A stretch of DNA of 64,000 nt from contig CAWJEN010000005.1 of assembly GCA_963841915.1 (NCBI GenBank), positions 224,001 to 288,000 on the forward strand, written 5' to 3'. The notes under the pieces are model-generated. The model saw only the letters and a list, made by a program, of their open reading frames with translations, made no database searches and was not told the origin of the DNA. The DNA comes from an uncultured Planctomycetota bacterium. Its GTDB lineage: Bacteria > Planctomycetota > Phycisphaerae > Tepidisphaerales > Tepidisphaeraceae. The stretch's first letter is position 1, and every line of letters starts with the position of its first letter. Shown here piece after piece: positions 1 to 64,000 of the stretch. The position numbers were made by a program, and so were the translations under genes.

Positions 1-336
1 GAGCAGGGGTGTCGGCGACGCCGCCGGGCCGAGCGAGACCAGGCCGACGTGAACCACGTTCGCGGGCGACTGAACGACGGCCCCGGCGCCTGCATACCGC
101 GTCGGCGTTCGGCTGCCGTCGGTCACGAGGATCGCCGACCCGTCGAACCCCGCCACGTCGACGTTCACGTCGAACGTCAGCACGAGGGAAACGTTCTGGC
201 TAAGTGGGTTGAACGCCGCCGCCGTCAGCGTCGGCCGTGTCGGCGACGCCTCCGTCCCCCGATTCCGCCGTCGCCCCATCCGACGCACCTTGGCGGGCGT
301 GAAGGTCGCTGCGAGCTCGGAGGATGCAATAGACAT
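1..336 (-). CDS. Hypothetical beta-rich protein, runs off the window edge; not in the supplied ORF track
   Basis: Manual translation from ATG at 336: MSIASSELAATFTPAKVRRMGRRRNRGTEASPTRPTLTAAAFNPLSQNVSLVLTFDVNVDVAGFDGSAILVTDG..., open to position 1 with GC3-rich codons; co-oriented downstream of 961..1641. Confidence 0.7.
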   Translation of the reverse strand, partial: MSIASSELAATFTPAKVRRMGRRRNRGTEASPTRPTLTAAAFNPLSQNVSLVLTFDVNVDVAGFDGSAILVTDGSRTPTRYAGAGAVVQSPANVVHVGLVSLGPAASPTPLL

Positions 337-351
337 GACAAGAACCTTCAG

Positions 352-410
352 AATGGACCCGGTGCCCGGTGCAATGGACCCGGTGCCACGGTGCCCGGTC
401 CCCGGTCTCC
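352..410. repeat. Short heptamer/21-bp direct repeats abutting the hairpin array
   Basis: AATGGACCCGGTGCC at 352 and 373, followed by CCGGT(G/C/T)C-type heptamers. Confidence 0.65.
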
Positions 411-981
411 GGTGCCACGGTTTGAGCCGCCGTCTGCGGCGGGCAAACCGTGTCTGCATGACCTGGCCTCGCCGACACGGATTGCCCGCATCGGAATGCG
501 GCTCAAGCCGTGGCACCTCGGACCTAACACGTCGCGGATCGACGTCGACAACGACTACGCCGCGATCTTCAGGGCCTGGTTCGCCGCGTTGGTGGCCGTC
601 GCGCCCGATCCCCGGTGCCACGGTTTGAGCCGACGTCTGCGGCGGGCAAACCGTGTCTGCATGACCTGCCCTCGCCGACACGGATTGCCCGCATCGGAAT
701 GCGGCTCAAGCCGTGGCACCTTGAACCTGACACCTCGCGGACCGACGTCGACAACGACTACGCCGCGATCTTCAGGGCCTGGTTTGCCGCCTTGGTGGCA
801 GTCGCGCCCGGTCTCCGGTGCCACGGTTTGAGCCGACGTCTGCGGCGGGCAAACCGTGTCTGCATGGCGTGGCCTCGCCGACACGGCCTGCCCGCATCGG
901 AATGCGGCTCAATCCGTGGCACCTCGGACCCGGCACCTCGCGGATCGACGTCGACAACGACTACGCCGCGATCTTCAGGGC
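400..981. repeat. Three tandem 203-bp units, each with a ~107-bp imperfect palindrome (REP/REPIN-like) and a copy of the ALKIAA-stop gene end
   Basis: GGTGCCACGG...CCGTGGCACC hairpins start at 411, 614 and 817; CTACGCCGCGATCTTCAGGGC at 555, 758 and 961; exact period 203. Confidence 0.95.
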
Positions 982-1641
982 TGGCTGTTCCCCGGTGGCG
1001 ATGGGCGTGACGGAGGCAACATTGCTGCCGAACAGCACGTTGAACGTCGCCCACATGCCCGCCGCAGTCGAACGGACGGCTTGCATCTTGTACGTGATCT
1101 GCGTCGCCCCGGCCGGGATCGTCGCATCGACGAACTTGCGGCTGCCGACACCGCCGAGGTACTCGAAGTCGAGCGACCCGTTGACGCTCCGGTAGACCTG
1201 ATAGATCGTCCCGCTGGTGCCGGCGGGGTTGTCGCACTTCCAGCTGAGCATGAGCTCGCCGTTGCCGTTGACTTCTGACTTGAGCTCGTACGGCGTGCCG
1301 GGGGCCGGCCGCGGGCTCGGGCCGCTGGGCACCGGAATCTCGGCCAGATTGTAAATTGCGTCGCCGTCGACGTCGGCCGTCGCCCGAATCTGCGAAATGA
1401 TGGCCGAGCCGGCCGATGCCATGTTGCGGACAGCCTCGTAGAACGTTTCCGTCGCGGCTCGTGCCGCCTGTTGTGCGGCTTGCTGCGCGTTGTACGCGTC
1501 GCGGGCAGCGGTCGTCTTCGTCTCCAAAGCCGTCACGCCCGCCGGGTCGACGCCCAGCGTCGCGGCGTTCGTGGACCAGGGGCCGACGTGGTTCTCGTAG
1601 AACGAGACCTTGTCGATTCGTTTGCGGGGAACAACGATCAT
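961..1641 (-). CDS. Hypothetical protein: N-terminal Ala-rich helical region, Pro linker, C-terminal fibronectin-III-like beta-sandwich
   Basis: Probable start ATG 1641 (MIVVPRKRIDKVSFYENH); PGTP..L......GELMLSW.......TIYQVYRS......EYLG......FVD......TYKMQAVRS pattern is FN3-like; ends LKIAA. Confidence 0.8.
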   Translation of the reverse strand: MIVVPRKRIDKVSFYENHVGPWSTNAATLGVDPAGVTALETKTTAARDAYNAQQAAQQAARAATETFYEAVRNMASAGSAIISQIRATADVDGDAIYNLAEIPVPSGPSPRPAPGTPYELKSEVNGNGELMLSWKCDNPAGTSGTIYQVYRSVNGSLDFEYLGGVGSRKFVDATIPAGATQITYKMQAVRSTAAGMWATFNVLFGSNVASVTPIATGEQPALKIAA

Positions 1642-1756
1642 GGCGTGTTCTTTCCGGAGCGGCTGCTCCAACGGGCAAGCGACAATGGGTTGAGGCGTCG
1701 GACCCGATCACGCCGACCGGGCCGCTGAACGCGGATGAAGTTCGCTTGCAGCCCAG

Positions 1757-1784
1757 GCATCGGCAGCACCCATCGGTTGCTTGA
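1757..1784 (-). promoter_or_regulatory. sigma28 (FliA/WhiG)-like promoter
   Basis: Minus strand TCAAG-N15-GCCGATGC, ~115 bp upstream of ATG 1641; sigma28 consensus is TAAAG-N~15-GCCGATAA. Confidence 0.55.
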
Positions 1785-1841
1785 CGACGACGTACGATTT
1801 TCTTGATCGTGTTCGCGTCACGTGGAGCGGCAAACAACTCT

Positions 1842-1920
1842 GGTGGCACGGGTCGCGTCTGCGAAACCCGTGTCGGCGATGGTTCCCGACACGGGTCTCG
1901 CAGACGCGACCCGTGCCACC
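1842..1920. repeat. 79-bp near-perfect palindrome (REP-like, related to the 411-type hairpins)
   Basis: GGTGGCACGGGTCGCGTCTGCGAAACCCGTGTCGG / CCGACACGGGTCTCGCAGACGCGACCCGTGCCACC. Confidence 0.9.
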
Positions 1921-2071
1921 TTCGGCCGAACCCCTTCCCGTCTCGAATGCCATCGACAGATCGGTGTCCTCATGCTCCGATAGCTCACCCGGTCCGGGAA
2001 CATCGCCCGTTCGCGACTGCCAACGCCGGTCGTCCGAGAACAAGGTCCAATCCTCCCGATGACCGACGATT

Positions 2072-2295
2072 GTTCATCGACGCACAACCACCGGTCATCA
2101 ACGCACCACGGCCGGTCATCAACGCACCACGGCCGGTCATCAACGCACAACCGCCGGTCATCGACGCACCACGGCCGGTCATCAACGCACAACCGCCGGT
2201 CATCAACGCACAACCGCCGGTCATCAACGCACCGCCGCGGGTCATCAACGCACCGCCGCGGGTCATCAACGCACAATCGCGGGTCATCCCGGAAC
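2072..2295. repeat. 21-bp-period array, ~10.5 units: 14-bp constant core + 7-bp variable segment
   Basis: GGTCATC(A/G)ACGCAC at 2093, 2114, 2135, 2156, 2177, 2198, 2219, 2240 and 2261, with degenerate units at 2072 and 2282; linkers AACCACC, CACGGCC, AACCGCC, CGCCGCG, AATCGCG. Confidence 0.95.
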
Positions 2296-2646
2296 CGTGC
2301 CGACATCAGTGCTGCGATAAGGGTCTGACCTCTAAACTTCGTTTACTTCCCTTCGTTAACCCCTTATCTTCGTCCTTTCTGATTATTCTCGCACCTGATC
2401 TGCTAGCACCGGGCCGGATAGACTGGCGAAATCAGAGGGTCGAGACAGAGCCCGATGTCCCCGTTTCGACCCGCCCTTGCCTCCTTCCCCACCGGATCCG
2501 GCTCCCGAACGCTAATCCCTGCGACCATGTTCCTGCACAGATGTCTAGGTTTCTGCCCGTGTCGTCTGCTTTGGTGACCCGTTCATCAACCCTGCGAGAT
2601 TGATACCGTATCGTCGCACGCTCGCGTACCAAGATAACAGTCAACA

Positions 2647-4911
2647 ATGCTGAAATCGCTCGTCCTCGATAACGTCGCAACGTTCAGGACCCGCACGGAG
2701 ATGGCAGACCTGAGAAAGGTCAACTACATCTACGGAGCTAACGGGACGGGCAAGACGACGATCTCCCGTGTACTTGCTGATCTCGCGGGTCATCCACGCT
2801 GCAGTGCGACCTGGGCCGACGGAAAGGAGGTGAGGTGTTTGGTTTACAACCGCGACTTCCGCGCGCAAACACTTCCGGCAGGACGCATCCGTGCCGGGCG
2901 TGTTCACCCTCGGTGCCGACCTAGTCGAGCTTCAGGAGAAGATTAAATCGGCGAAGAAGGAGATGGACCGCAAGGAAGAACGCATCCGTGACATGAACGT
3001 TGAACTCGACGGGGATGAAGAACACGAGGGGAAGCGTAAGCAGCGACGACAAGTCGATGAGACCCTGAAAACGGCCGCGTGGACGGTGATGAAGACCCAT
3101 AAGAGCACATTCCAGCAGGCGTTCAAGGGTGTCAGTGCGGACAAAGGCAAGTTCCTGAACCGCCTCCTCAAGGAGCGCCGAAGAGAACACCGCCGAGCCT
3201 GCAGCACAGCAGGATCTGGAGGCGCGTGCGGCCACGCTCTACGGGACCGCACCAGTACGCGAAGTCGGCGTTACCGAACCTGTCGTGGGATGCGATCATG
3301 CGGTGCGAAGAGCACCCGCTGCTTAGCAAGGTCATCGTCGGGAGCGCTGACGTCGACCTCGCCGGACTCATCGAGGCGTTAGAGCATGGGGACTGGGTCA
3401 AGGCGGGATTGTCGCATCTGGAGCGGACCGACGGCTCATGTCCCTTCTGCCAGCAACCGGTACCGGACAAGCTCCGGTCTGACCTAGACGCCTTCTTCGG
3501 GGGGAGCTACCAGGCGGACATCGAGGCACTCGCCGATCTGGTCGCCGACTACAAGCGCCACGACGCGGCGCTGCGTCAATCGTTAGACGACCTCGCCGAA
3601 CGTGGTACCCCGCGCCTCGACGCGGCGCTTTTCGAGGCGCACCGTCAGGCGATCGTCTCCGTCCTCGACGAGAACCACGCCACCCTCCTCACGAAACAGG
3701 GTGCTCCGGGTCAAAAGGTAACGCTCAAATCCATTGGCGACGTCGTCACACCACTCGCCGACCTCATCACGGAAGCCAACGCCGCTATCAAGCAGCACAA
3801 TGCCCTCGTCGACAACCGGCACGAAGAGACACGCGAACTCACGGATCAGGTTTGGCGTCACTTGATCGACGGTCCGCTGAAGAACTCACTGGACAAGCAC
3901 AAAGCCGAGGTTGAGAGCCTGAACAAGGCAATCGACGGGATCACCACGAAGCAAGTTACGGCCGAGAAAGAACAAAACCGCCTGAAGGCGGAACTCGCTG
4001 CATTGGAGCGGAAGGTGACTGGTGTCGTCCCGACCATGACGGCGATCAACGACTTGCTCGAGGCCTACGGCTTCGACACCTTTCGACTCGCCGAAGCGAC
4101 GGGTTCCTCCAACGCCTACGAGCTCCGCCGGCCGGACGGCACCGCCTGTGGCGACACCCTCAGCGACGGGGAGCAAACGTTCGTCACGCTTCTTTACTTC
4201 TACCACCTAGTTTGTAACGGCAGTCACGAGTCGGACGCCGTCACCACGCCCCGCGTCGTCGTCTTCGACGACCCGGTGTCGAGTGTCGACGGCGACACGC
4301 TCTTCGTTATAAGCCACCTGATCCAGGACGTGATCAAGAGAGTACGGGAATCGTCAGACAGCCAATCGCAGGATGGTGGGGGCGAAACAGGAGAGGTAAC
4401 GCAGGTTTTTGTGCTAACGCACAATGTCTACTTTCACAAGCAGGTTGCGTTCCACACGAAGCGGCAGAAGGGAAAAGCTTTTAAGGACGAGACATTCTGG
4501 GTCGTCCGCCGCGTGAACACGATGTCGACAATCGAGCAGCACGACAGGAACCCGGTCCGTGATTCCTATGGCCTCCTGTGGGACGACGTCCGCGACCAAC
4601 AGCGCAGCGCTAACCAACTCTGCAACACGCTGCGCCGCATCCTTGAAACCTATTTCAAGATGTTTGGCTCGGTTGACCTGCGCACTCTTGAGGACAAATT
4701 CGACGGTTCCGAGAGGGTCTTGTGCGCGTCGCTACTCTCCTGGGCCCACGACGGATCGCACGCGGCGATGGACGACCTGCACGCCGCTCAAAGTCCCGAC
4801 GCCAGAGTCCGTTATCTCGCCGTGTTTCGGAAGATCTTCGAGAAGCACAACCACCTCGCTCACTACAAGATGATGATGGGTGACAACGCAGATAAATGCG
4901 GAACGGAATAA
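2647..4911 (+). CDS. RloC-like AAA_13 ABC-ATPase with zinc hook and C-terminal HEPN-like domain; three apparent +1 frameshifts (~2860, ~3176, ~3258), either assembly error or pseudogene
   Basis: Walker A YGANGTGKTT, VYNRDF, coiled coil with CPFCQQ hook, LSDGEQ signature, VVVFDDPVSS Walker B, VLTHN H-loop, NTLRRILETYF...SWAHDGSH; split over supplied ORFs 2647, 2891 and 3226. Confidence 0.85.
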
Positions 4912-5817
4912 GGGGTCAGCCCCCTCGGGGGCAGAATAAGGGGGGGGCAGAATAAGGGGGGGCAGAATAAGGGGTCAGACCCCTTGAACCTACCGGCATT
5001 CCACGCGAGGTCAACGCCGTGCGGGTCCGCCACCGTCGAGGTGAATACGGGTGGTGCGATGCTTAGCAGGCGACGTGGCTCAAGTGTCTCGAACGCGACG
5101 CGGCGTCGTTCACGCGACGGTCGCCGCAGGAACGCTGCCAGCAGCGCCAGCGGGGCGACGACGCCCGTCGGCTCGGGGACGTAGAGCGAGGCGACGATGC
5201 CGAACGTATCGGTCGTGCTTGCTAAGAAAATCTCATAACCGGCCGTCGAGTCGGTGACGATATAGGCCACGTCGAGCTGCGTGATGTCGGCGGACGCCGG
5301 CAGTTCGTAGTGGCCGTAAACAAAGCCGCCGAGGAACCAACTAAACGGCCCGCCGACGTCGGGCGGGTCCGCGTAGGCGACGAGGGGCGTGCTGGGCAGC
5401 GGGCTGTTGGCGATCCGCTGATCGAACAGCGGGTCGACCTCCGAGATGTTGACGTTGAACGCCTCCGGCGGCGGCGTCAGCACGTGGCTGTCGAAGTTCA
5501 TCGCCGACGGCACCAGGTTCTGCGCGTCGTCGACTGGGCTGGTGGCGGTGTAGTTGCCGGTGCCGGTCGGGTCGGTCCAGCGTTGGTGCAGGTCGCCGAA
5601 GGCGGCACCGGCGATCTGGTCCTGCCCGGCGGACGCCCATGTAGACGAGCGTGATGGGGTCGTCGCTGGTGACGCGGAGGGTGAAGCCGCGGAAGCCGTC
5701 GAGGGTGGTGGTGCCGTCGGTGGGCGTGCCACGATCAATGACGTCGATCGTGATGGCCGCCGGTGCGGCGGGGGCGAGGGCGAGGCTGGCAAGAACGGCG
5801 ATGAGGAACTTCGGCAT
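4863..5817 (-). CDS. PEP-CTERM sorting-domain protein, frameshift ~5631, reading through into a LEPRxLL motif and truncated by a repeat
   Basis: Signal peptide MPKFLIAVLASLALAPAAPA (ATG 5817); VPEPTGVVAPLALLAAFLRR at ~5180-5120; then RERRRVAFETLEPRRLLS; FKGSDPL tail is repeat-derived. Confidence 0.75.
4904..4985. repeat. GGGGTCAGACCCC-type REP-like element with tandem GGGCAGAATAAGGG units
   Basis: CGGAATAAGGGGTCAGCCCCC...(GGGGCAGAATAA)x3...GGGGTCAGACCCCT; contains the TAA of the ATPase gene; related TAAGGGTCTGACC near 2318. Confidence 0.75.
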
Positions 5818-5969
5818 GGCGGCAGGCAAGGGACGACGGCGCAGGCGACGCCCCAAGGTACCACGTCCCGCCGCCGCACCAACGACATTTGGAGGATCCT
5901 CACGGAACCTTCACCTGCCCCGCCGCTGCGTTACAGACGACGGACATTTGCTTCCGTTGCAGATAGGCT

Positions 5970-6028
5970 CCTGACCCCTCGGTTCCGCCTGACCCCTTAG
6001 TTCCGCCCGCCGCGACCCGTGCCACCTT
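5970..6028. repeat. Inverted copy of the 4904 element plus half copy of the 1842 palindrome
   Basis: CTGACCCCTTAGTTCCG 5989-6005; CGCGACCCGTGCCACCTT 6011-6028 identical to 1905-1922. Confidence 0.8.
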
Positions 6029-6040
6029 GCCGTGACGACT

Positions 6041-9000
6041 TCAAGAAGCCGTCGCCGGTTGCTCTGCCTCGTAGCCCTTCATGAGCAGGTTGCGCAGCGT
6101 CAGCAGCAACGGCTCGGGCTCGATGAACACGGCCGGGGGGCGGAGGTAGATGGTCTTTTGGTCGATCACGCGGAGGGTGCCGGGGGCGCCTTGCAGAGCC
6201 TGTTGGGCGCGGGTCGCGTCGCGGACGCCGAGGGCGACGTCGGGGACTTGGCGAACGATGCGGTCGATGCCGAAGTGGCTGGCGAGGAGGCGGAGCTCGG
6301 TCAGGGCGTAGACGACTTCCATCTGTCGCGGCGGCTCGCCGAAGGCGTCGGCGACGTCTTGTTTCAACTGGCGGATCTCTTCGATGGTCGTGCAGCGGGT
6401 CAGGCGGCGATACAGGTCCATCCGCTGGCGGTCGTTGTGGACGTACGTCTTGGGGATGAACGTCGTCACGTCGATCTCGACGTGGGCCTCGGGCTTGGTC
6501 GCGATCGGCTCGTCCTTGAGCTGGCGCGTGGCGTCTTCGAGGAGCTGGCAGTACATCTCGTAGCCGACGGTGGCGATGTGGCCCGACTGCTCGGGGCCGA
6601 GGATGTTGCCGGCCCCGCGGAGTTCGAGGTCACGCATGGCGATTTTGAAGCCGGCGCCGAGGTGGGAAAACTCCTCGATGGCTTTGAGCCGTTTGGCGGC
6701 GACTTCAGTCAGGACGCGGTCGGCGGGCAGGAGCATGTAGCAGTAAGCCCGGTGCTTGTACCGCCCGACGCGTCCGCGTAGCTGGTGCAACGCGCTCAGG
6801 CCGAACCGGTCGGCCCCGTTGATGAACATCGTGTTGGCGTTAGGAATGTCCAGGCCGCTCTCGATGATCGTCGTGGCGACGAGCACGTCCGCCTCGTGGC
6901 GGATGAACTTGAGCATGACTTTTTCGAGCTCGCCTTCGTCCATCTGGCCGTGGCCGTAGATGACGCGGGCGTCGGGGCACAATCGCTTGATCATCGCCGC
7001 CTGTTCTGCGATGTCGAAGACCTTGTTGTGGACGTAAAACACCTGCCCGCCCCGCTGCAGTTCGCGGTTGATGGCGAGCCTGATGCGTTCCTCTTCGAAG
7101 CTAAGGACTTCCGTCACGATTGCCCGCCGATCCTGCGGCGGCGTCGTTAGGCTGCTGATGTCACGGAGGCCGACCATGCCCATGTGCAGCGTCCGGGGAA
7201 TGGGCGTGGCCGACATCGTCAGGACGTCGACTTGCGTGCGGAGTTGCTTGAGTTTTTCCTTGTGGGTGACGCCGAACCGCTGTTCTTCGTCGACGATGAC
7301 GAGGCCGAGGTCCTTGAAGTGCGTGCCCTTGCCGAGAAGTTTGTGCGTGCCGATGACGATGTCGATGTCACCCGAGGCGAGTGCGGCCTGGATGTCTTTG
7401 GTTTGCCGTGCGGTCTTGAAGCGGCTGAGCGATTCGATCGCGAACGGGTAGGCCTTCATCCGCTCCTTGAAGGAGCGTTCGTGCTGCTCGGCGAGCACCG
7501 TCGTCGGCACGAGCACCGCGACCTGCTTGCCGGCTTCGACGGCTTTGAATGCGGCTCGCATGGCCATCTCGGTCTTGCCGTAGCCGACGTCGCCGCAAAG
7601 GAGGCGGTCCATCGGCCGCGGCTTGGTCATGTCGCTCTTGATGTCCTCGGCCGCCGTGAGCTGATCCTCCGTCTCGCTGTACGGGAACTCGGCCTCGAAC
7701 TCCTTTTGCCACTCGGTGTCGCTCGGGAATGGGTGGCCGACCTCAGCGGCACGGCGAGCCTGGACCTCGAGCATCTCGGCCGCCATGTCCATCACGGCTT
7801 CGCCGACCTTTTCCTTCTGCTTCTCCCAAGCGGTGCCGCCGAGCTTGGAAAGCGTCGGGTGCCCGCTGAAGCCGCCGACGTACTTCTGGACGAGGTTGAT
7901 GCGGCTGGCCGGAACGTACAGCGCCGCATTCTCGGCGAATCGGAGCGTGAGATACTCTTCCTTGCGGCCCTCCTTTTCCATCGTCTGCATGCCGGTGAAC
8001 TTGGCGATGCCGTGGGCGACGTGGACGACGTAATCGCCGACGCTGAGGTCGAGGAACGAGTCGATCTGCTTGGTGGTGCCCCCACCGACGCCCTTGCTCC
8101 TGACGCGCCTTCGCATCTCGTAGCGGTGGAACAACTCGTGGTGGCCTACCAAAGCGACGAGAGATGAGGAACGAGCAACGGGTCCAGAGGCGTCCGCTCC
8201 GGCCTCGTTGCTCAATCCTCGTTCCTCGTCTCTTTCATCCCCCCAGACGAAGCCGCGGTGGAGGTAGCCGATCGGTGTGTCGATCCGCTCGCACGCACCG
8301 GGAGATTCGGCCTCGAGTAGTTCGCACAGCCGCGACTGGTCGCCGCTGTTCTCGCAGAACACGGTCACGCTCTGCCGGCGCGACAGCTCGCCAACTTCTT
8401 CAAGCGCTTTCTTCGACTCCGTCTCGAACATTTGAAGGCTGCGCACCGGCAGCTTCAGACTCTTCACGTAGTCGGCCGCGGCATCGTTGACCAGGCTGAC
8501 GTAGCCTTGATCAAACTGACTTGCCTCGATCGTGGGTCGCTTGCCGATGAGCTTCAGCACGCTGGCCAGCGGGTACAAGCCACGCTGATCAGCGGCTTTC
8601 GTGAGGTAACTTCTGGCCTGTTCAGCAATCTCAAGTGGAGCCCAGAAGAAGACGATCGCGTCGTCCGGAACGAACTTGAGCACGCTGGTCGAACGGCTTT
8701 CGTCGACTTTCCCCTTCAGGTCGACGAACTCGACGGCCTCCAGCGTTCCCTCGCTGCCGAGCGTGTCGATGTTGAACCGCTTGAGCGTCTCGACCTGGTC
8801 GCCGAAGAAGTCGACCCGCACGGGCAGGCCGAGCTGTTGCAGCCCGCTGCCGTCGACGGTGCCGAATTTGCCTGGCAGGTAGACGTCGATGATCCCGCCG
8901 CGGACGGCGAAGTCGCCTGGGACTTCCACCTGGTCGAGACGGTTGTAGCCGTGATCGCTGAGCCAGACGATGAGCTTCTCGGGCTCGATCTCCTGGCCAG

Positions 9001-9511
9001 GATGGAGGTTAAAGGTGAGGTAACGCAGCTCGTCCGGCTCAGGCACAGCCTGCATGAGCGCCTGGATCGGAGCGACCAGAATAGCCGGTGCGTCACCGGG
9101 CTTGGCCAGGCGCGTGAGCAGACGGATACGATCACTTACCAGCTCCTCCGACGCCCCGCCCAAGCCGGCACTGGTTTCTAATGCCGCTAGAATCTCGGGT
9201 CGCGACCCGCTGCCGTTGAAAAGTTCGATGTCGTCGGCGAGATCATCGGCCTCGTCGATGTGCCCGCAGACCACGAGCATCGGCCGCTCCGTGTGCCGAT
9301 GCATGGCCGCGGCGGTGAGTGCCACGCTGCTGCCCCACAAGCCACTGATCAGCGTGGCCGAACCTGCTTTGACGTCTCCAGCCATCGCAACGAGGGCCTG
9401 ATCGCTCATGAGATCGCGGATGACTTCTGGCGGAACGGGCGACACGTCCTGCGATGGGATGCGACTTTTAAGCTTCTTTGCGGGCTCCTTAGCGGCAACG
9501 GAGGACGGCAT
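6041..9511 (-). CDS. mfd: Transcription-repair coupling factor
   Basis: PGDFAVRGGIIDV, GDYVVHVAHGIAKF, MDRLLCGDVGYGKTE, IVDEEQRFGV, SATPIPRTL, QLRGRVGR, DLELRGAGNILG. Confidence 0.98.
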   Translation of the reverse strand: MPSSVAAKEPAKKLKSRIPSQDVSPVPPEVIRDLMSDQALVAMAGDVKAGSATLISGLWGSSVALTAAAMHRHTERPMLVVCGHIDEADDLADDIELFNGSGSRPEILAALETSAGLGGASEELVSDRIRLLTRLAKPGDAPAILVAPIQALMQAVPEPDELRYLTFNLHPGQEIEPEKLIVWLSDHGYNRLDQVEVPGDFAVRGGIIDVYLPGKFGTVDGSGLQQLGLPVRVDFFGDQVETLKRFNIDTLGSEGTLEAVEFVDLKGKVDESRSTSVLKFVPDDAIVFFWAPLEIAEQARSYLTKAADQRGLYPLASVLKLIGKRPTIEASQFDQGYVSLVNDAAADYVKSLKLPVRSLQMFETESKKALEEVGELSRRQSVTVFCENSGDQSRLCELLEAESPGACERIDTPIGYLHRGFVWGDERDEERGLSNEAGADASGPVARSSSLVALVGHHELFHRYEMRRRVRSKGVGGGTTKQIDSFLDLSVGDYVVHVAHGIAKFTGMQTMEKEGRKEEYLTLRFAENAALYVPASRINLVQKYVGGFSGHPTLSKLGGTAWEKQKEKVGEAVMDMAAEMLEVQARRAAEVGHPFPSDTEWQKEFEAEFPYSETEDQLTAAEDIKSDMTKPRPMDRLLCGDVGYGKTEMAMRAAFKAVEAGKQVAVLVPTTVLAEQHERSFKERMKAYPFAIESLSRFKTARQTKDIQAALASGDIDIVIGTHKLLGKGTHFKDLGLVIVDEEQRFGVTHKEKLKQLRTQVDVLTMSATPIPRTLHMGMVGLRDISSLTTPPQDRRAIVTEVLSFEEERIRLAINRELQRGGQVFYVHNKVFDIAEQAAMIKRLCPDARVIYGHGQMDEGELEKVMLKFIRHEADVLVATTIIESGLDIPNANTMFINGADRFGLSALHQLRGRVGRYKHRAYCYMLLPADRVLTEVAAKRLKAIEEFSHLGAGFKIAMRDLELRGAGNILGPEQSGHIATVGYEMYCQLLEDATRQLKDEPIATKPEAHVEIDVTTFIPKTYVHNDRQRMDLYRRLTRCTTIEEIRQLKQDVADAFGEPPRQMEVVYALTELRLLASHFGIDRIVRQVPDVALGVRDATRAQQALQGAPGTLRVIDQKTIYLRPPAVFIEPEPLLLTLRNLLMKGYEAEQPATAS

Positions 9512-9596
9512 GGAGCAGCGTAGGAAGCGGCAGACGCAACATGGCTGGCATCAATTTGGCTGCTCGCTGCTGCTTTGCATGGTGTAGCTTTACCTT

Positions 9597-11006
9597 GTGC
9601 TAGGGCTAAACCACGTTGTCGATTTCGTCCTGGCCAAGCGCAAAGACGTCAGCCGCGGGCCGGTTCGCCTTTGGATCGAGCGGCTGCGCGACAGCTTCTG
9701 GTTTGTACCGAGCCTCTTCGCCGGGACGGCCACCCTGATGGGCATGATGATGCCTTACATCGATGCGGCCATTGGCGATGAAGAGAGCTCACGGACGTTT
9801 GCCTTCACGTTCGACTCGGGTGCGGGTGGCGCACGGCTGATGCTACAAAGCATCGCCGGCAGCTCGATCACCGTCGTGGCGACCGTCTTTTCGATCACGA
9901 TTGCCACACTCGCCCTCACCAGCGGGCAGTTCGGCCCACGCTTGCTCCGCACATTTGTCGTCGACCGCGGCATCCAGCTTTCGATGGGCACGTTCCTGGC
10001 GACGTTCCTGTATCCGTTGCTCGTGGTAAGAACCGTCCAGACGCCCGACGAAGGGGGCGGCGACGGGTTCGTCCCGCACATCAGTGTCACGCTGGCCATG
10101 GTGCTCGGCGTCACGTCCGTCGGCGTGCTGATCTACTTCATCCACCACCTCGCCCTGCTCATCAGGGCACCGCACGTGGTCGAAACGGTCGGAATCGAAC
10201 TCGACGACGCCGTCGACAGCGTGCTGCCACGCGGAAGATCGCTTGATCGGCAAGGCGAACTGCCCGAACCACCACAGGGCGTCTCGCGAACCGTAGTGGT
10301 CCGAGCGCGCACCAGCGGCCACGTATCGTTCATCGAAGAAGGCACTATCGCACGTTTAGCGCGAGACTGCGGCACGAGTATGTGGCTCATCGTCAGGCCC
10401 GGCAGCTACGTCTACGAACGCACGCCTTTGCTCGTTACAACCGCTGACGGTGGAGCGTGCCTTGACGATGACACGCGGGAAGAAGCACGCGACGCCTTCC
10501 ATATCGGAGATCGACGAACGATCACGAGCGACGTCTTCTTCGGCATCGATCAGCTGACCGAAATTGCACAGCGGGCGATGAGCCCGGGCATCAACGACCC
10601 GTTCACCGCGTGCGGATGCGTCGACCGACTCGGGGCAGCCCTCAGCCGTGCAGCAGATCGAAAGCTTCCCGCACGCGTCGGCAGATACGACGCGGAAGAC
10701 GAGCCCACCAGCCTGCAAGGCGAAGGCGAGTTGCGCCTCGTCGCGTTTCGACCAACTTGGGCAGATCTAGTTGCCGGGGCGTTCGACCCGATTCGAAGAT
10801 ACGGTACCGGCGACGCGTCCGTGATGTGCCGACTGCTCGATGCTTTGACCCGCCTCCTCGACGCCGCCCCACCCGAACGTCACACTCCACTTCAAGAGCA
10901 AGCTGACGCTGCTATCGCTGCGGTTCGAAAAACAGACGTCGATGATCGTGACAAGTCGCTTGTCGAAAAAGCGTACGCGAGGTTCGTCCGAGCCATTCCT
11001 ACTTGA
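9597..11006 (+). CDS. DUF2254-family predicted membrane protein
   Basis: SFWFVP, TVFSITIATL..TSGQFGPRLL, LIYFIHH, EIAQRAMSPGINDPFTA. Confidence 0.85.
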   Translation: MLGLNHVVDFVLAKRKDVSRGPVRLWIERLRDSFWFVPSLFAGTATLMGMMMPYIDAAIGDEESSRTFAFTFDSGAGGARLMLQSIAGSSITVVATVFSITIATLALTSGQFGPRLLRTFVVDRGIQLSMGTFLATFLYPLLVVRTVQTPDEGGGDGFVPHISVTLAMVLGVTSVGVLIYFIHHLALLIRAPHVVETVGIELDDAVDSVLPRGRSLDRQGELPEPPQGVSRTVVVRARTSGHVSFIEEGTIARLARDCGTSMWLIVRPGSYVYERTPLLVTTADGGACLDDDTREEARDAFHIGDRRTITSDVFFGIDQLTEIAQRAMSPGINDPFTACGCVDRLGAALSRAADRKLPARVGRYDAEDEPTSLQGEGELRLVAFRPTWADLVAGAFDPIRRYGTGDASVMCRLLDALTRLLDAAPPERHTPLQEQADAAIAAVRKTDVDDRDKSLVEKAYARFVRAIPT

Positions 11007-11041
11007 CGCTGGAGCGGCACGGGCTAAGCTGCCCTCCTTGC

Positions 11042-11115
11042 GGGCGATTAGCTCAGTTGGCTAGAGCGCATCCCCGACACGGATGAGGTCACAGGTTCGA
11101 GCCCTGTATCGCCCA
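11042..11115 (+). tRNA. tRNA-Val(GAC)
   Basis: GGGCGAT/ATCGCCC acceptor stem, CATCC-CCGACAC-GGATG anticodon arm, GGTTCGAG T-loop; CCA not encoded. Confidence 0.95.
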
Positions 11116-11648
11116 TACCCCCGCAAGTCGTTCTCACAACTTAATTTACCGATTCGGGCGGTACCGGACGTTGATTGATCCGCACTTTGCGTGATTCGCA
11201 AGTTGCAGCTTCGTCGTCTCGGACTTAGCGTCAGGCGGATCAAACTAGTCTAACGCGTCAGCGGCCTGCCCGTACGAGCAGCCAGGAATGGTGGCTAATT
11301 TGTACGACACTCATCCAACTCCTCAGCGGCGTCGCTGCTCCCATTGATAGCCGTTGCACGTTGCCGTCGCAATGAAGCCGCATTGGTCGGCCAATGCATC
11401 AGAGGCCGACCTGGCTTGGTCGAAGCTCGGCGAGCTTCTCGTGATTGGGGTCAACATGTCTTTGTACTAACAGCCGCCGCGGCAACCCGCCGTGACGCTG
11501 AACGATCAGGAACAGGTTGAACACGAGCTTTGCCGAACCTCCACCTCCCGCCCAGGCTTTGGCGAAGTGTGGCCGTTGATAATGCGCATGAGAAAGGGCC
11601 GGAACAAGTCACTTCCGGCCCTTCGTCTCAGCAATTCACCTAGCGGCG

Positions 11649-12371
11649 TCACACGGCGTCGGCCGACGGACCATACCCGTCGAGAATCGCCCTCAGAGCC
11701 GGCATCGACTCCCGCATCACGCTTTCGAAGGCATGTGCCCGAGCCTCCTCGTCCATGCCGCCGTAGAACAGCACCTGCACCTGCCCCCCGCCGTAGACAC
11801 GGCCGGTTCCTTGTCGCGCGAAGCTGCGGAGCGACTCCATGTCGCGGCTCGTCTTGCCGTTGGCTTGGAGCATGAAGTTGTAGATGACCACCGGCTGCTC
11901 CTCATCGCCGCCAGGCGGCACCATTCGGTAGATCGTGCCGCGGATCGGCAGTTCATCCACCGTCCAGTCAGCCTCGTCCCGGCTAATGATTTGCCAGCCC
12001 TGGCCGGGGTAACACGCAGGCGGGTAGTGGTTCAGTAGGTTTGCGATGTCGCTCGTCTGAACGAGCAGAAGGCTCACCGTCCCACGCCCGCCGAGCGATT
12101 CGTAGCTGCGCGACACGAGGACGTTCGGCTTCAGCATGTCCACCGCCTGCGTCGGCACAGGCACGTCGCTGCCGATCCAACCACCGGGCAGCGTGTACGG
12201 CACCTCGTCCGCCGCCTCGCGGGCTTGGGCGAAGTACGCCTCCGTCACCTTGCTCGGCCCAGACGATTCACCACGCATCGCTGCGTAAAGGAGCATCGAT
12301 GTTGTTACCGCCACTGGCAGTCCGAGGTTTAACAGAAGCCCGTGTCCAAGTCGCTTCTTGAAGCCGCTCAT
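11649..12371 (-). CDS. Exosortase-associated EpsI-family protein
   Basis: N-terminal TM, VPYTLPGGWIGSD, HYPPACYPGQGW motif; directly downstream of exosortase. Confidence 0.8.
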   Translation of the reverse strand: MSGFKKRLGHGLLLNLGLPVAVTTSMLLYAAMRGESSGPSKVTEAYFAQAREAADEVPYTLPGGWIGSDVPVPTQAVDMLKPNVLVSRSYESLGGRGTVSLLLVQTSDIANLLNHYPPACYPGQGWQIISRDEADWTVDELPIRGTIYRMVPPGGDEEQPVVIYNFMLQANGKTSRDMESLRSFARQGTGRVYGGGQVQVLFYGGMDEEARAHAFESVMRESMPALRAILDGYGPSADAV

Positions 12372-13288
12372 GAAGCTACCTCCAGACTCCGGCTACCGCC
12401 GGGTGTTGCCTCGCGATGGATCGGCACGCCGAGGAACTCGAGCAGCGAAGCAAATCCGGTGAGCAGGAGGTACCCAATAAACAGCACGCCCCACCCGGCC
12501 ATGTCATGAAAGGCTTTGGCTGCTTCGTCGCTGTAGTTGCCGTAGACCCACACCGTCGGCACGAGACGAATCACGTTGCAAACCAATGCCAAGAGAGGGC
12601 TGAGTAGCAGGATCAGCAACCTGACCCACCAGCGGTATGGCGTGGCGAAGGCAAAGGCGACTGCCACGAGCGCGAGCGCCCAGATCCCGCGGATGCCGGC
12701 ACACGCTTCCTCGACCGTCACCTCGACGCCGTTGATCGCCAAGAGATTGCCCGTCCGCTCCACCGGAATTGCCATCGCCGACAATGTGACCTCCGTCGCC
12801 ACCGCGGCAATGTCCATCAGCGGGCTCGCCGCTTGCTGCACGACGTGCGGCGGCAGCGGCGTTAAAAAGCCGAGCACGAAGAAGGCCGGCAGGAACTTGA
12901 CGAGTGCCTCACGACCCACGACCGTCACGAGAGCCCCGACGATGATGAGCACAGCCCCGAGGTGGTAGGCCAGGAACGCCGTATACTGGCTTCCGAAGAA
13001 GAAGCCCAGCAGGCCCACCAGCGTCAGCACGCAGCCGATCCAAGTGGATCGCACCAAGTAATTATGCAGCCGCTGGCGTCGCACGAAGACGAGCCACGCC
13101 GCAATGACGGGGACGAGGATCAGGTGGCTCGATTCCGAATCGCTGATCGCCCGCTTCGCCAGCAACGCCCAAGCGTCGCGGGCGACGTACCAGCCGAGAC
13201 CCAGCAGCACGACGGCTGCTAACCAACGCAGTGGCACGGCGCGGGTTCGTCCATGCTGGGCGGGAGGATGGAGTGCGACCTGCGTCAT
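12368..13288 (-). CDS. Exosortase (EpsH family)
   Basis: Multi-TM; SHLILVP, VEEACAGIR (Cys), CNVIRL (Arg), FHDMAG (His). Confidence 0.92.
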   Translation of the reverse strand: MTQVALHPPAQHGRTRAVPLRWLAAVVLLGLGWYVARDAWALLAKRAISDSESSHLILVPVIAAWLVFVRRQRLHNYLVRSTWIGCVLTLVGLLGFFFGSQYTAFLAYHLGAVLIIVGALVTVVGREALVKFLPAFFVLGFLTPLPPHVVQQAASPLMDIAAVATEVTLSAMAIPVERTGNLLAINGVEVTVEEACAGIRGIWALALVAVAFAFATPYRWWVRLLILLLSPLLALVCNVIRLVPTVWVYGNYSDEAAKAFHDMAGWGVLFIGYLLLTGFASLLEFLGVPIHREATPGGSRSLEVAS

Positions 13289-13330
13289 CTCTGGGGTTCG
13301 ATCATGCCACGTGATCTTGCCCGAGGCTAC

Positions 13331-14539
13331 TCAACCGCCCGCTTCATCGCCTCGCCGCAGTACGTCCTGAATCAATTTAACGCAGGCCTGCGAGGTCTGC
13401 TCGATGTGGAAGTGTGACAACGCCCGCTCTCGCCCAGCTGCCGCCATTTGCTGTCGCTCCTCCGGATCCCGCAAAAGCCGCACCATCGCCGCCGCCATTG
13501 CCTCGGCATCGCCCGGCGGCACGAGCAGGCCCGTCTCGCCGTCCACCACCGTCTCCCGCACGCCGCCCGCGTCGGTCGCGACGACCGCCCGCCGGGCCGC
13601 CATCGCCTCAACGACGACCTGTCCGAACGGCTCGGGCGTCGTGCTGGCGTGGACGACGAGCGTCAGCTTTGCCAGGGCGCCCCACACGTCGTCGGCGAAC
13701 CCGGCGAACTCCACGTGACCCGCCAGGTCGCCGCGCCCGGCCCGCTCGCGAAGCGCCGCCTCGACGTCGTCCTCGCCGAACAGGGCCGACCCGATGATCC
13801 GGAAGCGAACCTGCGGCAGCTCACGCCTGACGATCGCCGCCGCCTCGAGGAAAACGTCCTGCCCCTTCCACGCCGCCAGCCGCCCGACGATGCCGACCAC
13901 CGGCCCCCCCGGCCCCCCCACATCATCCCCGAACCCGTCGCCCTCCGGCTCGTCCGCGACCTCGTCCGGCGGCACGACGCCCGAGTAGACGACCCGCGAC
14001 GGCTTGCGGCCGCCCAGCCGGACCGTCTCCAGCGTGTGCTCGCTGTTGGCCGCGACGCCCTGCGGCACGAGCCGGCACAGCCGCCGAAAGACCGGCACGA
14101 CCTTCGCCGGCAGGTAGTCGGGCATCACCCGATCCCGCACGTGCCAGATGCAGGGAACGCCAGCCATCCGCGCCGCCAGCCCGCCCAGCACGTCCGCCTT
14201 GAGCGTGTTGCAGTAGACGAGGTCGGCCCGCTCCTCGCGAATCGCCCGCGCCAGCCGCCGGACGAACCCGATAGCCGCCGGCACCTTCGCGAGCGACGAG
14301 AGCCCGACCCCGCCTTTCTTCGCCGCCCGCACCGTATCGCTCAACGGCACGACCCGCGTCGGACACCCGGCCGTTTTCAGCCTGGCAACGAGCGGCCCGT
14401 CCTCGAACAGAATCGCCCGCGGCTCAATCGTCGAGTCGTTGGCGAGCTGGCCCACCAGGTTGGCGAGCGCGATCTCGCCGCCGCCGAGCTTCGCCGTGTG
14501 GTCGAGGAACAGGACGCGAATCGGCTCGGCTGCGTCCAC
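13331..14539 (-). CDS. GT4 glycosyltransferase
   Basis: LFLDHTAKLGGGE, VGRLAAWKGQ, PEPFGQVVVEAMA. Confidence 0.92.
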   Translation of the reverse strand: MDAAEPIRVLFLDHTAKLGGGEIALANLVGQLANDSTIEPRAILFEDGPLVARLKTAGCPTRVVPLSDTVRAAKKGGVGLSSLAKVPAAIGFVRRLARAIREERADLVYCNTLKADVLGGLAARMAGVPCIWHVRDRVMPDYLPAKVVPVFRRLCRLVPQGVAANSEHTLETVRLGGRKPSRVVYSGVVPPDEVADEPEGDGFGDDVGGPGGPVVGIVGRLAAWKGQDVFLEAAAIVRRELPQVRFRIIGSALFGEDDVEAALRERAGRGDLAGHVEFAGFADDVWGALAKLTLVVHASTTPEPFGQVVVEAMAARRAVVATDAGGVRETVVDGETGLLVPPGDAEAMAAAMVRLLRDPEERQQMAAAGRERALSHFHIEQTSQACVKLIQDVLRRGDEAGG

Positions 14540-14562
14540 GACGTTGGAGGGTGGCTCCTGCC

Positions 14563-15720
14563 TCAGTGCGGCACTCCCGCCGCGTCAGCCTCGCGGGCGA
14601 CGGCCTCATAGACGTCGAGCGTCTTCTTCGCACACGCTTCCCACGAGAAGGCCTTCGCCCGCTCAAGCCCCGCCGCACGGAGCCGGGCATGTTCGGCCGG
14701 ATCGTCGAGCAGCCGCCGCACCGCCTCGGCGAGCGCCGCGTCGTCGTGCGGGTCGACCTGCACCCCCGCGTCGCCCACGACTTCGGGCAAGCTCGCCGCG
14801 TTGCTGCTGACGACGGGCGTCCCGCACGCCATCGCCTCCAACGGCGGCCAGCCGAACCCCTCGAACGTGCTCGGGAAGACGAACGCGTCAGCCGCCCGGT
14901 AGTGGGCCGCCAGCCCGTCATCCCCCGGAACCCGCCCGGCATCGACGACCCGGTCGGCCACGCCCAGCTGCCTCGCCAGCTCCGCCTCGTCGTCGAAGAG
15001 CGGCGCCCCGACCCGCAGGAGCACGACGTCCTCCGGCAGCCGCGCCAGCATCCGCAGGACGGCCGGCGAGTTCTTGTAGCGGTTGCGGGTGCAGACGTGC
15101 AGGACGATTCGATGTGCCGGATTGATGCCGTGCGAAGCAAGGACCCGCTCGCGCTCGCTCTCGGCCGCGTCATGCCACAGGCCGTCCGGCCTCCGCTCAA
15201 CGCCGTGAGGCACGACGACGACGCGGTCGGCCGGCATGCGGAGGAAGCGGAGGGCCTGGCTCTTCGTCGCCTCGCTGGGGACGATGACGCGGGTGCTTTT
15301 CTCGACGAGCCTTAGTTTTCGCTTGAACGTCTCCCCGACCAAGCGGCCACGATTAAAGTCGAGTTCGCCGAGCGTCGACAGCATCGGGATCACGTCGTGC
15401 AGCGTGATGACGCTCCGATCGAGGTCACAGGCGCGGAGTAGATTCGCGTGCGAGTGATCGAGCACGTGCGTCACGTCGGGCCGCAGTTCGCGTTGCCAGC
15501 GTCGAACGAGGCGGGGGTATCGAACGAGCCGTCCCCACCGCGACGCATTCGCCATGCCTGCCAACCGGGCAAGCGCCGGCGGGGGAGCGGTGGAGCGCAT
15601 CGTGACGTCGAGCGAGCCGAGAGCCGAAAGTGCCCCGGCGAGCGACGCCGCGTACCGCTGCGAACTCCGCGACGGGAACCCCTCAAGGTTTTCCAGCAGG
15701 AGTGCCGTCCGGCCCACCAT
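14563..15720 (-). CDS. GT4 glycosyltransferase
   Basis: ITLHDVIP, FVFPSTFEGFGWPPLEAMACG; ATG 15720 overlaps the upstream TGA. Confidence 0.92.
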   Translation of the reverse strand: MVGRTALLLENLEGFPSRSSQRYAASLAGALSALGSLDVTMRSTAPPPALARLAGMANASRWGRLVRYPRLVRRWQRELRPDVTHVLDHSHANLLRACDLDRSVITLHDVIPMLSTLGELDFNRGRLVGETFKRKLRLVEKSTRVIVPSEATKSQALRFLRMPADRVVVVPHGVERRPDGLWHDAAESERERVLASHGINPAHRIVLHVCTRNRYKNSPAVLRMLARLPEDVVLLRVGAPLFDDEAELARQLGVADRVVDAGRVPGDDGLAAHYRAADAFVFPSTFEGFGWPPLEAMACGTPVVSSNAASLPEVVGDAGVQVDPHDDAALAEAVRRLLDDPAEHARLRAAGLERAKAFSWEACAKKTLDVYEAVAREADAAGVPH

Positions 15721-16853
15721 CAGCCGACCTTCCGCCGGTAGATCTTTTCGAACAGCCTGAGGTAGGCGGCCGTCATCTTGGTCCAAGTCACGTTCTCCGC
15801 CGAAGCCCGCGACCGCTGGCGGAGGCGTTCGAGCGACTCGCGATCGTCTCGAAGCGTTCTGAGGGCCCCCGCGAGGCCGGCGACGTCGCTCGCGTCGCGC
15901 AGGCGGAGGACCGGCTCATCCGGGACGTACGTCGCGGCGCCGACCTCCGGCCCGCAGATGACCGGCACGCCGCTCGCCAACGCCTCGACGACGACAAGGC
16001 CGAACGGCTCGTAAACGGACGGGAAGGTCATCACGTCCGCCTGACGAAGCAGATCGGCGACATCGGAACGACGGCCGAGGAACGTCACCCGGTAGGCCAC
16101 CCCGAGGCCTTTCGCCTTCGCCGGGAACGGCCCCCCCTCATGCCCTCCAACGGCAACGAGGCGAACCCCGGGCGTCGCCGCAACGGCCTCCAGCACGCGT
16201 CCAAATCCTTTGCGTTCACTTCGCAGGTCGCCGACAAAGATCGCGAGAAGCTCGCTCGCATCACATCCGACCTGTTCTCGCAGTTGGCGCGTCGTCGCCA
16301 CATCGCACGGGCGAAACTGGCTGACGTCGACCCCGTTCGGGATCACCCGAATCTTCTCGGCCGGCACGCCGGCGTCCGCCACGAGCTCCTCGCGAACGCG
16401 GTTGCTGACGGCGACCACTACACCGGCCGCGGCGAAGGCCCGCCGCTCACCCCGCGCGTGAAGTTCGGAGTAGAGGCGGCGGTAGGCCGAGCGCGGCCCG
16501 CTCGGTCGCAGCTGGTTTCGAAACGACGAGTGGACGAAGTGGGCGACGTTGACGTCCGACGCGGCCGATCCCGCGGCGTCGCCGTTGAGCAACACGACCG
16601 CGTCGGGGCCGCGAAGAACGTCGACCGCGCGTCGAAGCCGTGCCGCGTAGGCGGCCTGCCTCAGCAGCTGCGTCGGGCATCGCGCTGCCGGCACGCGTTG
16701 AAAAGCGACGGCCGGGTGCTTAAGTAGTCGCTCGTCCGCCGCATCACAGAGCAGTTGGACCTGCCAGTCGGCCTCGGCCGCGGCCAGGGCGAGCCGGAGG
16801 CAGACCTGACCTTGCCCGTCCGTCGGCACAACCCGGTGCGTCGCGACGATCAG
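15720..16853 (-). CDS. GT4 glycosyltransferase (start uncertain)
   Basis: VIPNGVD, FVGDLRSERKG, PSVYEPFGLVVVEALASG. Confidence 0.88.
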   Translation of the reverse strand: MIVATHRVVPTDGQGQVCLRLALAAAEADWQVQLLCDAADERLLKHPAVAFQRVPAARCPTQLLRQAAYAARLRRAVDVLRGPDAVVLLNGDAAGSAASDVNVAHFVHSSFRNQLRPSGPRSAYRRLYSELHARGERRAFAAAGVVVAVSNRVREELVADAGVPAEKIRVIPNGVDVSQFRPCDVATTRQLREQVGCDASELLAIFVGDLRSERKGFGRVLEAVAATPGVRLVAVGGHEGGPFPAKAKGLGVAYRVTFLGRRSDVADLLRQADVMTFPSVYEPFGLVVVEALASGVPVICGPEVGAATYVPDEPVLRLRDASDVAGLAGALRTLRDDRESLERLRQRSRASAENVTWTKMTAAYLRLFEKIYRRKVG

Positions 16854-17335
16854 ACGGCGTCCGATGGGTCCTCCCGCGCAGGCTCGGGAACTCGCCTCGG
16901 CCGTGACACCGCGGGAACGCCGACGGCGATGTGGCCCGGCGGAACGTCCCGCGTCACGACCGCGCCGGCCGCAATCATCGCCCCCTCGCCGATCGTCAGT
17001 CCGCGGTCGACGCGTGGAATGATGAGGCACCCGACGCCGAGCGTCGCTCCGTCGCCGATCCTGACCCGGTGCGGCGATCCGAGCCACGTTTCTCCGGCAA
17101 TTGTCACGTTGTGGAAGATCGTCACGTTGCGCCCGAACGTCACGTTCGGGTGGATGACCGTGCCCAGGGCCCAATGCCGGAGGTCGACCGGACCAGCGAC
17201 CTCCGCCTCGGCGGGGAGAAGGCACTTGAAGACGAGGAAGTTGACGGTCTTGACGACCCGCGCGCTCCGGCGAAACCCGCACGCGTGGAGCGAGCGCGAC
17301 CACGACCAGATCAACTCCGGACTGATCCCTATCAA
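16850..17335 (-). CDS. Hexapeptide-repeat (serine O-acetyltransferase-like) acyltransferase
   Basis: GTVIHPNVTFGRNVTIFHNVTI, IGEGAMIAAGAVVTRDVP....VGVPA. Confidence 0.88.
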   Translation of the reverse strand: MIGISPELIWSWSRSLHACGFRRSARVVKTVNFLVFKCLLPAEAEVAGPVDLRHWALGTVIHPNVTFGRNVTIFHNVTIAGETWLGSPHRVRIGDGATLGVGCLIIPRVDRGLTIGEGAMIAAGAVVTRDVPPGHIAVGVPAVSRPRRVPEPAREDPSDAV

Positions 17336-18633
17336 GCCGGCCCCCGAAGGAGATCCTCGACGCGGCCGGCGATGGAGGCGGCATCGAAGGTTGCCTCGGC
17401 ATGGGCGCGCGTCACGCCCGGATCGCAGAGGGAGCCGGCCCGCTTTCGTCGAACGGCTTCGAGCAGGGCGTCGCGCAGGTCTTCCACGGTGTTGTGCTCA
17501 AGACGGCGAGACATCGGGCAGAGGTAGTCACCGGTGCCGTTGGTCGCCCCGACGATGGCGGGCGTGCCGCAGGCCATCGCCTCCGCGACGCTCATGCCGA
17601 AATCCTCCTCGTCCGACGGTTGACAGAGCACGTCAGCCGCCTGCAGGTAGCCGATGACTTCCGGCCTTGGGACGCGCTCGACATAGCAAAGCCGCGAGGG
17701 AACCGGATACTCCGCCAGAAGCCGGCGGAGGCCGGGGGCGAAGCCAAAGCTGCCCACGATCGTGAGCTCGACCTGCGTTCCGCCTTGCTCGCACCTAGCT
17801 GCGGCGTCGAGGAGAAGATCCAGCCGCTTGCGGGGAACAATCCGGCCAAGCCAGAGCACTCGCAGCGGCATGTCACGCGAGGGCACGCGCTCTCGACGAT
17901 CAAAAGCGGCGAAGTCGAGCGGGTACGGCAGCGCGGTGATCGGCGTCGCCTGCGCGGCCAACTCCTTCATCAGCTGTTGTCGCGACCAACGGCTCCCGCA
18001 GATGAGCGCGTCCGATGCCGAGTAATCCGGCCGACCCAGCGCCAGCCGGTAGCTCCCGTAAGTCCGGAGCAACGTCCGACGCCACCAGGTCTCCGTCCGG
18101 CGGAGCAGGTCTTTGCGGGCGGTGAGGGATCGGACGTCGGTGCCCGCGCCGCCCTGAACCCAGCTCACGGCCCGAAGCCCGGCCACCCGACCGAAGGCGG
18201 GCGTGCCGATAAAGAGGACGGCATCGAACGGCTCGAGATGGTGAGCCGCGCGCATCGCCCGCGTCACGGCGCGAGCGAACGCCCGATGCTGGAGGAGTGA
18301 GATCGGGGTCGCAAGCTGAGCGCCAACCAGCCGCGTTGCCAGCCGCTTGGCCCGGTCCGCCAGGGGATCCTCCGCCCGGCGATACCGCAGGTTGGGATGG
18401 CGGTCGAGCAGGTCGACCGGGTGGACGAACGACGGCTTCGAGAAGAAGTCGATCTGGTGCCCGCGCGCGAGGAGCGCGTCGAGCAACTGATGCCCCGCCG
18501 CGGCGATGCTTCCGCTGCGGGCATCGACGTAGCCGTTACACGCGATCCGAAGCGGCTTCGGACTCTCGCCGGCCGGGGTTGCCTCGGGAGAACTCGGCAC
18601 TGCTGGCGCTGAGACGGCGGCTCGCTTCGTCAC
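17332..18633 (-). CDS. GT4 glycosyltransferase
   Basis: WLGRIVPRKR, PSDEEDFGMSVAEAMACG; GTGA overlap with upstream stop. Confidence 0.88.
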   Translation of the reverse strand: MTKRAAVSAPAVPSSPEATPAGESPKPLRIACNGYVDARSGSIAAAGHQLLDALLARGHQIDFFSKPSFVHPVDLLDRHPNLRYRRAEDPLADRAKRLATRLVGAQLATPISLLQHRAFARAVTRAMRAAHHLEPFDAVLFIGTPAFGRVAGLRAVSWVQGGAGTDVRSLTARKDLLRRTETWWRRTLLRTYGSYRLALGRPDYSASDALICGSRWSRQQLMKELAAQATPITALPYPLDFAAFDRRERVPSRDMPLRVLWLGRIVPRKRLDLLLDAAARCEQGGTQVELTIVGSFGFAPGLRRLLAEYPVPSRLCYVERVPRPEVIGYLQAADVLCQPSDEEDFGMSVAEAMACGTPAIVGATNGTGDYLCPMSRRLEHNTVEDLRDALLEAVRRKRAGSLCDPGVTRAHAEATFDAASIAGRVEDLLRGPA

Positions 18634-20141
18634 CGCCGGACTGCAGGAGTCGGCTGCGCGGCGGCCGGCGGGCGGATCGCGAGCGCGCAGGCCGTGACGA
18701 CGTAAAGCCAGATCGCGTTGTCCGACTTGAAGAAGTTCGACACCGCCAGCGCCATGAAGTGGCCGATGGCCAGCGCGACCGTCGCCCGCAGGAGCAGCTT
18801 GTCGGCGGGCGTGGCAGGCCGAACCCGCGCGAGGGCTCTGCCGATCTGAAACAGGCCGAGCCCGAACATCAACGCGCCCGGCAGTCCAAGCGCGAAGGGG
18901 ATCTGGAGGAACCCGTTGTCGAAGGCGGTCACCTCGAGGTCGCCGCCCGTGAGACGCCCGGTCGAGGCGCCCGTCGAGCCAAGCCCATAGCCCTGAGGGC
19001 GCTGAAGGATCTCGCGCAGCGCGTATCCGGAGAAGTCGACCCGCCCGCGGAAACTGCCGTCGCTCTGCACGTCGCCCAACGTGCTCATGCGGTCGACCAT
19101 CTTGTCGCCCTGCGGGACGAGCGGCAGCGCCACGAGCATGCCGACCAGCAAAATGGCCATCGAGACGATGAGCCGGAGCTTCTCGCCGGGACGCGCGAGG
19201 ATCGCGAACACGACGAGGCAAAGTGCTGCGGTGAGCCAGGCTGACCTGACCATGGATGCGAGCGAGCAGACGGTCAGGAAGCCGCAGAGCGGCCAAAGAA
19301 TCGGCGGCCGCACAGGCCGGAACATCAGCAGCAGGGCGACAACGACGGCGCAGGTCTGTCCCATTGCCCCCGGCGCGCCGAAGGGCCCGAAAAAGCGCGA
19401 CTCGAACGGGACCGCGCGCCCGATCGAGCCCATGCCGGAGGCCTCAATCCAGAACGCCGACCAGGGCGGCATGACCGACCATTGAAACCATCCATAAGCC
19501 CCGGCTATCGCCGTCATGAGCGCGATGGAGACAAGCCATCGCTTCAGGACGTCCGAGGTGACGCCGAGGCGGAGCACGTAGACGAACAACGCGACGGGCG
19601 ATAGCCACCCCAACAGCTCAAACGCCGCACCCACGGCCCGGCCCGCGATGACGCCCATCAGCATCCCGTAGCCGAAGCTGGCGAGGATCAGCACGACGCC
19701 GAGGCGCGGTAGGCGGGGAAGGCGCCTCCAGTCCCGCAGCGAAAGAATCGCCAGCGAAACGGCCACCGCCGGAACGACCATCGACGTCGGCGGCAGCTGC
19801 GAAAACTCGCCGAAGCCCCAGTCCATCAATCGCCGGATCTCCCGGTTGAAGATCATGTAGCCGACGAGCAGCGGCACGACCGAGGTTGGCCGGTTCGCCG
19901 CGACGAAGAGCGCCGCCACGTACATCAGCGCCGCCACCACCGCGTCCAGCGGCCGTGCTACGTCAAGGACGATCCACCCCGCCACGCCGGCAAGAGCCAG
20001 CATCGAGAGGCCGCCGACAATCGAAAGGTCGGGTCGAAAGGATGCCGCCGCGGGCCGAAGCGTCCGATGTTGCCCCGGCGACGCCGGCCGGCGCACGCCG
20101 CGAAGCTGATGGCCCGTCAATGGAGTGGAAGCGTCCGTCAA
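18630..20141 (-). CDS. O-antigen ligase / Wzy_C-like multi-TM protein
   Basis: ~12 hydrophobic segments, RFFGPFGAP, SMVRSAW, DGSFRGR...PQGYGLG...DNGFLQ...LGLPG. Confidence 0.8.
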   Translation of the reverse strand: MTDASTPLTGHQLRGVRRPASPGQHRTLRPAAASFRPDLSIVGGLSMLALAGVAGWIVLDVARPLDAVVAALMYVAALFVAANRPTSVVPLLVGYMIFNREIRRLMDWGFGEFSQLPPTSMVVPAVAVSLAILSLRDWRRLPRLPRLGVVLILASFGYGMLMGVIAGRAVGAAFELLGWLSPVALFVYVLRLGVTSDVLKRWLVSIALMTAIAGAYGWFQWSVMPPWSAFWIEASGMGSIGRAVPFESRFFGPFGAPGAMGQTCAVVVALLLMFRPVRPPILWPLCGFLTVCSLASMVRSAWLTAALCLVVFAILARPGEKLRLIVSMAILLVGMLVALPLVPQGDKMVDRMSTLGDVQSDGSFRGRVDFSGYALREILQRPQGYGLGSTGASTGRLTGGDLEVTAFDNGFLQIPFALGLPGALMFGLGLFQIGRALARVRPATPADKLLLRATVALAIGHFMALAVSNFFKSDNAIWLYVVTACALAIRPPAAAQPTPAVRR

Positions 20142-21346
20142 GTCGCTGAGTTCCGAGATGGGATGGGTTGGCCGTCGAGGAAGATGCCGGCGGGGCCTCC
20201 TGCAACGATGTCGCGCACGGCAGACGCCATGCGGCGTCGGAACACGCCGATGTCGTAGCTAGCGGCGGTCTCGCGAGCCCGCCGACGCATCGCTTCGACC
20301 TCGGCACCGCCGGGGAGCAGCTTCGACAATTGTCGAGCCAGCATGTCGGCGTCGCCGAACGGCGCGAGCATCCCATCGACGCCGTCCGTCACCGTGTACC
20401 TCGGCCCGCCGCTGTTCGCCGCAACGATTGGCTTGCCCAGCGCCATGGCTTCGATCACGACGATGCCGAACGGCTCGAGACGACTCGCGTGCACGAGCAC
20501 ATCGCACGCCTGCATGTATCGCGGCACATCGCCGTGCGGCACCGCCCCGGTGAAGGTCACGGCATCCGCGATGCCCGCCTTCTTCGCCATCGCCCGAAGT
20601 TCGTCGAGGTGGCCCGGCTCCGAGCCGTGCGGCCCGCCGACGACGACCAGCCGAGCTGCCGGATGGTCCCGTCGAACCTGCGGGAGTGCCTTCACCACCG
20701 TTGCGATTCCCTTCCAGGCCTGCAGCCGCCCGACGATCCCGATCAGCGGTCCGTCCGCCGGCAGGCCGAGTCCTCGCCGGCAGTCGCCCGGCGACGGCAG
20801 GCGATCCGGGTCGAACCGGCCGACGTCGACGCCGGACGGCACGACGTGGATCGGCCGCTTCGGTGACATCTCCGCTTGCAGCTTCGCGGTGTAGACGCTG
20901 TTGGCCAGAATGCCGCGACACGGCAGGGCGGCCGTCCACCGCGTCGTCCGGCGATCGGGCAGAGCTCGGTCCTTCTGGAACCAGGCCGTCGGCACGCCCG
21001 CCAGCACGCCCGCCGGCAGCCCCCACCAATGGCTGTGCGGCATCCAGCTCAGCACCAGATCGGCTCTCTGTCGCCGGCAGAACCGACGCAGCCTCGCGAT
21101 GCCGCTCGCATAGCGACCGACTTGCCGGATGCGAGCCTCGCCGAGCAGCTGGATGGGCAATCCCGCCCCGCGCGCCGCCGCGGAGACGTCGCCCTCCCGC
21201 GGCACGGCGAGCGACCACGACACGCCGTCGACATCCCTGCCGGCCAGCAGGTGCATGAGCGAGAGCTCGGCTCCGCCGGCCTGGTCGCTGAAAGGGCTGA
21301 CGAGGACGCAGTGCAGCGTGGCGGGCGGCCTCAGATCCAGATCCAC
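20138..21346 (-). CDS. GT4 glycosyltransferase
   Basis: AGGAELSL, VGRLQAWKG, EPFGIVVIEAMALG; GTG 21346 probable start. Confidence 0.9.
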   Translation of the reverse strand: MDLDLRPPATLHCVLVSPFSDQAGGAELSLMHLLAGRDVDGVSWSLAVPREGDVSAAARGAGLPIQLLGEARIRQVGRYASGIARLRRFCRRQRADLVLSWMPHSHWWGLPAGVLAGVPTAWFQKDRALPDRRTTRWTAALPCRGILANSVYTAKLQAEMSPKRPIHVVPSGVDVGRFDPDRLPSPGDCRRGLGLPADGPLIGIVGRLQAWKGIATVVKALPQVRRDHPAARLVVVGGPHGSEPGHLDELRAMAKKAGIADAVTFTGAVPHGDVPRYMQACDVLVHASRLEPFGIVVIEAMALGKPIVAANSGGPRYTVTDGVDGMLAPFGDADMLARQLSKLLPGGAEVEAMRRRARETAASYDIGVFRRRMASAVRDIVAGGPAGIFLDGQPIPSRNSAT

Positions 21347-22110
21347 GGGGCGAATGAGCGGGTCACCCGCCGGATGGCCGCCTTGCGACGCAGGCGAGGG
21401 TCCGAGAGATCGTTGTCGAATTGCCCGCCGCGACCAAGCCATTCCGGTTCGATCCTGAACCGTGGCCGGGTTCCCAGCCACTCCGGGTCCTGCCGGTCTC
21501 GCGAGGCGAACAGCTCTTCCTCCGGTGCGGCACCGCTGAGACGGTCCTCTCGGAGGACCTCAAGTCGACCGCGGAAGATGGCGTCGTAGCCCCCGATCGT
21601 CGCCGCCCAGGCTCGCAGGTCGAGCCACGGCTTTCGGTAGCGGCGAAAGTCGCCCAGGAAGGGAACGCCGTCGGGGAGCGTCCGATCAAGCTTGGCGAGG
21701 TTGGTGCAGCGGAGGCGTCCGGTCACCTTCCAGAACGGCCTGTCGTCGCGGCGAAGCAGGCCCTCCTGCAGCAGGTCGTCGATCGCCTTGTTCATCAGGC
21801 GAAACTCCCCGAATGCCTTGCCGTACTCGGGCGGGTGGTCGTTGGCCTGAAACGACTTGATGCGTATGGCCTTGCCGCAACCTCTGGCTTCTGCCTCCGC
21901 CGCCACCTCGCGCAGCGGGCCCACATCGCCGGCCGAGTTGTCGGCGAAGACGACGCGGTCGAACTGCTCGTCGGGTAGCGAGAGGTAGAAGCGGAGAGCC
22001 TCGACGTAGTCGGCCGTCCTCGCCGCTGGATCCCGCCGCTTCAGGTGCGTCGCCCCCGGGGGTGGCGCGACGGTCGCCGTCATCAGGATGAGTCTCGGAG
22101 ACCGGTTCAT
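21331..22110 (-). CDS. Hypothetical protein of polysaccharide clusters (possible GT-A-like)
   Basis: 259 aa, coupled to neighbours; LMTATV, VVFADNS, YGKAFGE, WKVTGRL. Confidence 0.7.
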   Translation of the reverse strand: MNRSPRLILMTATVAPPPGATHLKRRDPAARTADYVEALRFYLSLPDEQFDRVVFADNSAGDVGPLREVAAEAEARGCGKAIRIKSFQANDHPPEYGKAFGEFRLMNKAIDDLLQEGLLRRDDRPFWKVTGRLRCTNLAKLDRTLPDGVPFLGDFRRYRKPWLDLRAWAATIGGYDAIFRGRLEVLREDRLSGAAPEEELFASRDRQDPEWLGTRPRFRIEPEWLGRGGQFDNDLSDPRLRRKAAIRRVTRSFAPWIWI

Positions 22111-23141
22111 CGCGCGACTAATGACGTACCTCGAAGTAAGTTGCCATGCTCACTCAAGTCGCTCCACCGCCGCCCGACGCACGATGCTGCCCCCGCGTGC
22201 GGTCGATCGTCGACTGCACGCCTGAGCTCGACGGCCAACCGCCGACCGGCCCTTGCCGCAGCAAAGCGACGGCGCGTCCCATCGACGCCCAGCGTCGGCC
22301 AAAGGCGCGGCAACATCAGCAGCCCCGGGTAGCGCTTCGTCCCGACAAGGAACGCCCAGAGGTGAAACAGTGCGTGCCGCGACGGCGGCAGTTCCTCGAG
22401 GACGCACAGGCTCGTGTTGAAGCTTGCCTCGGCCGTCTGCTCCGGGTTCATCCCGTGCCGCGCGTCGCCGCTCGGCCGTGAACCGGGGTAGTGATCGATC
22501 ACGAGCGACGGGTCGTAAAGCAGCCGGCCGCCCCGGCGGCGGATGCCGCAGCAGAGGCTCACCTCGTTGCAGACCTGGGCACCGGTGCCGAGCAGGCGCG
22601 GGTCGAAGTTCACCTCGCGAAGCTTGTCGAGCCGGAACGCCATGTTCACGCCCTTGAGGTGGTCGACGAACCGCGGCGGCCCGGCCCCGAGGTGGTGGTT
22701 CCCCGTGAGACGCCCGAAGCGGCTGATGAGCCCGACGCGGCGGCGCTCGCCCTCCAGCACGGCCCCGTCCTCCGTCACGCGGTCGCGGCCGCCGAAGCCG
22801 GTGAGCGTCGGGTCGGCCTGAAACTGCGCCTCGATCCGTTGGACCCAGTCGGGCCTTGGCACCGCATCGTCGTCGGTGAAGACGATGATGTCAGCGCCCG
22901 TCTCGGTGGCCTCTTCGACGCCGCGTTGCAGCGCGTGGACAAGGCCGACCTCGGTCGCGAACGCCTCGCGGATCGGCAGCCGATCGCGATAGTCGACGGT
23001 CACCCGACGCGACGGCGCGTCATCCGCCCGGACGACGACCACGACGACGTCCGCCGGCCGCTCCTGCCGGACGAGTCCGTCGAGGCACTTGGGCAGCTCG
23101 AGGACGCGGTTGTAGCTCGGAACAACGACGGCGACCTTCAT
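22107..23141 (-). CDS. GT2 glycosyltransferase
   Basis: MKVAVVVPSYNR, IVFTDDDAVP, GVNMAFR. Confidence 0.92.
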   Translation of the reverse strand: MKVAVVVPSYNRVLELPKCLDGLVRQERPADVVVVVVRADDAPSRRVTVDYRDRLPIREAFATEVGLVHALQRGVEEATETGADIIVFTDDDAVPRPDWVQRIEAQFQADPTLTGFGGRDRVTEDGAVLEGERRRVGLISRFGRLTGNHHLGAGPPRFVDHLKGVNMAFRLDKLREVNFDPRLLGTGAQVCNEVSLCCGIRRRGGRLLYDPSLVIDHYPGSRPSGDARHGMNPEQTAEASFNTSLCVLEELPPSRHALFHLWAFLVGTKRYPGLLMLPRLWPTLGVDGTRRRFAAARAGRRLAVELRRAVDDRPHAGAASCVGRRWSDLSEHGNLLRGTSLVAR

Positions 23142-23163
23142 GCCAACTCTAGGATGGAAAGCA

Positions 23164-24117
23164 TTAATGAGACGAGGCGTCGAGACGCTGGTGATGCCGG
23201 CCGATTCGAGCCGGCAAAGCAAGCCGGACCGCGTCCCGCAATCCCTTTGGGGAAAGACGATTGCGCCAGCCGTAGGCACTCGACCAAAACACGGCGTTGG
23301 CTCGCCTGCGATTGCCGCTCTGGATGAAGGACGTCACGACACGAGTTGCAAGTCTCTTCAGCGCGACACGCCTCGCCCACTCCGCTTCCGCCGGAACGTC
23401 GAGCCCTTCGACAACGTCGTAGAGGTAGGTCGGCTGGCCCTGTCGCCCGATGCCGTCCGGCGACCGGCGGTATTCGGTGATGTAGTCGTCGACGAACCGG
23501 AAGTGTGCTCCGGCAGCCGCGAGCCGGAGCCCGAAGTCGAAGTCGCACCAGCGGTCCGTCTTGAACTCCAATCGATCGCGGTACCGGACCCGTCGAGCGA
23601 GGTCCGATCGGATGAGATAGCCGTTGTTTGGGAATTGGCCGACGAGAGCCGATTGCCACGCCGACAGCTGTCGCTCAACGCACTGAGCGGTCTTGAAGTA
23701 GTCGCGGTTGAGCCCCTCGGAAGCAGTATAGTTCCTACTTCCATCGTATTCGATCCGGAACAGCTTCCCGAACACCACGTCATCGGTCGCTCGCCATCCA
23801 GTCGCGAGCGCCGCAAGTGCGGTCGGTGAGGCAAAACGGTCATCATCGTGCAGCAGCGCGAGCCGCTCGCCGTTTGCAAGATCGAAGCCGAGATTGACGT
23901 TGCCCGCCTGTCGGAGCGGCGGAGTGTTGCGTTGATAGACCAGGGTGACGCCGTCGCACCAATGTAGCGACCGAAGCATCCGCTCGCTCTCATCGTCGTT
24001 CGAGTCATCGACGACGACGATCTCGATTGGCCCGTACTCTTGGGCAAATACTGACGCGACAGCCTCGGCCAGCAACGTCGGCCGTCGGTAGGTCGGGATG
24101 ACGATCGAGATAAGCAC
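23164..24117 (-). CDS. GT2 glycosyltransferase
   Basis: ISIVIPTYRR, IVVVDDS, LLHDDD, DFDFGLR. Confidence 0.9.
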   Translation of the reverse strand: MLISIVIPTYRRPTLLAEAVASVFAQEYGPIEIVVVDDSNDDESERMLRSLHWCDGVTLVYQRNTPPLRQAGNVNLGFDLANGERLALLHDDDRFASPTALAALATGWRATDDVVFGKLFRIEYDGSRNYTASEGLNRDYFKTAQCVERQLSAWQSALVGQFPNNGYLIRSDLARRVRYRDRLEFKTDRWCDFDFGLRLAAAGAHFRFVDDYITEYRRSPDGIGRQGQPTYLYDVVEGLDVPAEAEWARRVALKRLATRVVTSFIQSGNRRRANAVFWSSAYGWRNRLSPKGLRDAVRLALPARIGRHHQRLDASSH

Positions 24118-24128
24118 TCCGTGATCCG

Positions 24129-25121
24129 CTAGCTCTTGACTCGCTTCAGCCGGCTCCCGACCACTGACCCCGCGGCCCGTAGCACGTTTGCGATGTACCA
24201 ACTTAATACCCAGAAGGCGTATTCTTGGTACGAGAACCACTCTGACCGGCGCAACGTCTCACGATATGGCTTGGCGAAGGCGTGGGTTAACGACGTGTTG
24301 CCCCACGGCTTGTGCCGCCCACAGAAGTGGATGATTGCCTCCACTGGGGATGCCGGTGCCTGAGCAGTAGGTCGGAGATCCTCGATCAACCGTCGCACCA
24401 CGGGATCTGGCATCCGCGCGACCCCATGCCCCGGGGCTGCGACGGCGTTCCAACGCGGAGGAAGCGGGAGAATCCTATCGGCGAAGATCGCGTTGATTGC
24501 ATCCTGATCCGCGTTGCGGAGTGAGTTACAGTGATGCTTGATGAACTGCATGGCTCTTCGACTCGCCCCCTCGCAACGCCACGCATCAAGGTCCAAGACA
24601 AGCACGCCAGCATTGAATAACAATGCATCGGGTGACAATTCTTCATCGGCAACACAGTATTGCAGAGCGCGAGCATCGCCCAGCCGCTCGCCCCACAGGC
24701 TGGGTACGGCCGCGACTGGGCAGCCTTGAAGGTCGATTGACGCGAGCTCAGAGACGTCAGCTCTAACAAGCAAATCCGCGTCAAGGTAAACGACTTTTTG
24801 AACTTCCGGCAGCACCGATGGAAGAAGGAGGCGAAGGTACGTTGCAATGCCAAGATGGCGTATCAAAGGCAGATGAGCGACGTCGCTTTCATCGACCCGA
24901 TGAACGTGTATCGAATGCCTTCTGCCGGCGTCCGACCTTTTCGCGACGACGCGGTCAAGACGTGATCTCGTTGCCGTACTAAGCCCAACGGTCATGACAT
25001 GCAACGTCGCCTGCACGTCGGCGGCAAGATGATCCAGCACGCCTGCGATGGTGACCCCGAGCGGCATCGCCATCTTTTGGTCTACGGCGAAGGCTACGTG
25101 GCAAGTTGCTCGGTCGCTCAT
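24129..25121 (-). CDS. GT8 glycosyltransferase
   Basis: TYLRLLLP, VYLDADL, FNAGVLVLD, DQDAIN, IIHFCGRHKPW. Confidence 0.93.
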   Translation of the reverse strand: MSDRATCHVAFAVDQKMAMPLGVTIAGVLDHLAADVQATLHVMTVGLSTATRSRLDRVVAKRSDAGRRHSIHVHRVDESDVAHLPLIRHLGIATYLRLLLPSVLPEVQKVVYLDADLLVRADVSELASIDLQGCPVAAVPSLWGERLGDARALQYCVADEELSPDALLFNAGVLVLDLDAWRCEGASRRAMQFIKHHCNSLRNADQDAINAIFADRILPLPPRWNAVAAPGHGVARMPDPVVRRLIEDLRPTAQAPASPVEAIIHFCGRHKPWGNTSLTHAFAKPYRETLRRSEWFSYQEYAFWVLSWYIANVLRAAGSVVGSRLKRVKS

Positions 25122-26041
25122 CGCCATCCCAGCCAGCGAAGGAACGGGAACGCCGCAGCCGAAAGGTCGAGTCGGAGTCGTGTCAAGATGCCCGCGTAGC
25201 CGCTGCGATGAAGGTGGTGCAACCACGGCCGCCTTAGCGTGTGACGCACCCCGCTATTCCACGGCTTGTGTCCGCCGCAGAGGTGGTAGATTGCCGGCCC
25301 CGCCATATTTCGGTCGGCGAGTGGTTGCAGTTCTACAGACGGCGGCTCCCGCTCAGCCGTCGGCCCGACCAGTCGGCTGATCGGAACGTTCCACCGTGCC
25401 GGCAGTTCCGCCCATTTCCCAGCCATGACGTAGTTCAACGCGTCCTGATCGGCCCACACCAAAGAACTTGCATGCCGGCGAACGAAATCGAGGGAACGCT
25501 CCGTCAACGACTCGGCCTGCCATTGCCCCCGGTCTATCACAAGTACACCGGCGTTGAACGCCGGGGCGTCCGGGGCGGAAAGCTCCTCCCGGCAGTAATG
25601 AAGACACCGATCGCTAGCAAGGGTGCCAAGGCCGACGTCTCGGACGGCGGCAAGCGGATGTCCATTCAGGTCGTGATCGTGCAGCTCTCCGACGTCCAGA
25701 TTGATCACCAAGTCAGCATCGAGGTAGATTAGAGGACCAGGCCCCGAAATCAGGTTCGGGAGGAACAGGCGAGTGTAACTAATCGGCGGGATGTGGGCGA
25801 CGGCGGGTAACCCGCGCAGCTCATCGACTGGAATTTGCTGAGGTCGAAGCCACGTTTTCCTCCGACGTGCGACCAGTCGAGTCAATCGATCGATCAGGCG
25901 AGCCGGCAATTGGTCGTGAAGAAGATGGACCGTGACATTCGAATCGGATGTGAGGTGCCGGACCAGCCCATCTAGCGCAACTGCAAGGCTGAGCACGCAC
26001 CGACGGTCAGCGACGAACACGACCTCAATCTCAGCCGACAC
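25118..26041 (-). CDS. GT8 glycosyltransferase (paralog of neighbour)
   Basis: SYTRLFLP, IYLDADL, FNAGVLVID, DQDALN, YHLCGGHKPW. Confidence 0.93.
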   Translation of the reverse strand: MSAEIEVVFVADRRCVLSLAVALDGLVRHLTSDSNVTVHLLHDQLPARLIDRLTRLVARRRKTWLRPQQIPVDELRGLPAVAHIPPISYTRLFLPNLISGPGPLIYLDADLVINLDVGELHDHDLNGHPLAAVRDVGLGTLASDRCLHYCREELSAPDAPAFNAGVLVIDRGQWQAESLTERSLDFVRRHASSLVWADQDALNYVMAGKWAELPARWNVPISRLVGPTAEREPPSVELQPLADRNMAGPAIYHLCGGHKPWNSGVRHTLRRPWLHHLHRSGYAGILTRLRLDLSAAAFPFLRWLGWR

Positions 26042-26086
26042 CGGACTCCATCCGTCGACCAGTCGCCGAGTCGAGCGATAAGCGGC

Positions 26087-27016
26087 TCAAGGTTCGAGTA
26101 CCCGCAGCCCGACGCCGATTGTTTTCAGGATGGTCGGCCTGCATAGCGATAGAGCGTCGATGCGGACGGCGCGGCTCAAGTGTCGCCAGAACCCGGCGTA
26201 GTCACCCGACGCAGCGGCGGCTCGCGCTGCATTGTGAGCCCGCTGGGAATAGTGGCCGCGCGCGCTACGCCAAACCCTCCACCATTGACGCACCCTAGCC
26301 AGCGACTGCGGCCACCGCCCCACATGCTTGCTTGCAAGCCGAGCACGCCCGAGCCACATAGGCCAGTAGCTGTTCGAGGCATTTCCGGCGTGGACGCGGT
26401 ACTTCAACGCGACTCGGCCATCGCCGACGGCGGCTTGATGTTGAAGGAGCCGAAGGTTCAAGTCCCAGTCGTCGCTACCTCGAATCGACTCGTCCCAACC
26501 GCCGATGTCCCGAACCGCTGACGCCCGTAGAAGCGTCTGCCCTGGCGACCGGATGAGCCAGTGCTCGAGCATCGCGTTATAGAACTGCCCGCTGCGCGGC
26601 TTGATCGGGTCTGATTCCGTACGTCCGTCTGGGTGGAACATTATGTGCGCGCCGTATACGAAGGCGGCTTCGGGATGGCACTCGAGTAACGGCACCTGCC
26701 ACGCCAGCTTGTCGGGTGGCCAGAGGTCGTCATCGTCGAGGTAGGCTAAGAATTCGCCCTGCGCCAGCCGGAGCCCATGGTTCCTCGCCGAGGCTTGCCC
26801 GCCGTTCGATTGTTCGACATAGCGAATGCAGGCATTGGACCGAATAAGCGGTCGCAAGACGTCTGCCGTGTTGTCCGGGCTGCCGTCGTTGACAATGATG
26901 AGCTCGAAGTCCCGGAAAGTCTGCGCGAGCACCGATGCGATCGTCTCGCCGACGTACGCAGCGTGGCGGTAGGTGGGGATGATGACGGACACCCTCGGCT
27001 GGTCGCTCAGCGACAT
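26087..27016 (-). CDS. GT2 glycosyltransferase
   Basis: VSVIIPTY, VNDGSPD, YLDDDD, DDWDLNLR. Confidence 0.93.
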   Translation of the reverse strand: MSLSDQPRVSVIIPTYRHAAYVGETIASVLAQTFRDFELIIVNDGSPDNTADVLRPLIRSNACIRYVEQSNGGQASARNHGLRLAQGEFLAYLDDDDLWPPDKLAWQVPLLECHPEAAFVYGAHIMFHPDGRTESDPIKPRSGQFYNAMLEHWLIRSPGQTLLRASAVRDIGGWDESIRGSDDWDLNLRLLQHQAAVGDGRVALKYRVHAGNASNSYWPMWLGRARLASKHVGRWPQSLARVRQWWRVWRSARGHYSQRAHNAARAAAASGDYAGFWRHLSRAVRIDALSLCRPTILKTIGVGLRVLEP

Positions 27017-27951
27017 CTTGGAATCTCGCTTTCAGCCACCGGACGGGCTCGCCCGCCCAACATCCGCCGACCGATGCCGAGGAACAGATCTCGCGCCTGC
27101 GAGTCCCGCGGCACCCTCAGGGCCAGCGGCAACAAGTGCTTCAACGCCGTCAGCGGATGACGGTTTCGAAAAGCGTGGCGGACGAGGCTCGCTTCCCCCT
27201 GCGTCTGCGTGCCGGGCGTCGCCAGGGGAATTCTCGGCACGGCGACGCCTCGGCGGGCCGATGCGTTCTCTAGCGCCCGTTGCATCGCCTCGGTTCCCTC
27301 CCGGCTACGAGCGGTGGACACGTTCCCGCCATGGCAGCGGTAACGCAGTACAAGGTCCGGCACGTTTGCAAGCCGACACACCTCGGCTGCGCGAAGCCAC
27401 AGATCGTAATCTTCCGCCGGCTCCATTGCTGGGTTGTACCCAAGGTCACGAAGCACGTGCGTCCTAAACATGGCGGCCGGGTGGATGATCTGTCCTGCTT
27501 CCCCCGCCATATGGCGCGAGTCGATCTCATCATGGGCTAGCGGGACCGACCACGGTCGAATCTTCCAGCCACCTGCATCGATGCGAAAGCCCTGTCCGCC
27601 CACGACGCCGAGCCGCGGGTCCGCTTCGAGCGCCGTGACCTGCGTAGCCAGACGACGCGGCAGAGACACGTCATCCGCGTCCATCCTCGCGATGTACCGT
27701 CCGCGTGCCTCGAAGACTCCGCGGGCAAGTAGATTGACGTAGCCCGTCTTTGCCGCCTCGATCAGCCGCAGCCGGGGATCGCGCTGTGCGAGCTTACGAA
27801 GGATCTCTCGAGTTCCGTCCGTTGAGGCATCGTCGTAGACCAGAAGCTCGAGATCATCGTATGTCTGCCGAAGCACACTGCGAACGGCTGCCCGGATGTA
27901 GCCGCAAGCATTGTGGGCCGGCATGAGGACAGTTACGTGTGGCGTCTTCAC
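27007..27951 (-). CDS. GT2 glycosyltransferase
   Basis: VTVLMPAHN, DDASTD, ARMDADD, EDYDLWLR. Confidence 0.93.
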   Translation of the reverse strand: MKTPHVTVLMPAHNACGYIRAAVRSVLRQTYDDLELLVYDDASTDGTREILRKLAQRDPRLRLIEAAKTGYVNLLARGVFEARGRYIARMDADDVSLPRRLATQVTALEADPRLGVVGGQGFRIDAGGWKIRPWSVPLAHDEIDSRHMAGEAGQIIHPAAMFRTHVLRDLGYNPAMEPAEDYDLWLRAAEVCRLANVPDLVLRYRCHGGNVSTARSREGTEAMQRALENASARRGVAVPRIPLATPGTQTQGEASLVRHAFRNRHPLTALKHLLPLALRVPRDSQARDLFLGIGRRMLGGRARPVAESEIPRCR

Positions 27952-27964
27952 GACCCTGACAGAG

Positions 27965-28885
27965 CTAGTGCCCGCGCATCAAGTAGGCGAAAGCCTTCCA
28001 GGATCGGAACGAGAATGGGTGACTTCGGACAGCATCGAGAATTGCCGGTACGGCAGCAACTCTCCCTCGGTCCTGAAGAATCCTGCGAAAGCGTCGTCGA
28101 TGTCTCATGATGGGGTCAACACGCCGGTGTGAGAGCACCGACGGCTTGTAACGGGTTCCACGACGCCGATGAGCTTCGGCGAGCATCGCGTGCATGTCCT
28201 GCGTCTGCCGCTCTGACTGCGCCTGATTCGTCTGATCCGGATGCATGCGATAGTACAGCAGCACCTCCGGTAGGTTCGCCAGCCGGCCGCGCTCGGAGAG
28301 GCGCAGGTACAGGTCAAGGTCCTGCGCCGTGCGGTATCGCTCGTCGTACCCGCCTAGTGCCAACAGGTCGTTACGCCTCGCCATCATACTTGGGTGGCGA
28401 ATTGCTCCGCCGTTACCGCGAAAGAGGTCACTGACGATCATGTCGTGCCGCAATGGCGTGTACTCCAACGCGAGCAGTTCACCCCCCGGATCGATTGCGA
28501 TCGAACCTGTGCCGAGACAGACGCAATCAGTATTACTCGGGTCGTCGAGGTACGACACCTGCCGCAGGAATCGTTCTGGGCGGCAGATGTCGTCGCCATC
28601 AATTCTTGCAACCATGCGGCCTCGGGCTTCGGCGAGAAGTTTGTTGAGGCTCGCCGTCAGACCACGGTTGCCGCCGTCAGGTCGGTGGACAATGCGAATG
28701 CGTTCGTCGCGTTTCGCGTAATCGCTGAAAACTTGACCACTGCCGTCCGACGAACCATCGTCGAGCACGAGAAACTCGAAGTCGTGGAACGTCTGGCCGA
28801 GGACGCTCTCGATTGCTTGAGCGAGGTAGGGCTGGCCGTTGTGCACGGCCATCAACACCGAGACCGTCGGCACATGTTCGCTCAT
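27965..28885 (-). CDS. GT2 glycosyltransferase
   Basis: VSVLMAVHN, DDGSSD, ARIDGDD, QDLDLYLR; ATGA overlap. Confidence 0.93.
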   Translation of the reverse strand: MSEHVPTVSVLMAVHNGQPYLAQAIESVLGQTFHDFEFLVLDDGSSDGSGQVFSDYAKRDERIRIVHRPDGGNRGLTASLNKLLAEARGRMVARIDGDDICRPERFLRQVSYLDDPSNTDCVCLGTGSIAIDPGGELLALEYTPLRHDMIVSDLFRGNGGAIRHPSMMARRNDLLALGGYDERYRTAQDLDLYLRLSERGRLANLPEVLLYYRMHPDQTNQAQSERQTQDMHAMLAEAHRRRGTRYKPSVLSHRRVDPIMRHRRRFRRILQDRGRVAAVPAILDAVRSHPFSFRSWKAFAYLMRGH

Positions 28886-30084
28886 GCTGACAGGAGCAGC
28901 CGACGTGCCGCCCTTTTGAGCCGACGAAGACTCAGACGGCTCGACTCCGTGAGCCGCATTGGAAGCTGCCTTACCGCCGCGAGCCGTTCCCCCCGGCGAT
29001 CGACGTCGGTCAGCCCGTGGGCAGTGCGGTCCCACCTGCGGTGCCAGCCCATCGAAAGGTGGTCGTTGAACCGCATGGGCAGGCATGGCTCGTCCGCGAG
29101 CACTTCCCCGATCAGAGCTAGCGTATGGACGCGGAACCAAGTTGGAAACGCCGCCGAGTGTCCCGCCGGCGTCGCCGTTGCCGGAATACCCATGTGCGTG
29201 TACTGGCCGCGCTTCGCGTAGGGGTATCCGCCGTCGGGGTTCTGGAGCGCACGGATGTGCCGAAGACACCGCCGCAGGGCCAGCCTGATTTCCGCCCGGC
29301 GGTAGTCGAGCTGCTTGTACAGGTTCACGAGAATGTCCACGGCGTCGACATCCTCGCAAGCCCCACTGTTACCCCACGGGTTGAACCCGCCGTCAGGCCC
29401 TTGGATCGACAACGCCGAGTCGACGAGCCGCTCCGGATAGAGAATCGATCGATCCTCGTGGTAGTAGACCAGCAGCTGGTGGTACCCGCCGTAGAGGGCT
29501 TGATGCACGGGAGCGCCGTGCTGTGTGCCCCACAGGCCGGCCCCCGGGTCAACGCGCTCGTCGAGCCAATCGAACCAGAGCGAAAGGGCCGCGTTGGCGT
29601 GCGGGTGGCGCTCGTGGTCGCGGAGGTGAATCAGGAGGTGCCCTGCGAATAGGAGATTGTTGCCCTCTAGCCAGGCGTTGTAGACGAGGTCGCGCTCGCC
29701 GAGCCACGCCCGCAGCCGATCGAGGTCGGCGAATTGCTCAGCGGCAGCGCGCAACGGCCGGAGCGGCAGGTCCCATTGCCGGAAGACCGGCAGAATCGAG
29801 CAGGTCGAGTGCAGGACGAGGTGCTCGCGGTCGTGCGACGCGCCCGCCGCCGGCGTCCAGTCGCGTAGCTCGGGGCCGTAGATGTAGCCGTCCTCGTCCT
29901 GCCAGGAGGCGAGCAGAAGGGCGGTCGCGTCGGCGGGCGAGGTATCGTGGCCGAGGTAGTGGCGGGTGAGAAGCGCGTAGCCGGTGCCATAGCAGGTTGC
30001 GGCATCGTGATCTGGTGTCGAGGCATAGCCATCGCCGCGGGCGAGGGAGTCGACGAACTGGAGCGTCGCGCCGTGCCGGCTCAA
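28882..30084 (-). CDS. Prenyltransferase/squalene-oxidase-repeat (alpha/alpha toroid) protein
   Basis: QW-like repeats LASWQDEDG, LSIQGPDGGF, ALQNPDGGY; TTGA overlap. Confidence 0.7.
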   Translation of the reverse strand: MSRHGATLQFVDSLARGDGYASTPDHDAATCYGTGYALLTRHYLGHDTSPADATALLLASWQDEDGYIYGPELRDWTPAAGASHDREHLVLHSTCSILPVFRQWDLPLRPLRAAAEQFADLDRLRAWLGERDLVYNAWLEGNNLLFAGHLLIHLRDHERHPHANAALSLWFDWLDERVDPGAGLWGTQHGAPVHQALYGGYHQLLVYYHEDRSILYPERLVDSALSIQGPDGGFNPWGNSGACEDVDAVDILVNLYKQLDYRRAEIRLALRRCLRHIRALQNPDGGYPYAKRGQYTHMGIPATATPAGHSAAFPTWFRVHTLALIGEVLADEPCLPMRFNDHLSMGWHRRWDRTAHGLTDVDRRGERLAAVRQLPMRLTESSRLSLRRLKRAARRLLLSA

Positions 30085-31070
30085 GCGGACGCCTCGCTGC
30101 GGTGGGTGATCCGGCCGACACCGCGGCGGAGCCGGCGGACGACCCGGCGGGCTTTCTGCGTTGCAGAAGCGGCGAGTTCGGCCGAGCCGAGCCGCACAGC
30201 GCGGCCCCACTGCCGCTGGGCGACAGCGCGGGCATAGGACGTGCCGGGCCGCATCCAATAGTCGTCCCGCTCGACCGCCCGGTCGATCATCGGCCAGTCG
30301 ATTTCGCCGGTCGATTCCATTTGGTCGAGCAGGTGCTTAAGCAGCGTGTCCTCGACCGGCCGGCCGCCCTTGCTGAAGAAGTGGACAATCCGTGCTCCCT
30401 GCGCCAGCCGCGGCTCGCCGTCGATCATGGCGTTGAGGCTTGTTGAAAGCTCACGAGCTCGGACATTGACTGCCTCAATTGCGCTGTTGAGAGACGGCTG
30501 ATCGCGGTGGTCTTTCATCTCGTCAATGCATCGGACCCAGCGTTCGTGCCAATGAGCGCAAAGGACTAACGCTGCTTGCGTATCGGCCCAGAACGTTACG
30601 CCGCTGTTAAAGTACTTTCGAGTGGGATGACTCCACTCCAATGCGACGCTGATCTGCCGAGCGGCTTCCGGAAAAGCCGGCGTAGGCGATAGTCGATTGC
30701 GATCTTGGACCGCCCCGAAGTCGGCCTCGCCCAATGCGTCCGCTACCGCCGGTACCGGGCGTACCACGAGCGTATCCACGTCAAGGAACACAAACGGCCT
30801 CTGCACGCGAACCGCTAGACTCGTCTTCAAAGCGCGGCTCGCGGGCGCGCCAGCCGGACGATCTACCTCAAACGCTTCGATCCGGTCTACAAGCGGGCCA
30901 ACATCTTTCCAGATGTCCAAGTCGGACGCCGTGGCGGGATCGGTGCAGATTGACACACGGGCGTCTGGATGATGCCGCCGCAAACTCGACACTGCTAGAA
31001 GCAACATACTCTGGTAAACCTTCTCCTTGCCCGACAGGATGTATACGAAATGTTGAACGCCTGAGCTCAT
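30081..31070 (-). CDS. GT8-like nucleotide-diphospho-sugar transferase
   Basis: SRALKT, FVFLDVDT, YFNSGV, RDQPSLN. Confidence 0.8.
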   Translation of the reverse strand: MSSGVQHFVYILSGKEKVYQSMLLLAVSSLRRHHPDARVSICTDPATASDLDIWKDVGPLVDRIEAFEVDRPAGAPASRALKTSLAVRVQRPFVFLDVDTLVVRPVPAVADALGEADFGAVQDRNRLSPTPAFPEAARQISVALEWSHPTRKYFNSGVTFWADTQAALVLCAHWHERWVRCIDEMKDHRDQPSLNSAIEAVNVRARELSTSLNAMIDGEPRLAQGARIVHFFSKGGRPVEDTLLKHLLDQMESTGEIDWPMIDRAVERDDYWMRPGTSYARAVAQRQWGRAVRLGSAELAASATQKARRVVRRLRRGVGRITHRSEASA

Positions 31071-32152
31071 GCGACCCTCATCTGCTGGAGGTTGAGCTTC
31101 TTGAGGAACATGTCGACCTGTTCATATTGAGGCTGAATATGACCAGGCTCCCACTCCACCTGACCCCCCGTTTCATCAATGATTCGCCATGAACCAGGGC
31201 AACCTGCAACAGCTGCCATTGAGAATGTATACGTCACTTCTACCAATAACGGCCCTTCAGGGCCACGTAGTATATCGACGGCACAGCATCTTGATCCTAT
31301 CACTCTTGCTGCCCGAACTGCAAGTTTGATAGCGCTAAGATCGACAGCGTCCTGGTCATAGTCGATTAGTCCGCTCCCACTCGCCCGGAAATCGTTCGGC
31401 CTATTGTACCTACGAAATGCAAAGACTCGATCGCCGATGACCGTCACCCGTGTATCAAAAGCATTGGCAGGAACAAGCTCTTGAGCAATAAGGTAGCCAG
31501 CATGGACCGGCCAGTGCCAATCGCTCTCGATGGCGGCTGAGTTTTTCATCCGGTGCACGGGGTTAACTACCTGCCTCATGGACAAGGTCGCGCGTCGAAT
31601 ACGTTTTCGAAGAGGTAGCGTTTCAACATCAGACAGCTGCTGGAGACCTCGGTCAAAGAACCTGTCGGCAAAACTCTCTGCCTCCGACTTCGTTTCAACG
31701 AGCTTTACCCCAGACGAACCTGCACCTGAAGCCAGCTTGATCACGAACGGGAAAGGGTGCTCGCTGAGCCAACGGTCCAGATCAACCCGACGCGTGAACA
31801 CCCAGGTTTTCGGTGTCGGCAAGTTAAGTGCAGCGAAAAGAACGGCTTGTGATGCTTTGTCATCATAGTGCCATCTCATCGACAGGTCCGGAAACACCGG
31901 TATTGATAAACCGTGCTCCGCGACGCTGAGGACTCTCATCGCGTGCTGCATCATCCATGGCATTTGATAAAAGCGCCACATCACAGCATCCACCTCAGCT
32001 AACTGCCTACCCGCGTCTGGTGCATACAAATCGAGATCTTGATACGGTATTCCATGCTCATCGAGGCGACGCTTCCACCAGTAACTACAGGAGTCGGAAT
32101 AAGCCGGTTGACCCTCCTTAGTGTAATCGTCATGCTGTATTCCGATCAGCAT
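31067..32152 (-). CDS. RimK-like ATP-grasp protein
   Basis: YDDKASQ, PTPKTW, PFVIKLASGAGSSGV, QELVP..FDTRVTVIG, DFRASGSG, LLVEV. Confidence 0.85.
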   Translation of the reverse strand: MLIGIQHDDYTKEGQPAYSDSCSYWWKRRLDEHGIPYQDLDLYAPDAGRQLAEVDAVMWRFYQMPWMMQHAMRVLSVAEHGLSIPVFPDLSMRWHYDDKASQAVLFAALNLPTPKTWVFTRRVDLDRWLSEHPFPFVIKLASGAGSSGVKLVETKSEAESFADRFFDRGLQQLSDVETLPLRKRIRRATLSMRQVVNPVHRMKNSAAIESDWHWPVHAGYLIAQELVPANAFDTRVTVIGDRVFAFRRYNRPNDFRASGSGLIDYDQDAVDLSAIKLAVRAARVIGSRCCAVDILRGPEGPLLVEVTYTFSMAAVAGCPGSWRIIDETGGQVEWEPGHIQPQYEQVDMFLKKLNLQQMRVA

Positions 32153-33396
32153 CGTGTCTCCTCGTGAGACCAGAGTCCGGGGCAAATGAACATGCCCAAG
32201 CTTCGACGCATTTCGCGACTGCGCGTGTCGAACGTCATAACGACGGCATCTCCAATCCTGTCGTGCACCAGATTCAGCTCATCGTTGAGCCGAGCTGTCA
32301 ACGTGTAATCACCATCTCTGAGCCGCACATCTCGTACAGTGACGCAGATTTCGTGAAGCCCGTGCTTCAGGCGAAGCGGGAACTCTTCATCGTCATTGCA
32401 TTGATGAATGACGACATTTCCAAGTCGATCTCTCATGCTGAAACTTAACAGAGCTGAACGATCTGCGTCGGAGTATACCATCGCGGAGAAATGAAGATCA
32501 TCTCCACTACTGAAAGTACCTCCGCTCCGTCGAGGAGGTTTGACCGCAAGGCGCTGGATCCTCATCGGGCCGTTGCCGCTCCGCTCCCAGCCTTGATCAT
32601 CCGATAGATCCGCTTCCAAGGTCAGGTCCGCGGGCTTGAGATACACTGCGACCATTTCTCGCGACGGTCCAACATCCTTGAGATGTCCTTCGCCTAGAAC
32701 AGCAACACGTGTACAAAGTTCAGCCACTGCCGCCATGTTGTGACTAACGAACAGGACGGTTCGCCCCTCCCCGGCCACATCCTTCATCTTTCCCAAGCAT
32801 TTCCTTTGGAATGCAGCGTCGCCAACTGCCAAGACCTCGTCCACGATTAAGACCTCCGGCTCCAGGTGGGCCGCGACCGCGAAGGCCAGCCGCGTGTACA
32901 TGCCGCTGCTGTACTGCTTTACCGGCGTGTCGAGGAACTTCTCGACCTCGCTGAAGGCGACGATCTCGTCGAACTTGCCGCGGATCTCGGCCTGGCTCAT
33001 GCCGAGGATCGCGCCGTTCATGAAGATGTTCTCGCGGCCGGTCAGTTCCGGGTGGAAACCGGTCCCGACCTCGAGCAGGCTGCCGACGCGGCCCTTCACC
33101 ATGATCTCGCCGGTCGTCGGTTCGGTGATCCGGCTGAGGATTTTGAGCAGCGTGCTCTTGCCCGCGCCATTGCGGCCGATGATGCCGACCACCTCGCCTC
33201 GCTTGACCTCGAAGCCGACGTCCTTGAGGGCCCAGAAGCTGTTCTCCTCGGTCATCGGGCCCTTCGGCCGAAGGGCCGACAAAGGGTTCTTGGCGAGGCC
33301 GACGAGGCTCTCGCGGAGGTTGCCATAGGGCTTCTTCTCGGTGCCGATGCGGTACCGCTTGCCGACGCCGTCAATCCGTATTGCGATGTCGCTCAA
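32146..33396 (-). CDS. wzt: Polysaccharide ABC transporter ATP-binding protein with C-terminal carbohydrate-binding domain
   Basis: FWALKDV, GRNGAGKSTLLK, YSSGM..RLAF, LIVDEVLAVGD, VSHN; TTGA overlap. Confidence 0.95.
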   Translation of the reverse strand: MSDIAIRIDGVGKRYRIGTEKKPYGNLRESLVGLAKNPLSALRPKGPMTEENSFWALKDVGFEVKRGEVVGIIGRNGAGKSTLLKILSRITEPTTGEIMVKGRVGSLLEVGTGFHPELTGRENIFMNGAILGMSQAEIRGKFDEIVAFSEVEKFLDTPVKQYSSGMYTRLAFAVAAHLEPEVLIVDEVLAVGDAAFQRKCLGKMKDVAGEGRTVLFVSHNMAAVAELCTRVAVLGEGHLKDVGPSREMVAVYLKPADLTLEADLSDDQGWERSGNGPMRIQRLAVKPPRRSGGTFSSGDDLHFSAMVYSDADRSALLSFSMRDRLGNVVIHQCNDDEEFPLRLKHGLHEICVTVRDVRLRDGDYTLTARLNDELNLVHDRIGDAVVMTFDTRSREMRRSLGMFICPGLWSHEETRC

Positions 33397-34809
33397 GCTT
33401 CGGGACCTACGTAGGCGGTGGTGCCTTCGGAGCGAATGCGGCTCGTCTCGGCGGGGTGCGAGTTGGCGGAAGGCACCGGGAGGAACAACGGGATGACCGC
33501 GAGCGCGAGGAGTGCCCACGTCGGGTGCGCCATGACGAAGAACTGGAAGAGCGCGTTCGACGCGACGCCGTTCGGGATGATGTTCCGCTCCGCCGCCTGG
33601 ATAAGTATTTCTGCCCAAGGGGCGACGAGGAAGACGGACAGCGGCAGAAGCAGGAGGAGCCCGGTCCGCCAGCTGTCGCGGCTTGCCAGCTTGGCGATGC
33701 CAACGGCGAGGGCCGGCAGCAAGATGACCGCGTCGTACGGGCGGTGGTACACGGCGAGCAGGGTCATCGCAAGCAGCGGGGTCATCAGGAGAGCCTCGTC
33801 CGTCGCGACCTGGCCGGGAGCAGTCCGCCAGACTCGCCGCACCCATAGCACCAGCACCGGAACGAGCAGGACGATTGCGACGCCCTTGGCCCAATGCCCT
33901 TCGATGAAGAAGCGGATGAGGGTGTCGAGGTGGAGCTTGCCAAACTGCGATGCGGCGCCAGCCCCAACTCGAAGATCCGGCATAGAGGCTACTTCGCTCG
34001 AAACGCCCTCAGGCCAGTTTGGGTTGAGCGTCAGTAACTGGAAGGCGACAATCGATCCGAAGATGAGTGGGACGGCGAGGCTGATCGACAGCGTGGTCCA
34101 GCGTCGGCTTGCCGCGAAGAAGAGGCAGAGCGGCAACCCAATCTGCGGCTTGATCGCCGTTGCGACGCCGACGAGCAGGCCGGCGAGAAGGTGCCGCGAA
34201 CGGCGTGCGCCAAGTGAAGCCGCGAGACCAGCAACCGCAAGCGAGCCGGCGAGCATCCCGGGGTTGCCGACGGCGAGGCCGGTATGTGCCGGCGCGAAAC
34301 CCAAGATGGCGGCGGCCGCCAGGAGAAGCGGAATGGGTCGACGACGCAGCCCGATCGTAAGCGCAACGGTCGCCCCTCCCACAAGATAGGCGATGGCAAG
34401 GCACGCCACCCAGAGGCCCTTGGACCAGTTCCAATCGAGTGCGCCGAAGGGAGCGAAAAATGGCAGCGCGCTCGGCGGATAGACGAGATGCATCAACGGC
34501 CGGTCTGCGTTGGGTGCGGCGCCGGAACAGGGGCTCGACGATCTCGCGGTTGTAGGGGTCTACCTGCTGAATCCACGACCGAGACATCGCATAAGGAGCG
34601 GTGAAATCGACCGGGGTCCCGCTGAAGCCTCGGGCGAGGCCTCGCGTGCAGAACAGGCCGCCCGCCAGGAGCAGGAGGATCAGCAGGGCGACACGTAGCC
34701 AGATGGGCTCTCCCGCGGGCCTGAGCTGAGCCGAAGGACTCGATGGTGCACGATCCCGCGGCCGACTCGCGGCCGAAGTGGGTCCGGTTAGTTCGCCGCT
34801 TGGAGGCAT
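33393..34809 (-). CDS. GT87/DUF2029-like GT-C membrane glycosyltransferase, frameshift ~34521
   Basis: DF..PY..SR......DPY and LVYPP motifs lie in different frames; IKPQIG, YHRPYD; multi-TM. Confidence 0.8.
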
Positions 34810-35768
34810 CAGACGACGTCGGCGAAGGTCCGCTCAACACGACGGAAGTAGAACAGGCCGCCCGCGAGCAGGAGGCTGGTCGAGACGAATCCCGAGACCC
34901 ACAGGACCGGCGTCGCCGGCGTGCCGAGCAGGGACCAGCGGAAGAACTCGATCGGGGCGGCGATCGGCAGCAGGCCGTAGACCGCCTGCCACACGGGCGA
35001 CGAGATGGACTCGCTCACCGACCAAAAGACCGGAGCGGCGAAGATCAGGAACTTCGTGATGAACGGCAGGACGTACCGCACGTCCCGGTACTCCACGTTC
35101 AGGGCCGACAGCCAGAGCGAGATGCTCATGGAGGCGGCGAAGGTCCAGACGATCGCCAGCGGGAGCAGGACGACCTGGATCGGCGGGAGGTGCGGAACGA
35201 TGTTCTGCCGCCACGCGGGCGCGTCCTCCGGCGGGTGGCCGCCCAGGGCGAAAAAGGCGACCGGCAGGGCGAGCATGATGATCGCGACGAGCGCCAGCTG
35301 CACGAGGAAGTCGACCACCGTGACCATCGCCGCGCTCACCGGCAGGATCAGGCGGGGGAAGTAAATCTTCTTCACCATGTTCTGCGCTGCGACGAGCGAG
35401 CCGCTCGCTTGCTGCAGGCCGGTGTCGAACATCTGCCACGGGAGCTGGCTCGCCAGGAAGAACAGGAACGCGGGTTTAAAGTCGACGGCGCCGGCGAAGA
35501 GCAGGCTCCCGACGATCGTGAAGGCGAGCGGCTGGATGATCGCCCAGGCGAAGCCGAGGACCGTCTGCTTGTAGCGTACCTTGATGTTGCGCGACGCGAG
35601 CACCCAGAAAAGCTCTCGCGATTGCCATAGTTCTTTCCAGTCGACGGCCCGCCAGCCGGAGGAAGGGCGGATCCACGTGATCGGCGGCTCGACGGTGGGG
35701 GTTGCCGCGTCGCGGGACGTCTCGCGGTCGTCGGTGGGGGCGAGCAGGCTGGGGGCGTCGGTCGACAT
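34809..35768 (-). CDS. wzm: Polysaccharide ABC transporter permease
   Basis: ELWQSREL, RNIKVRYKQTVLGFAWAIIQP, KIYFPR, LSALNVEYRDVRY, FRRVERTFADVV. Confidence 0.95.
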   Translation of the reverse strand: MSTDAPSLLAPTDDRETSRDAATPTVEPPITWIRPSSGWRAVDWKELWQSRELFWVLASRNIKVRYKQTVLGFAWAIIQPLAFTIVGSLLFAGAVDFKPAFLFFLASQLPWQMFDTGLQQASGSLVAAQNMVKKIYFPRLILPVSAAMVTVVDFLVQLALVAIIMLALPVAFFALGGHPPEDAPAWRQNIVPHLPPIQVVLLPLAIVWTFAASMSISLWLSALNVEYRDVRYVLPFITKFLIFAAPVFWSVSESISSPVWQAVYGLLPIAAPIEFFRWSLLGTPATPVLWVSGFVSTSLLLAGGLFYFRRVERTFADVV

Positions 35769-35904
35769 GCCTAGAGGGTCGGGCGGCGGCGGCAACGTTG
35801 CGTTGGAGCGTCAATCGTCGTCAGCAAGACGGGGCGACCTCGATGTCGCCTGGGCGACGAGCGTTGCAGTGCGGGAAGAGGCGTCAACCTCTCGGTGCGG
35901 GACG

Positions 35905-36134
35905 CAATGTTCACGTTCTGTATGAGAACGTGCAGATTCTGTTCCGTTTTAATCCGTCCTGAAGCGGAACGTGCACGTTGCGAGGCAGAACGTGACGGTT
36001 CCGTCGCGGAACCCGCACGTTCCGCCGTGGAACGTGCAGGTTCCGGACCACAGTCATCACGTTCCCGCGTAGAACCTGCACGCTGAGGAGCGAAACCTGC
36101 ACGGTTTGGAACGAAAACGCGCGGTTCCGTGATG
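35905..36134. repeat. Degenerate 21-bp-period array, ~10 units: palindromic 14-bp core GAACGTGCACGTTC + 7 variable bp
   Basis: Units at 35905, 35926, then 35967, 35988, 36009, 36030, 36051, 36072, 36093, 36114; one 20-bp interruption at 35947-35966. Confidence 0.85.
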
Positions 36135-36210
36135 CATCGCAACATATCAGCTGCGCCAAGCCGCTTTTTCTCGGGCGTGACCGAACGATCGTCCAAAAGC
36201 GGACTCGTGC

Positions 36211-36238
36211 TCAGAAAAACCTTTGTTGTGGCCGACAT
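36211..36238 (+). promoter_or_regulatory. Degenerate sigma28-like promoter
   Basis: TCAGA-N15-GCCGACAT, same spacing and similar distance to gene as 1757-1784. Confidence 0.4.
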
Positions 36239-36345
36239 CAGGAGCATGGCTGCGGTAGCGGGCGACGTTCGCCCCTGTCGAGTTCTACCGACGGCCGACG
36301 CGGGGCGTTCCCGCGACGTACCTCACCCCATGACGGAACCCTCCG

Positions 36346-37044
36346 ATAAATCTCTCCTCCATCTTCAACCATGACAGCGACTTGCTCGCCCGGTCGGCAG
36401 TCTTCGCCGCCAAGATCAGCGCGACCGGTGCGGCCGGCAACTACGGGCTGAGCGATCAGCAGGCAACGGAATATCAGACCACCTAGACCCGTTTCGCCGA
36501 TGCGATGCGGGCCGTGGCCGACCGGGACAACCGGACCCGGACCGACACGATCGTCAAGAACGACGCCCGTTACCACCTCGTCAACGCCAGCCGGAGCCTG
36601 ATCGCCGTGTGTGAGGCGTGGCCCCAGATGACCGACGCGAAGCGGAGCGAGCTCAACCTCCCGATCCGCGATCGGGAGCCGACCCCGCAGACGCGGCTGA
36701 CGGTCGCGCCATTCATCGACATCCTGAGCCAGAACGGGCTGTCGGTCAAGGTCGGCCTGCGCGACGCGGCCGCGTCGACCCGACGTCGCCGCCCGGCGGG
36801 CGCGATCGGGGCGACGATCCTGACGCACGTCGGCGAGACGGCGCCGGCCACGATCGAGGGCTGGACCTTTCAGGGCAACACGAGCAAGACGACGGTCGAC
36901 ATCACGTTCCCGCCGATGACGCCGCGTGGGGCGAAGGTCTGGATCGTCGCGACGTGGTTTAGTCGGACGTCGATGAGCTCGCCTCCCAGCCGTCCGCTCT
37001 TCACGTACCTCTCCGGGGCCGACGGGCTCGCGCAGGCGGCCTGA
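36346..37044 (+). pseudogene. Helical + beta-sandwich hypothetical gene with in-frame TAG and apparently lost start
   Basis: Frame of ORF 36505 extends upstream as INLSSIFNHDSDLLARSAVFAAKISATGAAGNYGLSDQQATEYQTT*TRFADAM; TAG 36484-36486; ATA 36346 follows GGA; ends LAQAA. Confidence 0.7.
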
Positions 37045-37143
37045 CCCCGTCACCCGGTCATCTGACCGCAGGACCCGGAGGTGGCGATTCTCGCCATCGG
37101 CCGTGTTCTGCGTGGTCGGCTGGCCCTTTACCCAGGAGACATC

Positions 37144-38232
37144 ATGACGGATCTCACCGTGTACGACGCCGGGCGGCCTGCTGCGTCGCTGATCGAGCGA
37201 CAAGTGCCCGCCGCCCTGCCGCTGCCGACGGAGGCGGGCGGCGTGACGATTCGCGAGGCGACGGCAGGCGACCTGCCGTTCGTCGATCGCTTGCAGAAAC
37301 AATGCTCCAAGGCGCTGGGCTTCCTGATGCTGCCCGTGCTGGAGGCGAAGGTGCGGGCGGGCGAGATCGTCGTCGCGCTCGATCCCGCGGGCGAGCCCGT
37401 CGGCTACTGCATCTCCAGCGACCGCTACTACAAGCGGGAGGACGTCGGCGTCATCTACCAGGTCAACGTCGTGCCGGGCCGGCAGCGCGGCCTCGTCGGG
37501 GCGGCGATGGTCCGCGGCGTTTTCGAGCGTTGGCCGTACGGTGTGCGGCTGGCGTGTTGCTGGTGTGCGCAGGATCTGGCGGCCAATCGGTTCTGGGAGT
37601 CGCTGGGCTTTGTGCCGATCGCCTATCGCGGCGGCAGTCGATCGAAGCAGCGGGTGCATGTGTTCTGGCAGCGTCGCGTGCGAGCGGTCGACGCCGGTGG
37701 GGGGTGCGACTGGTGGTACCCGAGCCAGACGATGGGCGGGATGATGGGCGAGGGGCGGCTGGTGCTGCCGATCCCGCCGGGCACGCATTGGAGCGGGTTC
37801 GAGCCGATCGTGCTGCCGGAGATGGAGACCGAACCGCCCGCCCTGCCGCCGGCGACGAAACAGCCACGGAAGAAGGCAACCCAGGCGAAGGTGCCGACGA
37901 TCGATCCCGGCAACATCAGCTCCGGCGGCTTCCGCTTCGAAGCCACTCCCCCCACGCCCCCCACTCCTCCAACTCCCCCCATCCTAGGAAGCGAGGCTGT
38001 GGCCAAGCCCAGGCGGGCCAAGGCGCCACGGCCGAAGCTTGACCCGGCGCTGGTTCGGAAGGTGCGTGAGCTTCGCGATCACTATCTGGAGCACGTCAAT
38101 GCCAAAGAACTGCTGTGCCCGATGGGCAAGTACGACATCGCCAGGTCGCTGGCGGGATCGACGGCGGATGCGGCGGCACTGCCGTCACTGAAGATCGAGT
38201 CGCACGTCGTGCCGCGGCTCGAGGCGGCTTGA
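37144..38232 (+). CDS. GNAT-fold acetyltransferase with Pro/Lys-rich C-terminal extension
   Basis: AGGAG RBS before ATG 37144; IREAT..DL, VGYC, QVNVVPGRQRGLVGAAM, ANRFWESLGF. Confidence 0.75.
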   Translation: MTDLTVYDAGRPAASLIERQVPAALPLPTEAGGVTIREATAGDLPFVDRLQKQCSKALGFLMLPVLEAKVRAGEIVVALDPAGEPVGYCISSDRYYKREDVGVIYQVNVVPGRQRGLVGAAMVRGVFERWPYGVRLACCWCAQDLAANRFWESLGFVPIAYRGGSRSKQRVHVFWQRRVRAVDAGGGCDWWYPSQTMGGMMGEGRLVLPIPPGTHWSGFEPIVLPEMETEPPALPPATKQPRKKATQAKVPTIDPGNISSGGFRFEATPPTPPTPPTPPILGSEAVAKPRRAKAPRPKLDPALVRKVRELRDHYLEHVNAKELLCPMGKYDIARSLAGSTADAAALPSLKIESHVVPRLEAA

Positions 38233-38767
38233 ACGATGGGCCCGCTCGGGGCGGGCTTCGCCCCTGTCGGTGCACCCTGTTGCGGAGGCGTACCTGGAGC
38301 TGCGACGGTCTCGGGTGTCCTGCCGAGTACACCCTCCTCTGCTGGTGGGTTTGCACGTGGGTTGCACCACGCCGCGGAACCCGCGCCCCGTCGCAGCCGT
38401 GAGGCTCCTCATGCGGCGGGAGCGGGAGTATGCCCGGCGAATCGGCACCATGCAACTCGGCGACGACGGACCGGCTTGGAATGACGAAGGAACTTGAAGG
38501 GCCGGATGAGATGCCCGACGTTGCCGACGACGTCAGCGGCGATACGATGGGCGTACATACAGTCGTCAAAGGAGACGATAACATTGAAGCCGCGCTCGTG
38601 AGCCCGGCCCACATGTGAAGCCTTCCGTCCGCCTTGTCACCACGCACCAGCACAAGCTTGCCTGAAGCACCTGTTCCCGTCCGAAACCGGGTCGCGCTGA
38701 ACGAAGCGTTACTGATGCAGCTGTGAACAGCGGTTGCCGCCAGACCTCAGGCAAGCTATTCATTTTC

Positions 38768-38841
38768 GGGCCGTTAGCTCAGTTGGCCAGAGCGCCTTCT
38801 TTACACGGAGGATGTCGCAGGTTCGAGCCCTGCACGGCCCA
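38768..38841 (+). tRNA. tRNA-Val(TAC)
   Basis: GGGCCGT/ACGGCCC acceptor, CCTTC-TTTACAC-GGAGG anticodon arm, GGTTCGAG. Confidence 0.95.
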
Positions 38842-38935
38842 ATGTCTCGGTGGGGTTCACCTTCGATTCGCCGGTAGGTCCTGGAGTTGCCGTGGATGCG
38901 TACGGCGGCCCCGTTCCGGTCGACGTCGCTGCGAA

Positions 38936-39976
38936 TCAGAACGCCACATCGACCGCCCGGCCGGTTTCGCAGCTTTCGACTGCCGCCAGGACGGTGGCGA
39001 GCGTCTTGAGGTTGTCGCGGCCGCTGGTGAGGCCGGGGGTGTTGGCACGGATGGACGTGGCGAAGGCGGCGAGCAGCTGGCCCTGGCTGGCGGGCACGGG
39101 GGCGATTGGCCGCGTCTCCTGATGTTCGGGCTGGCCGAGGCCGCCGAAGTCGAGGACGACGCCCCCGAGATCATCGTTGAACGAGAGTCGCCCTCGCTCG
39201 CATTGCAGCCGCCAGTTGCCCTGCCAGCTGTCGCGTCTGCCGCGGGCGGACCAGTCGCCTGCGTAGCTCAGCTTCGAGCCGTCGTCGAGCGTCATGATCA
39301 TGCGCAAGGCTGCACCGTCTTCGTAAAGTTCAGCGGCCTTGCTCCAGGCCGGGTTGAAATCTTCCGCGTAGACCCGCACCACATCCCGGCCGAGGATGTA
39401 GCGGGCGAGATCGACGTGGTGGACGGCCATGTCGACGAGCAAGACGTGCGGCATGGTCTGCCGGAAACTGCCGCGGAAGTCGATGCCGAGGAAGAAGTCG
39501 ATGTGACCGTGACCGAAAGCTCCGAGTGAGCCGGAGTCGAAAGCGGCCTTCAGCGCCAGCGGCTCCGGGTCCCACCGACGGTTCTGCCCCACCATCAGCT
39601 GTAGCTGTTTGGCCTCCGCACGTTCCACCATCTTCGTGGCGGCCTTCAGGTCCGGTGCCAGCGGCTTCTCGACCAGTAGATGTAGCCCCGCTTCTGCTGC
39701 AATCTCGGCGTGTTCGGCGTGAACGTTGGGCGGCGTTACGCTCAGCAAGGCGTCGGCCTCGACTTGTGCGACGGCTGTCGCCAGGTCGCGAAATTGCCGT
39801 GTCTCATCGAGCTCAAGAATGGTACCCGCAGCGGCTAGTGCTTCGGAGTTGGGGTCGACGACGGCGACGGCTTTGAAGTCGTCGCTTTTTGCTACGCTGT
39901 TTCTCACCCAGCCACCACCGTGCCCGCCCACGCCGGCTTGGATCAGCCGGATCTTCTTGTGCTGCTCGCTCTGCAT
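38936..39976 (-). CDS. Gfo/Idh/MocA oxidoreductase
   Basis: QAGVGGHG, VTPPNVH, LVEKPLA, VGQNRR, DMAVHHVD. Confidence 0.92.
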   Translation of the reverse strand: MQSEQHKKIRLIQAGVGGHGGGWVRNSVAKSDDFKAVAVVDPNSEALAAAGTILELDETRQFRDLATAVAQVEADALLSVTPPNVHAEHAEIAAEAGLHLLVEKPLAPDLKAATKMVERAEAKQLQLMVGQNRRWDPEPLALKAAFDSGSLGAFGHGHIDFFLGIDFRGSFRQTMPHVLLVDMAVHHVDLARYILGRDVVRVYAEDFNPAWSKAAELYEDGAALRMIMTLDDGSKLSYAGDWSARGRRDSWQGNWRLQCERGRLSFNDDLGGVVLDFGGLGQPEHQETRPIAPVPASQGQLLAAFATSIRANTPGLTSGRDNLKTLATVLAAVESCETGRAVDVAF

Positions 39977-40041
39977 ATCAGAACAGTAGCGAGTCGAGGT
40001 GCCTTGCTGCTGTCGTTGACCCGCCCTACCATGCCCGCCGC

Positions 40042-40115
40042 GGCCGGATGCCCGAGCGGACTAAGGGAACGGATTGCAAATCCGTGATTCGTGGGTTCGA
40101 ATCCCACTCCGGCCT
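40042..40115 (+). tRNA. tRNA-Cys(GCA)
   Basis: GGCCGGA/TCCGGCC acceptor, ACGGA-TTGCAAA-TCCGT, GGTTCGAATCC, U discriminator. Confidence 0.95.
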
Positions 40116-40348
40116 TACGTTTTTCTACAGAATCAGCGTGTTCTCCTGATTTCATCTTCGGGCGGCGTGCTTGCAAATACCGGTCAGCTTTGGGTCCGGA
40201 CGGTCGAGTCACGGCTGGCTGTCGGCGGAGTTCGGGCACGTTCGCTGGAGCAATGAAGAGCGACGCACGGCGTCCAGTTGACGCCGCCGACTGGCCGCCT
40301 AAGCTGGCCCCCCGGCGGATTCGTCCGGCGGGAACAAGTCAGCGAGAC

Positions 40349-40422
40349 GGGGCGGTAGCTCAATTGGTCAGAGCACCGGACTGTCGATCCGGAGGTTGCG
40401 GGTTCGATCCCCGTCCGCCTCG
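40349..40422 (+). tRNA. tRNA-Asp(GTC)
   Basis: GGGGCGG/CCGCCTC acceptor, CCGGA-CTGTCGA-TCCGG, GGTTCGATCC, G discriminator. Confidence 0.95.
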
Positions 40423-40449
40423 CTGAAGGACAATTAGCGTCCGACCGAC

Positions 40450-40478
40450 AACAACCCCTGCAGCCGCAGGGGTTGTTT
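40450..40478. terminator. Probable bidirectional intrinsic terminator
   Basis: AACAACCCCTGC-AGCC-GCAGGGGTTGTT between convergent tRNA-Asp and GDSL gene. Confidence 0.8.
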
Positions 40479-40487
40479 CATGTCGCC

Positions 40488-41870
40488 TTACTTGGGATCA
40501 GTGGCAGTCACCTGCATCGCGTTGACACACGCGAAATCGCCCTGCGACAGCGTGAGGTCGACGAAGACTTGGCCGAATGGGTCAGGCTGAACGTTTACGA
40601 CGCGGGCGAGCTCGTTGTCGTTGGCGTCAGATGCGCCGTCGCTGCCGATGTTGTTGCCGCTGATTTGCAGCGTCACGACGTGCTCACCCTTGCCAATCAT
40701 TCGGTACTCGGTGATTTGAGTCTGCGTCGCGTTGCAAGACCCGAAGAACGCGAACGTGTAGGCCAAGTTCGGGTCGAGGCCGTTGAGCATGAAGCCTCCG
40801 TTTGTGTCGTCGTTGCCACCGCCGCGCTTGTCATCTGCTGTGCTGAAGAAGAAGTCACCCGTGGCAGAACCGACTGCCAGATCACCGAGCAGCGTCGCCT
40901 GCGGATGACGCAGTCCACCCTTCCGCAGGCCGCTTGCTTTAAATTGACCGGTAATGGTCAGGCCGATCCCGGTCTCGTCGCCTTTCGTGCTCACGAGTCG
41001 GCCGCGGTGCTCACCGGGCAGGATGCCGACGTTGCCAGCGCTGCCGTCGTGCCAGTTGTTCCAGACGTTGCCGTGATGATCCGGCCCTTTTGTCACTGCG
41101 CCGTCGTCGCCATCGCTCGGCCCGAAGTCGAACAGGAATGATTCACCCGCCGCCAACGTGGTGGTGTCGGCGGCGGCTTGCTTCTTGTCCGGTGCGAGGT
41201 CGGCTTCGATGGCCGGACGGATTACGCTTCTCCAGAAGCCATAGCCGATCCTGTTGAGGTGAATCTTGTCAACGTACATACTGTTGAACACTTCATCGTC
41301 GTATGGATTCAGCGTTGAGAACGCTCTCGGAAGATCGATGTAATGCAGGCGTTCGTCAGTCTCTGCAAAGCCTGCGATGCGCTGGTTGGCGATGTCCTCT
41401 TGTGGCCGGTTCGCCCTGCGGCCGGGAGTCGGGCTGATGCCAAGGAAGTAGATCTTCGCTGCCGGCAGGCTCGCGTGCACCTTCTCGACGAACCTCTTGT
41501 AGTCGTTGAAGACGGCCTCGCCATCATCGCCGCCCAGGGCGATGTCGTTCGTCCCGGCCCACACCACAACCGCCCGCGGGTTGTATGGGACGATGATGTC
41601 ATCGGTGTAGGCGATGATGTCTTCAAACTTGGCCCCGCCGATACCGCGTTGGATGACGTGGTAGTCGGCGAAGTCACGGGTCAGTGCTTCCCAGCGTCGG
41701 ATGCTGCTGCTGCCGGTGAAGACGATGCCGTTCTGCGGCACCGGATCCAGAGCGTCTTGAGCGACAAAGCGAGCTACCTGTGCGTCGAACTTCGGCGTCT
41801 GGGCAGATGATGCCGCGGCGGTGAGCCCGACGACGCAGGTGACGGTAAAGCCATAGCTGGGGTAACGCAT
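40488..41870 (-). CDS. Secreted SGNH/GDSL hydrolase with C-terminal beta-sandwich domain
   Basis: Signal peptide; FTGSSSIRRW, QRGIGG, WAGTND, DKIHLN..GY. Confidence 0.88.
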   Translation of the reverse strand: MRYPSYGFTVTCVVGLTAAASSAQTPKFDAQVARFVAQDALDPVPQNGIVFTGSSSIRRWEALTRDFADYHVIQRGIGGAKFEDIIAYTDDIIVPYNPRAVVVWAGTNDIALGGDDGEAVFNDYKRFVEKVHASLPAAKIYFLGISPTPGRRANRPQEDIANQRIAGFAETDERLHYIDLPRAFSTLNPYDDEVFNSMYVDKIHLNRIGYGFWRSVIRPAIEADLAPDKKQAAADTTTLAAGESFLFDFGPSDGDDGAVTKGPDHHGNVWNNWHDGSAGNVGILPGEHRGRLVSTKGDETGIGLTITGQFKASGLRKGGLRHPQATLLGDLAVGSATGDFFFSTADDKRGGGNDDTNGGFMLNGLDPNLAYTFAFFGSCNATQTQITEYRMIGKGEHVVTLQISGNNIGSDGASDANDNELARVVNVQPDPFGQVFVDLTLSQGDFACVNAMQVTATDPK

Positions 41871-41897
41871 GATCCTGCTCTTGTACAACCAACGGCG

Positions 41898-43025
41898 TCA
41901 AGACGGCTCTGCCCGCTTCGCATTCTGCAGCCGCTTTTGCTCGAGGGCCTTCTTCTGCGTGTCGTTCTTGCCGCCACCGACGTTGCCCAGCACGCTGATC
42001 AGCACCTCGCGGTTCTCCTGCGCCCATGCCGCCAGCTTCGCAACGCCCTCCTTTGGGCTCACCTTCGGCGACCATCCTAGATCCCGCTTGGCCTTTGCCG
42101 TGTCGGCGATGAAGCACCGCTGATCCCCCGGCCGCCAGTCATCAAATCTGACCTCGTCCCGATCGCCGCCGAGGTAACCGATTAGCTCCAAGAGGCTCAT
42201 CACGTTCTCGCTGCCACCGCCTGCGTTGTAGACCTTGCCGCTGGCCACGCTCATGTTGCCGATCGCCGCCTGGTACAGGTCGACCAGATCGTCGACCCAC
42301 AGCACGTCGCGCACCTGCTTACCGTCGCCATAGATCGTGATCGGCCGGCCCAGCAGCCGCGCGATCGTGAACCAGGCGATCCAGCCCTGATCTTCCACGC
42401 CAAACTGCCGCGTGCCGTAGATGCAGCTTTGCCTGAAGACGACGGTGTTGAGCCCGTACATGCGGGCATAGTCCCGCACGTACTGGTCGGCCGTGCCCTT
42501 GCTGCAGCCGTAGGGCGAGTGGAAGTCGAGTGGTGCCGTCTCCGGGATGCCGTGCGGATAGTCTGCGTAGCGGTAGCGATCACGCTCGGCATCGAGCTCG
42601 ACCTTGGTCTGCTCCATGCCGCCGTAGACCTTGTTGGTCGACGCAAAGACGAACGCCGCCTCCGGGGCGTGCAGCCGACAGGCCTCAAGCAGGTTGAGCG
42701 TGCCGAGCGCATTGGCCTCGAAGTCCATGCGTGGGTTGAGGAAGCTGGTCGTCACCGCCACCTGCCCGGCAAGGTGGATAACAGCGTGGGCGTCTTTGTG
42801 CTGCTCGAAGAGGCCCAGGCAGTCGGTCTCGTTGCGGATGTCAGTGTGCTGGAACGAGAAGTCGCCGTCGAGGCGGCGGGCCTGATCTTGGAGGAATCGG
42901 ATGTTCTCCACGTTGCCGCGTCGGGAGAGGTTGTCGAAGCCGACGACGCTGACGCCCTGCGACAGGTACCGCTGGGCCACGTGCCCGCCGATGAACCCGG
43001 CGACGCCGGAGATGAGAACTTTCAA
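41898..43025 (-). CDS. NAD-dependent epimerase, CDP-paratose 2-epimerase-like
   Basis: GVAGFIG, HLAGQVAVTTS, STNKVYG, SPYGCSK, FRQSCIYG, EDQGW. Confidence 0.9.
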   Translation of the reverse strand: MKVLISGVAGFIGGHVAQRYLSQGVSVVGFDNLSRRGNVENIRFLQDQARRLDGDFSFQHTDIRNETDCLGLFEQHKDAHAVIHLAGQVAVTTSFLNPRMDFEANALGTLNLLEACRLHAPEAAFVFASTNKVYGGMEQTKVELDAERDRYRYADYPHGIPETAPLDFHSPYGCSKGTADQYVRDYARMYGLNTVVFRQSCIYGTRQFGVEDQGWIAWFTIARLLGRPITIYGDGKQVRDVLWVDDLVDLYQAAIGNMSVASGKVYNAGGGSENVMSLLELIGYLGGDRDEVRFDDWRPGDQRCFIADTAKAKRDLGWSPKVSPKEGVAKLAAWAQENREVLISVLGNVGGGKNDTQKKALEQKRLQNAKRAEPS

Positions 43026-43242
43026 AGTACTGTCCCTTGCGAGCGGTTGGAGGCAATGCCCATGCGAGGGTTGTAGTCGCCGACTCCACGGGCAACAACG
43101 GCCGCGAACTCGAACGGCACAATCTGACTGCGCTGATAAGGCTAACGATGACGGGCATGCAGATGACGACGGTTGTGACGCGTCACCCCAATCGAACCCC
43201 AGATGTGGCGGCAGACGCGGCAGACGTCACCCACGGCTGGTC

Positions 43243-43316
43243 TTTTGCAGGAATCGGTCGTTTTTACCATAGTTCCTGCAAAAAGTTATCGGACCGACGT
43301 TAATTGAAGTAAACGT
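43243..43316. promoter_or_regulatory. AT-rich region with two inverted repeats upstream of imuA
   Basis: TTTTGCAGGAA-N19-TTCCTGCAAAA (43243-43283); ACGTT-N10-AACGT (43297-43316). Confidence 0.4.
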
Positions 43317-44233
43317 TGCGTCCTTACATCATCCTAACTACAACGGCGGTGGTGAGTCCTCTCGCACTCCATGCCGACCTCCAGTCCTACCGCCTGCCGG
43401 CGGCGTGGACCAAGGTGCAAACCGCCCCGGTATTCCCGGGCGTCGAAGTCGGCTGCCTGCACGAGGTTGTCGGTGAAACAGAGTCACGCGGGCTTGGCCT
43501 GACAATCGGATGGATCACCGATGATGCGGATTCGGCCTCGGGTCAGTGTGTCTGGATCGGCAAGCGGGTTTGGCCCGGCCTGGCGACGCTGCACCGGGCC
43601 ACGCTGCTTCATCGGGCGCTGCTACTCGACGCTTCGGCCAGCTCGCTGCGGGCTTGGGCGGCAGAGTTGTGCGTCAAGTGCACCGCCGTCGGGGCTGTCG
43701 TGGTCGACGGCAGCGGGTTTGACCTGACAATGACACGGCGGCTTCAGCTGGCGGTGCGAGGCAGGTCGTGTCGCCTGATCCTGGTGCGACCCGAGCGTCA
43801 GGCCGGCACGTCGGCGGCCGGGTGCCGCTGGCAGATTGAATCTGTGCCGGCCTTGCAGGACGAGCAGACGGGCGACCCACCCAGAAGGCCGCGCTGGAGC
43901 GTGACCTTGTTAAAGAGCAAAGGAGGGCATCGTGCAACTGGTGGCCTGATCGGGCAGGCGGGTGATCGCCCCGCCGGCCTGCTGACGGCCGGAGAGATGT
44001 TTTGCCATGAAGATGTTAAAGCCGACCGACCCAGCCGGGCCGGTGCAACCAATCAAGCTCGATCCTCAGCAGTCGGCCACGCCGGCTCCTCGTGGATCTT
44101 CGAGTGGGACCCTGTTACCGCCCGGGCCAGACAAACCCACACCGCCGACCAAGGCGACGTGGCCCAAGGCGTACCTGGCGTTGTTCCTGCCGACGTGGCC
44201 GGCCGATCGGCGTCTGCGACGTTCGCGGCATAG
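43316..44233 (+). CDS. imuA: ImuA-like (inactive RecA-fold) protein
   Basis: GCLHEVVG, CVWIG, VGAVVVDG...LTMTRRLQLA, SAAGCRWQI; directly upstream of imuB. Confidence 0.8.
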   Translation: MRPYIILTTTAVVSPLALHADLQSYRLPAAWTKVQTAPVFPGVEVGCLHEVVGETESRGLGLTIGWITDDADSASGQCVWIGKRVWPGLATLHRATLLHRALLLDASASSLRAWAAELCVKCTAVGAVVVDGSGFDLTMTRRLQLAVRGRSCRLILVRPERQAGTSAAGCRWQIESVPALQDEQTGDPPRRPRWSVTLLKSKGGHRATGGLIGQAGDRPAGLLTAGEMFCHEDVKADRPSRAGATNQARSSAVGHAGSSWIFEWDPVTARARQTHTADQGDVAQGVPGVVPADVAGRSASATFAA

Positions 44234-45692
44234 CAAGACCAAGCGGTCACCCTTCCTCATCATCGGCGTCTCGACCGGTGGCCAGCGGCTTGTGGCCGCA
44301 GCGTGCCGGTCATCGGTCCGCCAAGGTGTTCGTGTCGGAATGACCGTCGCCCACGCCACCGCCGTCCTGCCGGCGGCGCCGCAGGTGTGCGACCACGAAC
44401 CGGCCGAAGACGCAGCCGCCCTGTCGCGGCTCGGCCATTGGGCAATGCGGTTCACGCCCGGCGTCGCCGTCGATCCGCCGACCGGCCTGCTGCTCGACGT
44501 CGGCGGATGCGAGCGACTCTTCGGCGGACTCCTGCCGATCGCCCGGCAGGTTCGTCAGTCCGTCAACCGCCTCGGCATCGGCGCACGCGTGGCCATCGCA
44601 CCGACAGTCGGTCTCGCCTGGGGCCTGAGCCGGTTCGGTGACGAGGGTGTTTGCGGGGCCGTCGCTGACGTGCTGGAGCTACCGACGGCGTCGCTGCGGA
44701 TCGAGCCTGATGTCGTGGCAGCGTTGTCAGAGGTAGGTGTCGATCGTGTCGGGCAGCTCGTCGACATTCCGCGGCACGAAGTCGCGCGGCGATTCGGCGG
44801 TGAAGTGTTGCTGCGACTCGACCAGGCCAGAGGCGAAGCGGTCGAACCGTTGAATTGGCTTCAGGCGACGCAAACGCCGCGGGTCGAGTTTCGATTCGCC
44901 GGGCCTGCGACGCAGTACGAGGCGATCGAGCAGACGGCCGAGCAGCTCGTCGACGCTTTGTGCGACCGGTTGTCCCGCGGTGAGGCGGCGGCGCGGCGGG
45001 TCGTGCTCGACGTCGAGTGCCTCGATGATGATTTGCGGCCCACCTTTGCAACGGCGTCGATCGTTCTGGCGGCAGCGACTCGAGACACATCGCACCTGTG
45101 GAACGTGCTCCGCCCAAAAGTCGAAGCGATCGACATGGGCCGCGGCGTCGAAGCGATGGCATTGTCGGCGACACGCGTTGTTCGGCTGCCGCACGGTCAG
45201 TCACGGCTCGACGGCCGACGCGACACCTCGCAGGACGAGCGCGATCTGGGTCGCTTGGTCGACCTGCTGCAGGGACGGCTGGGTCGACAGAACGTGCTGA
45301 GCGTCGACCCGATGCCGACGCACGTACCCGAGGCGGCGTATCAGTTGCGACCGGCAGACGAACCGGCGGCGGTGGCGTCGCGGTCGCACCCGCCGATACC
45401 GACCAGCGGTGATCGGCCGACGCAACTCTTCGATCCGGCCGAGCCCGTCGACGTCTCATTCATGCACCCCGAAGGGCCGCTGGCGACGCTGCGCTGGCGT
45501 GGCAAGTCCTGGACTGTCGTCACGACCGTCGGTCCCGAACGCATCGGCAGGCGGTGGTGGCAACACAGCCTCTCCAAGCGATCACTCGACGTCCGCGACT
45601 ACTACAAGCTCCAGTGCGACGACGGCCTGTGGTTGTGGGTGTTTCGCACGCGCCCGGCAGGCGTGTGGTTCATCCACGGGATGTGGTCGTGA
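44007..45692 (+). CDS. imuB: ImuB-like Y-family DNA polymerase homolog
   Basis: YLALFLPTW, GVRVGMTVAHA, RFTPGV...GLLLDVGGCERLFGG, IAPTVGLAW, GPERI..WW...RDYY...WFIHG. Confidence 0.9.
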   Translation: MKMLKPTDPAGPVQPIKLDPQQSATPAPRGSSSGTLLPPGPDKPTPPTKATWPKAYLALFLPTWPADRRLRRSRHSKTKRSPFLIIGVSTGGQRLVAAACRSSVRQGVRVGMTVAHATAVLPAAPQVCDHEPAEDAAALSRLGHWAMRFTPGVAVDPPTGLLLDVGGCERLFGGLLPIARQVRQSVNRLGIGARVAIAPTVGLAWGLSRFGDEGVCGAVADVLELPTASLRIEPDVVAALSEVGVDRVGQLVDIPRHEVARRFGGEVLLRLDQARGEAVEPLNWLQATQTPRVEFRFAGPATQYEAIEQTAEQLVDALCDRLSRGEAAARRVVLDVECLDDDLRPTFATASIVLAAATRDTSHLWNVLRPKVEAIDMGRGVEAMALSATRVVRLPHGQSRLDGRRDTSQDERDLGRLVDLLQGRLGRQNVLSVDPMPTHVPEAAYQLRPADEPAAVASRSHPPIPTSGDRPTQLFDPAEPVDVSFMHPEGPLATLRWRGKSWTVVTTVGPERIGRRWWQHSLSKRSLDVRDYYKLQCDDGLWLWVFRTRPAGVWFIHGMWS

Positions 45693-45729
45693 GCCAAACA
45701 GACAGCACCACGCCGCTACCGTCGCGACC

Positions 45730-46398
45730 ATGACGTCTTCGCTTCGCGTTCTCTCCGCCGGTGGTGGCATCGCCCAGACCAACTGCTACGTCGTCGCCGA
45801 CGACCAGACGGGCGACTGTGTGCTGTTCGATGCGCCCGATCACACGGCAGGTGATTTGCTTCGCGAGGTGCACCGGCTCGGCTGGACGCTTCGCGGTCTG
45901 TGGCTGACGCACGGGCACTTCGACCACGTCGCCGATCACCCGCTCGTGCCGACGGACGTACCGGTGTTGCTTCACCCGCTCGATGCTGAAAAGCTTCGCG
46001 ACCCGGCAAGGCAGCTCGAGGCCTTTGCGCAGCGGAGCGGCTTCCGCGTGCCGCTGGAGATTCCGCCGCGTGAGCCGGACGGCGACTTGACCGACGGACA
46101 AACGCTAAGCATCGGCGGGCTGAGCTGCGTCGTGCTCCACACGCCCGGCCACGCGCCGGGTCATGTGAGCTTCTACTTCGAAGAAGGTAGCCTGCTCATC
46201 GGTGGCGACCTCATCATCGGCGGAGCCGTCGGCCGCACGGATCTGCCTGACAGCGATCCGGCCGCGCTCGATGGCAGTCTTCGGCGCGTCATGGCGTTGC
46301 CAGCAGACACAAAGCTTCTGCCGGGTCACGGCAAGCCGTCATTGCTGGAGACCGAGCAGCGGGACAATCCATTCGTGCGGGCGGCGCTCGGGCTTTAG
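45730..46398 (+). CDS. MBL-fold metallo-hydrolase (glyoxalase II/YcbL-like)
   Basis: TNCYVV, LTHGHFDH, HTPGHAPGH, GDLI...VGRTDLP, PGHG. Confidence 0.93.
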   Translation: MTSSLRVLSAGGGIAQTNCYVVADDQTGDCVLFDAPDHTAGDLLREVHRLGWTLRGLWLTHGHFDHVADHPLVPTDVPVLLHPLDAEKLRDPARQLEAFAQRSGFRVPLEIPPREPDGDLTDGQTLSIGGLSCVVLHTPGHAPGHVSFYFEEGSLLIGGDLIIGGAVGRTDLPDSDPAALDGSLRRVMALPADTKLLPGHGKPSLLETEQRDNPFVRAALGL

Positions 46399-48210
46399 AA
46401 GCCGCGCCGCTTGAACTGCTTCTCGAGGTCGTCGAGCGTGAGGCGGAGCGTCGTCGGGCGGCCGTGCGGGCAGTTGGTGGCGCGGGGCGACAAGTGCCTG
46501 CCGCGGACGAGGTGGGCAATCTCCGACTCGCTCAGCGGGTCACCTGCCTTCACCGCCGCCTTGCAGGCCATCATGTCGAGCACGTCGTGGATGGCCGCCT
46601 CGTCACCCGAACCGAGGTCGCTACGGCGAAGCACCTCGGCCACGAAGGTTGCCGGGTCCAGCGACCGCTGGCGTTCGAGCAGCAACGTCGGAAACGCGTG
46701 CACCGCCACCGCATCCGGCCCGAAAGCTTGGGCCTCGATACCCAACCGCTCGAGCATCGGCCCCACATCGTCCAGCCGCGACACCTCGGCCTCGCCTACG
46801 TCGGCCACGCTCGGCAGCAACATCCGCTGCGACTCCAACGGGCCTCGTCGCACACGAGCTAGAAGTTCCTCGTACAGCACCCGCTCGTGCAACGCGTGCT
46901 GGTCGATGATCTCCATGCCTTCGGGCCCTTCGACGACGAGGTAGCTGTTGTGCAGCTGCATCACGCGCGAGGGTGAACATTCCTCAATAGGCGGCGCGTG
47001 ACTGAAGTTGTCATCCGTGGGCGAATGCTCAGGCGTTTTGTCCTCAGCATCGGCAACAGGCAGATCCGCATCCGATCGTCCCTCCAGAAGTCGAGCGCTG
47101 CTCACTCTGCAGCGACGCCTTGAAGAAGTCGGCCAAAGTCTCCCGCACGTCCGCCCGCGGCGGCAGCGGCTCGACCGGCGTCGGCTTGGCCTTCGGAATT
47201 AGGTCGTCACCCAGCAACGTCTCACGCAGCGTCGCGTTCACCAGCGACCAGACGCGGCCCGGCTCACGAAACCGCACCTCATTCTTCGTCGGGTGCACGT
47301 TGACATCGACCGCACCAGGGGGCACGTCGAGCAGCAACACGGCCGGCGGATGGCGTCCCGGTTCGGTCAGGCCACGGAACGCTTCGCGGACGGCATGTTG
47401 CACGCTGCGGTCACTGATCGCTCGGCCGTTGACGTAGAGGTGGTGGTACCGGGCTGACGTCGCGGCGTACTCGGGCAGGCCGACGATGCCCCAGAGGTGC
47501 CAGTCGCCGTCGGTGGCGTCGACGCGAAGCAAGCGCTCGCGATATTCGGCCGGCCATCCCAGCGACAGCCGTGCCCACGGATCGTCCGTCGCAGGCCATT
47601 CGGCGACGGTCTTGCCATCACGCGTATATCGCAGCGACACGTCGGCCCGGGGCAGCATCAGTCGCGTAACGACATCGGTCACCTGCCCGCTCTCGGCGGC
47701 GGCGGCTTTGAGGAACTTGCGTCGGGCGGGCGTGTTGAAGAACAGCTCGCGTGCTTCAACCGTCGTCCCCGCGTTGCCCGCCGCCGGTCGAACGACGCCC
47801 AGCTGCCCGCCGTCGCAGGTGATTTCGCTTGCCTCGTCACCGACCGGCCTGCTCAAGATGCGGCAACGACTGACGCTGCCAATGCTGGCCAAAGCCTCGC
47901 CGCGAAAGCCGAGCGTGGCCACACCTTCGAGTTCCCGATCGTCGCGAACCTTGCTGGTGGCGTGCTGCTGGAAGGCAAGCGGCAACTCGTCGGCCGGGAT
48001 GCCGACGCCATCGTCGACGACGCGGATAAGTCCCTTACCACCGTCTTCAATGTCAACGGTCAGCCGCGTCGCCCCGCCGTCGAGGGCGTTCTCGACCAGC
48101 TCCTTGACAACGCTCGCCGGTCGCGCCACGACCTCACCGGCAGCAATGCGGTCGACGACGTCAGCCGGCAATGGTCGAATCGGACGGCGACTAGGAGAGC
48201 TCTCTGGCAA
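46395..48210 (-). CDS. mutL: DNA mismatch repair protein MutL, frameshift ~47097 in the linker
   Basis: IAAGEVV.RPASVVKELVENALD, TLGFRGEAL, VDVNVHPTK; C-terminal DQHALHER, MACKAAVK, CPHGRP in a second frame. Confidence 0.95.
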
Positions 48211-48246
48211 GCACCTCACCTTATGACGTGAGACCACCAGACGCGC

Positions 48247-48275
48247 AAAGCCGCGTCACACGGTGACGCGGCTTT
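48247..48275. terminator. Intrinsic terminator
   Basis: AAAGCCGCGTCA-CACGG-TGACGCGGCTTT downstream of 48320..48985. Confidence 0.8.
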
Positions 48276-48319
48276 GAAGATTCTACGAAGCGTTTCGTCT
48301 ACTTCCGCAAGTGTCTCGT

Positions 48320-48985
48320 CTACTTCCGCTTCGACTTCGCCCGGCCGGTCGACTCGCTCAAACGTGCGGCGGCATCGGTGAACAGGTCGGCCAGAGCCTC
48401 ACGATCGGCCTTGACGTCCGTCAGATTCGCCGTCGCCGTCTCCAGCGCTTCGGTCAGCTCCGCCTGAACGGCGGCAAGCTCTTCACGCAGCGCGGCGGAC
48501 TCATCAGTCAGCAGGCTCTTGAGCTCAGCGTCACGCTCGACACTGGCAGCGTCGGCGGCTTTGAGCTTGGTGCTGATCGCATCCATCTTGTCGCTGTGGT
48601 CGCTGTCGAGCTTCCGCATCGCGTCGGTGTGACTGCGGTCGAGCTCGCGCAGTTCGTCGCGACCCTTGCTCAGGCCGTCGTCGAGCCGCTCAGACAGGTC
48701 GCTGATGCGGCCGTCAAGGGCCTCGACGGCTGACTCGACGCGGGAGACGATGTCGTCCCGCATCGTCTCCATGTCGGCTTGAATCTGCTCCTCGAGGTCA
48801 CCCAGGCGGCGCTCGGTGTCACGCTGCTGGTTGCCGAAGAGGATGTCGCGAACGCGGTCGAGCGAGTCGGGTGAGCCATCGCTCGCCGCCAGCGCGGCGG
48901 CGTGCCGGCCACCGACGCCGTTGGTCTCGAACGTGTCATCGTCATCGCGGATGCTCTTGCGAATTGCCTTGGTCTTCTTGGCCAT
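48320..48985 (-). CDS. Coiled-coil hypothetical protein
   Basis: LDRVRDILFG motif followed by acidic heptad repeats. Confidence 0.8.
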   Translation of the reverse strand: MAKKTKAIRKSIRDDDDTFETNGVGGRHAAALAASDGSPDSLDRVRDILFGNQQRDTERRLGDLEEQIQADMETMRDDIVSRVESAVEALDGRISDLSERLDDGLSKGRDELRELDRSHTDAMRKLDSDHSDKMDAISTKLKAADAASVERDAELKSLLTDESAALREELAAVQAELTEALETATANLTDVKADREALADLFTDAAARLSESTGRAKSKRK

Positions 48986-49181
48986 CGTGGCGCTCGGTTT
49001 CTGCGGGAAGGGTGTCGTGGTCGTTGCTGGGGCGGCCGTCCGTGACGGTCCCATAACGGCGAGGGGAGCTTAACGCAAATCCGCAGGTCTTGGCAACTTT
49101 GCGTGGAACAGGCGGTGATCCCGCGTCGCATTCAGATGCATTGGCCGCCAGATTCTTTCATTATTCGGACGTCTCATTCTC

Positions 49182-49209
49182 CCAACTGACTGGGCAGACG
49201 GGCCGATGC
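49182..49209 (+). promoter_or_regulatory. sigma28-like promoter
   Basis: CCAAC-N15-GCCGATGC, ~25 bp upstream of ATG 49235. Confidence 0.4.
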
Positions 49210-49234
49210 GGTGCATATCCCGCTCGGACTTGTT

Positions 49235-52200
49235 ATGCGACCACTCACCGAATGCCTGGAAGACCGCCGCCTGCTCGCCGCAGTGACAGCGATCGACTTC
49301 AACCTGCCGAACTTCTCGGCAGCCACCATTGCAAGCGGGTTTGGACCCGGCGTCGATGGCACAGATGCCGTGACCGTCCGCGGCAACGGTGATTTCGTTT
49401 CAAACCGGCTGCGACTGACGACCGCCAATCGGTTCGAGCAAGGCACTGCCTTCACAAACGACCGCCTGATCCTCGGTGACGACGTCGGCTTCTCGACCAA
49501 CTTCAGCTTCAACCTTGGCAAAGGCGACGGCATTCGCGGCGGTGACGGCATTGCTTTCGTTCTCTTCGGCGGAGACGGCGACCCGGCGCTGCCGAGCTTC
49601 CCCGGTGGCAGCCTCGGGTACGGCGGGCTCTTCCCGAGCCTCGCGGTCGAGTTCGACACACAGCAAACATTCGGCGACCCGGAAGGTGACCATGTCGCCA
49701 TCCACGCTTACGGCGACAGCTCCAGCCCGGTGCAGACGTCGGCTCTCAAAGTCCTCGACAGCGACCTCAATGACGGCCGCACGCGTTGGGCGTGGGTCGA
49801 CTACAACGCGCCGAGCGACACGATGCGAGTATACCTCAATGACGCCAGCACGAAGCCGTCCTTGCCGACGGTGTCGGCGACGTTGAACCTGAGCGACTTT
49901 GCCGGCGACGCGGCGAGTCTGGGCCTGACGGCTGCCAACAGCTGGCTCCGCAACCGGCACGACGTCTTGAGCTGGTCGTTCGACACCGTCACGGGTGGCC
50001 CGGGCAACACCGCCCCGACAGCAGGCAACGACAGCAAGACACTCAACCAGAACGCCGCCGCCACACCGATCGACGTGCTGGCGAACGACGGCGATGTCGA
50101 CGGCGACAGCCTGATCATCACCAGCGTCGGCCAAGCCAGCAACGGCACCGCTTCGACCGACGGCAACCGCGTCTTCTACAGGCCAGCCCAAGGCTACGCG
50201 GGCCTCGACAGCTTCACCTACACCATCAGCGACGGCCGTGGTGGATCGGCAACGGCGACCGTCAGCGTCACCGTCGACCAAGCACCGGCCAGCGGCTCCT
50301 TCGCCCTCGAGAGCGGCAGCTACACCGTCAACGAGAATGCCGGCTTTATCGACATCGGCGTCCTCCGCACCGGTGGCAGTGCCGGCGTGGCGACGCTCGA
50401 CTTCCTCACCGTCCCCGGCACCGCATCGGCGGGTGTCGACTACGCCAGCCGGAACGGAACGCTCCGCTTCGAAGCCGGTGAGACCCGCAAGACGATCCGC
50501 ATCAACATCACCGACGACACGCTCGTCGAGAATGACGAGATCTTCGGCGTCTCGCTCGATGCCGTCACAGGGGCCGACCTCGGCGCACCGCGGACGACGC
50601 AGATCACCATTACGGATAACGACGCCCCGCCGCCACCTGCATCGGGCCTGCCGTGGATCGAAGACTTCAGCCTGCCGAACAACACTCGCGTCGACACCGG
50701 CGCGACGGCCTGGTCGATCGACCTTGACGGTGCCCGCGCCAACTCCTTCCAAGTCGGCGGCAGCCAGCTTCGCCTGATCGACAGTGACCGCGTGGTCACG
50801 TGGACGAGCGAGCCCATCGACACGAGCGGCGTCGACAGCGTGTCGCTGTCGCTCACGCTCAACGGCACCGGCCCGATGGAAACGAGCGGTCGCTTCATCG
50901 ACTACGTCGAGATTCTCTACGCCGCCGACGGTGGGTCGCCCGTGCTGCTGGAGCGTCAGGTCGCAGAGACCGACGGCGTGCAAAGCCTCAGCTTCGACGG
51001 CCTGACCGGCGACTCGATTGCGATCATTATCCGCGGCGTCTCGACGACGACGAACGAGATCTTCTACATTGACGACATCACCCTCAGCGGTGACAACGCA
51101 CCGACCGTCGGCACGACCCGCTTCTACGAGCAGGCCGAGAACGCCGACCAGGCAGGTGTCGGAAACTGGACGCTCCGCAACGGCGGCAGCGGTGGCGGCT
51201 TCGTCGAGTGGACCGGCCCGTCACAGAACGACTCACCCAGCGCCGCACAGGCACTGACCTACAGCTTCACCACCGACGTTGCCGGCCTGCACGACGTTCA
51301 TCTGTCGGCACGTACGACGGGAAGCGGCGACAACAGCTTCTGGGTGCGTCTCAACACGAGCGACCGCAACAAAAGTCAGAACGTCACGCGCAGCGACGGC
51401 TTCGTGAAGTTCAACAGCCTGCCCGCCACGAGCGGCTTCGAGTGGGCGCCGGTCAGCAACAGCGACACGGCCGATGACGGCATCGCTCGCTTCTGGCTCG
51501 ACGCCGGCACGCACACCATCGAGATCGCCCCGCGTGAGCGCGGCGCAGACCTCGACGGCTTGTACGTCACCAACACGCCCGACGCGCCGACCGACGCAGG
51601 CCTCGACGCCGTTCAAAGCGACGGCGGCCCGGTCGACCCCGGCGAGCCGACCGGCACCTTCCAGAGGACGGTTCTGACGAGCGACGTCCAGAGCGTGACG
51701 GATGTCGTCATCGCCAACGGCCTCAGCGGCGAGACAGTCTTCATCGCAGAGCGGGCGGGAAGAATTCGCGTGATGATCGATGGCCAGATGCAGGCCGGCT
51801 CGTTCGTCGCCTTCGAAGATGAAGTCAACGGCACCCGCGACCGCGGCCTGCTCGGGCTGACGCTGCACCCGAACTTCCCGCAAGAGCCGTACGTCTACGC
51901 CCTGCACACTTACGACCCGCCCGAAGCGGCAAATGGCTCAGGCCTGGCCGCCCGCGATGCCAACGGCAACCGTGCCGGCCGACTCGTCCGCTTCACCGCC
52001 GACATCAACGAGGGTTACCTTAAAGCCGTCCCGAACAGCCAGGTGACAATCCTCGGCAAAAACTCCACGTGGAACAACATCAGCCAGCCCGGCAGCGACT
52101 CCACCGGCTCGAACAACTTTAACATTCCCGCCAGCGGCACGCCAGAAGATTCCCGCAACAACGGCGGGTACATCGATGACTTCATCGCCAGCGACAGCCA

Positions 52201-52960
52201 AAGCCACAGCGTCGGCGACATTGCCTTCGGACCCGACGGATTCCTCTACGTCACCCTCGGCGACGCCACCAGCTACGGCAGCGTCGACCCGCGCACCCGC
52301 TTCGTGCAGGACATCAACACGCTCCGCGGCAAGGTGCTCCGCATCGACCCGCAGACCGGCCAAGGCGTCTCGACCAACCCGTTCTACACCGGCAACCCCA
52401 ACGACAACGCCAGCCGCGTCTGGGCGCTTGGCCTGCGGAACCCATTCAGCGTCGCGGTCGATCCCGAGGACGGCGATCTATTCATCGGCGACGTCGGCTG
52501 GAACACCGTCGAAGAGATCAACCGCGTGGCCACCGGCAGCTTCGGCGGCACCAACTTCGGCTGGCCCTGGTACGAAGGCCGCTACACCGGCGACGCTCCG
52601 ACGAACGGCTATCGCAACCTCAGCTACGCCGACGGCATCTACGACAACCCGACGGTGCTCGAAGGCGTCCTGACCGAGCCGGTCTTCAGCCGCGACCACA
52701 GCGACGGTGCCCGGGCCTTCATCATCGGCGACTTCCTCACAGGCAGCAGTTACCCCAGCGCCCTCCGCGGCAGCCTGCTGTTGATCGACTGGCAAAGCGG
52801 CACGGTCGAGGCAGTCGTCATGGACGCCAACGACAACTTCGTCCGCACCGAAACGATCCTGACCGACGCCGGCCAGATCACGAGCATGTCCGCAACCGCC
52901 GACGGCAAGCTTTACTACGGCGACTGGCAAGGCAAGGTGGGCGTGATCGAGTTCAAGTGA
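49235..52960 (+). CDS. Large secreted multidomain protein: LEPRxLL-type motif, L-type lectin, Ig/cadherin-like, Calx-beta, CBM-like and glucose/sorbosone dehydrogenase-like propeller
   Basis: ECLEDRRLLA; GGDGIAFV..SLAVEFDT; PTAGND..IDVLANDGDVDGD..DSFTYTISDG; YTVNENAG..GTLRFEAGET..ITDDTLVENDE; DRGLLGLTLHPNF, FGPDGFLYVTLGD, GLRNPF, DVGWNTVEEIN. Confidence 0.9.
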   Translation: MRPLTECLEDRRLLAAVTAIDFNLPNFSAATIASGFGPGVDGTDAVTVRGNGDFVSNRLRLTTANRFEQGTAFTNDRLILGDDVGFSTNFSFNLGKGDGIRGGDGIAFVLFGGDGDPALPSFPGGSLGYGGLFPSLAVEFDTQQTFGDPEGDHVAIHAYGDSSSPVQTSALKVLDSDLNDGRTRWAWVDYNAPSDTMRVYLNDASTKPSLPTVSATLNLSDFAGDAASLGLTAANSWLRNRHDVLSWSFDTVTGGPGNTAPTAGNDSKTLNQNAAATPIDVLANDGDVDGDSLIITSVGQASNGTASTDGNRVFYRPAQGYAGLDSFTYTISDGRGGSATATVSVTVDQAPASGSFALESGSYTVNENAGFIDIGVLRTGGSAGVATLDFLTVPGTASAGVDYASRNGTLRFEAGETRKTIRINITDDTLVENDEIFGVSLDAVTGADLGAPRTTQITITDNDAPPPPASGLPWIEDFSLPNNTRVDTGATAWSIDLDGARANSFQVGGSQLRLIDSDRVVTWTSEPIDTSGVDSVSLSLTLNGTGPMETSGRFIDYVEILYAADGGSPVLLERQVAETDGVQSLSFDGLTGDSIAIIIRGVSTTTNEIFYIDDITLSGDNAPTVGTTRFYEQAENADQAGVGNWTLRNGGSGGGFVEWTGPSQNDSPSAAQALTYSFTTDVAGLHDVHLSARTTGSGDNSFWVRLNTSDRNKSQNVTRSDGFVKFNSLPATSGFEWAPVSNSDTADDGIARFWLDAGTHTIEIAPRERGADLDGLYVTNTPDAPTDAGLDAVQSDGGPVDPGEPTGTFQRTVLTSDVQSVTDVVIANGLSGETVFIAERAGRIRVMIDGQMQAGSFVAFEDEVNGTRDRGLLGLTLHPNFPQEPYVYALHTYDPPEAANGSGLAARDANGNRAGRLVRFTADINEGYLKAVPNSQVTILGKNSTWNNISQPGSDSTGSNNFNIPASGTPEDSRNNGGYIDDFIASDSQSHSVGDIAFGPDGFLYVTLGDATSYGSVDPRTRFVQDINTLRGKVLRIDPQTGQGVSTNPFYTGNPNDNASRVWALGLRNPFSVAVDPEDGDLFIGDVGWNTVEEINRVATGSFGGTNFGWPWYEGRYTGDAPTNGYRNLSYADGIYDNPTVLEGVLTEPVFSRDHSDGARAFIIGDFLTGSSYPSALRGSLLLIDWQSGTVEAVVMDANDNFVRTETILTDAGQITSMSATADGKLYYGDWQGKVGVIEFK

Positions 52961-52981
52961 ACGACAAGCGGTTAATGCGAT

Positions 52982-54268
52982 CTAAAGGCTTAGCTTCCAC
53001 TTCAACTGGCCACCGACGATCGTGTGCGTCGGGCGGCCTGTCAGGTCCCAGCCGTCGAACGGACAGTTGCGGCTCTTGCTGACGAAACCAGAAGCGTCGA
53101 CGGTCCATCGCAGCGACGGGTTGATGATGGTAACGTCTGCAATCGATCCCACAGCCAGAGTGCCGCGGTCGGGGGAAACCAGCGACGCCGGGGCTGTGGT
53201 CAACAGCTCGATCAGCTTCATCGCGTCGATGTAGCCGGCTTCGTAGAGCGCCTTCTTGTAGAGGCCGAACGCACATTCGAGACCGATGATGCCGAACGCC
53301 GCCTCGGCGAGCGGGACGGCTTTCTCCTGTGCCAGGTGCGGCGCGTGATCCGTCGCAAGGCAATCGATTGTGCCGTCGACCACACCTGCAATGACGGCTG
53401 CAACGTCGTCAGCCGTCCGTAGCGGAGGGTTCATCTTGTAGTTGGCGTCGTAGCTGCGGAGCGTTTCATCCGTCAGCAACAGGTGGTGCGGCGAGGCCTC
53501 TGCCGTCACGCGAAGTCCGTCGGCCTTGGCACGCCTGACAAGCTCGACCGCGCCGCGCGTGCTGATGTGCTGCACGTGATACCGGCAGCCGATGCGCGTG
53601 TTGAGCAGAATGTCGCGACCCAGCATCACCTCTTCGGCCTCGGGCGGTATGCCGGGAAGACCAAGCTCAGCTGCGACCGCCCCGCCGTTGACGCAGCCGC
53701 CCGAAAGGCTGGGCTCTTCACAGTGCTGCATCACCACCGCGTCAAACATGCGGCAATACTGCAGTGCCTTCCGCATGACGCCCGCGTCACTCACACCCGC
53801 GCCGTCGTCGGTGAATGCGACGGCCCCACGCTTGTGCATCGCCCCGATCTCTGCCAGCTCCGTTCCGCCCCGGCCCTTCGTCAGGCAACCCGTCGGCAGT
53901 ACGTTGGCCAAGCCGACCCGTGCCGACTCGCGCAGGACAAACTCGACTGACGCCTCGTCGTCCAGAGGCGGCGTCGTGTTGGGCATGCAGGCGACCGTCG
54001 TGAACCCACCGGCCACCGCCGCGGCGCTGCCGCTGGCGATCGTCTCCTCGGCCTCGTCGCCCGGCTCCCGCAGGTGCACGTGCGGGTCGATCAGGCCTGG
54101 CGTCACCCAGCAGCCCTCGGCATCGATCGTCTCGTCCGCTGCCCCTAGATCCTGACCGATCGCGACCACGCGGCCGTCCCGCAGGAGCACGTCCGCCCCC
54201 CGCGGCAACGCGGCAGACGGGTCGTAGATCGTTCCGTTCCGGATCAGCAGGCTCGCCATGTCCGCCAC
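52982..54268 (-). CDS. pyrC: Dihydroorotase
   Basis: PGLIDPHVHLREPG, AGGFTTVACMPNT, KMNPPLR, ATDHAPH, SKSRNCPF. Confidence 0.96.
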   Translation of the reverse strand: MADMASLLIRNGTIYDPSAALPRGADVLLRDGRVVAIGQDLGAADETIDAEGCWVTPGLIDPHVHLREPGDEAEETIASGSAAAVAGGFTTVACMPNTTPPLDDEASVEFVLRESARVGLANVLPTGCLTKGRGGTELAEIGAMHKRGAVAFTDDGAGVSDAGVMRKALQYCRMFDAVVMQHCEEPSLSGGCVNGGAVAAELGLPGIPPEAEEVMLGRDILLNTRIGCRYHVQHISTRGAVELVRRAKADGLRVTAEASPHHLLLTDETLRSYDANYKMNPPLRTADDVAAVIAGVVDGTIDCLATDHAPHLAQEKAVPLAEAAFGIIGLECAFGLYKKALYEAGYIDAMKLIELLTTAPASLVSPDRGTLAVGSIADVTIINPSLRWTVDASGFVSKSRNCPFDGWDLTGRPTHTIVGGQLKWKLSL

Positions 54269-54269
54269 G

Positions 54270-55211
54270 CTACGGCCTTGCCTGGTTCACCAGGTACAGC
54301 ACCGCCATCCGCACCGCCAAGCCATGGCTGACCTGGCTCAGAATCGCACTTTGCGGTCCGTCAGCAACGCTCGAATCGATCTCAACACCGCGATTCATCG
54401 GACCCGGATGCATGACCAGCAGCGTCGGCTGCGCCTTGGCCAGTCGCGTCGCATTCAACCCGAACAGGCTGGCATACTCGCGCTCGCTGGGAAACGCTGC
54501 CGACTTCATCCGCTCATGCTGGACCCGCAGCATGTTCACCGCATCGACCGTCGGGAGCACCGCGTCGAAGTCCGTCGACACTGCAACACCCGGCAGCTTC
54601 GCCAGCGACGTCGGCAACAGTGTCGACGGACCCACCAGCGTCACCCGCGCCCCCAGCTTGGTCAGCCCGAACACGTTGCTCCGTGCAACGCGGCTGTTGG
54701 CGATGTCTCCGACGACCGCGACGTGCAGTCCCTCGATCTTGCCGAAGTGGCGACGCAGGGTGTAAAGGTCGAGCAGGCCCTGCGTCGGGTGTTCATGCGC
54801 ACCGTCGCCTGCATTGACGACACTGCAGCCCACACTGTCGGCCACCAGCTTGGCAGCACCGGCAGAGGCGTGACGGACGACCATCACGTCGACACCCATC
54901 GCCTCGATATTCCGGACGGTGTCGCCCAGCGTCTCGCCCTTGCTGACGCTCGAGCCTTTAGCGCTGAAGTCGACCACGTCGGCAGACAACCGCTGGGCGG
55001 CCAGGCCGAAGCTGATGCGGGTCCGCGTCGAATCTTCGAAGAACGCGTTGACCACCACGCGACCCCGCAGGGCCGGCACCTTCTTGACGCTGCGGGTGCT
55101 GACCTCGCGAAAGCCGTCGGCCGTATCGAGCAGCAGCGTCAATTCTTCGGCCGACAGATCGCCGAGGCCCAGCAGGTGCTGGCGGTTCCACGTGGAACTT
55201 CTTTCACTCAT
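54270..55211 (-). CDS. pyrB: Aspartate carbamoyltransferase catalytic subunit
   Basis: FFEDSTRTRISF, NAGDGAHEHPTQGLLD, LRVQHER, MHPGPMNRGVEI. Confidence 0.97.
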   Translation of the reverse strand: MSERSSTWNRQHLLGLGDLSAEELTLLLDTADGFREVSTRSVKKVPALRGRVVVNAFFEDSTRTRISFGLAAQRLSADVVDFSAKGSSVSKGETLGDTVRNIEAMGVDVMVVRHASAGAAKLVADSVGCSVVNAGDGAHEHPTQGLLDLYTLRRHFGKIEGLHVAVVGDIANSRVARSNVFGLTKLGARVTLVGPSTLLPTSLAKLPGVAVSTDFDAVLPTVDAVNMLRVQHERMKSAAFPSEREYASLFGLNATRLAKAQPTLLVMHPGPMNRGVEIDSSVADGPQSAILSQVSHGLAVRMAVLYLVNQARP

Positions 55212-55747
55212 GGCGTCACCTCGATCGCGTCGTGGCCGTCGGTTTCGGTCATGCGAACGTTGACGCGGCCACTGGTCTCGAGCTTCGTCCCGGTGGCGTC
55301 TGCCTGCACCGGCAGCTCGCGCCCGTCGCGATCGACCAGCACCGCCAGCTTCACGAACTGTGGCCGGCCGTAGTCGGCGATGACGTTGAGTGCCGCCCTG
55401 ACGCTGCGACCGGTGAACAGCACGTCGTCGATCAAAAGCATCGGAACACCTGTCACGTCGTCAGGCATGTCGGTCGCCCGGACGACCGCTGCCGGACCGA
55501 TTTCACTCAAATCGTCCCGGTAGAGCGTCACGTCAACGCTGCCGCCACGAACGTCGTAGCCGCTTGTGGTCAGTCGCTCGCGAAGCCGAACCGCCAGCGT
55601 CTCTCCACGGGTCACGATGCCGATGACGTTGATCGGGCCGTCCTTGTACGGCACGACCAACTGCAGGACCGCATCCACCAGCTCATCGAAAGCAGCGTCG
55701 AACTCGGGCACCGCAGACACCCTACAACCGGCCACAGCCAAAGCCAC
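55208..55747 (-). CDS. pyrR: Pyrimidine regulator / uracil phosphoribosyltransferase
   Basis: GIVTRG, DVTLYRDDL, IDDVLFTGRSVRAAL, VLVDR..RELP. Confidence 0.93.
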   Translation of the reverse strand: MALAVAGCRVSAVPEFDAAFDELVDAVLQLVVPYKDGPINVIGIVTRGETLAVRLRERLTTSGYDVRGGSVDVTLYRDDLSEIGPAAVVRATDMPDDVTGVPMLLIDDVLFTGRSVRAALNVIADYGRPQFVKLAVLVDRDGRELPVQADATGTKLETSGRVNVRMTETDGHDAIEVTP

Positions 55748-55748
55748 T

Positions 55749-56657
55749 TCAGCCGCGCCCGGAGATCAGCTTGAACACCGTGATCTCCGGCTTGCACCAC
55801 CATTGCCACCGCTGCCCGTAGCTGAGCCCGCGATTAACGTACAACCGCCTGCCGCCGTCGAGCTCGTAGAGCCCGCGAACGAATTGCCTGCGTCTGTGCC
55901 CGTTGAGCCGCTTGCCGATCTTCGTCTCCGCCAGCTGTCTTCCGTGCGTGTGGCCTGAAAGCATCCAATCCCACCGATGCACTAGCAGCTCAGGTGCATT
56001 CCGCGGGTCGTGGTTCAGGCAGATCGTCGGCCCGTCGGTCGACCTGAATCCGGCATCGGCGTCAAGCCGCCCGCTCGCCAGATCGTCGAGCCCGACGAGC
56101 GTCAGACCCTCGACGTTCATCGACTCGTTCCTTAAGAGTCGCACGTTCTCACGCTGCAAGACGCTCGCCAGGTGGTCGCCGCGCCGATCACCCTCGCGTC
56201 GGTTGCGTGCACCGTGGGTGCCGTAGTCGTGGTTGCCGAGAATCGCGACGATGCCCATCGGCGGCATCGGGTCGAGATCGCCCAGCAGCTTCGCCGCCAT
56301 CTCCGCATACCGATAGCCGCCCGTGATGAGGTCGCCGGTCACGACCAGCAGGTCCGGTCGAAGCGACGCGACATGGCGAAGCTGCTCGCGCATGTACCCA
56401 CGCCAGACGACCGGGGAGACGTGCAGGTCGCTGATCTGCACGATCCGCTTACCCACCAGCGCCTGCGGCAGATCGGGGATGTCCATCGCCAGCCGTGCAA
56501 CGTCGAGCCACTTGCGGTGAATCGGTGCCGCATGCAAACCCGTGAGGCCCAGCTTGCTCAGCGTCCGCCAAGCCCGTCCACGACCGCTCCATTGCCGACG
56601 CCAGTCGGCCTCCTGCACCGCACGGTTCAGCGAGCTGGAGACATGTTGCAACGGCAC
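55749..56657 (-). CDS. Calcineurin-like metallophosphoesterase
   Basis: ISDLH, TGD, GNHD, NHDP, SGHTHG, NRGL. Confidence 0.92.
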   Translation of the reverse strand: MPLQHVSSSLNRAVQEADWRRQWSGRGRAWRTLSKLGLTGLHAAPIHRKWLDVARLAMDIPDLPQALVGKRIVQISDLHVSPVVWRGYMREQLRHVASLRPDLLVVTGDLITGGYRYAEMAAKLLGDLDPMPPMGIVAILGNHDYGTHGARNRREGDRRGDHLASVLQRENVRLLRNESMNVEGLTLVGLDDLASGRLDADAGFRSTDGPTICLNHDPRNAPELLVHRWDWMLSGHTHGRQLAETKIGKRLNGHRRRQFVRGLYELDGGRRLYVNRGLSYGQRWQWWCKPEITVFKLISGRG

Positions 56658-56665
56658 ACCCGACG

Positions 56666-57085
56666 CTACGCGATCGCCTTCGGCTTGAGCAGATCACGCA
56701 GCAACTGCCGCGTCTCACGGGTCAGCCCGACGTCCTTGGCGACTCGGTAGTTCAGCAGCCGCCCACGCTCGCGTCGCCAGAAACGTCCGCCGCTGACAGC
56801 CAGCTTGCCGACCGTCAGCCAAAGCGCCGGCTCGATCGCGTTACAGCACAAGGCGACCCCGCGTATGGCGTCTTCATCGTGTGGCGTCACGGCCAGACGC
56901 AGCCGTTCGTTGCTGCCGGGCTCGACCGCGTGCACGGCCCGCCCGAGGCGCTCTGCCGCGACCGCTGCCGCGTGCAGGAGCGGCTCGGCCAATTCGTCCC
57001 GCCAAGGCTGCTCGACCTGCGGATCACCGCGGTCGGTGCCGACGCGGTGTTGCACGATCGCACGCGTCCAGTCGTGCGGCTTCAT
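56666..57085 (-). CDS. Hypothetical protein (start uncertain, could extend to 57238)
   Basis: Co-oriented, ends 8 bp before next gene; MKPHDWTRAIV...LLRDLLKPKAIA. Confidence 0.6.
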   Translation of the reverse strand: MKPHDWTRAIVQHRVGTDRGDPQVEQPWRDELAEPLLHAAAVAAERLGRAVHAVEPGSNERLRLAVTPHDEDAIRGVALCCNAIEPALWLTVGKLAVSGGRFWRRERGRLLNYRVAKDVGLTRETRQLLRDLLKPKAIA

Positions 57086-57304
57086 GAGAACACGCAGCTC
57101 ATGCGCCTGACGTTGCGGCGACTGACTCGGCACCACGATGTCGGTCGACGCAGCGACGCGATGCGCTGTCCGCCTGCCCTTCGGCCGCACCGGCATCGGC
57201 CGCCTACGCGGCGCCACTTCTTCGTCACCCGGACACATCGGCCAAGCTTATGCGCTGCGCTTTGGCGGCCATCGGGGGTGGCGGCGGGGTCGACTCGCGA
57301 AGAA

Positions 57305-57320
57305 TGTTCCACGTGGAACA
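57305..57320. promoter_or_regulatory. parS: parS site
   Basis: TGTTCCACGTGGAACA perfect palindrome matching the bacterial parS consensus. Confidence 0.9.
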
Positions 57321-57379
57321 TCGGGCAACCCGCTTGGCCGTCGCTGGCGAGGGTTTGGTGTCTCGGCGGACGGGCAAAA

Positions 57380-57395
57380 TGTTCCACGTGGAACA
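57380..57395. promoter_or_regulatory. parS: parS site
   Basis: Second TGTTCCACGTGGAACA, 75 bp from the first. Confidence 0.9.
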
Positions 57396-57550
57396 CAATC
57401 GCCCTCTCGAAGTCCGTCGGCGGTACGTCGGCCTTAACGCAAATCCTGCCACATCCGCTGTAACTTCCGCGTGCAAAACACATAAAACCATGACAGCGGT
57501 ACGTCGTTATACGTGCGCAAAACTGTTGCGCCGCCGCGGCCGCCGATGGC

Positions 57551-58561
57551 TCAGGCACCGAGCTCTTGGACCACCATCGCCGCGACCCGATCGCGAACCT
57601 CGTCGATCGATCCCTCGACCCGCGCGCCCGCCGCCCGTGGATGTCCACCGCCGCCGAACGTCGCGAGCAACGCGGCACAGTCCACCTTGCCCTTGCTGCG
57701 CAGGCTCACCTTGGTCGCCGTCGCCGCGGCATTGTCGGGGTTCTCGCCGAGGAGCAGGCTCGCCTCGACGCTGGCGATCTTCATCGGCTCGTTGATGAGG
57801 TCTTCGCCGTCCGCTGCCGTCGCTGTCGCCTCGGCGTAGTCGTCGCGACGCAGCGTCATCACACTCAATCGCTCCTCGGCGTGCAGCTGCATCGACGCCA
57901 GTCCGCGTGCAAACAGCCGCACCTTCGACGCCGCCTCACTGCGGTACAGCCGCGCGTTGAGCTCGTCAGGATTCGCCCCCGCATCGACACAGTCTGCGGC
58001 ATGACGCAGGGTCGCCGATGAGGCATTGGAGTAGCTGAACCAGCCGGTATCTGTCGCCATCGCCGCGTACAGGCACGTCGCCATCGGCTTTGTCAGCGAC
58101 ACGCCCATGGCCGCGATGACCCGCTTGGCCACCTCTGCCGCGGCACCGGCCGTCGTGTCAACGAGGTGCGTGTCCGGCCAATCCTGCTGCGTGACGTGAT
58201 GGTCCAGCACCAGCTTCCGGCCGCCGAACGCCTCGACGTGCTCCTGCAGCCCCGGCAGCTGCGACCACGTGCCGGTGTCACACACGAGCAGCGTGTCGAT
58301 CCCCGTGAAGTACCGCCCCACATCGCCGCCGTCCAGCAACACGTCGTGCGGCACGCCGTCGTAGAGAAACGCGTACTTGGGCGGAATGTCGCTCAGCACC
58401 AGGCATCGCGCCTCGACCCCCGCCACCGCCAGTGCCCTCTGCATCGCGCCGGTCGTCCCCAGGGCGTCGCCGTCAGGCCGCACGTGCGTCGTCAGCAGCA
58501 CCCGACCCGACGACTTCAGCAGCTCGGCAAATGCAAACACATCGGCATCGGTGACGGACAT
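57551..58561 (-). CDS. DHH/DHHA1 phosphoesterase (NrnA-like)
   Basis: THVRPDGDALG, LDHH, TDTGWF, KVSLRS, GGGGHPRAAG. Confidence 0.93.
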   Translation of the reverse strand: MSVTDADVFAFAELLKSSGRVLLTTHVRPDGDALGTTGAMQRALAVAGVEARCLVLSDIPPKYAFLYDGVPHDVLLDGGDVGRYFTGIDTLLVCDTGTWSQLPGLQEHVEAFGGRKLVLDHHVTQQDWPDTHLVDTTAGAAAEVAKRVIAAMGVSLTKPMATCLYAAMATDTGWFSYSNASSATLRHAADCVDAGANPDELNARLYRSEAASKVRLFARGLASMQLHAEERLSVMTLRRDDYAEATATAADGEDLINEPMKIASVEASLLLGENPDNAAATATKVSLRSKGKVDCAALLATFGGGGHPRAAGARVEGSIDEVRDRVAAMVVQELGA

Positions 58562-58681
58562 GGCCGCACGCTACGGCCGTGGGGCCGCGCCGCACGAACG
58601 GCGTCACGCGATTGCACGCAAGCTCCGTCCGGAGGCAGCTGCGACCCTCCTCGATTCCGAGGCGCCTTCGCGTCCCTGGGC

Positions 58682-60238
58682 CTACAACGCACACGCGATG
58701 ATCGGCTGCGGTTCGTCGCTGTCCTGGGCCCACGACCGCGCGTCGCGGGTCATCATCGTGGCCGACTCGCCGGGGCCCCAACTGCCCGGCTCGTACGTGG
58801 CGGGTTTCTTGCCTTCTTCGTCGAGCTTTTTCCATCCGCGGAGGATCGGGTCGACGACCTGCCACGCCGCTTCCGCCTCGTCGCCGCGGATGAACAGGCT
58901 TTGGTCGCCCACGATAGCATCGGCGATGAGTCGTTCGTACGCCTCGGGCGGCTCTTTCTGGAAGGTCTCGGCGTAGTCGAAGTCGAAAGCGACGTTTTTG
59001 ATCGACAGCGTGTTGCCCGGCACCTTGCCGTTGACCCGCAGGCTGATGCCGCCTTTGGGCGCGACGTGGATGACGAGGTCGTTCGGCACCACGGGCGTCT
59101 CGCATCGCTGCTGGAACAACGTCAGCGGCGGACTCTTGAAGCGGACGACGATCTCGCTGACCTTCTTCGGCAGGCACTTGCCCGTGCGGATGTAGAACGG
59201 CGTGCCGTCCCAACGCCAGTTGTCGACGTACAGCTTCACGGCGGCAAAGGTTTCTGTCGTGCTGCCTTCCTCCACATCGTCAGCCTTGAGGTAGCCGTCG
59301 GTGTGCTGGTCCTTGCCGAAGTCGCCTGCGCCGTATTGGCCGCGAACGGCGTAGTGGGCGACGCGATCTTCGGTGACCGGGCGGATCGATTGAAAGACCT
59401 TCACCTTCTCGTCCCGGGTGTGCTTCCCGTCGAGACCGGCCGGCGGCTCCATCGCACACAGGGCGACGAGCTGCAAAATGTGGTTCTGCACCATGTCACG
59501 CAACGCGCCGCTCTTGTCGTAATAGCCAGCCCGGTCGTCAGCACTCACACTCTCTGCCACGGTGATCTGCACGTGGTCGACAAAGTTGTGATTCCACAAC
59601 GGCTCGAAAATGCTGTTGGCGAATCGCAGCACCATCATGTTCTGGACAAGCTCTTTGCCCAGATAGTGGTCGATGCGGTAGATCTGCGATTCGTCGAGCG
59701 TGCCGTGGAGCTGTTCGTTGAGCTTGCGGGCGGAGTCGAGGTCGTAGCCGAAGGGTTTTTCGATGACGACACGGCTCCACGGGTCGCCTTCTGCCTTGTT
59801 GCGTTCTCGTTGGATGAGGTTGCGATCGCCGAGGCATTCGGTGATGGGGGCGAATGTGCTGGGGGGCGTCGAGAGGTAGAACAGCCGGTTGCCGCCGGTG
59901 TTGTGGTCCTTGTCGATGGTCGCGAGCCTTTCGCCGAGCGCGTCGAAGTCATCGGCGTCGTCGTACTGACCCGGCTGGTAGTAGATCCGGGCGGCCAATC
60001 TCTCGACCAGGTCGTCGTCGAGGTCGTCTTTGCCCTTGATGCTTTCGCGGAAGCGTTCGCGGAAGTCGTCGTCGCTCATCTTCGTCCGCGAGTAACCGAC
60101 GAGGGCAAAGTTCTCGGGCAGCAACCCTTCGCTGGCAAGCTTGTACAGGGCCGGCAGCAGCTTGAGCTTGGCCAGGTCGCCTGAGGCGCCGAAAATGACG
60201 AGGGTGCAAGGACTGCGGTGCGGCATGGTCGCGATCAT
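58682..60238 (-). CDS. zwf: Glucose-6-phosphate 1-dehydrogenase
   Basis: IFGASGDLAKLKLLPAL, IEKPFG, YRIDHYLGKE, RDMVQNH, NWRW.G.PFYIRTGK. Confidence 0.98.
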   Translation of the reverse strand: MIATMPHRSPCTLVIFGASGDLAKLKLLPALYKLASEGLLPENFALVGYSRTKMSDDDFRERFRESIKGKDDLDDDLVERLAARIYYQPGQYDDADDFDALGERLATIDKDHNTGGNRLFYLSTPPSTFAPITECLGDRNLIQRERNKAEGDPWSRVVIEKPFGYDLDSARKLNEQLHGTLDESQIYRIDHYLGKELVQNMMVLRFANSIFEPLWNHNFVDHVQITVAESVSADDRAGYYDKSGALRDMVQNHILQLVALCAMEPPAGLDGKHTRDEKVKVFQSIRPVTEDRVAHYAVRGQYGAGDFGKDQHTDGYLKADDVEEGSTTETFAAVKLYVDNWRWDGTPFYIRTGKCLPKKVSEIVVRFKSPPLTLFQQRCETPVVPNDLVIHVAPKGGISLRVNGKVPGNTLSIKNVAFDFDYAETFQKEPPEAYERLIADAIVGDQSLFIRGDEAEAAWQVVDPILRGWKKLDEEGKKPATYEPGSWGPGESATMMTRDARSWAQDSDEPQPIIACAL

Positions 60239-60285
60239 GGGCGTGCCGCGGGCGTGGGGCAACTTTGGAATCGGGCGGACAGAAA

Positions 60286-60403
60286 CGCGAAGGGGCGAAG
60301 GGGCGAAGGTCAGAAGCAGATGAAGGGTGCCCGTTAAACGCGCTTAACCCGTTCCTGCTCTGCTCTGCACTTCGCTCAGACTTTGCCCCTTCGCTTCTTC
60401 GCG
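60286..60403. repeat. GCGAAG-type short-repeat inverted element
   Basis: CGCGAAGGGGCGAAGGGGCGAAG ... CTTTGCCCCTTCGCTTCTTCGCG; related GCGAAG run at 62350-62383. Confidence 0.65.
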
Positions 60404-60424
60404 TTTCACCTCTGCGTCGACCGA

Positions 60425-60961
60425 TCAGACGTAACCGACGAGGGTCGGGGCGGCGGGTGGTGGGTAGATGTCGGGCAGGCGGCGGTAGGCGGTGCCGTAG
60501 GCGATGAGGCCGGTGTAGATGCCCTGCTTGTTGTTCGTGCTGCCACGTGTCGTGACGCCCGCCATGTCGACGGCCTCGAACCGCACGTTGGCGATCGCGT
60601 CGTACCCGGCGGCGGCGGCGTTCTCCATCAGGCGCAGCTGCGCTTCTTGCCGCGCCCGGGTCAGCAGGTCGTGGTAACTCTTGACCTCGCCGCCGATGAA
60701 CAGCTTGAACTTGGCGATGGTCGTGATGAGCCGGTTGGCAGACAGAACGACGTCGCCGGTCATGAGAGCGGTGGCGTAGCGGGTGTCGATGCCGGGCAGC
60801 GTCTTGAGGTTGACGACCATGATGTGCCCGAGCTCTGCCCGGCGGTAAGCGAGGTCTTTGCGGTGCTCGCGGTCGAGGAAGACGCCGAGCACACCGACGC
60901 CGAGCAAGGCGATTGGCACGATGAGCCACGCGAATCTGAAGAACAGGTCGATGACGTTCAC
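60425..60961 (-). CDS. YbjQ/UPF0145-like protein with N-terminal TM
   Basis: IGGEVKSYHDLLTRARQEA..R, GYDAIANVRF, IAYGTA. Confidence 0.88.
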   Translation of the reverse strand: MNVIDLFFRFAWLIVPIALLGVGVLGVFLDREHRKDLAYRRAELGHIMVVNLKTLPGIDTRYATALMTGDVVLSANRLITTIAKFKLFIGGEVKSYHDLLTRARQEAQLRLMENAAAAGYDAIANVRFEAVDMAGVTTRGSTNNKQGIYTGLIAYGTAYRRLPDIYPPPAAPTLVGYV

Positions 60962-61329
60962 GCCGCCTCCGGCTGAGCATCGGCCTCGAGCACGACGGCC
61001 GTTCCGTAGGCGTACAGCTCTGCCGCCCCGCCGGTGACGGCACTGGTGGAAAAACGCACGTTGATGACGGCATTGGCTCCGAGCTGGCCCGCCTGGGCGA
61101 TCATGCGTTCGGTTGCCTGTTGACGGGATTCGACGAGCAGTTCGGTGTAGCCCTTGAGCTCGCCGCCGACGATGTTTTTGAGGCCGGCGGCAAAGTCACG
61201 CCCGAAGTTTTTGGCGCGAACGGTGTTGCCCTGCACGAGACCGAGGATGCGTGTGACGCGGTAGCCGGGCACGAGTTCCGTGTTCGTCAGCACGATCTGC
61301 GGGAAAGGCTGAGGCGTGGGGTCGGACAT
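60958..61329 (-). CDS. YbjQ/UPF0145 family protein
   Basis: LGLVQGNTVRAKNFGRDF.AGLKNIVGGEL.GYTELL, GANAVINVRF, YAYGTAV. Confidence 0.93.
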   Translation of the reverse strand: MSDPTPQPFPQIVLTNTELVPGYRVTRILGLVQGNTVRAKNFGRDFAAGLKNIVGGELKGYTELLVESRQQATERMIAQAGQLGANAVINVRFSTSAVTGGAAELYAYGTAVVLEADAQPEAA

Positions 61330-61406
61330 GTGGGGCGAGTGTACGACGCGGCCTCGCCAACGCTCCGAGCGGATGCGGCAGGACGGGCGTCTCTATCCTG
61401 CGGCCA

Positions 61407-62399
61407 GTGCCCGAGCGACAAGCAGCCGATCGACCGCGCAGCAAATGGATCAAGCGAGCCGTGCGTTGGGGCTTTGCGGTTGTTGCGCTCGGCTGCATCG
61501 GCTACGCGATCTGGACGACCGATCGCTCGGGGCTGAGCGACGTGCGGATCGACTGGCCCTGGCTGCTGGCGGCGGCGGCGGCGTTGCCGGGGATGTACGT
61601 GTGCATCGCCCTGAGCGAGCGACTGCTGTTGCGGACGTTCACCGGTCGTCGACTGTCGTGGCCAGAATTGATCGCGGCGGCGTGGGTGCCGTTGTTCGGC
61701 AAGTACATTCCCGGCAAAGTCGCCGCCGCCGGGGCGGCCGTCGTGCTGCTCAAGCGGCTTGGCGTGCCGGCTTCGACGGCGCTAGGCGTTTTTGTGCTGC
61801 TTGACGCGATGCCGGTGCTGACCGGCACGCTGTTGGGCGCCGTGTTGCTTCTTGACGACTCGGTGCGGGAGCGTTTTGCCGCGGCGCCACTCGTCTTTGC
61901 AGGCGTTTTCGTCGGTGGGCTCGTGTGCCTGAGTCCGCCGGTTTTTCGAAGGGTAACGACGCTGGCGCTTCGGCTGATGCGTCGCCCGCCGTTGCCGATC
62001 GTGCCGCGATGGGTCGATTATGTCGGACCGCTGACGTGCTCGCTGGGCCAGTGGGCGTGCAACGGATTCGCGGTCTGGTTCGTGATGCGGTCGCTGGACC
62101 CGGCGGTGACTCTGGCGAGTTTGCCCTACGTTGTGTGTGCGACGGCCTTGACGATGTGCGTGAGCTACTTCGGCGCGTTCGTGACGCCCAGCGGTCTGGG
62201 CGTTCGCGAAGGAACGCTCATCGCCCTGCTATCGCCGATGATCGGCCTGCCCAACGCCACCGCGGCGGCGGTGCTGATGCGACTGAATCACACGGTCACG
62301 GAGGCATACCTGTGCGGCATCGGGCTGCTGGCGTTGCGAGCCGGAGGAACGCGAAGTGGCGAAGAAGCGAAGGGCCGCGAAGGACCAGAGGCGGCTTGA
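61407..62399 (+). CDS. Lysylphosphatidylglycerol-synthase-TM (flippase-like) membrane protein
   Basis: Multi-[20 protein letters not shown]. Confidence 0.85.
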
Positions 62400-62478
62400 T
62401 GTGGCCGGGCAGGGTGCCCTGCACGCTTTGCTCTGCCTTGGCTCCGTCCATGCGGCAAGACCCGCTATCCTGCCGGCC

Positions 62479-63708
62479 ATGCCACTTGTCAACGAGAACT
62501 TTCTGAAGCTGCAGGCCGGTTACCTGTTCCCTGAGATCGCGCGTCGGGTCAAAGCGTTCGTGGCAGAGCACCCTGATCGGCCGATCATCAAGCTCGGCAT
62601 CGGCGACGTGACCGAGCCGCTGGCGCCCGTCGTGGCCGACGCGATGAAGCGAGCGGTTGAAGAGATGACGACAAGCGAGGGCTTTCACGGCTACGGGCCG
62701 AGCGAGGGGTACGACTTCCTGCGCGACGCCATCGTGGCCGACGACTACAAGTCGCGTGGCTGCGACATTGCCGCCGACGAAATCTTCGTCAGCGACGGCA
62801 GCAAGTGCGACAGCGCCAACGTGCTCGACATTCTGGGTACGGGCAACACGGTGGCGGTGACAGACCCGGTCTACCCGGTCTACGTCGACACGAATGTCAT
62901 GGCCGGCAACGCCGAGGCGGCGGGCAGCGACGGTCGCTACGGCGGCCTCGTTTACCTCGAAGCGACGGCCGACAACGGCTTTGCCCCGAACCTGCCCGAT
63001 CGACCGGTCGACGTCATTTACCTTTGCTTCCCGAACAACCCGACCGGTGCCGTCGCAAGCCGCGAGACGCTTAAGGCGTGGGTCGATTATGCCAACGAGC
63101 ACAAGTCACTGATCCTCTTCGACGCCGCCTACGAGCAGTTCATCACGGACGATTCGATCCCGCACAGCATTTACGAAATCGAAGGTGCCCGCACCTGTGC
63201 GATCGAGTTCCGCAGCTTCAGCAAAACGGCCGGTTTCACCGGGACCCGTTGCGCGTTCACCGTGGTGCCGAAGGAGCTTGTCGGCCGCACGAAAGACGGC
63301 CGAGAGATTCCGATGCACGGCTTGTGGGGCAGGCGACAGAACACGAAGTTCAACGGCGTGGCGTACATCGTCCAACGCGGCGCTGCGGCCGTTTATACCG
63401 ACGCGGGCAAGCAGCAGATCAAGAAGCTCGTCGACGGCTACATGACCAACGCGCGGCTGATCAAGTCGTCACTGACCACGGCAGGATTGACCGTTTTCGG
63501 CGGCGACAACGCACCCTACTGCTGGATCCGCTGCCCCGAAGGGCTCGACTCCTGGCAGCTGTTCGACAAGCTGCTCAACGAGGCCGGCGTCGTCTGCACA
63601 CCCGGCGTCGGCTTCGGCAAATGCGGCGAAGGGTACTTCCGGCTCAGTGCGTTCAACTCGCGAAGCAACGTCGAAACAGCGTTGGAGCGGGTGACGGCCG
63701 CGCTGTAA
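62479..63708 (+). CDS. dapL: LL-diaminopimelate aminotransferase
   Basis: [60 protein letters not shown]. Confidence 0.97.
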
Positions 63709-63729
63709 TCGAGCCCATGAAAGCAGAGG

Positions 63730-64000
63730 TCAGCTGATCCAGAAGGTCCTCACCGGCTTGCCGCTGCGAGGGCTGATCGTCTCGCTCCGGAAGACGCCGC
63801 CGTTGCGCTCGATGACTCGGCGGCTACGGACGTTGTCTGCGTCGCAGGTGACGAGGATGCGGTCAACGCCAAAGCCTTCAAGTTCGATGAGCGCGAGTTT
63901 CAAGATCAGCGTCCCAAAGCCGCGGCCGCGGTAGTCGGCGTGGATGAAGTAGCCGACGTGCCCGCCCTCAACTTCCAGTGCAGGTGACAGTTCGTGCCGA
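63730..64000 (-). CDS. GNAT acetyltransferase, 5'-truncated by window edge; not in the supplied ORF track
   Basis: Manual translation RHELSPALEVEGGHVGYFIHADYRGRGFGT...ILVTCDADNVRSRRVIERNGG...FWIS*. Confidence 0.88.
   Translation of the reverse strand, partial: RHELSPALEVEGGHVGYFIHADYRGRGFGTLILKLALIELEGFGVDRILVTCDADNVRSRRVIERNGGVFRSETISPRSGKPVRTFWIS

Follow-up and report, generated by a model that had tools for sequence, protein, structure and literature searches.

The closest described systems to the arrays reported here are iterons, response-regulator stacks, plasmid centromeres, and certain phage operators. Iteron arrays (R6K, P1, F, and pSC101; theta plasmids and phage origins) contain 4–10 direct repeats of ~17–22 bp at a spacing of about two helical turns, placed beside a gene and specific in sequence to each replicon. 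In response-regulator stacks, such as those of BvgA at Bordetella Pptx and Pfha or the PhoB/OmpR boxes, 2–6 sites of one conserved motif recur every 21–22 bp on one helix face and serve one regulator. Plasmid centromeres (F sopC, 12 × 43 bp; R1 parC; pSK41) are long phased arrays on which the bound protein forms a superstructure. To our knowledge, the sequence in iterons, centromeres, and activator stacks is always tied to one cognate protein. For dimers of P2-type C repressors, the account in PMC2995052 gives cooperative binding to direct repeats two helical turns apart.

The DNA analyzed here, referred to as the window, is a stretch of 64,000 nucleotides from an uncultured Planctomycetota bacterium. 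Two loci in it, copy 1 and copy 2, carry a 21-bp array upstream of a gene, the encoded proteins being referred to below as P1 and P2.

Two array–gene loci in the window

The features of copy 1 are as follows.

G000:C5:222808–223875, minus strand: GNAT-like partner gene of copy 1, just left of the window start
1–183, minus strand: 5′ part of a small co-oriented ORF (102 aa in all) that ends left of the window start
401–981, no strand assigned: 203-bp tandem repeat, 2.9 copies, between P1 and the downstream genes (TRF)
961–1641, minus strand: P1 gene, 226 aa, helical and FN3 in the structure model, ending ...ALKIAA (ORF list, structure model)
1759–1784, minus strand: σ28-like promoter TCAAG-N15-GCCGAT, 117 nt 5′ of the ATG at 1641
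1843–1921, no strand assigned: near-perfect hairpin with a 37-bp stem between array 1 and the promoter (fold dG −52.2 kcal/mol, z −13.3)
2072–2288, minus strand: array 1, ten 21-bp units free of indels, with the core GGTCATCAACGCAC on the plus strand (TRF, motif lattice)

For array 1, TRF gave a period of 21, 10.2 copies, 90% matches, and 0% indels, and on the motif lattice the core GGTCATCAACGCAC recurred from 2093 to 2261 with each step exactly 21. The 21-bp unit divides into 14 conserved and 7 variable positions, with conservation of 98% in the core columns versus 79% in the variable block (permutation p = 0.012), and the 7-bp part occurs in 2–3 variants. No strand structure was seen in array 1 (folding z −0.78). 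ORFs cross the array, but a coding repeat was rejected because the variable positions adjoin one another in a single block of 7 bp and a 20-bp step in array 2 breaks the frame. When the genome was searched by BLAST with the units of both window arrays, no match was found elsewhere in it, and a guide or antisense RNA was rejected on this ground; a known RNA was likewise set aside, as Rfam returned only sub-threshold hairpin look-alikes.

The arms of the hairpin, GGTGGCACGG and CCGTGCCACC, were found again (motif positions) in the 203-bp repeats 3′ of the P1 gene, each unit of which is a copy of the last P1 codons (...ALKIAA stop) together with a hairpin of ~105 nt (z −5.8). At 4 of the 60 other loci, an ORF similar to the small ORF lies 3′ of the P1 homolog.

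Copy 2, some 34 kb away and on the opposite strand, has the following features.

35905–36134, plus strand: array 2, a 21-bp lattice of ~10 degenerate units whose core is the 16-bp palindrome GGAACGTGCACGTTCC
36382–37044, plus strand: P2-type gene, a disrupted remote homolog of P1
37144–38232, plus strand: GNAT-like partner gene of copy 2, 362 aa from the ATG, ending LEAA (weak Pfam GNAT match, homologs)

Array 2 comprises ~10 GAACGTGCACGTTC-related sites at 35905–36114, spaced at 21 bp except for one double step of 41 bp, and is far more degenerate than array 1; it has a dyad (arm 10, p = 0.005) and folds as a strand (z −6.8). Its promoter-like sequence, TCAGA-N15-GCCGAC (36211–36236), differs from the family motif at 3 positions and was not detected at ≤2 mismatches. 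The P2 reading frame has no clear start and is broken by an in-frame TAG at 36484–36486 within the conserved helical region, the longest remaining ORF (36505–37044) encoding 179 aa ending in AQAA. The GNAT-like gene that follows, for which an alternative GTG start lies at 37081, scored 21 bits against PF13508 (cut-off 27), a weak match; many homologs of the GNAT-like partner carry a precomputed PF13508 assignment. In the model of this partner an alpha/beta core was seen at 35–178 and no DNA-binding domain. Other neighbors in the window are an AAA_13/PDC-S06 pseudogene and an ABC-transporter gene, and no cas genes were seen among the ORFs read beside the two arrays.

The original prediction had described both loci as one recurring module, and the order of 21-bp array and gene is real at both. 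Of its details, ~10 units with a 14 + 7 layout are exact in copy 1 and much degraded in copy 2; the promoter element before the start stands in copy 1, whereas that of copy 2 departs from the family motif; and of the two genes of ~230 aa, P1 is intact and P2 is interrupted. The co-oriented partner genes that follow the FN3 genes are real homologs of each other, 40–41% identical. P1 and P2 had been thought alike only in architecture, which is corrected by their remote homology (hhalign 95%).

Arrays and neighbors across genomes

Lag-21 identity of ≥0.6 was found 5′ of the gene at 25 of 28 usable homolog loci and downstream at 1 of 29. Among 60 P1-family loci from other Phycisphaerae genomes, a set that overlaps the 28 loci, the corresponding counts were 44 upstream and 2 downstream, and at distant P2-type loci from other Planctomycetota they were 10/13 and 0/13. 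The same threshold was reached by 0.6% of 1350-bp stretches drawn at random from the source genome (n = 3000); the expected excess of 21-bp autocorrelation before homologs over random DNA is therefore present, and a chance origin of the array–gene pairing is excluded. When lags from 8 to 69 were compared, the best was 21, 42, or 63 at 50 of the 60 P1 loci and at all 13 distant P2-type loci, and TRF assigned a multiple of 21 as the period in 37 of the 39 P1 regions with a detected repeat. A lag scan of the source genome yielded 7 strong regions at lag 21 and 0–3 at any other lag between 10 and 39; this genome holds ~16 arrays with ~14 different cores. The arrays stop short of the start codon by a median of 267 bp; the median distance from array end to −35 element is 102 bp (n = 22). 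They are kept from 41% to 64% GC.

The P1 family is multi-copy and patchy, occurring in 34 of 301 genomes of the class. Many copies lie 200–650 bp from contig ends, as would be expected if the arrays break assemblies, and several lie inside complete one-contig chromosomes. The association of array and gene is a dedicated one, conserved over class and phylum. No family was found for the array/gene system in Pfam, PHROGs, NCBIfam, PADLOC, or Rfam, apart from weak PHROGs matches for P2, and our literature search found no description of such 21-bp arrays before these genes, in keeping with the proposal of a dedicated, apparently undescribed system.

The period is conserved and the sequence is not, as had been proposed. 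Array core and protein identity were uncorrelated (Spearman 0.05, 990 pairs), contrary to the idea that the core motif tracks the protein, and one pair of proteins 91% identical has unrelated arrays, in which 9 of 21 core bases are shared versus a shuffled mean of 9.8. Related cassettes from different genomes have promoter and gene in common (about −160 to +190), with unrelated arrays outside the shared block, and they occupy unrelated contexts in related genomes. The 14 + 7 layout and the palindromes did not generalize: variable positions were clustered in 3 of 41 arrays, and dyads were significant in 9 of 54 (shuffle p ≤ 0.05; 2.7 expected) and not significant in the other 45, so most arrays show no site-like internal constraint. 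Long perfect palindromes, or a clear division into core and spacer, are seen in some arrays, and higher-order periods of 42 and 63 bp are common. Across 5450 bp of array, ~44 indels were counted versus 1031 substitutions, a ratio that has no neutral control. The A/T pattern of the units in 54 arrays lacked a 10.5-bp harmonic (fractional power 0.107, equal to other harmonics), and A-tract-like curvature was rejected on this ground. Relative to the gene the arrays have a strand bias (AT skew −0.12, above zero in 11 of 44, p = 0.0013). The sense strand has T>A and G>C in the arrays and in the gap between array and gene; the 300 bp on the far side of the array lack this excess. A duplicated pair of arrays (C2:489 and C6:1304308) has near-equal copy numbers, 11.7 and 11.4.

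Clustering of neighbors within ±3 kb of 60 loci revealed no conserved neighbor or regulator gene and no conserved Rep, Par, integrase, or transposase, and inspection by eye of the DNA 5′ of the arrays at 13 P2 loci gave no consistent sign of a small regulator gene. The GNAT-like partner was absent from the 60 P1 loci and present in 5 of 61 genomes; with no DNA-binding domain in its model either, it was discarded as a general reader of the arrays. A tblastn search with P1 gave no match in 50,697 phage and 72,556 plasmid records, PHROGs gave no match for P1 and only weak ones for P2, and BFVD gave only generic FN3 matches, on which grounds a phage or plasmid origin was rejected.

Promoter motif and protein family

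The motif T[TC]AAG-N15-[GC]CCGA[TA] (≤1 mismatch) was present on the sense strand at 15 of 26 loci and on the antisense strand at 0 (shuffles: mean 0.24, maximum 2). Spacer variants were found at 0 (N13), 1 (N14), 0 (N16), and 0 (N17) loci. It lies between array and gene at 28 of 60 P1 loci and is absent from the remaining 32 and from 11 of 13 P2 loci. Compared with the E. coli σ28 (FliA) promoter consensus as quoted in PMC2859248, TAAAGTTT-n11-GCCGATAA, the motif is similar in its −10 GCCGA(T/A), which matches GCCGATAA, in its A-rich −35 ending in AAG, and in its fixed spacing. It differs in the xxAAG-GCCGA spacer, which at 15 is one base longer than the 14 of that consensus, and in a −35 of T[TC]AAG, not TAAAG. 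One flagellin gene of the source genome has the same geometry (TAAAG-N15-GCCGAT), and the genome encodes FliA. The promoter may thus be σ28-dependent. Co-occurrence with FliA was discarded as uninformative because FliA is nearly universal in the class, exceeding the cut-off in 287 of 301 genomes, a tally that includes the unpublished genome G277.

The structure model of P1 (pLDDT 84.6) has helices at 8–24 and, longer, at 33–92, a Pro-rich linker, an FN3 domain at ~109–206, and a disordered tail ending in KIAA. In this model the beta half is predicted to adopt the seven-strand beta-sandwich topology of FN3, as Foldseek returned FN3 matches at E values of about 1e-5 and VIA gave Z 11.9 and rmsd 2.4 over 94 aligned residues (model range 111–205). 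No DNA-binding domain was recognized in the model. P1 matched no family in Pfam or NCBIfam and had no solved relatives by sequence; at least 754 clusters at 50% identity, carrying no annotation, match it at E ≤ 1e-30. The suggestion that the FN3 protein polymerizes on its own phased sites is not supported, in view of the lack of covariation between array and protein and of a model with no recognized DNA-binding domain.

Among full-length P1 homologs, 105 of 107 end in AA, with L, I, or M at −3 in 96 and K or R at −4 in 104, so that about 96 of the 107 have an ssrA-like [KR][LIM]AA tail. The tmRNA tag of the source genome ends in AMAA. Strong ClpXP tags in E. coli have the consensus [LFYW]-[LAR]-L-A-A in the account given by PMC10862746, and the tail, having a hydrophobic residue before Ala-Ala, is a putative ClpXP degron. 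It may not mark instability here, since 205 of 3099 predicted proteins of the source genome (6.6%) also end in AA.

Possible functions and relation to known systems

The explanation that we favor, with a probability of about 40%, has the array serve as a docking platform upstream of the promoter, where a trans-acting multimerizing protein would assemble on one face of the helix and gate the promoter. A cassette consists, in order, of an array (a median of ~11 21-bp units), ~100 bp of spacer, a σ28-type promoter, a leader of ~100 nt, and the helical and FN3 gene, to which some cassettes add the small ORF and/or the GNAT-like gene. As upstream cis-regulatory DNA, the array would present identical or near-identical sites every two helical turns, and a multimerizing DNA-binding protein would coat one face of ~200–300 bp and gate the downstream promoter, probably by silencing or conditional activation. 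This protein would be supplied in trans, being neither encoded in the cassette nor the FN3 protein, which was rejected as reader of its own array because the two do not covary. In-register unequal recombination would keep the array homogeneous and would explain the 42- and 63-bp periods, and selection on period and repetition would let the unit sequence drift quickly. Products with the [KR][LIM]AA tail would probably be short-lived ClpXP substrates, in which case expression would come in pulses.

Several results weigh against a docking platform. No gene is conserved around the 60 loci that could be a candidate reader, and neither P1 nor the GNAT-like partner shows a DNA-binding domain. Sequence-specific reading would need many readers or a loose one, given the number of arrays and cores per genome. 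Most arrays lack site-like constraint, the arrays of related cassettes are unrelated, the strand bias is not predicted by symmetric operators, and the promoter motif is absent at more than half of the P1 loci and most P2 loci. Some of these results suit a reading that we hold as tentative, in which exact two-turn repetition itself matters and no sequence-specific reader exists. The array could be coherently and intrinsically bent, adopt a superhelical shape, be wrapped preferentially by a nucleoid protein, or form a structure sensitive to supercoiling, and so act as silencer, insulator, or topological barrier for the accessory gene. A period conserved without sequence even beside proteins 91% identical, the lack of position-specific constraint in most arrays, persistence over a wide range of GC, and the rarity of indels (with the reservation given above) all favor it, but the A/T pattern shows no 10.5-bp harmonic and the long palindromes or core-plus-spacer layout of some arrays suggest specific binding. 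A wider proposal, equally speculative, is a pan-bacterial class of 21-bp arrays in which helical phase, and not base sequence, is the information; their geometry would be sensed by a protein lattice, by a nucleoid protein, or by a structure driven by supercoiling, any of which would gauge two helical turns. The arrays would gate a very large uncharacterized family of short-lived helical and FN3 proteins, and in-register recombination would rebuild each element where it lies, leaving its sequence open to complete change.

It is improbable that the array acts as RNA, transcribed from a distal promoter either within an extended leader of the FN3 mRNA or as a repeat RNA of its own that ends at the hairpin. 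The sense-strand skew and the position of the 37-bp-stem hairpin after array 1 would fit such a transcript, but the sole conserved promoter motif is downstream of the array, no σ70-like promoter or terminator was found at 300–2700, array 1 has no RNA or DNA strand structure, no Rfam match reached the gathering score, and the array units match nothing else in the genome. We give similarly little credence to a contingency locus, in which 21-bp units gained or lost by slippage or unequal crossing-over, with helical phase unchanged, would set the distance of a distal element or the dose of sites and so create heritable, reversible expression states of the accessory gene. Young arrays such as that of copy 1 are highly homogeneous, 42/63-bp blocks are typical of unequal exchange, and the family is multi-copy, patchy, and often near contig ends; against this, the duplicated arrays differ little in copy number, degenerate old arrays such as that of copy 2 would slip poorly yet persist, and the unit is 21 bp, whereas known contingency repeats have units of 1–9 bp. 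Least probable of all is a role in maintenance or mobility, the array serving a small mobile cassette as iteron, centromere, or recombination site. Iterons and tandem-repeat centromeres have a similar period and copy number, and the cassette is patchy, multi-copy, and found in unrelated contexts of related genomes; but no replication, partition, or recombination gene is conserved around it, phage and plasmid records gave no match, the arrays lie outside the block common to related cassettes, and several copies sit within complete one-contig chromosomes.

If the array is a control element, accessory genes could be gated by DNA geometry, and the array would be a direct handle on its reader and on what the FN3 family does. 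In practical terms, the arrays break assemblies beside genes and create spurious heptad-repeat ORFs.

Set against known systems, the arrays differ from CRISPR in that the whole unit is 21 bp with a variable part of 7 bp in 2–3 variants, and there are no repeats of ≥21 bp with unique spacers. They share with iterons the 21-bp direct repeats, but the adjacent gene encodes a helical and FN3 protein and no winged-helix Rep initiator, repeat and protein do not co-vary, and up to ~16 arrays occur in one chromosome with no plasmid or phage relatives found. Like response-regulator stacks, they are phased repeats on one helix face upstream of a promoter; unlike them, they have ~8–19 units of locus-specific sequence and no linked regulator. 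Plasmid centromeres are also long phased arrays upstream of an operon, some with a dyad in the unit, but no ParA/ParM/TubZ or adaptor genes are shared at the 60 loci, and the present arrays are chromosomal and multi-copy. The operators of P2-type C repressors, in the account cited above, likewise have direct repeats at two-turn spacing, as two half-sites overlapping the promoter, compared with ~11 units ~100 bp upstream of it here. In the present case the 21-bp period of a 200–300-bp array is retained throughout a phylum, whereas the array sequence changes more rapidly than the gene that follows it, and the array–gene pair looks like an undescribed kind of gene-control element.

Copy 1, copy 2 and their proteins

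For copy 1, the anticipated order of a 21-bp array, a sigma28-like motif and a gene of ~230 aa ending in Ala-Ala was confirmed in the source genome, G000 (3.63 Mb, 64% GC, six contigs), of which the window covers C5:224001-288000. The leader is 117 nt long, and the features of the locus are as follows.

2072-2288, minus-strand locus: array 1, an exact 21-bp lattice of ten units (TRF: period 21, 10.2 copies, 90% matches, no indels)
1843-1921: near-perfect hairpin with a 37-bp stem (dG -52 kcal/mol, z -13.3, by folding)
1784-1759, minus: promoter motif TCAAG-N15-GCCGAT
1641-961, minus: P1 ORF, 226 aa, C terminus ALKIAA
401-981: 203-bp tandem repeat (TRF, 2.9 copies), directly after the P1 stop
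Downstream of this repeat: a small ORF, then a 355-aa GNAT-like gene just outside the window

Each 203-bp unit starts with a copy of the last P1 codons (...ALKIAA, stop) and carries a hairpin of ~105 nt, whose arms match those of the hairpin upstream of the promoter. Divergent from array 1 lies a gene for an AAA_13/PDC-S06 candidate defence ATPase (2647-4911), which is broken up into three overlapping frames (2647-2946, 2891-3382 and 3226-4911) and is therefore frameshifted or affected by sequencing errors.

The same module had been claimed for copy 2. Its array and GNAT-like gene were found, but the ~230-aa gene is broken: the homologous frame has an in-frame TAG at 36484-36486 and lacks a clear start.

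35905-36134, plus: array 2, about ten degenerate units on the palindrome GGAACGTGCACGTTCC
36505-37044, plus: P2-type gene, remaining ORF of 179 aa
37144-38232, plus: GNAT-like partner, 362 aa, after the P2-type gene

BLASTP of P1 against P2, the proteins encoded behind the two arrays, gave no match. On the strength of a profile-profile comparison between the P1 family (A1, 25 sequences) and the P2 family (A2, six sequences of G000), with 95.3% probability and E 2.4e-8 over 166 columns, the two are judged to be remote homologs, and not only architecturally alike as originally predicted. In the AlphaFold model of P1 (pLDDT 84.6), helices (8-24 and 33-92) are joined through a Pro-rich linker to a beta sandwich, after which the tail is disordered; the modelled sandwich is assigned as an FN3 domain (Foldseek E ~1e-5; VIA Z 11.9, rmsd 2.4, 94 residues aligned). 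No named match to either family was found in Pfam, PHROGs, NCBIfam, PADLOC or PDB (by sequence). A word-indexed search returned 114 P1 homologs at E<=0.01, all named ones being "hypothetical", and 50%-identity representatives gave 3454 matches at E<=1e-3, 1519 at <=1e-10 and 754 at <=1e-30, some weak matches in this count being generic FN3 repeat proteins.

The partners of the two copies, 40-41% identical, have at least 537 homologs, many named GNAT; in the model (pLDDT 66), residues 35-178 form an alpha/beta core, accompanied by a long disordered linker and a single C-terminal helix. Partners occur in 5 of 61 genomes, again behind an FN3 gene in G016 (P1 type) and G007 (P2 type), and directly after arrays at three places in G000. 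The partner is not a general part of the layout. At L140 and L145, loci in two genomes from another class, the P2-type gene is followed by an ORF of ~400 aa that reiterates "NGAVTTPKIADGA"-like motifs and looks fibre-like by eye. Short GC-rich tandem repeats of 8 and 15-16 bp, of the types GCGAAGGG and GGGGGCAGAATAAGG, are found repeatedly between genes (window 4927-4974 and 60287-60309; G000 contig C6, about 142.5 kb); one such site separates an FN3 gene from its GNAT partner, and in G016 several GNAT genes have period-8 signals upstream.

Pairing of arrays with the gene family

Regions of >=70% self-identity in G000 number seven at lag 21 and 0-3 at every other lag from 10 to 39, and TRF found ten period-21 arrays with >=4 copies. 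Among the 15 family members of this genome, six have a lag-21 identity (self-identity of DNA shifted by 21 bp) of >=0.58 within 1.2 kb upstream; of 3000 random G000 stretches, 1.2% reached 0.55 and 0.6% reached 0.6.

The layout was then followed within Planctomycetota. A P1 profile search of 301 genomes of the class, with at most nine matches scored per genome, gave matches in 34, often multi-copy and often 200-650 bp from a contig end. Of 29 loci from this search, 28 had usable upstream DNA, and lag-21 identity was >=0.6 upstream at 25 of these and downstream at 1 of 29. An overlapping set of 60 loci with longer flanks gave 44/60 upstream, which upholds the predicted autocorrelation against the random stretches, and 2/60 downstream. 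The best lag among 8-69 was 21, 42 or 63 at 50 of the 60, and TRF detected a repeat in 39 upstream regions, with a period that is a multiple of 21 in 37 (21 in 24, 42 in ten, and 63, 126 and 147 once each) and of 10 in two. In the 44 regions with lag-21 >=0.6, the median array length is 236 bp, or 11.3 units, and the array ends a median of 267 bp before the start codon. With the P2 profile, 5 of 151 phylum genomes proved to carry the family; at the 13 P2 loci outside G000 (GC 41-64%) the best lag was always 21, 42 or 63, with lag-21 >=0.6 upstream at ten and downstream at none.

Seven further 21/42-bp arrays in G000 precede genes outside the FN3 family (C5:499001-499250, C5:866932-867096, C5:946857-947015, C6:1304308-1304610, C6:1327241-1327404, C2:22381-22520 and C3:162408-162580). 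By eye, the genes behind non-FN3 arrays are putatively membrane NERD-like then ECF-sigma-like (twice), GIY-YIG-like and BatA-like. Contig C2 (39.6 kb) near-duplicates C6:1304-1342 kb, including two arrays and two FN3-family genes with proteins 90% and 100% identical; it represents either a large duplication or a haplotype of the assembly.

Unit structure and the putative array reader

The proposed division of the unit into 14 conserved and 7 variable bases holds for copy 1 (p 0.012) but is not general, being significant in 3 of 41 arrays (those with lag-21 >=0.65 and length >=147 bp, plus both window arrays). Dyads in the TRF consensus units exceeded shuffled controls (p<=0.05) in 4/35 P1, 2/9 P2 and 3/10 G000 arrays, together 9/54 against 2.7 expected and including array 2 with an arm of 10. 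Some arrays therefore resemble a series of dimer sites, but the majority do not. No 10.5-bp A/T harmonic was detected in the units. Changes within arrays were estimated at 1031 substitutions and 44 indels in 5450 bp, a ratio without a neutral baseline.

Three lines of evidence speak against a reader encoded in the cassette, the FN3 protein included. Across 45 arrays (the 44 of the 60-locus set, plus copy 1), the core motif did not track the protein: Spearman was 0.05 over 990 pairs, and a protein pair of 91% identity shares 9/21 core bases (shuffled mean 9.8), as confirmed by the sequences; in two pairs of 80-85% identity the arrays share 17-18 bases. Related cassettes from different genomes have in common no more than the stretch from about -160 to +190 at the gene, with unrelated arrays and flanks; one syntenic pair has arrays 78% and flanks 85% identical. 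Finally, ORF clustering within +-3 kb of the 60 loci gave no shared neighbour except one small ORF, near 4/60 loci, resembling the ORF downstream of copy 1. In three orthologous loci with differing large arrays (L074, L076 and L078), three GGTTCTNGGAC copies at 21-22-bp spacing are conserved between large array and promoter, at roughly -280 to -215 from the start codon; this triplet may be a true conserved binding site.

Promoter motif, possible role of the array and protein tails

The motif T[TC]AAG-N15-[GC]CCGA[TA], allowing <=1 mismatch, was found on the sense strand within 300 bp upstream of the start codon at 15 of 26 loci, with none antisense, two in the region -800 to -500, and a mean of 0.24 (maximum 2) in 300 shuffles. 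Spacers of 13, 14, 16 and 17 gave 0, 1, 0 and 0 matches. Of the larger set, 28/60 loci carry it; it ends a median of 105 nt before the start, with a median of 102 bp from array to motif (n=22). The sigma28-like motif had been claimed for both copies; it stands for copy 1, but copy 2 has none at <=2 mismatches. Among the P2-type genes of G000, one carries it exactly and two carry it with a single mismatch; of the 13 P2 loci in other genomes, two have it. A scan of all G000 gave 45 exact matches against ~10 expected, which says little because most lie inside genes.

Our tentative reading, at a probability of about 0.4, is that the upstream array would be a docking array presenting one face, on which a protein supplied in trans would gate the sigma28-type promoter; the reader would thus not be cassette-encoded, given the missing array/protein correlation, the unrelated arrays of related cassettes and the lack of a shared neighbour. 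That the array is DNA of which only the geometry matters is rather unlikely, and copy-number switching is quite improbable. We give no better odds to an RNA role, for which base composition is the main hint, suggesting transcription through the array: the gene sense strand of arrays is T-over-A rich (AT skew -0.12, positive in 11/44, p 0.0013) and the array-gene gap G-over-C rich in 35/44, with no AT or GC skew in the 300 bp distal to the array. However, the sole conserved promoter lies downstream of the array, neither a sigma70-like promoter nor a terminator turned up in a consensus scan of positions 300-2700, and array 1 lacks strand structure (z -0.78). The least probable of these readings is a site for maintenance or mobility.

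Of 107 full-length P1 homologs, 105 end in Ala-Ala; position -3 is L/I/M in 96 and position -4 is K/R in 104. An Ala-Ala end is also seen in 112/120 partner homologs and 51/60 proteins of the larger set; the G000 tmRNA tag, ADNAVAGRVGFNANSFAMAA, ends in AMAA. For E. coli, PMC10862746 gives strong ClpXP-dependent C-terminal tags the consensus [LFYW]-[LAR]-L-A-A, in which the terminal Ala-Ala is critical and not sufficient. From their tails, FN3-family and partner proteins are probably unstable. A caveat is that Ala-Ala ends 205 of 3099 predicted G000 proteins (6.6%), twice as many as any other C-terminal dipeptide, and ordinary-looking enzymes are included; Ala-Ala is either no strong degron in G000, or much of the proteome is tuned for ClpXP.

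G000 encodes FliA, which is nearly universal in the class (over cut-off in 287/301 genomes, with the unpublished genome G277 counted in). The E. coli sigma28 consensus in Table 1 of PMC2859248, TAAAGTTT-n11-GCCGATAA, has 14 bases from TAAAG to GCCGAT, whereas the family motif has a spacer of 15, a layout shared by one G000 flagellin gene (TAAAG-N15-GCCGAT).

Follow-up and report, generated by a model that had tools for sequence, protein, structure and literature searches.

A decayed array of 21-bp palindromic units upstream of wzm is probably a copy of a dispersed repeat element

An array of about ten 21-bp palindromic units, located at 35904..36134 of the 64-kb stretch of DNA analyzed here (hereafter, the window), is probably a scattered repeat element and not a switch built for the sugar-export operon beside it. 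On comparative evidence, the array behaves like repeats of the REP/BIME type and unlike an operator made for the adjacent gene, wzm, because better-preserved arrays of the same 21-bp unit sit at unrelated intergenic positions in other soil-type bacteria. The reading that we tentatively favor is that of a dispersed, REP/BIME-like, non-coding minisatellite, in which the arms of the palindrome may be half-sites for a symmetric DNA-binding protein, presented on one face of the DNA.

Organization and decay of the array in the window

The 21-bp unit consists of a 16-bp palindrome, GGAAC-N6-GTTCC (consensus GGAACGTGCACGTTCC), and a free linker of 5 bp, and the inner consensus of the palindrome is GTGCAC/STGCRC. 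The best-preserved core, at 35966..36049, comprises four consecutive units (GGAACGTGCACGTTGC, AGAACGTGACGGTTCC, GGAACCCGCACGTTCC, and GGAACGTGCAGGTTCC) with 0–1 arm mismatches. The core is followed at 36050..36134 by four degraded units in the same phase, with 2–4 arm mismatches each, and is preceded at 35904..35945 by two degraded units that are +1 bp off the main phase, directly after which lies a unit-length stretch without recognisable arms (35946–35965). No strand is assigned to the array or to these parts of it. Counted against GGAAC/GTTCC over all ten units, two have no arm mismatch, two have one, and the remaining six have 2–4.

This layout agrees in most respects with that in an earlier note on the same DNA, which described phased GAAC-N6-GTTC sites separated by linkers of 7 bp. 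When the sequence was laid out in 21-bp rows, all eight of the 14-mers listed there were found at exact 21-bp steps from 35967, and the two units further upstream (35926 and 35905), with their +1 bp shift, were reproduced. The palindromic, phased units are thus present, but the GAAC-N6-GTTC sequence is exact in only three of the eight in-phase units, and the free linker is 5 bp long, since the supposed 7-bp linkers include the outer bases of the arms.

The array is genuine and departs from chance: its self-identity at a lag of 21 is 0.514, as compared to 0.253 ± 0.030 (maximum, 0.367) in 2000 shuffles, and Tandem Repeats Finder reported a period of 21 at 35964–36045 (3.9 copies, 74% matches, score 85) and at 36073–36116 (2.1 copies, 82% matches, score 60). 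The two-unit pattern, in which two GGAAC-N6-GTTCC palindromes are separated by 4–6 nt, is found at one place in the window and in none of 100 shuffles. With up to three mismatches allowed, the consensus 16-mer has three matches in the 64 kb, all of which fall within the array. Elsewhere in the window, the motif shows no enrichment (19 matches to GGAAC-N6-GTTCC with up to two mismatches, versus 33 expected, in the whole 64 kb). Judged by the state of its units, the array is a decayed, worn copy.

A second 21-bp minisatellite, with an unrelated and non-palindromic unit, is located in the window at 2074–2288 (10.2 copies, 90% matches). Counting three further short 21-bp duplications, a period of 21 turns up at five distinct sites of the 64 kb. 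Because these repeats share the window with the array, the period of 21 may partly reflect a duplication habit of the source genome rather than helical phasing.

Genomic surroundings

The window has a G+C content of 64.8% and looks chromosomal, as it carries Mfd, MutL, G6PD, pyrimidine genes, and four tRNAs; a search of the whole window against Rfam 15 at the gathering threshold returned the four tRNAs and nothing else. The array lies in a 577-bp gap upstream of wzm (34809..35768, minus strand), which the earlier note had named as one flank. The product of this gene was confirmed as an ABC-2 type permease by the Pfam family ABC2_membrane (1.1e-12), with a weak NCBIfam match to Wzm/RfbD. About 135 bp lie between the array and the wzm ATG at 35768, and an alternative TTG start is found at 35795. 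wzm heads a glycan/exosortase cluster of ~24 kb on the minus strand, which extends down to about 11.6 kb. The region from 11.6 to 35.8 kb is nearly all on the minus strand and constitutes a single polysaccharide cluster, encoding the exosortase EpsH together with EpsI, many GT1/GT2/GT4/GT8 transferases, a Wzy_C protein, an ATP-grasp protein, Wzt (ABC_tran plus Wzt_C), and a GT87 protein, with the ABC-2 permease wzm first in line. NCBIfam subtyping of the exosortases pointed to no lineage.

On the other side, a pseudogene (36346..37044, plus strand) lies 211 bp downstream of the array; it belongs to a conserved hypothetical family and is given here as context only, being no part of the array. 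The description of this neighbor as a decayed gene was correct. Its homologues include four of 221–231 aa, beginning MNLN..., with 38–64% identity over the alignment, and a longer one, of 312 aa, with only a partial alignment. The pseudogene has ATA at 36346–36348, where the homologues have their start Met, and an in-frame TAG at 36484–36486, where they carry Gln. Reassignment of TAG as an explanation for the latter was ruled out, as TAG ends 5 of 27 confident ORFs.

In the gap holding the array, no sigma-70 promoter was found. One terminator-like hairpin, at 35917–35936, was found against 0.7 expected, which is the chance level, and there is no T-tract.

Arrays of the same unit in other genomes

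Reference genomes were scanned for the pattern GGAAC-N6-GTTCC, 4–6 nt, GGAAC-N6-GTTCC, which gave at least 120 loci; the source genome is absent among those listed. The pattern fixes the arms and requires two perfect units, and the window array itself was picked by eye on its arms. The conservation of the arms is therefore partly a matter of ascertainment, and "cross-phylum conservation of GGAAC" is a circular argument. Among the 120 loci listed, the period is 22 bp in 101, 21 bp in 13, and 20 bp in 6. The 22-bp loci, among the matches listed, belong mainly to one dispersed Porphyromonas family and to another in a Bacteroidaceae MAG, and are unrelated to the arrays considered below.

Four of the 120 loci listed are arrays of units with no more than two mismatches from the window consensus. 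These are L002 in an Acidobacteria MAG (11 units), L008 and L009 in one and the same Opitutaceae MAG (18 and 12 units, respectively), and L086 in a Verrucomicrobiota MAG (about 10 units). Three more loci (L005, L036, and L069) have, among the matches listed, only 1–2 units each within two mismatches of that consensus. The four related arrays are better preserved than the window array, and the unit, the period, and the inner motif are common to all. The features that they have in common and that the pattern did not impose are the exact 21-bp period, the inner TGC core, the C before GTTCC (C11), and the non-identical linkers. An nhmmer profile built from the four related arrays only found the window array with a best E-value of 1.3e-8 and gave no other match in the 64 kb, and the same profile gave no match in a reversed-sequence control.

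In all of the arrays, the ends are more degraded than the middles. Phase slips of 1 bp occur inside the window array, in L086, and in L011, an array of Sporosarcina. The arrays of Sporosarcina have the same arms with other inner bases, at a period of 21 bp, and reach about 40 units, which are GC-rich although the genome has 43–45% G+C. Such 21-bp arrays with the same arms and other inner bases, among them those of Sporosarcina and Scytonema, are intergenic where this could be checked; since the search pattern fixed the arms, their kinship with the array in the window is uncertain.

Genomic contexts of the related arrays

L008 starts 12 nt past the stop codon of a gene for a 1599-aa HEAT-repeat protein, and L009 lies directly past the mgsA stop codon, ahead of a co-directional membrane-protein ORF; the two arrays have opposite orientations relative to the upstream gene. 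L002 lies between the convergent 3′ ends of tnpB (OrfB_IS605/Cas12f-like) and a gene for an IstB-like ATPase. The L086 record, of 637 bp, is too short for its context to be judged. All three of the related arrays with usable flanks begin roughly 10–70 nt from a stop codon. All-against-all BLASTP of the flanking ORFs of eight loci revealed no common neighbor gene, except for a generic pair of GFO/IDH/MocA oxidoreductases with 27% identity. The flanking DNA is not conserved among the five arrays either, the best flank match being 12 nt (E 0.038).

L008 and L009, which reside in one genome, have whole unit variants in common, linker included, and this indicates, at the level of sequence, that array segments have been moved or exchanged within a genome. 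The unrelated contexts, together with such mobile segments, amount to the behavior of a dispersed repeat, unlike that of a cis-regulatory site tied to one operon.

These contexts bear on the proposal of the earlier note that the array is an operator, iteron, or centromere-like lattice, which would control the divergent wzm glycan operon or mark a replicon or partition site. The location of the array in the 577-bp gap ahead of the first gene of the ~24-kb cluster speaks for such a local function, as do the palindromic sites at two-turn spacing. Nevertheless, the same 21-bp unit occurs at unrelated loci and in unrelated gaps of other genomes with no common neighbor, the sites in the window are eroded, no isolated copies of the site were found elsewhere in the window, and the array is set among chromosomal housekeeping genes (Mfd, MutL, and G6PD). 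In addition, Pfam detected no dedicated transcription-regulator (including helix-turn-helix), Rep, Par, or transposase family in 67 ORF translations from the window, and blastn, set for distant matches, with the window array and the L008 array found nothing similar among 72,556 plasmids and 50,697 phages, a search in which the low-complexity filter may hide repeats. A local operator or lattice is thus very unlikely. By its position ahead of the gene that opens the cluster, the array could regulate the glycan operon; given its decay, any such effect would be expected to be weak at most.

Known lattices and operators have two-turn phasing in common with the array and hint at the way in which a lattice might operate, but the gene neighborhoods that define them were not found around the array. 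Plasmid iterons and type II partition centromeres, such as the ParR-parC arrays of about ten repeats of 11 or 20 bp, are direct repeats beside rep or par genes; they are unique per replicon, and a small dimeric protein coats them in a cooperative manner. The arrays described here are similar in having about ten head-to-tail units at roughly two-turn spacing, whereas they are palindromic, chromosomal, and present at several unrelated loci; no rep, parA/parM, or centromere-binding gene was found among the 67 ORFs. The lambda OR/OL, phage 186 CI, and E. coli GlpR operators have 3–4 palindromic sites, bound by cooperative dimers, beside the repressor gene. Palindromes, variable short linkers, and a spacing of about two turns are common to these operators and the arrays, whereas the arrays have 10–18 units and no regulator gene nearby: the window array is flanked by wzm and the pseudogene, and the neighbors of the related arrays are unrelated.

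The array as coding sequence

As 21 bp correspond to seven codons, the array could in principle encode a heptad repeat. The earlier note had argued from stop codons against a peptide co-oriented with the gene. Stops are indeed found in all three plus-strand frames, but one minus-strand frame, which it did not mention, is open across the array (35771–36247, minus strand, 158 aa). This ORF has been deposited as a protein by gene callers, and it is a singleton in the protein collection.

Against a coding function, six-frame reading of ten arrays showed that the open frames differ between arrays, that several are open at once, and that no frame is common to the related arrays, and the window array, L086, and L011 have the internal 1-bp phase slips noted above. 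In L008, 2–3 of the 8 variable positions fall on third-codon positions in each frame, which is the chance level. The array ORFs match no Pfam family, and the 158-aa ORF has no homologue but itself among 1246 candidates. The L008 translation had 0 of 8000 candidates at E<=0.001, a search in which the HMMER composition correction may suppress repeat matches. Moreover, the palindromy has no coding rationale. A heptad-coding gene was ruled out on these grounds, with next to no likelihood left to it, and the array is non-coding, as the earlier note had supposed.

Conservation of the arms and their pairing

Deviations from each array's own consensus were scored for the window array and the four related arrays. 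Over the five arrays, deviations amount to 64 of 610 in the arms, 114 of 366 in the inner bases, and 113 of 305 in the linkers. In the window array, 22 of 100 arm positions deviate, as compared to 41 of 110 inner plus linker positions (Fisher p=0.017), and the same arm-versus-rest comparison gave p values of 2e-10, 7e-4, 7e-9, and 1e-6 for the four related arrays. In L008, 15 units vary at eight inner and linker positions and at none of the ten arm positions. The two 5-bp arms are the sole constant parts within the arrays. These results bear out the prediction that the cores are better conserved than the linkers, as applied here among units and among paralogous arrays.

The pairing of the arms was less well kept. 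Watson-Crick compensation was found in 6 of 54 non-consensus arm cells, as compared to 3.4 in shuffles, and 413 of 5000 shuffles reached 6; the broken arm pairs (31) and the wobble pairs (17) far exceed the compensated ones. The inner pair 6–11 is complementary in 20 of 61 units. It appears from these counts that the arm sequence, rather than its pairing, is conserved, which favors recognition by a protein over a selected hairpin.

This result bears directly on a different reading, in which the units would form an array of hairpins that, like classical REP elements, acts on the transcript or on DNA in single-stranded form. The stem-loops of the units would then protect the 3′ end of the upstream mRNA, pause or terminate transcription, or serve as a processing target. 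The fold of the whole array, at -115.4 kcal/mol (z -5.6) on one strand and -114.1 kcal/mol (z -5.9) on the other, is far more stable than those of shuffles, the hairpins of single units have energies of -5.9 to -11.4 kcal/mol, the start of the three related arrays near a stop codon would suit a role at the 3′ end, and the same-arm arrays of Sporosarcina are likewise intergenic. The folding of the multi-hairpin RNA envisaged by the earlier note is therefore plausible, whereas covariation gives it no support, the compensation being non-significant and the inner pairs being mostly non-complementary. Furthermore, the window array is upstream of both flanking genes and 3′ of none, L008 and L009 are oppositely oriented relative to the upstream gene, the terminator scan was at chance without a T-tract, and the array matched no Rfam 15 family, giving only sub-threshold matches resembling microRNA precursors, which are generic hairpins. 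Taken together, a hairpin function is conceivable and rather doubtful.

The deviations also have to be weighed against a neutral origin, in which a 21-bp minisatellite expanded by slippage or unequal exchange would now be decaying without function at this locus, with the arm conservation as an artefact of selection by the search. The window copy is badly eroded, with 2 of 10 units perfect and 74% matches; the ends are worse than the middles in every array; L009 contains a 126-bp higher-order duplication; and the window holds the unrelated minisatellite at 2074–2288 among its five places of period 21. Such a relic is nonetheless unlikely, since the arms of L008 are invariant in 15 units, of which ascertainment fixed only two, the same inner motif recurs in arrays of different phyla, and unit variants are common to two loci of one genome.

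Comparison with known repeat families

REP families consist of tagged palindromes with stems of 5–13 bp, often clustered, and a family with a 5-bp stem, found via a tandem-repeat database, exists; GTAG repeats abound in the verrucomicrobium Opitutus terrae (Di Nocera et al., 2013, PMC3733652). The arrays described here resemble the GTAG- and CGTC-tagged REP/BIME elements in being short, non-coding, intergenic palindromes that are scattered and often in tandem, that are found past stop codons or in gaps between convergent genes without any particular neighbor, and that occur in the PVC group. They also have a short, imperfect palindrome, the 5-bp arms of which, around a 6-nt inner segment, are at the lower limit of the stem lengths reported there. 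In contrast, they are 16-bp palindromes arranged strictly head-to-tail at exactly 21 bp, and, outside L008, they hardly ever carry the unpaired tag (GTAG, GYRG/GTGG, or CGTC) that marks one stem end of those elements. GYRG directly 5′ of GTTCC, on the best strand, is found in 12 of 15 units of L008, 1 of 10 of L009, 1 of 4 of the window array, 0 of 9 of L002, and 2 of 6 of L086. As to copy number, REP/BIME elements are dispersed in many copies over one genome; the Opitutaceae MAG has at least two loci (L008 and L009), and the 64-kb window has one array. Among the flanking ORFs scanned (the 64-kb window and up to 12 kb of flank at the other loci), no Y1 transposase family was found; L002 adjoins tnpB (OrfB_IS605). 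Among known systems, REP/BIME elements are closest in behavior, and membership fails on the defining tag.

The GTAG-19 element of O. terrae was considered as a relative with a GGAAC stem and was ruled out, as its back-translation (PMC3733652) points to another stem.

BrickBuilt of Porphyromonas gingivalis is a dispersed intergenic minisatellite with units of about 22–23 nt and predicted stem-loops, which lies inside a MITE with terminal inverted repeats and which is reported only within P. gingivalis (Klein et al., 2015, PMC4596501). Unlike BrickBuilt, the five arrays have no conserved terminal inverted repeats or flanks among them.

The pentamer GGAAC is also the −35 element of promoters of ECF sigma factors, as in the HrpL motif GGAAC-N16-17-CCACNNA (PMC7532196). 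In the array, by contrast, 6 nt separate GGAAC from GTTCC, and 16 nt separate it from the next GGAAC. By eye, no −10-like element was seen in the array at ECF spacing, and the spacing of sigma-54 promoters does not fit either. In the open-access literature searched, no description of a GGAAC-N6-GTTCC array was found; general searches on repeats gave papers on REP elements.

Discussion

The dispersed, non-coding minisatellite that we tentatively favor would work as follows. The arms would be half-sites, 11 bp apart within one unit, of a sequence-specific DNA-binding protein with two-fold symmetry, such as a host nucleoid-type protein or an enzyme that spreads the element. The exact 21-bp period, equal to two helical turns, would place all of the sites on one face of the DNA, and neighboring dimers could bind side by side. 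In the window, any such protein lattice, and any effect on the wzm promoter ~135 bp away, would be weak or residual, because only 4 of 10 units keep arms with one mismatch or none.

Some observations run against this reading. No gene for a binding protein was found nearby in the scan of 67 ORF translations. The conserved bases are slightly asymmetric, with C at position 11 kept and G at position 6 not, which is unexpected for a perfectly symmetric dimer. In addition, single units fold as RNA hairpins, so that a structural role is conceivable.

A more far-reaching interpretation, which we consider decidedly unlikely, is that (GGAAC-N6-GTTCC-N5)n represents an undescribed class of chromosomal protein–DNA lattice across phyla, coated by a conserved dimeric protein. 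The class would comprise dispersed tracts of 10–40 identical half-site pairs on one DNA face in Verrucomicrobiota, Acidobacteriota, and possibly the GC-rich arrays of AT-rich Sporosarcina, and the tracts would act as local insulators, silencers, or nucleoid anchors. In promoter gaps, such as that of wzm, gain or loss of units would then tune the expression of surface glycans.

Whatever the mechanism, such arrays yield spurious ORFs, such as the 158-aa singleton, and phased palindromes beside an operon should not be called its operator before copies elsewhere have been checked. If the arms are protein half-sites, the arrays would provide a handle for a new sequence-specific protein that coats chromosomes or mobilizes repeats in poorly studied phyla, with a defined bait of 16 bp repeated 10–18 times. 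In that case, changes in the number of units could also explain variable expression of neighboring operons, such as the glycan-export cluster.

Repeat families with GGAAC-N6-GTTCC arms in other genomes

The matches listed by the scan of reference genomes with the two-unit pattern (GGAAC-N6-GTTCC, 4–6 nt, GGAAC-N6-GTTCC; at least 120 loci) were dominated by a highly dispersed 22-bp tandem family from Porphyromonas uenonis and related MAGs, which accounted for 84 of the 120 loci listed. Its arrays consist of 2–6 units of the form GGAAC-TAAAAA/TGAAAA-GTTCC + TCCCTT and possess a characteristic terminal unit (GGAACTGTTTTTGGAAC...). Another 22-bp unit, GGAAC-NGNNGA-GTTCC-ACGTNN, was common to loci of an Actinomycetota MAG (L003, 5935–6130) and a Bacteroidaceae MAG (L006, 6001–6060), which belong to distant phyla.

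Two Sporosarcina sp. loci (L011, 6001–6800, and L022, 5938–6315) carry intergenic arrays in which the unit GGAAC-GAGCGG-GTTCC + TCGTG is repeated up to about 40 times. Inspection of the units showed these arrays to be clearly GC-rich, the loci themselves having a G+C content of 43–45%, and the L011 array contained a mid-array phase slip of 1 bp. One of the two arrays is located upstream of a gene for an MFS transporter, and the other occupies the gap between leuS and an HI0933-like gene, which are convergent.

The Acidobacteria MAG locus L002, which carries a GGAAC array related to that of the window, also contains an AT-rich long inverted repeat with arms of about 70 nt (5890–6080). The Rfam matches of this inverted repeat were microRNA-precursor-like and sub-threshold, and the repeat has no relation to the GGAAC array of this locus.

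Pseudogene and base composition of the window

The plus-strand pseudogene at 36346–37044, a member of a conserved family without a name, has ATA at the position of the start codon and an in-frame TAG at 36484, where the homologues encode Gln. The homologues, four of 221–231 aa and one partial of 312 aa, were found in metagenome-derived records only. Inside the glycan cluster, the stretch at 30300–32800, which spans one ATP-grasp and one unknown ORF together with the 3' half of wzt, has a G+C content of 51–59% versus 65% overall, which hints at a segment gained horizontally.

Other tandem repeats and the period of 21 bp

A 203-bp tandem repeat (401–981; 2.9 copies, 93% matches) contains a long inverted repeat inside every copy (GGTGCCACGGTTTGAGCCG ... 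CGGCTCAAGCCGTGGCACC), and may represent a structured RNA or a MITE-like unit. A second 21-bp minisatellite (2074–2288) comprises 10.2 direct copies (90% matches) of the non-palindromic unit TCATCAACGCACAACCGCCGG, and looks more iteron-like than the palindromic array at 35904–36134. It is open in several frames; a Pfam search of it gave no match, and its unit was not found in any of the loci collected for comparison.

The plus-strand AAA_13 protein encoded at 3103–4911 matched PDC-S06, a candidate defence family of PADLOC (E = 1e-181), with the match covering only positions 201–726 of the 732 in the profile. The N-terminal 150–200 residues or so seem to be missing, or to lie in another upstream frame beside the 2074–2288 repeat.

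TRF also detected short period-21 duplications at 352–394, 30111–30150, and 48288–48329. The 13 TRF rows that cover the 64 kb place a period of 21 at five separate sites, these three duplications and the two long arrays, suggesting a preference for 21-bp duplications across the whole genome.
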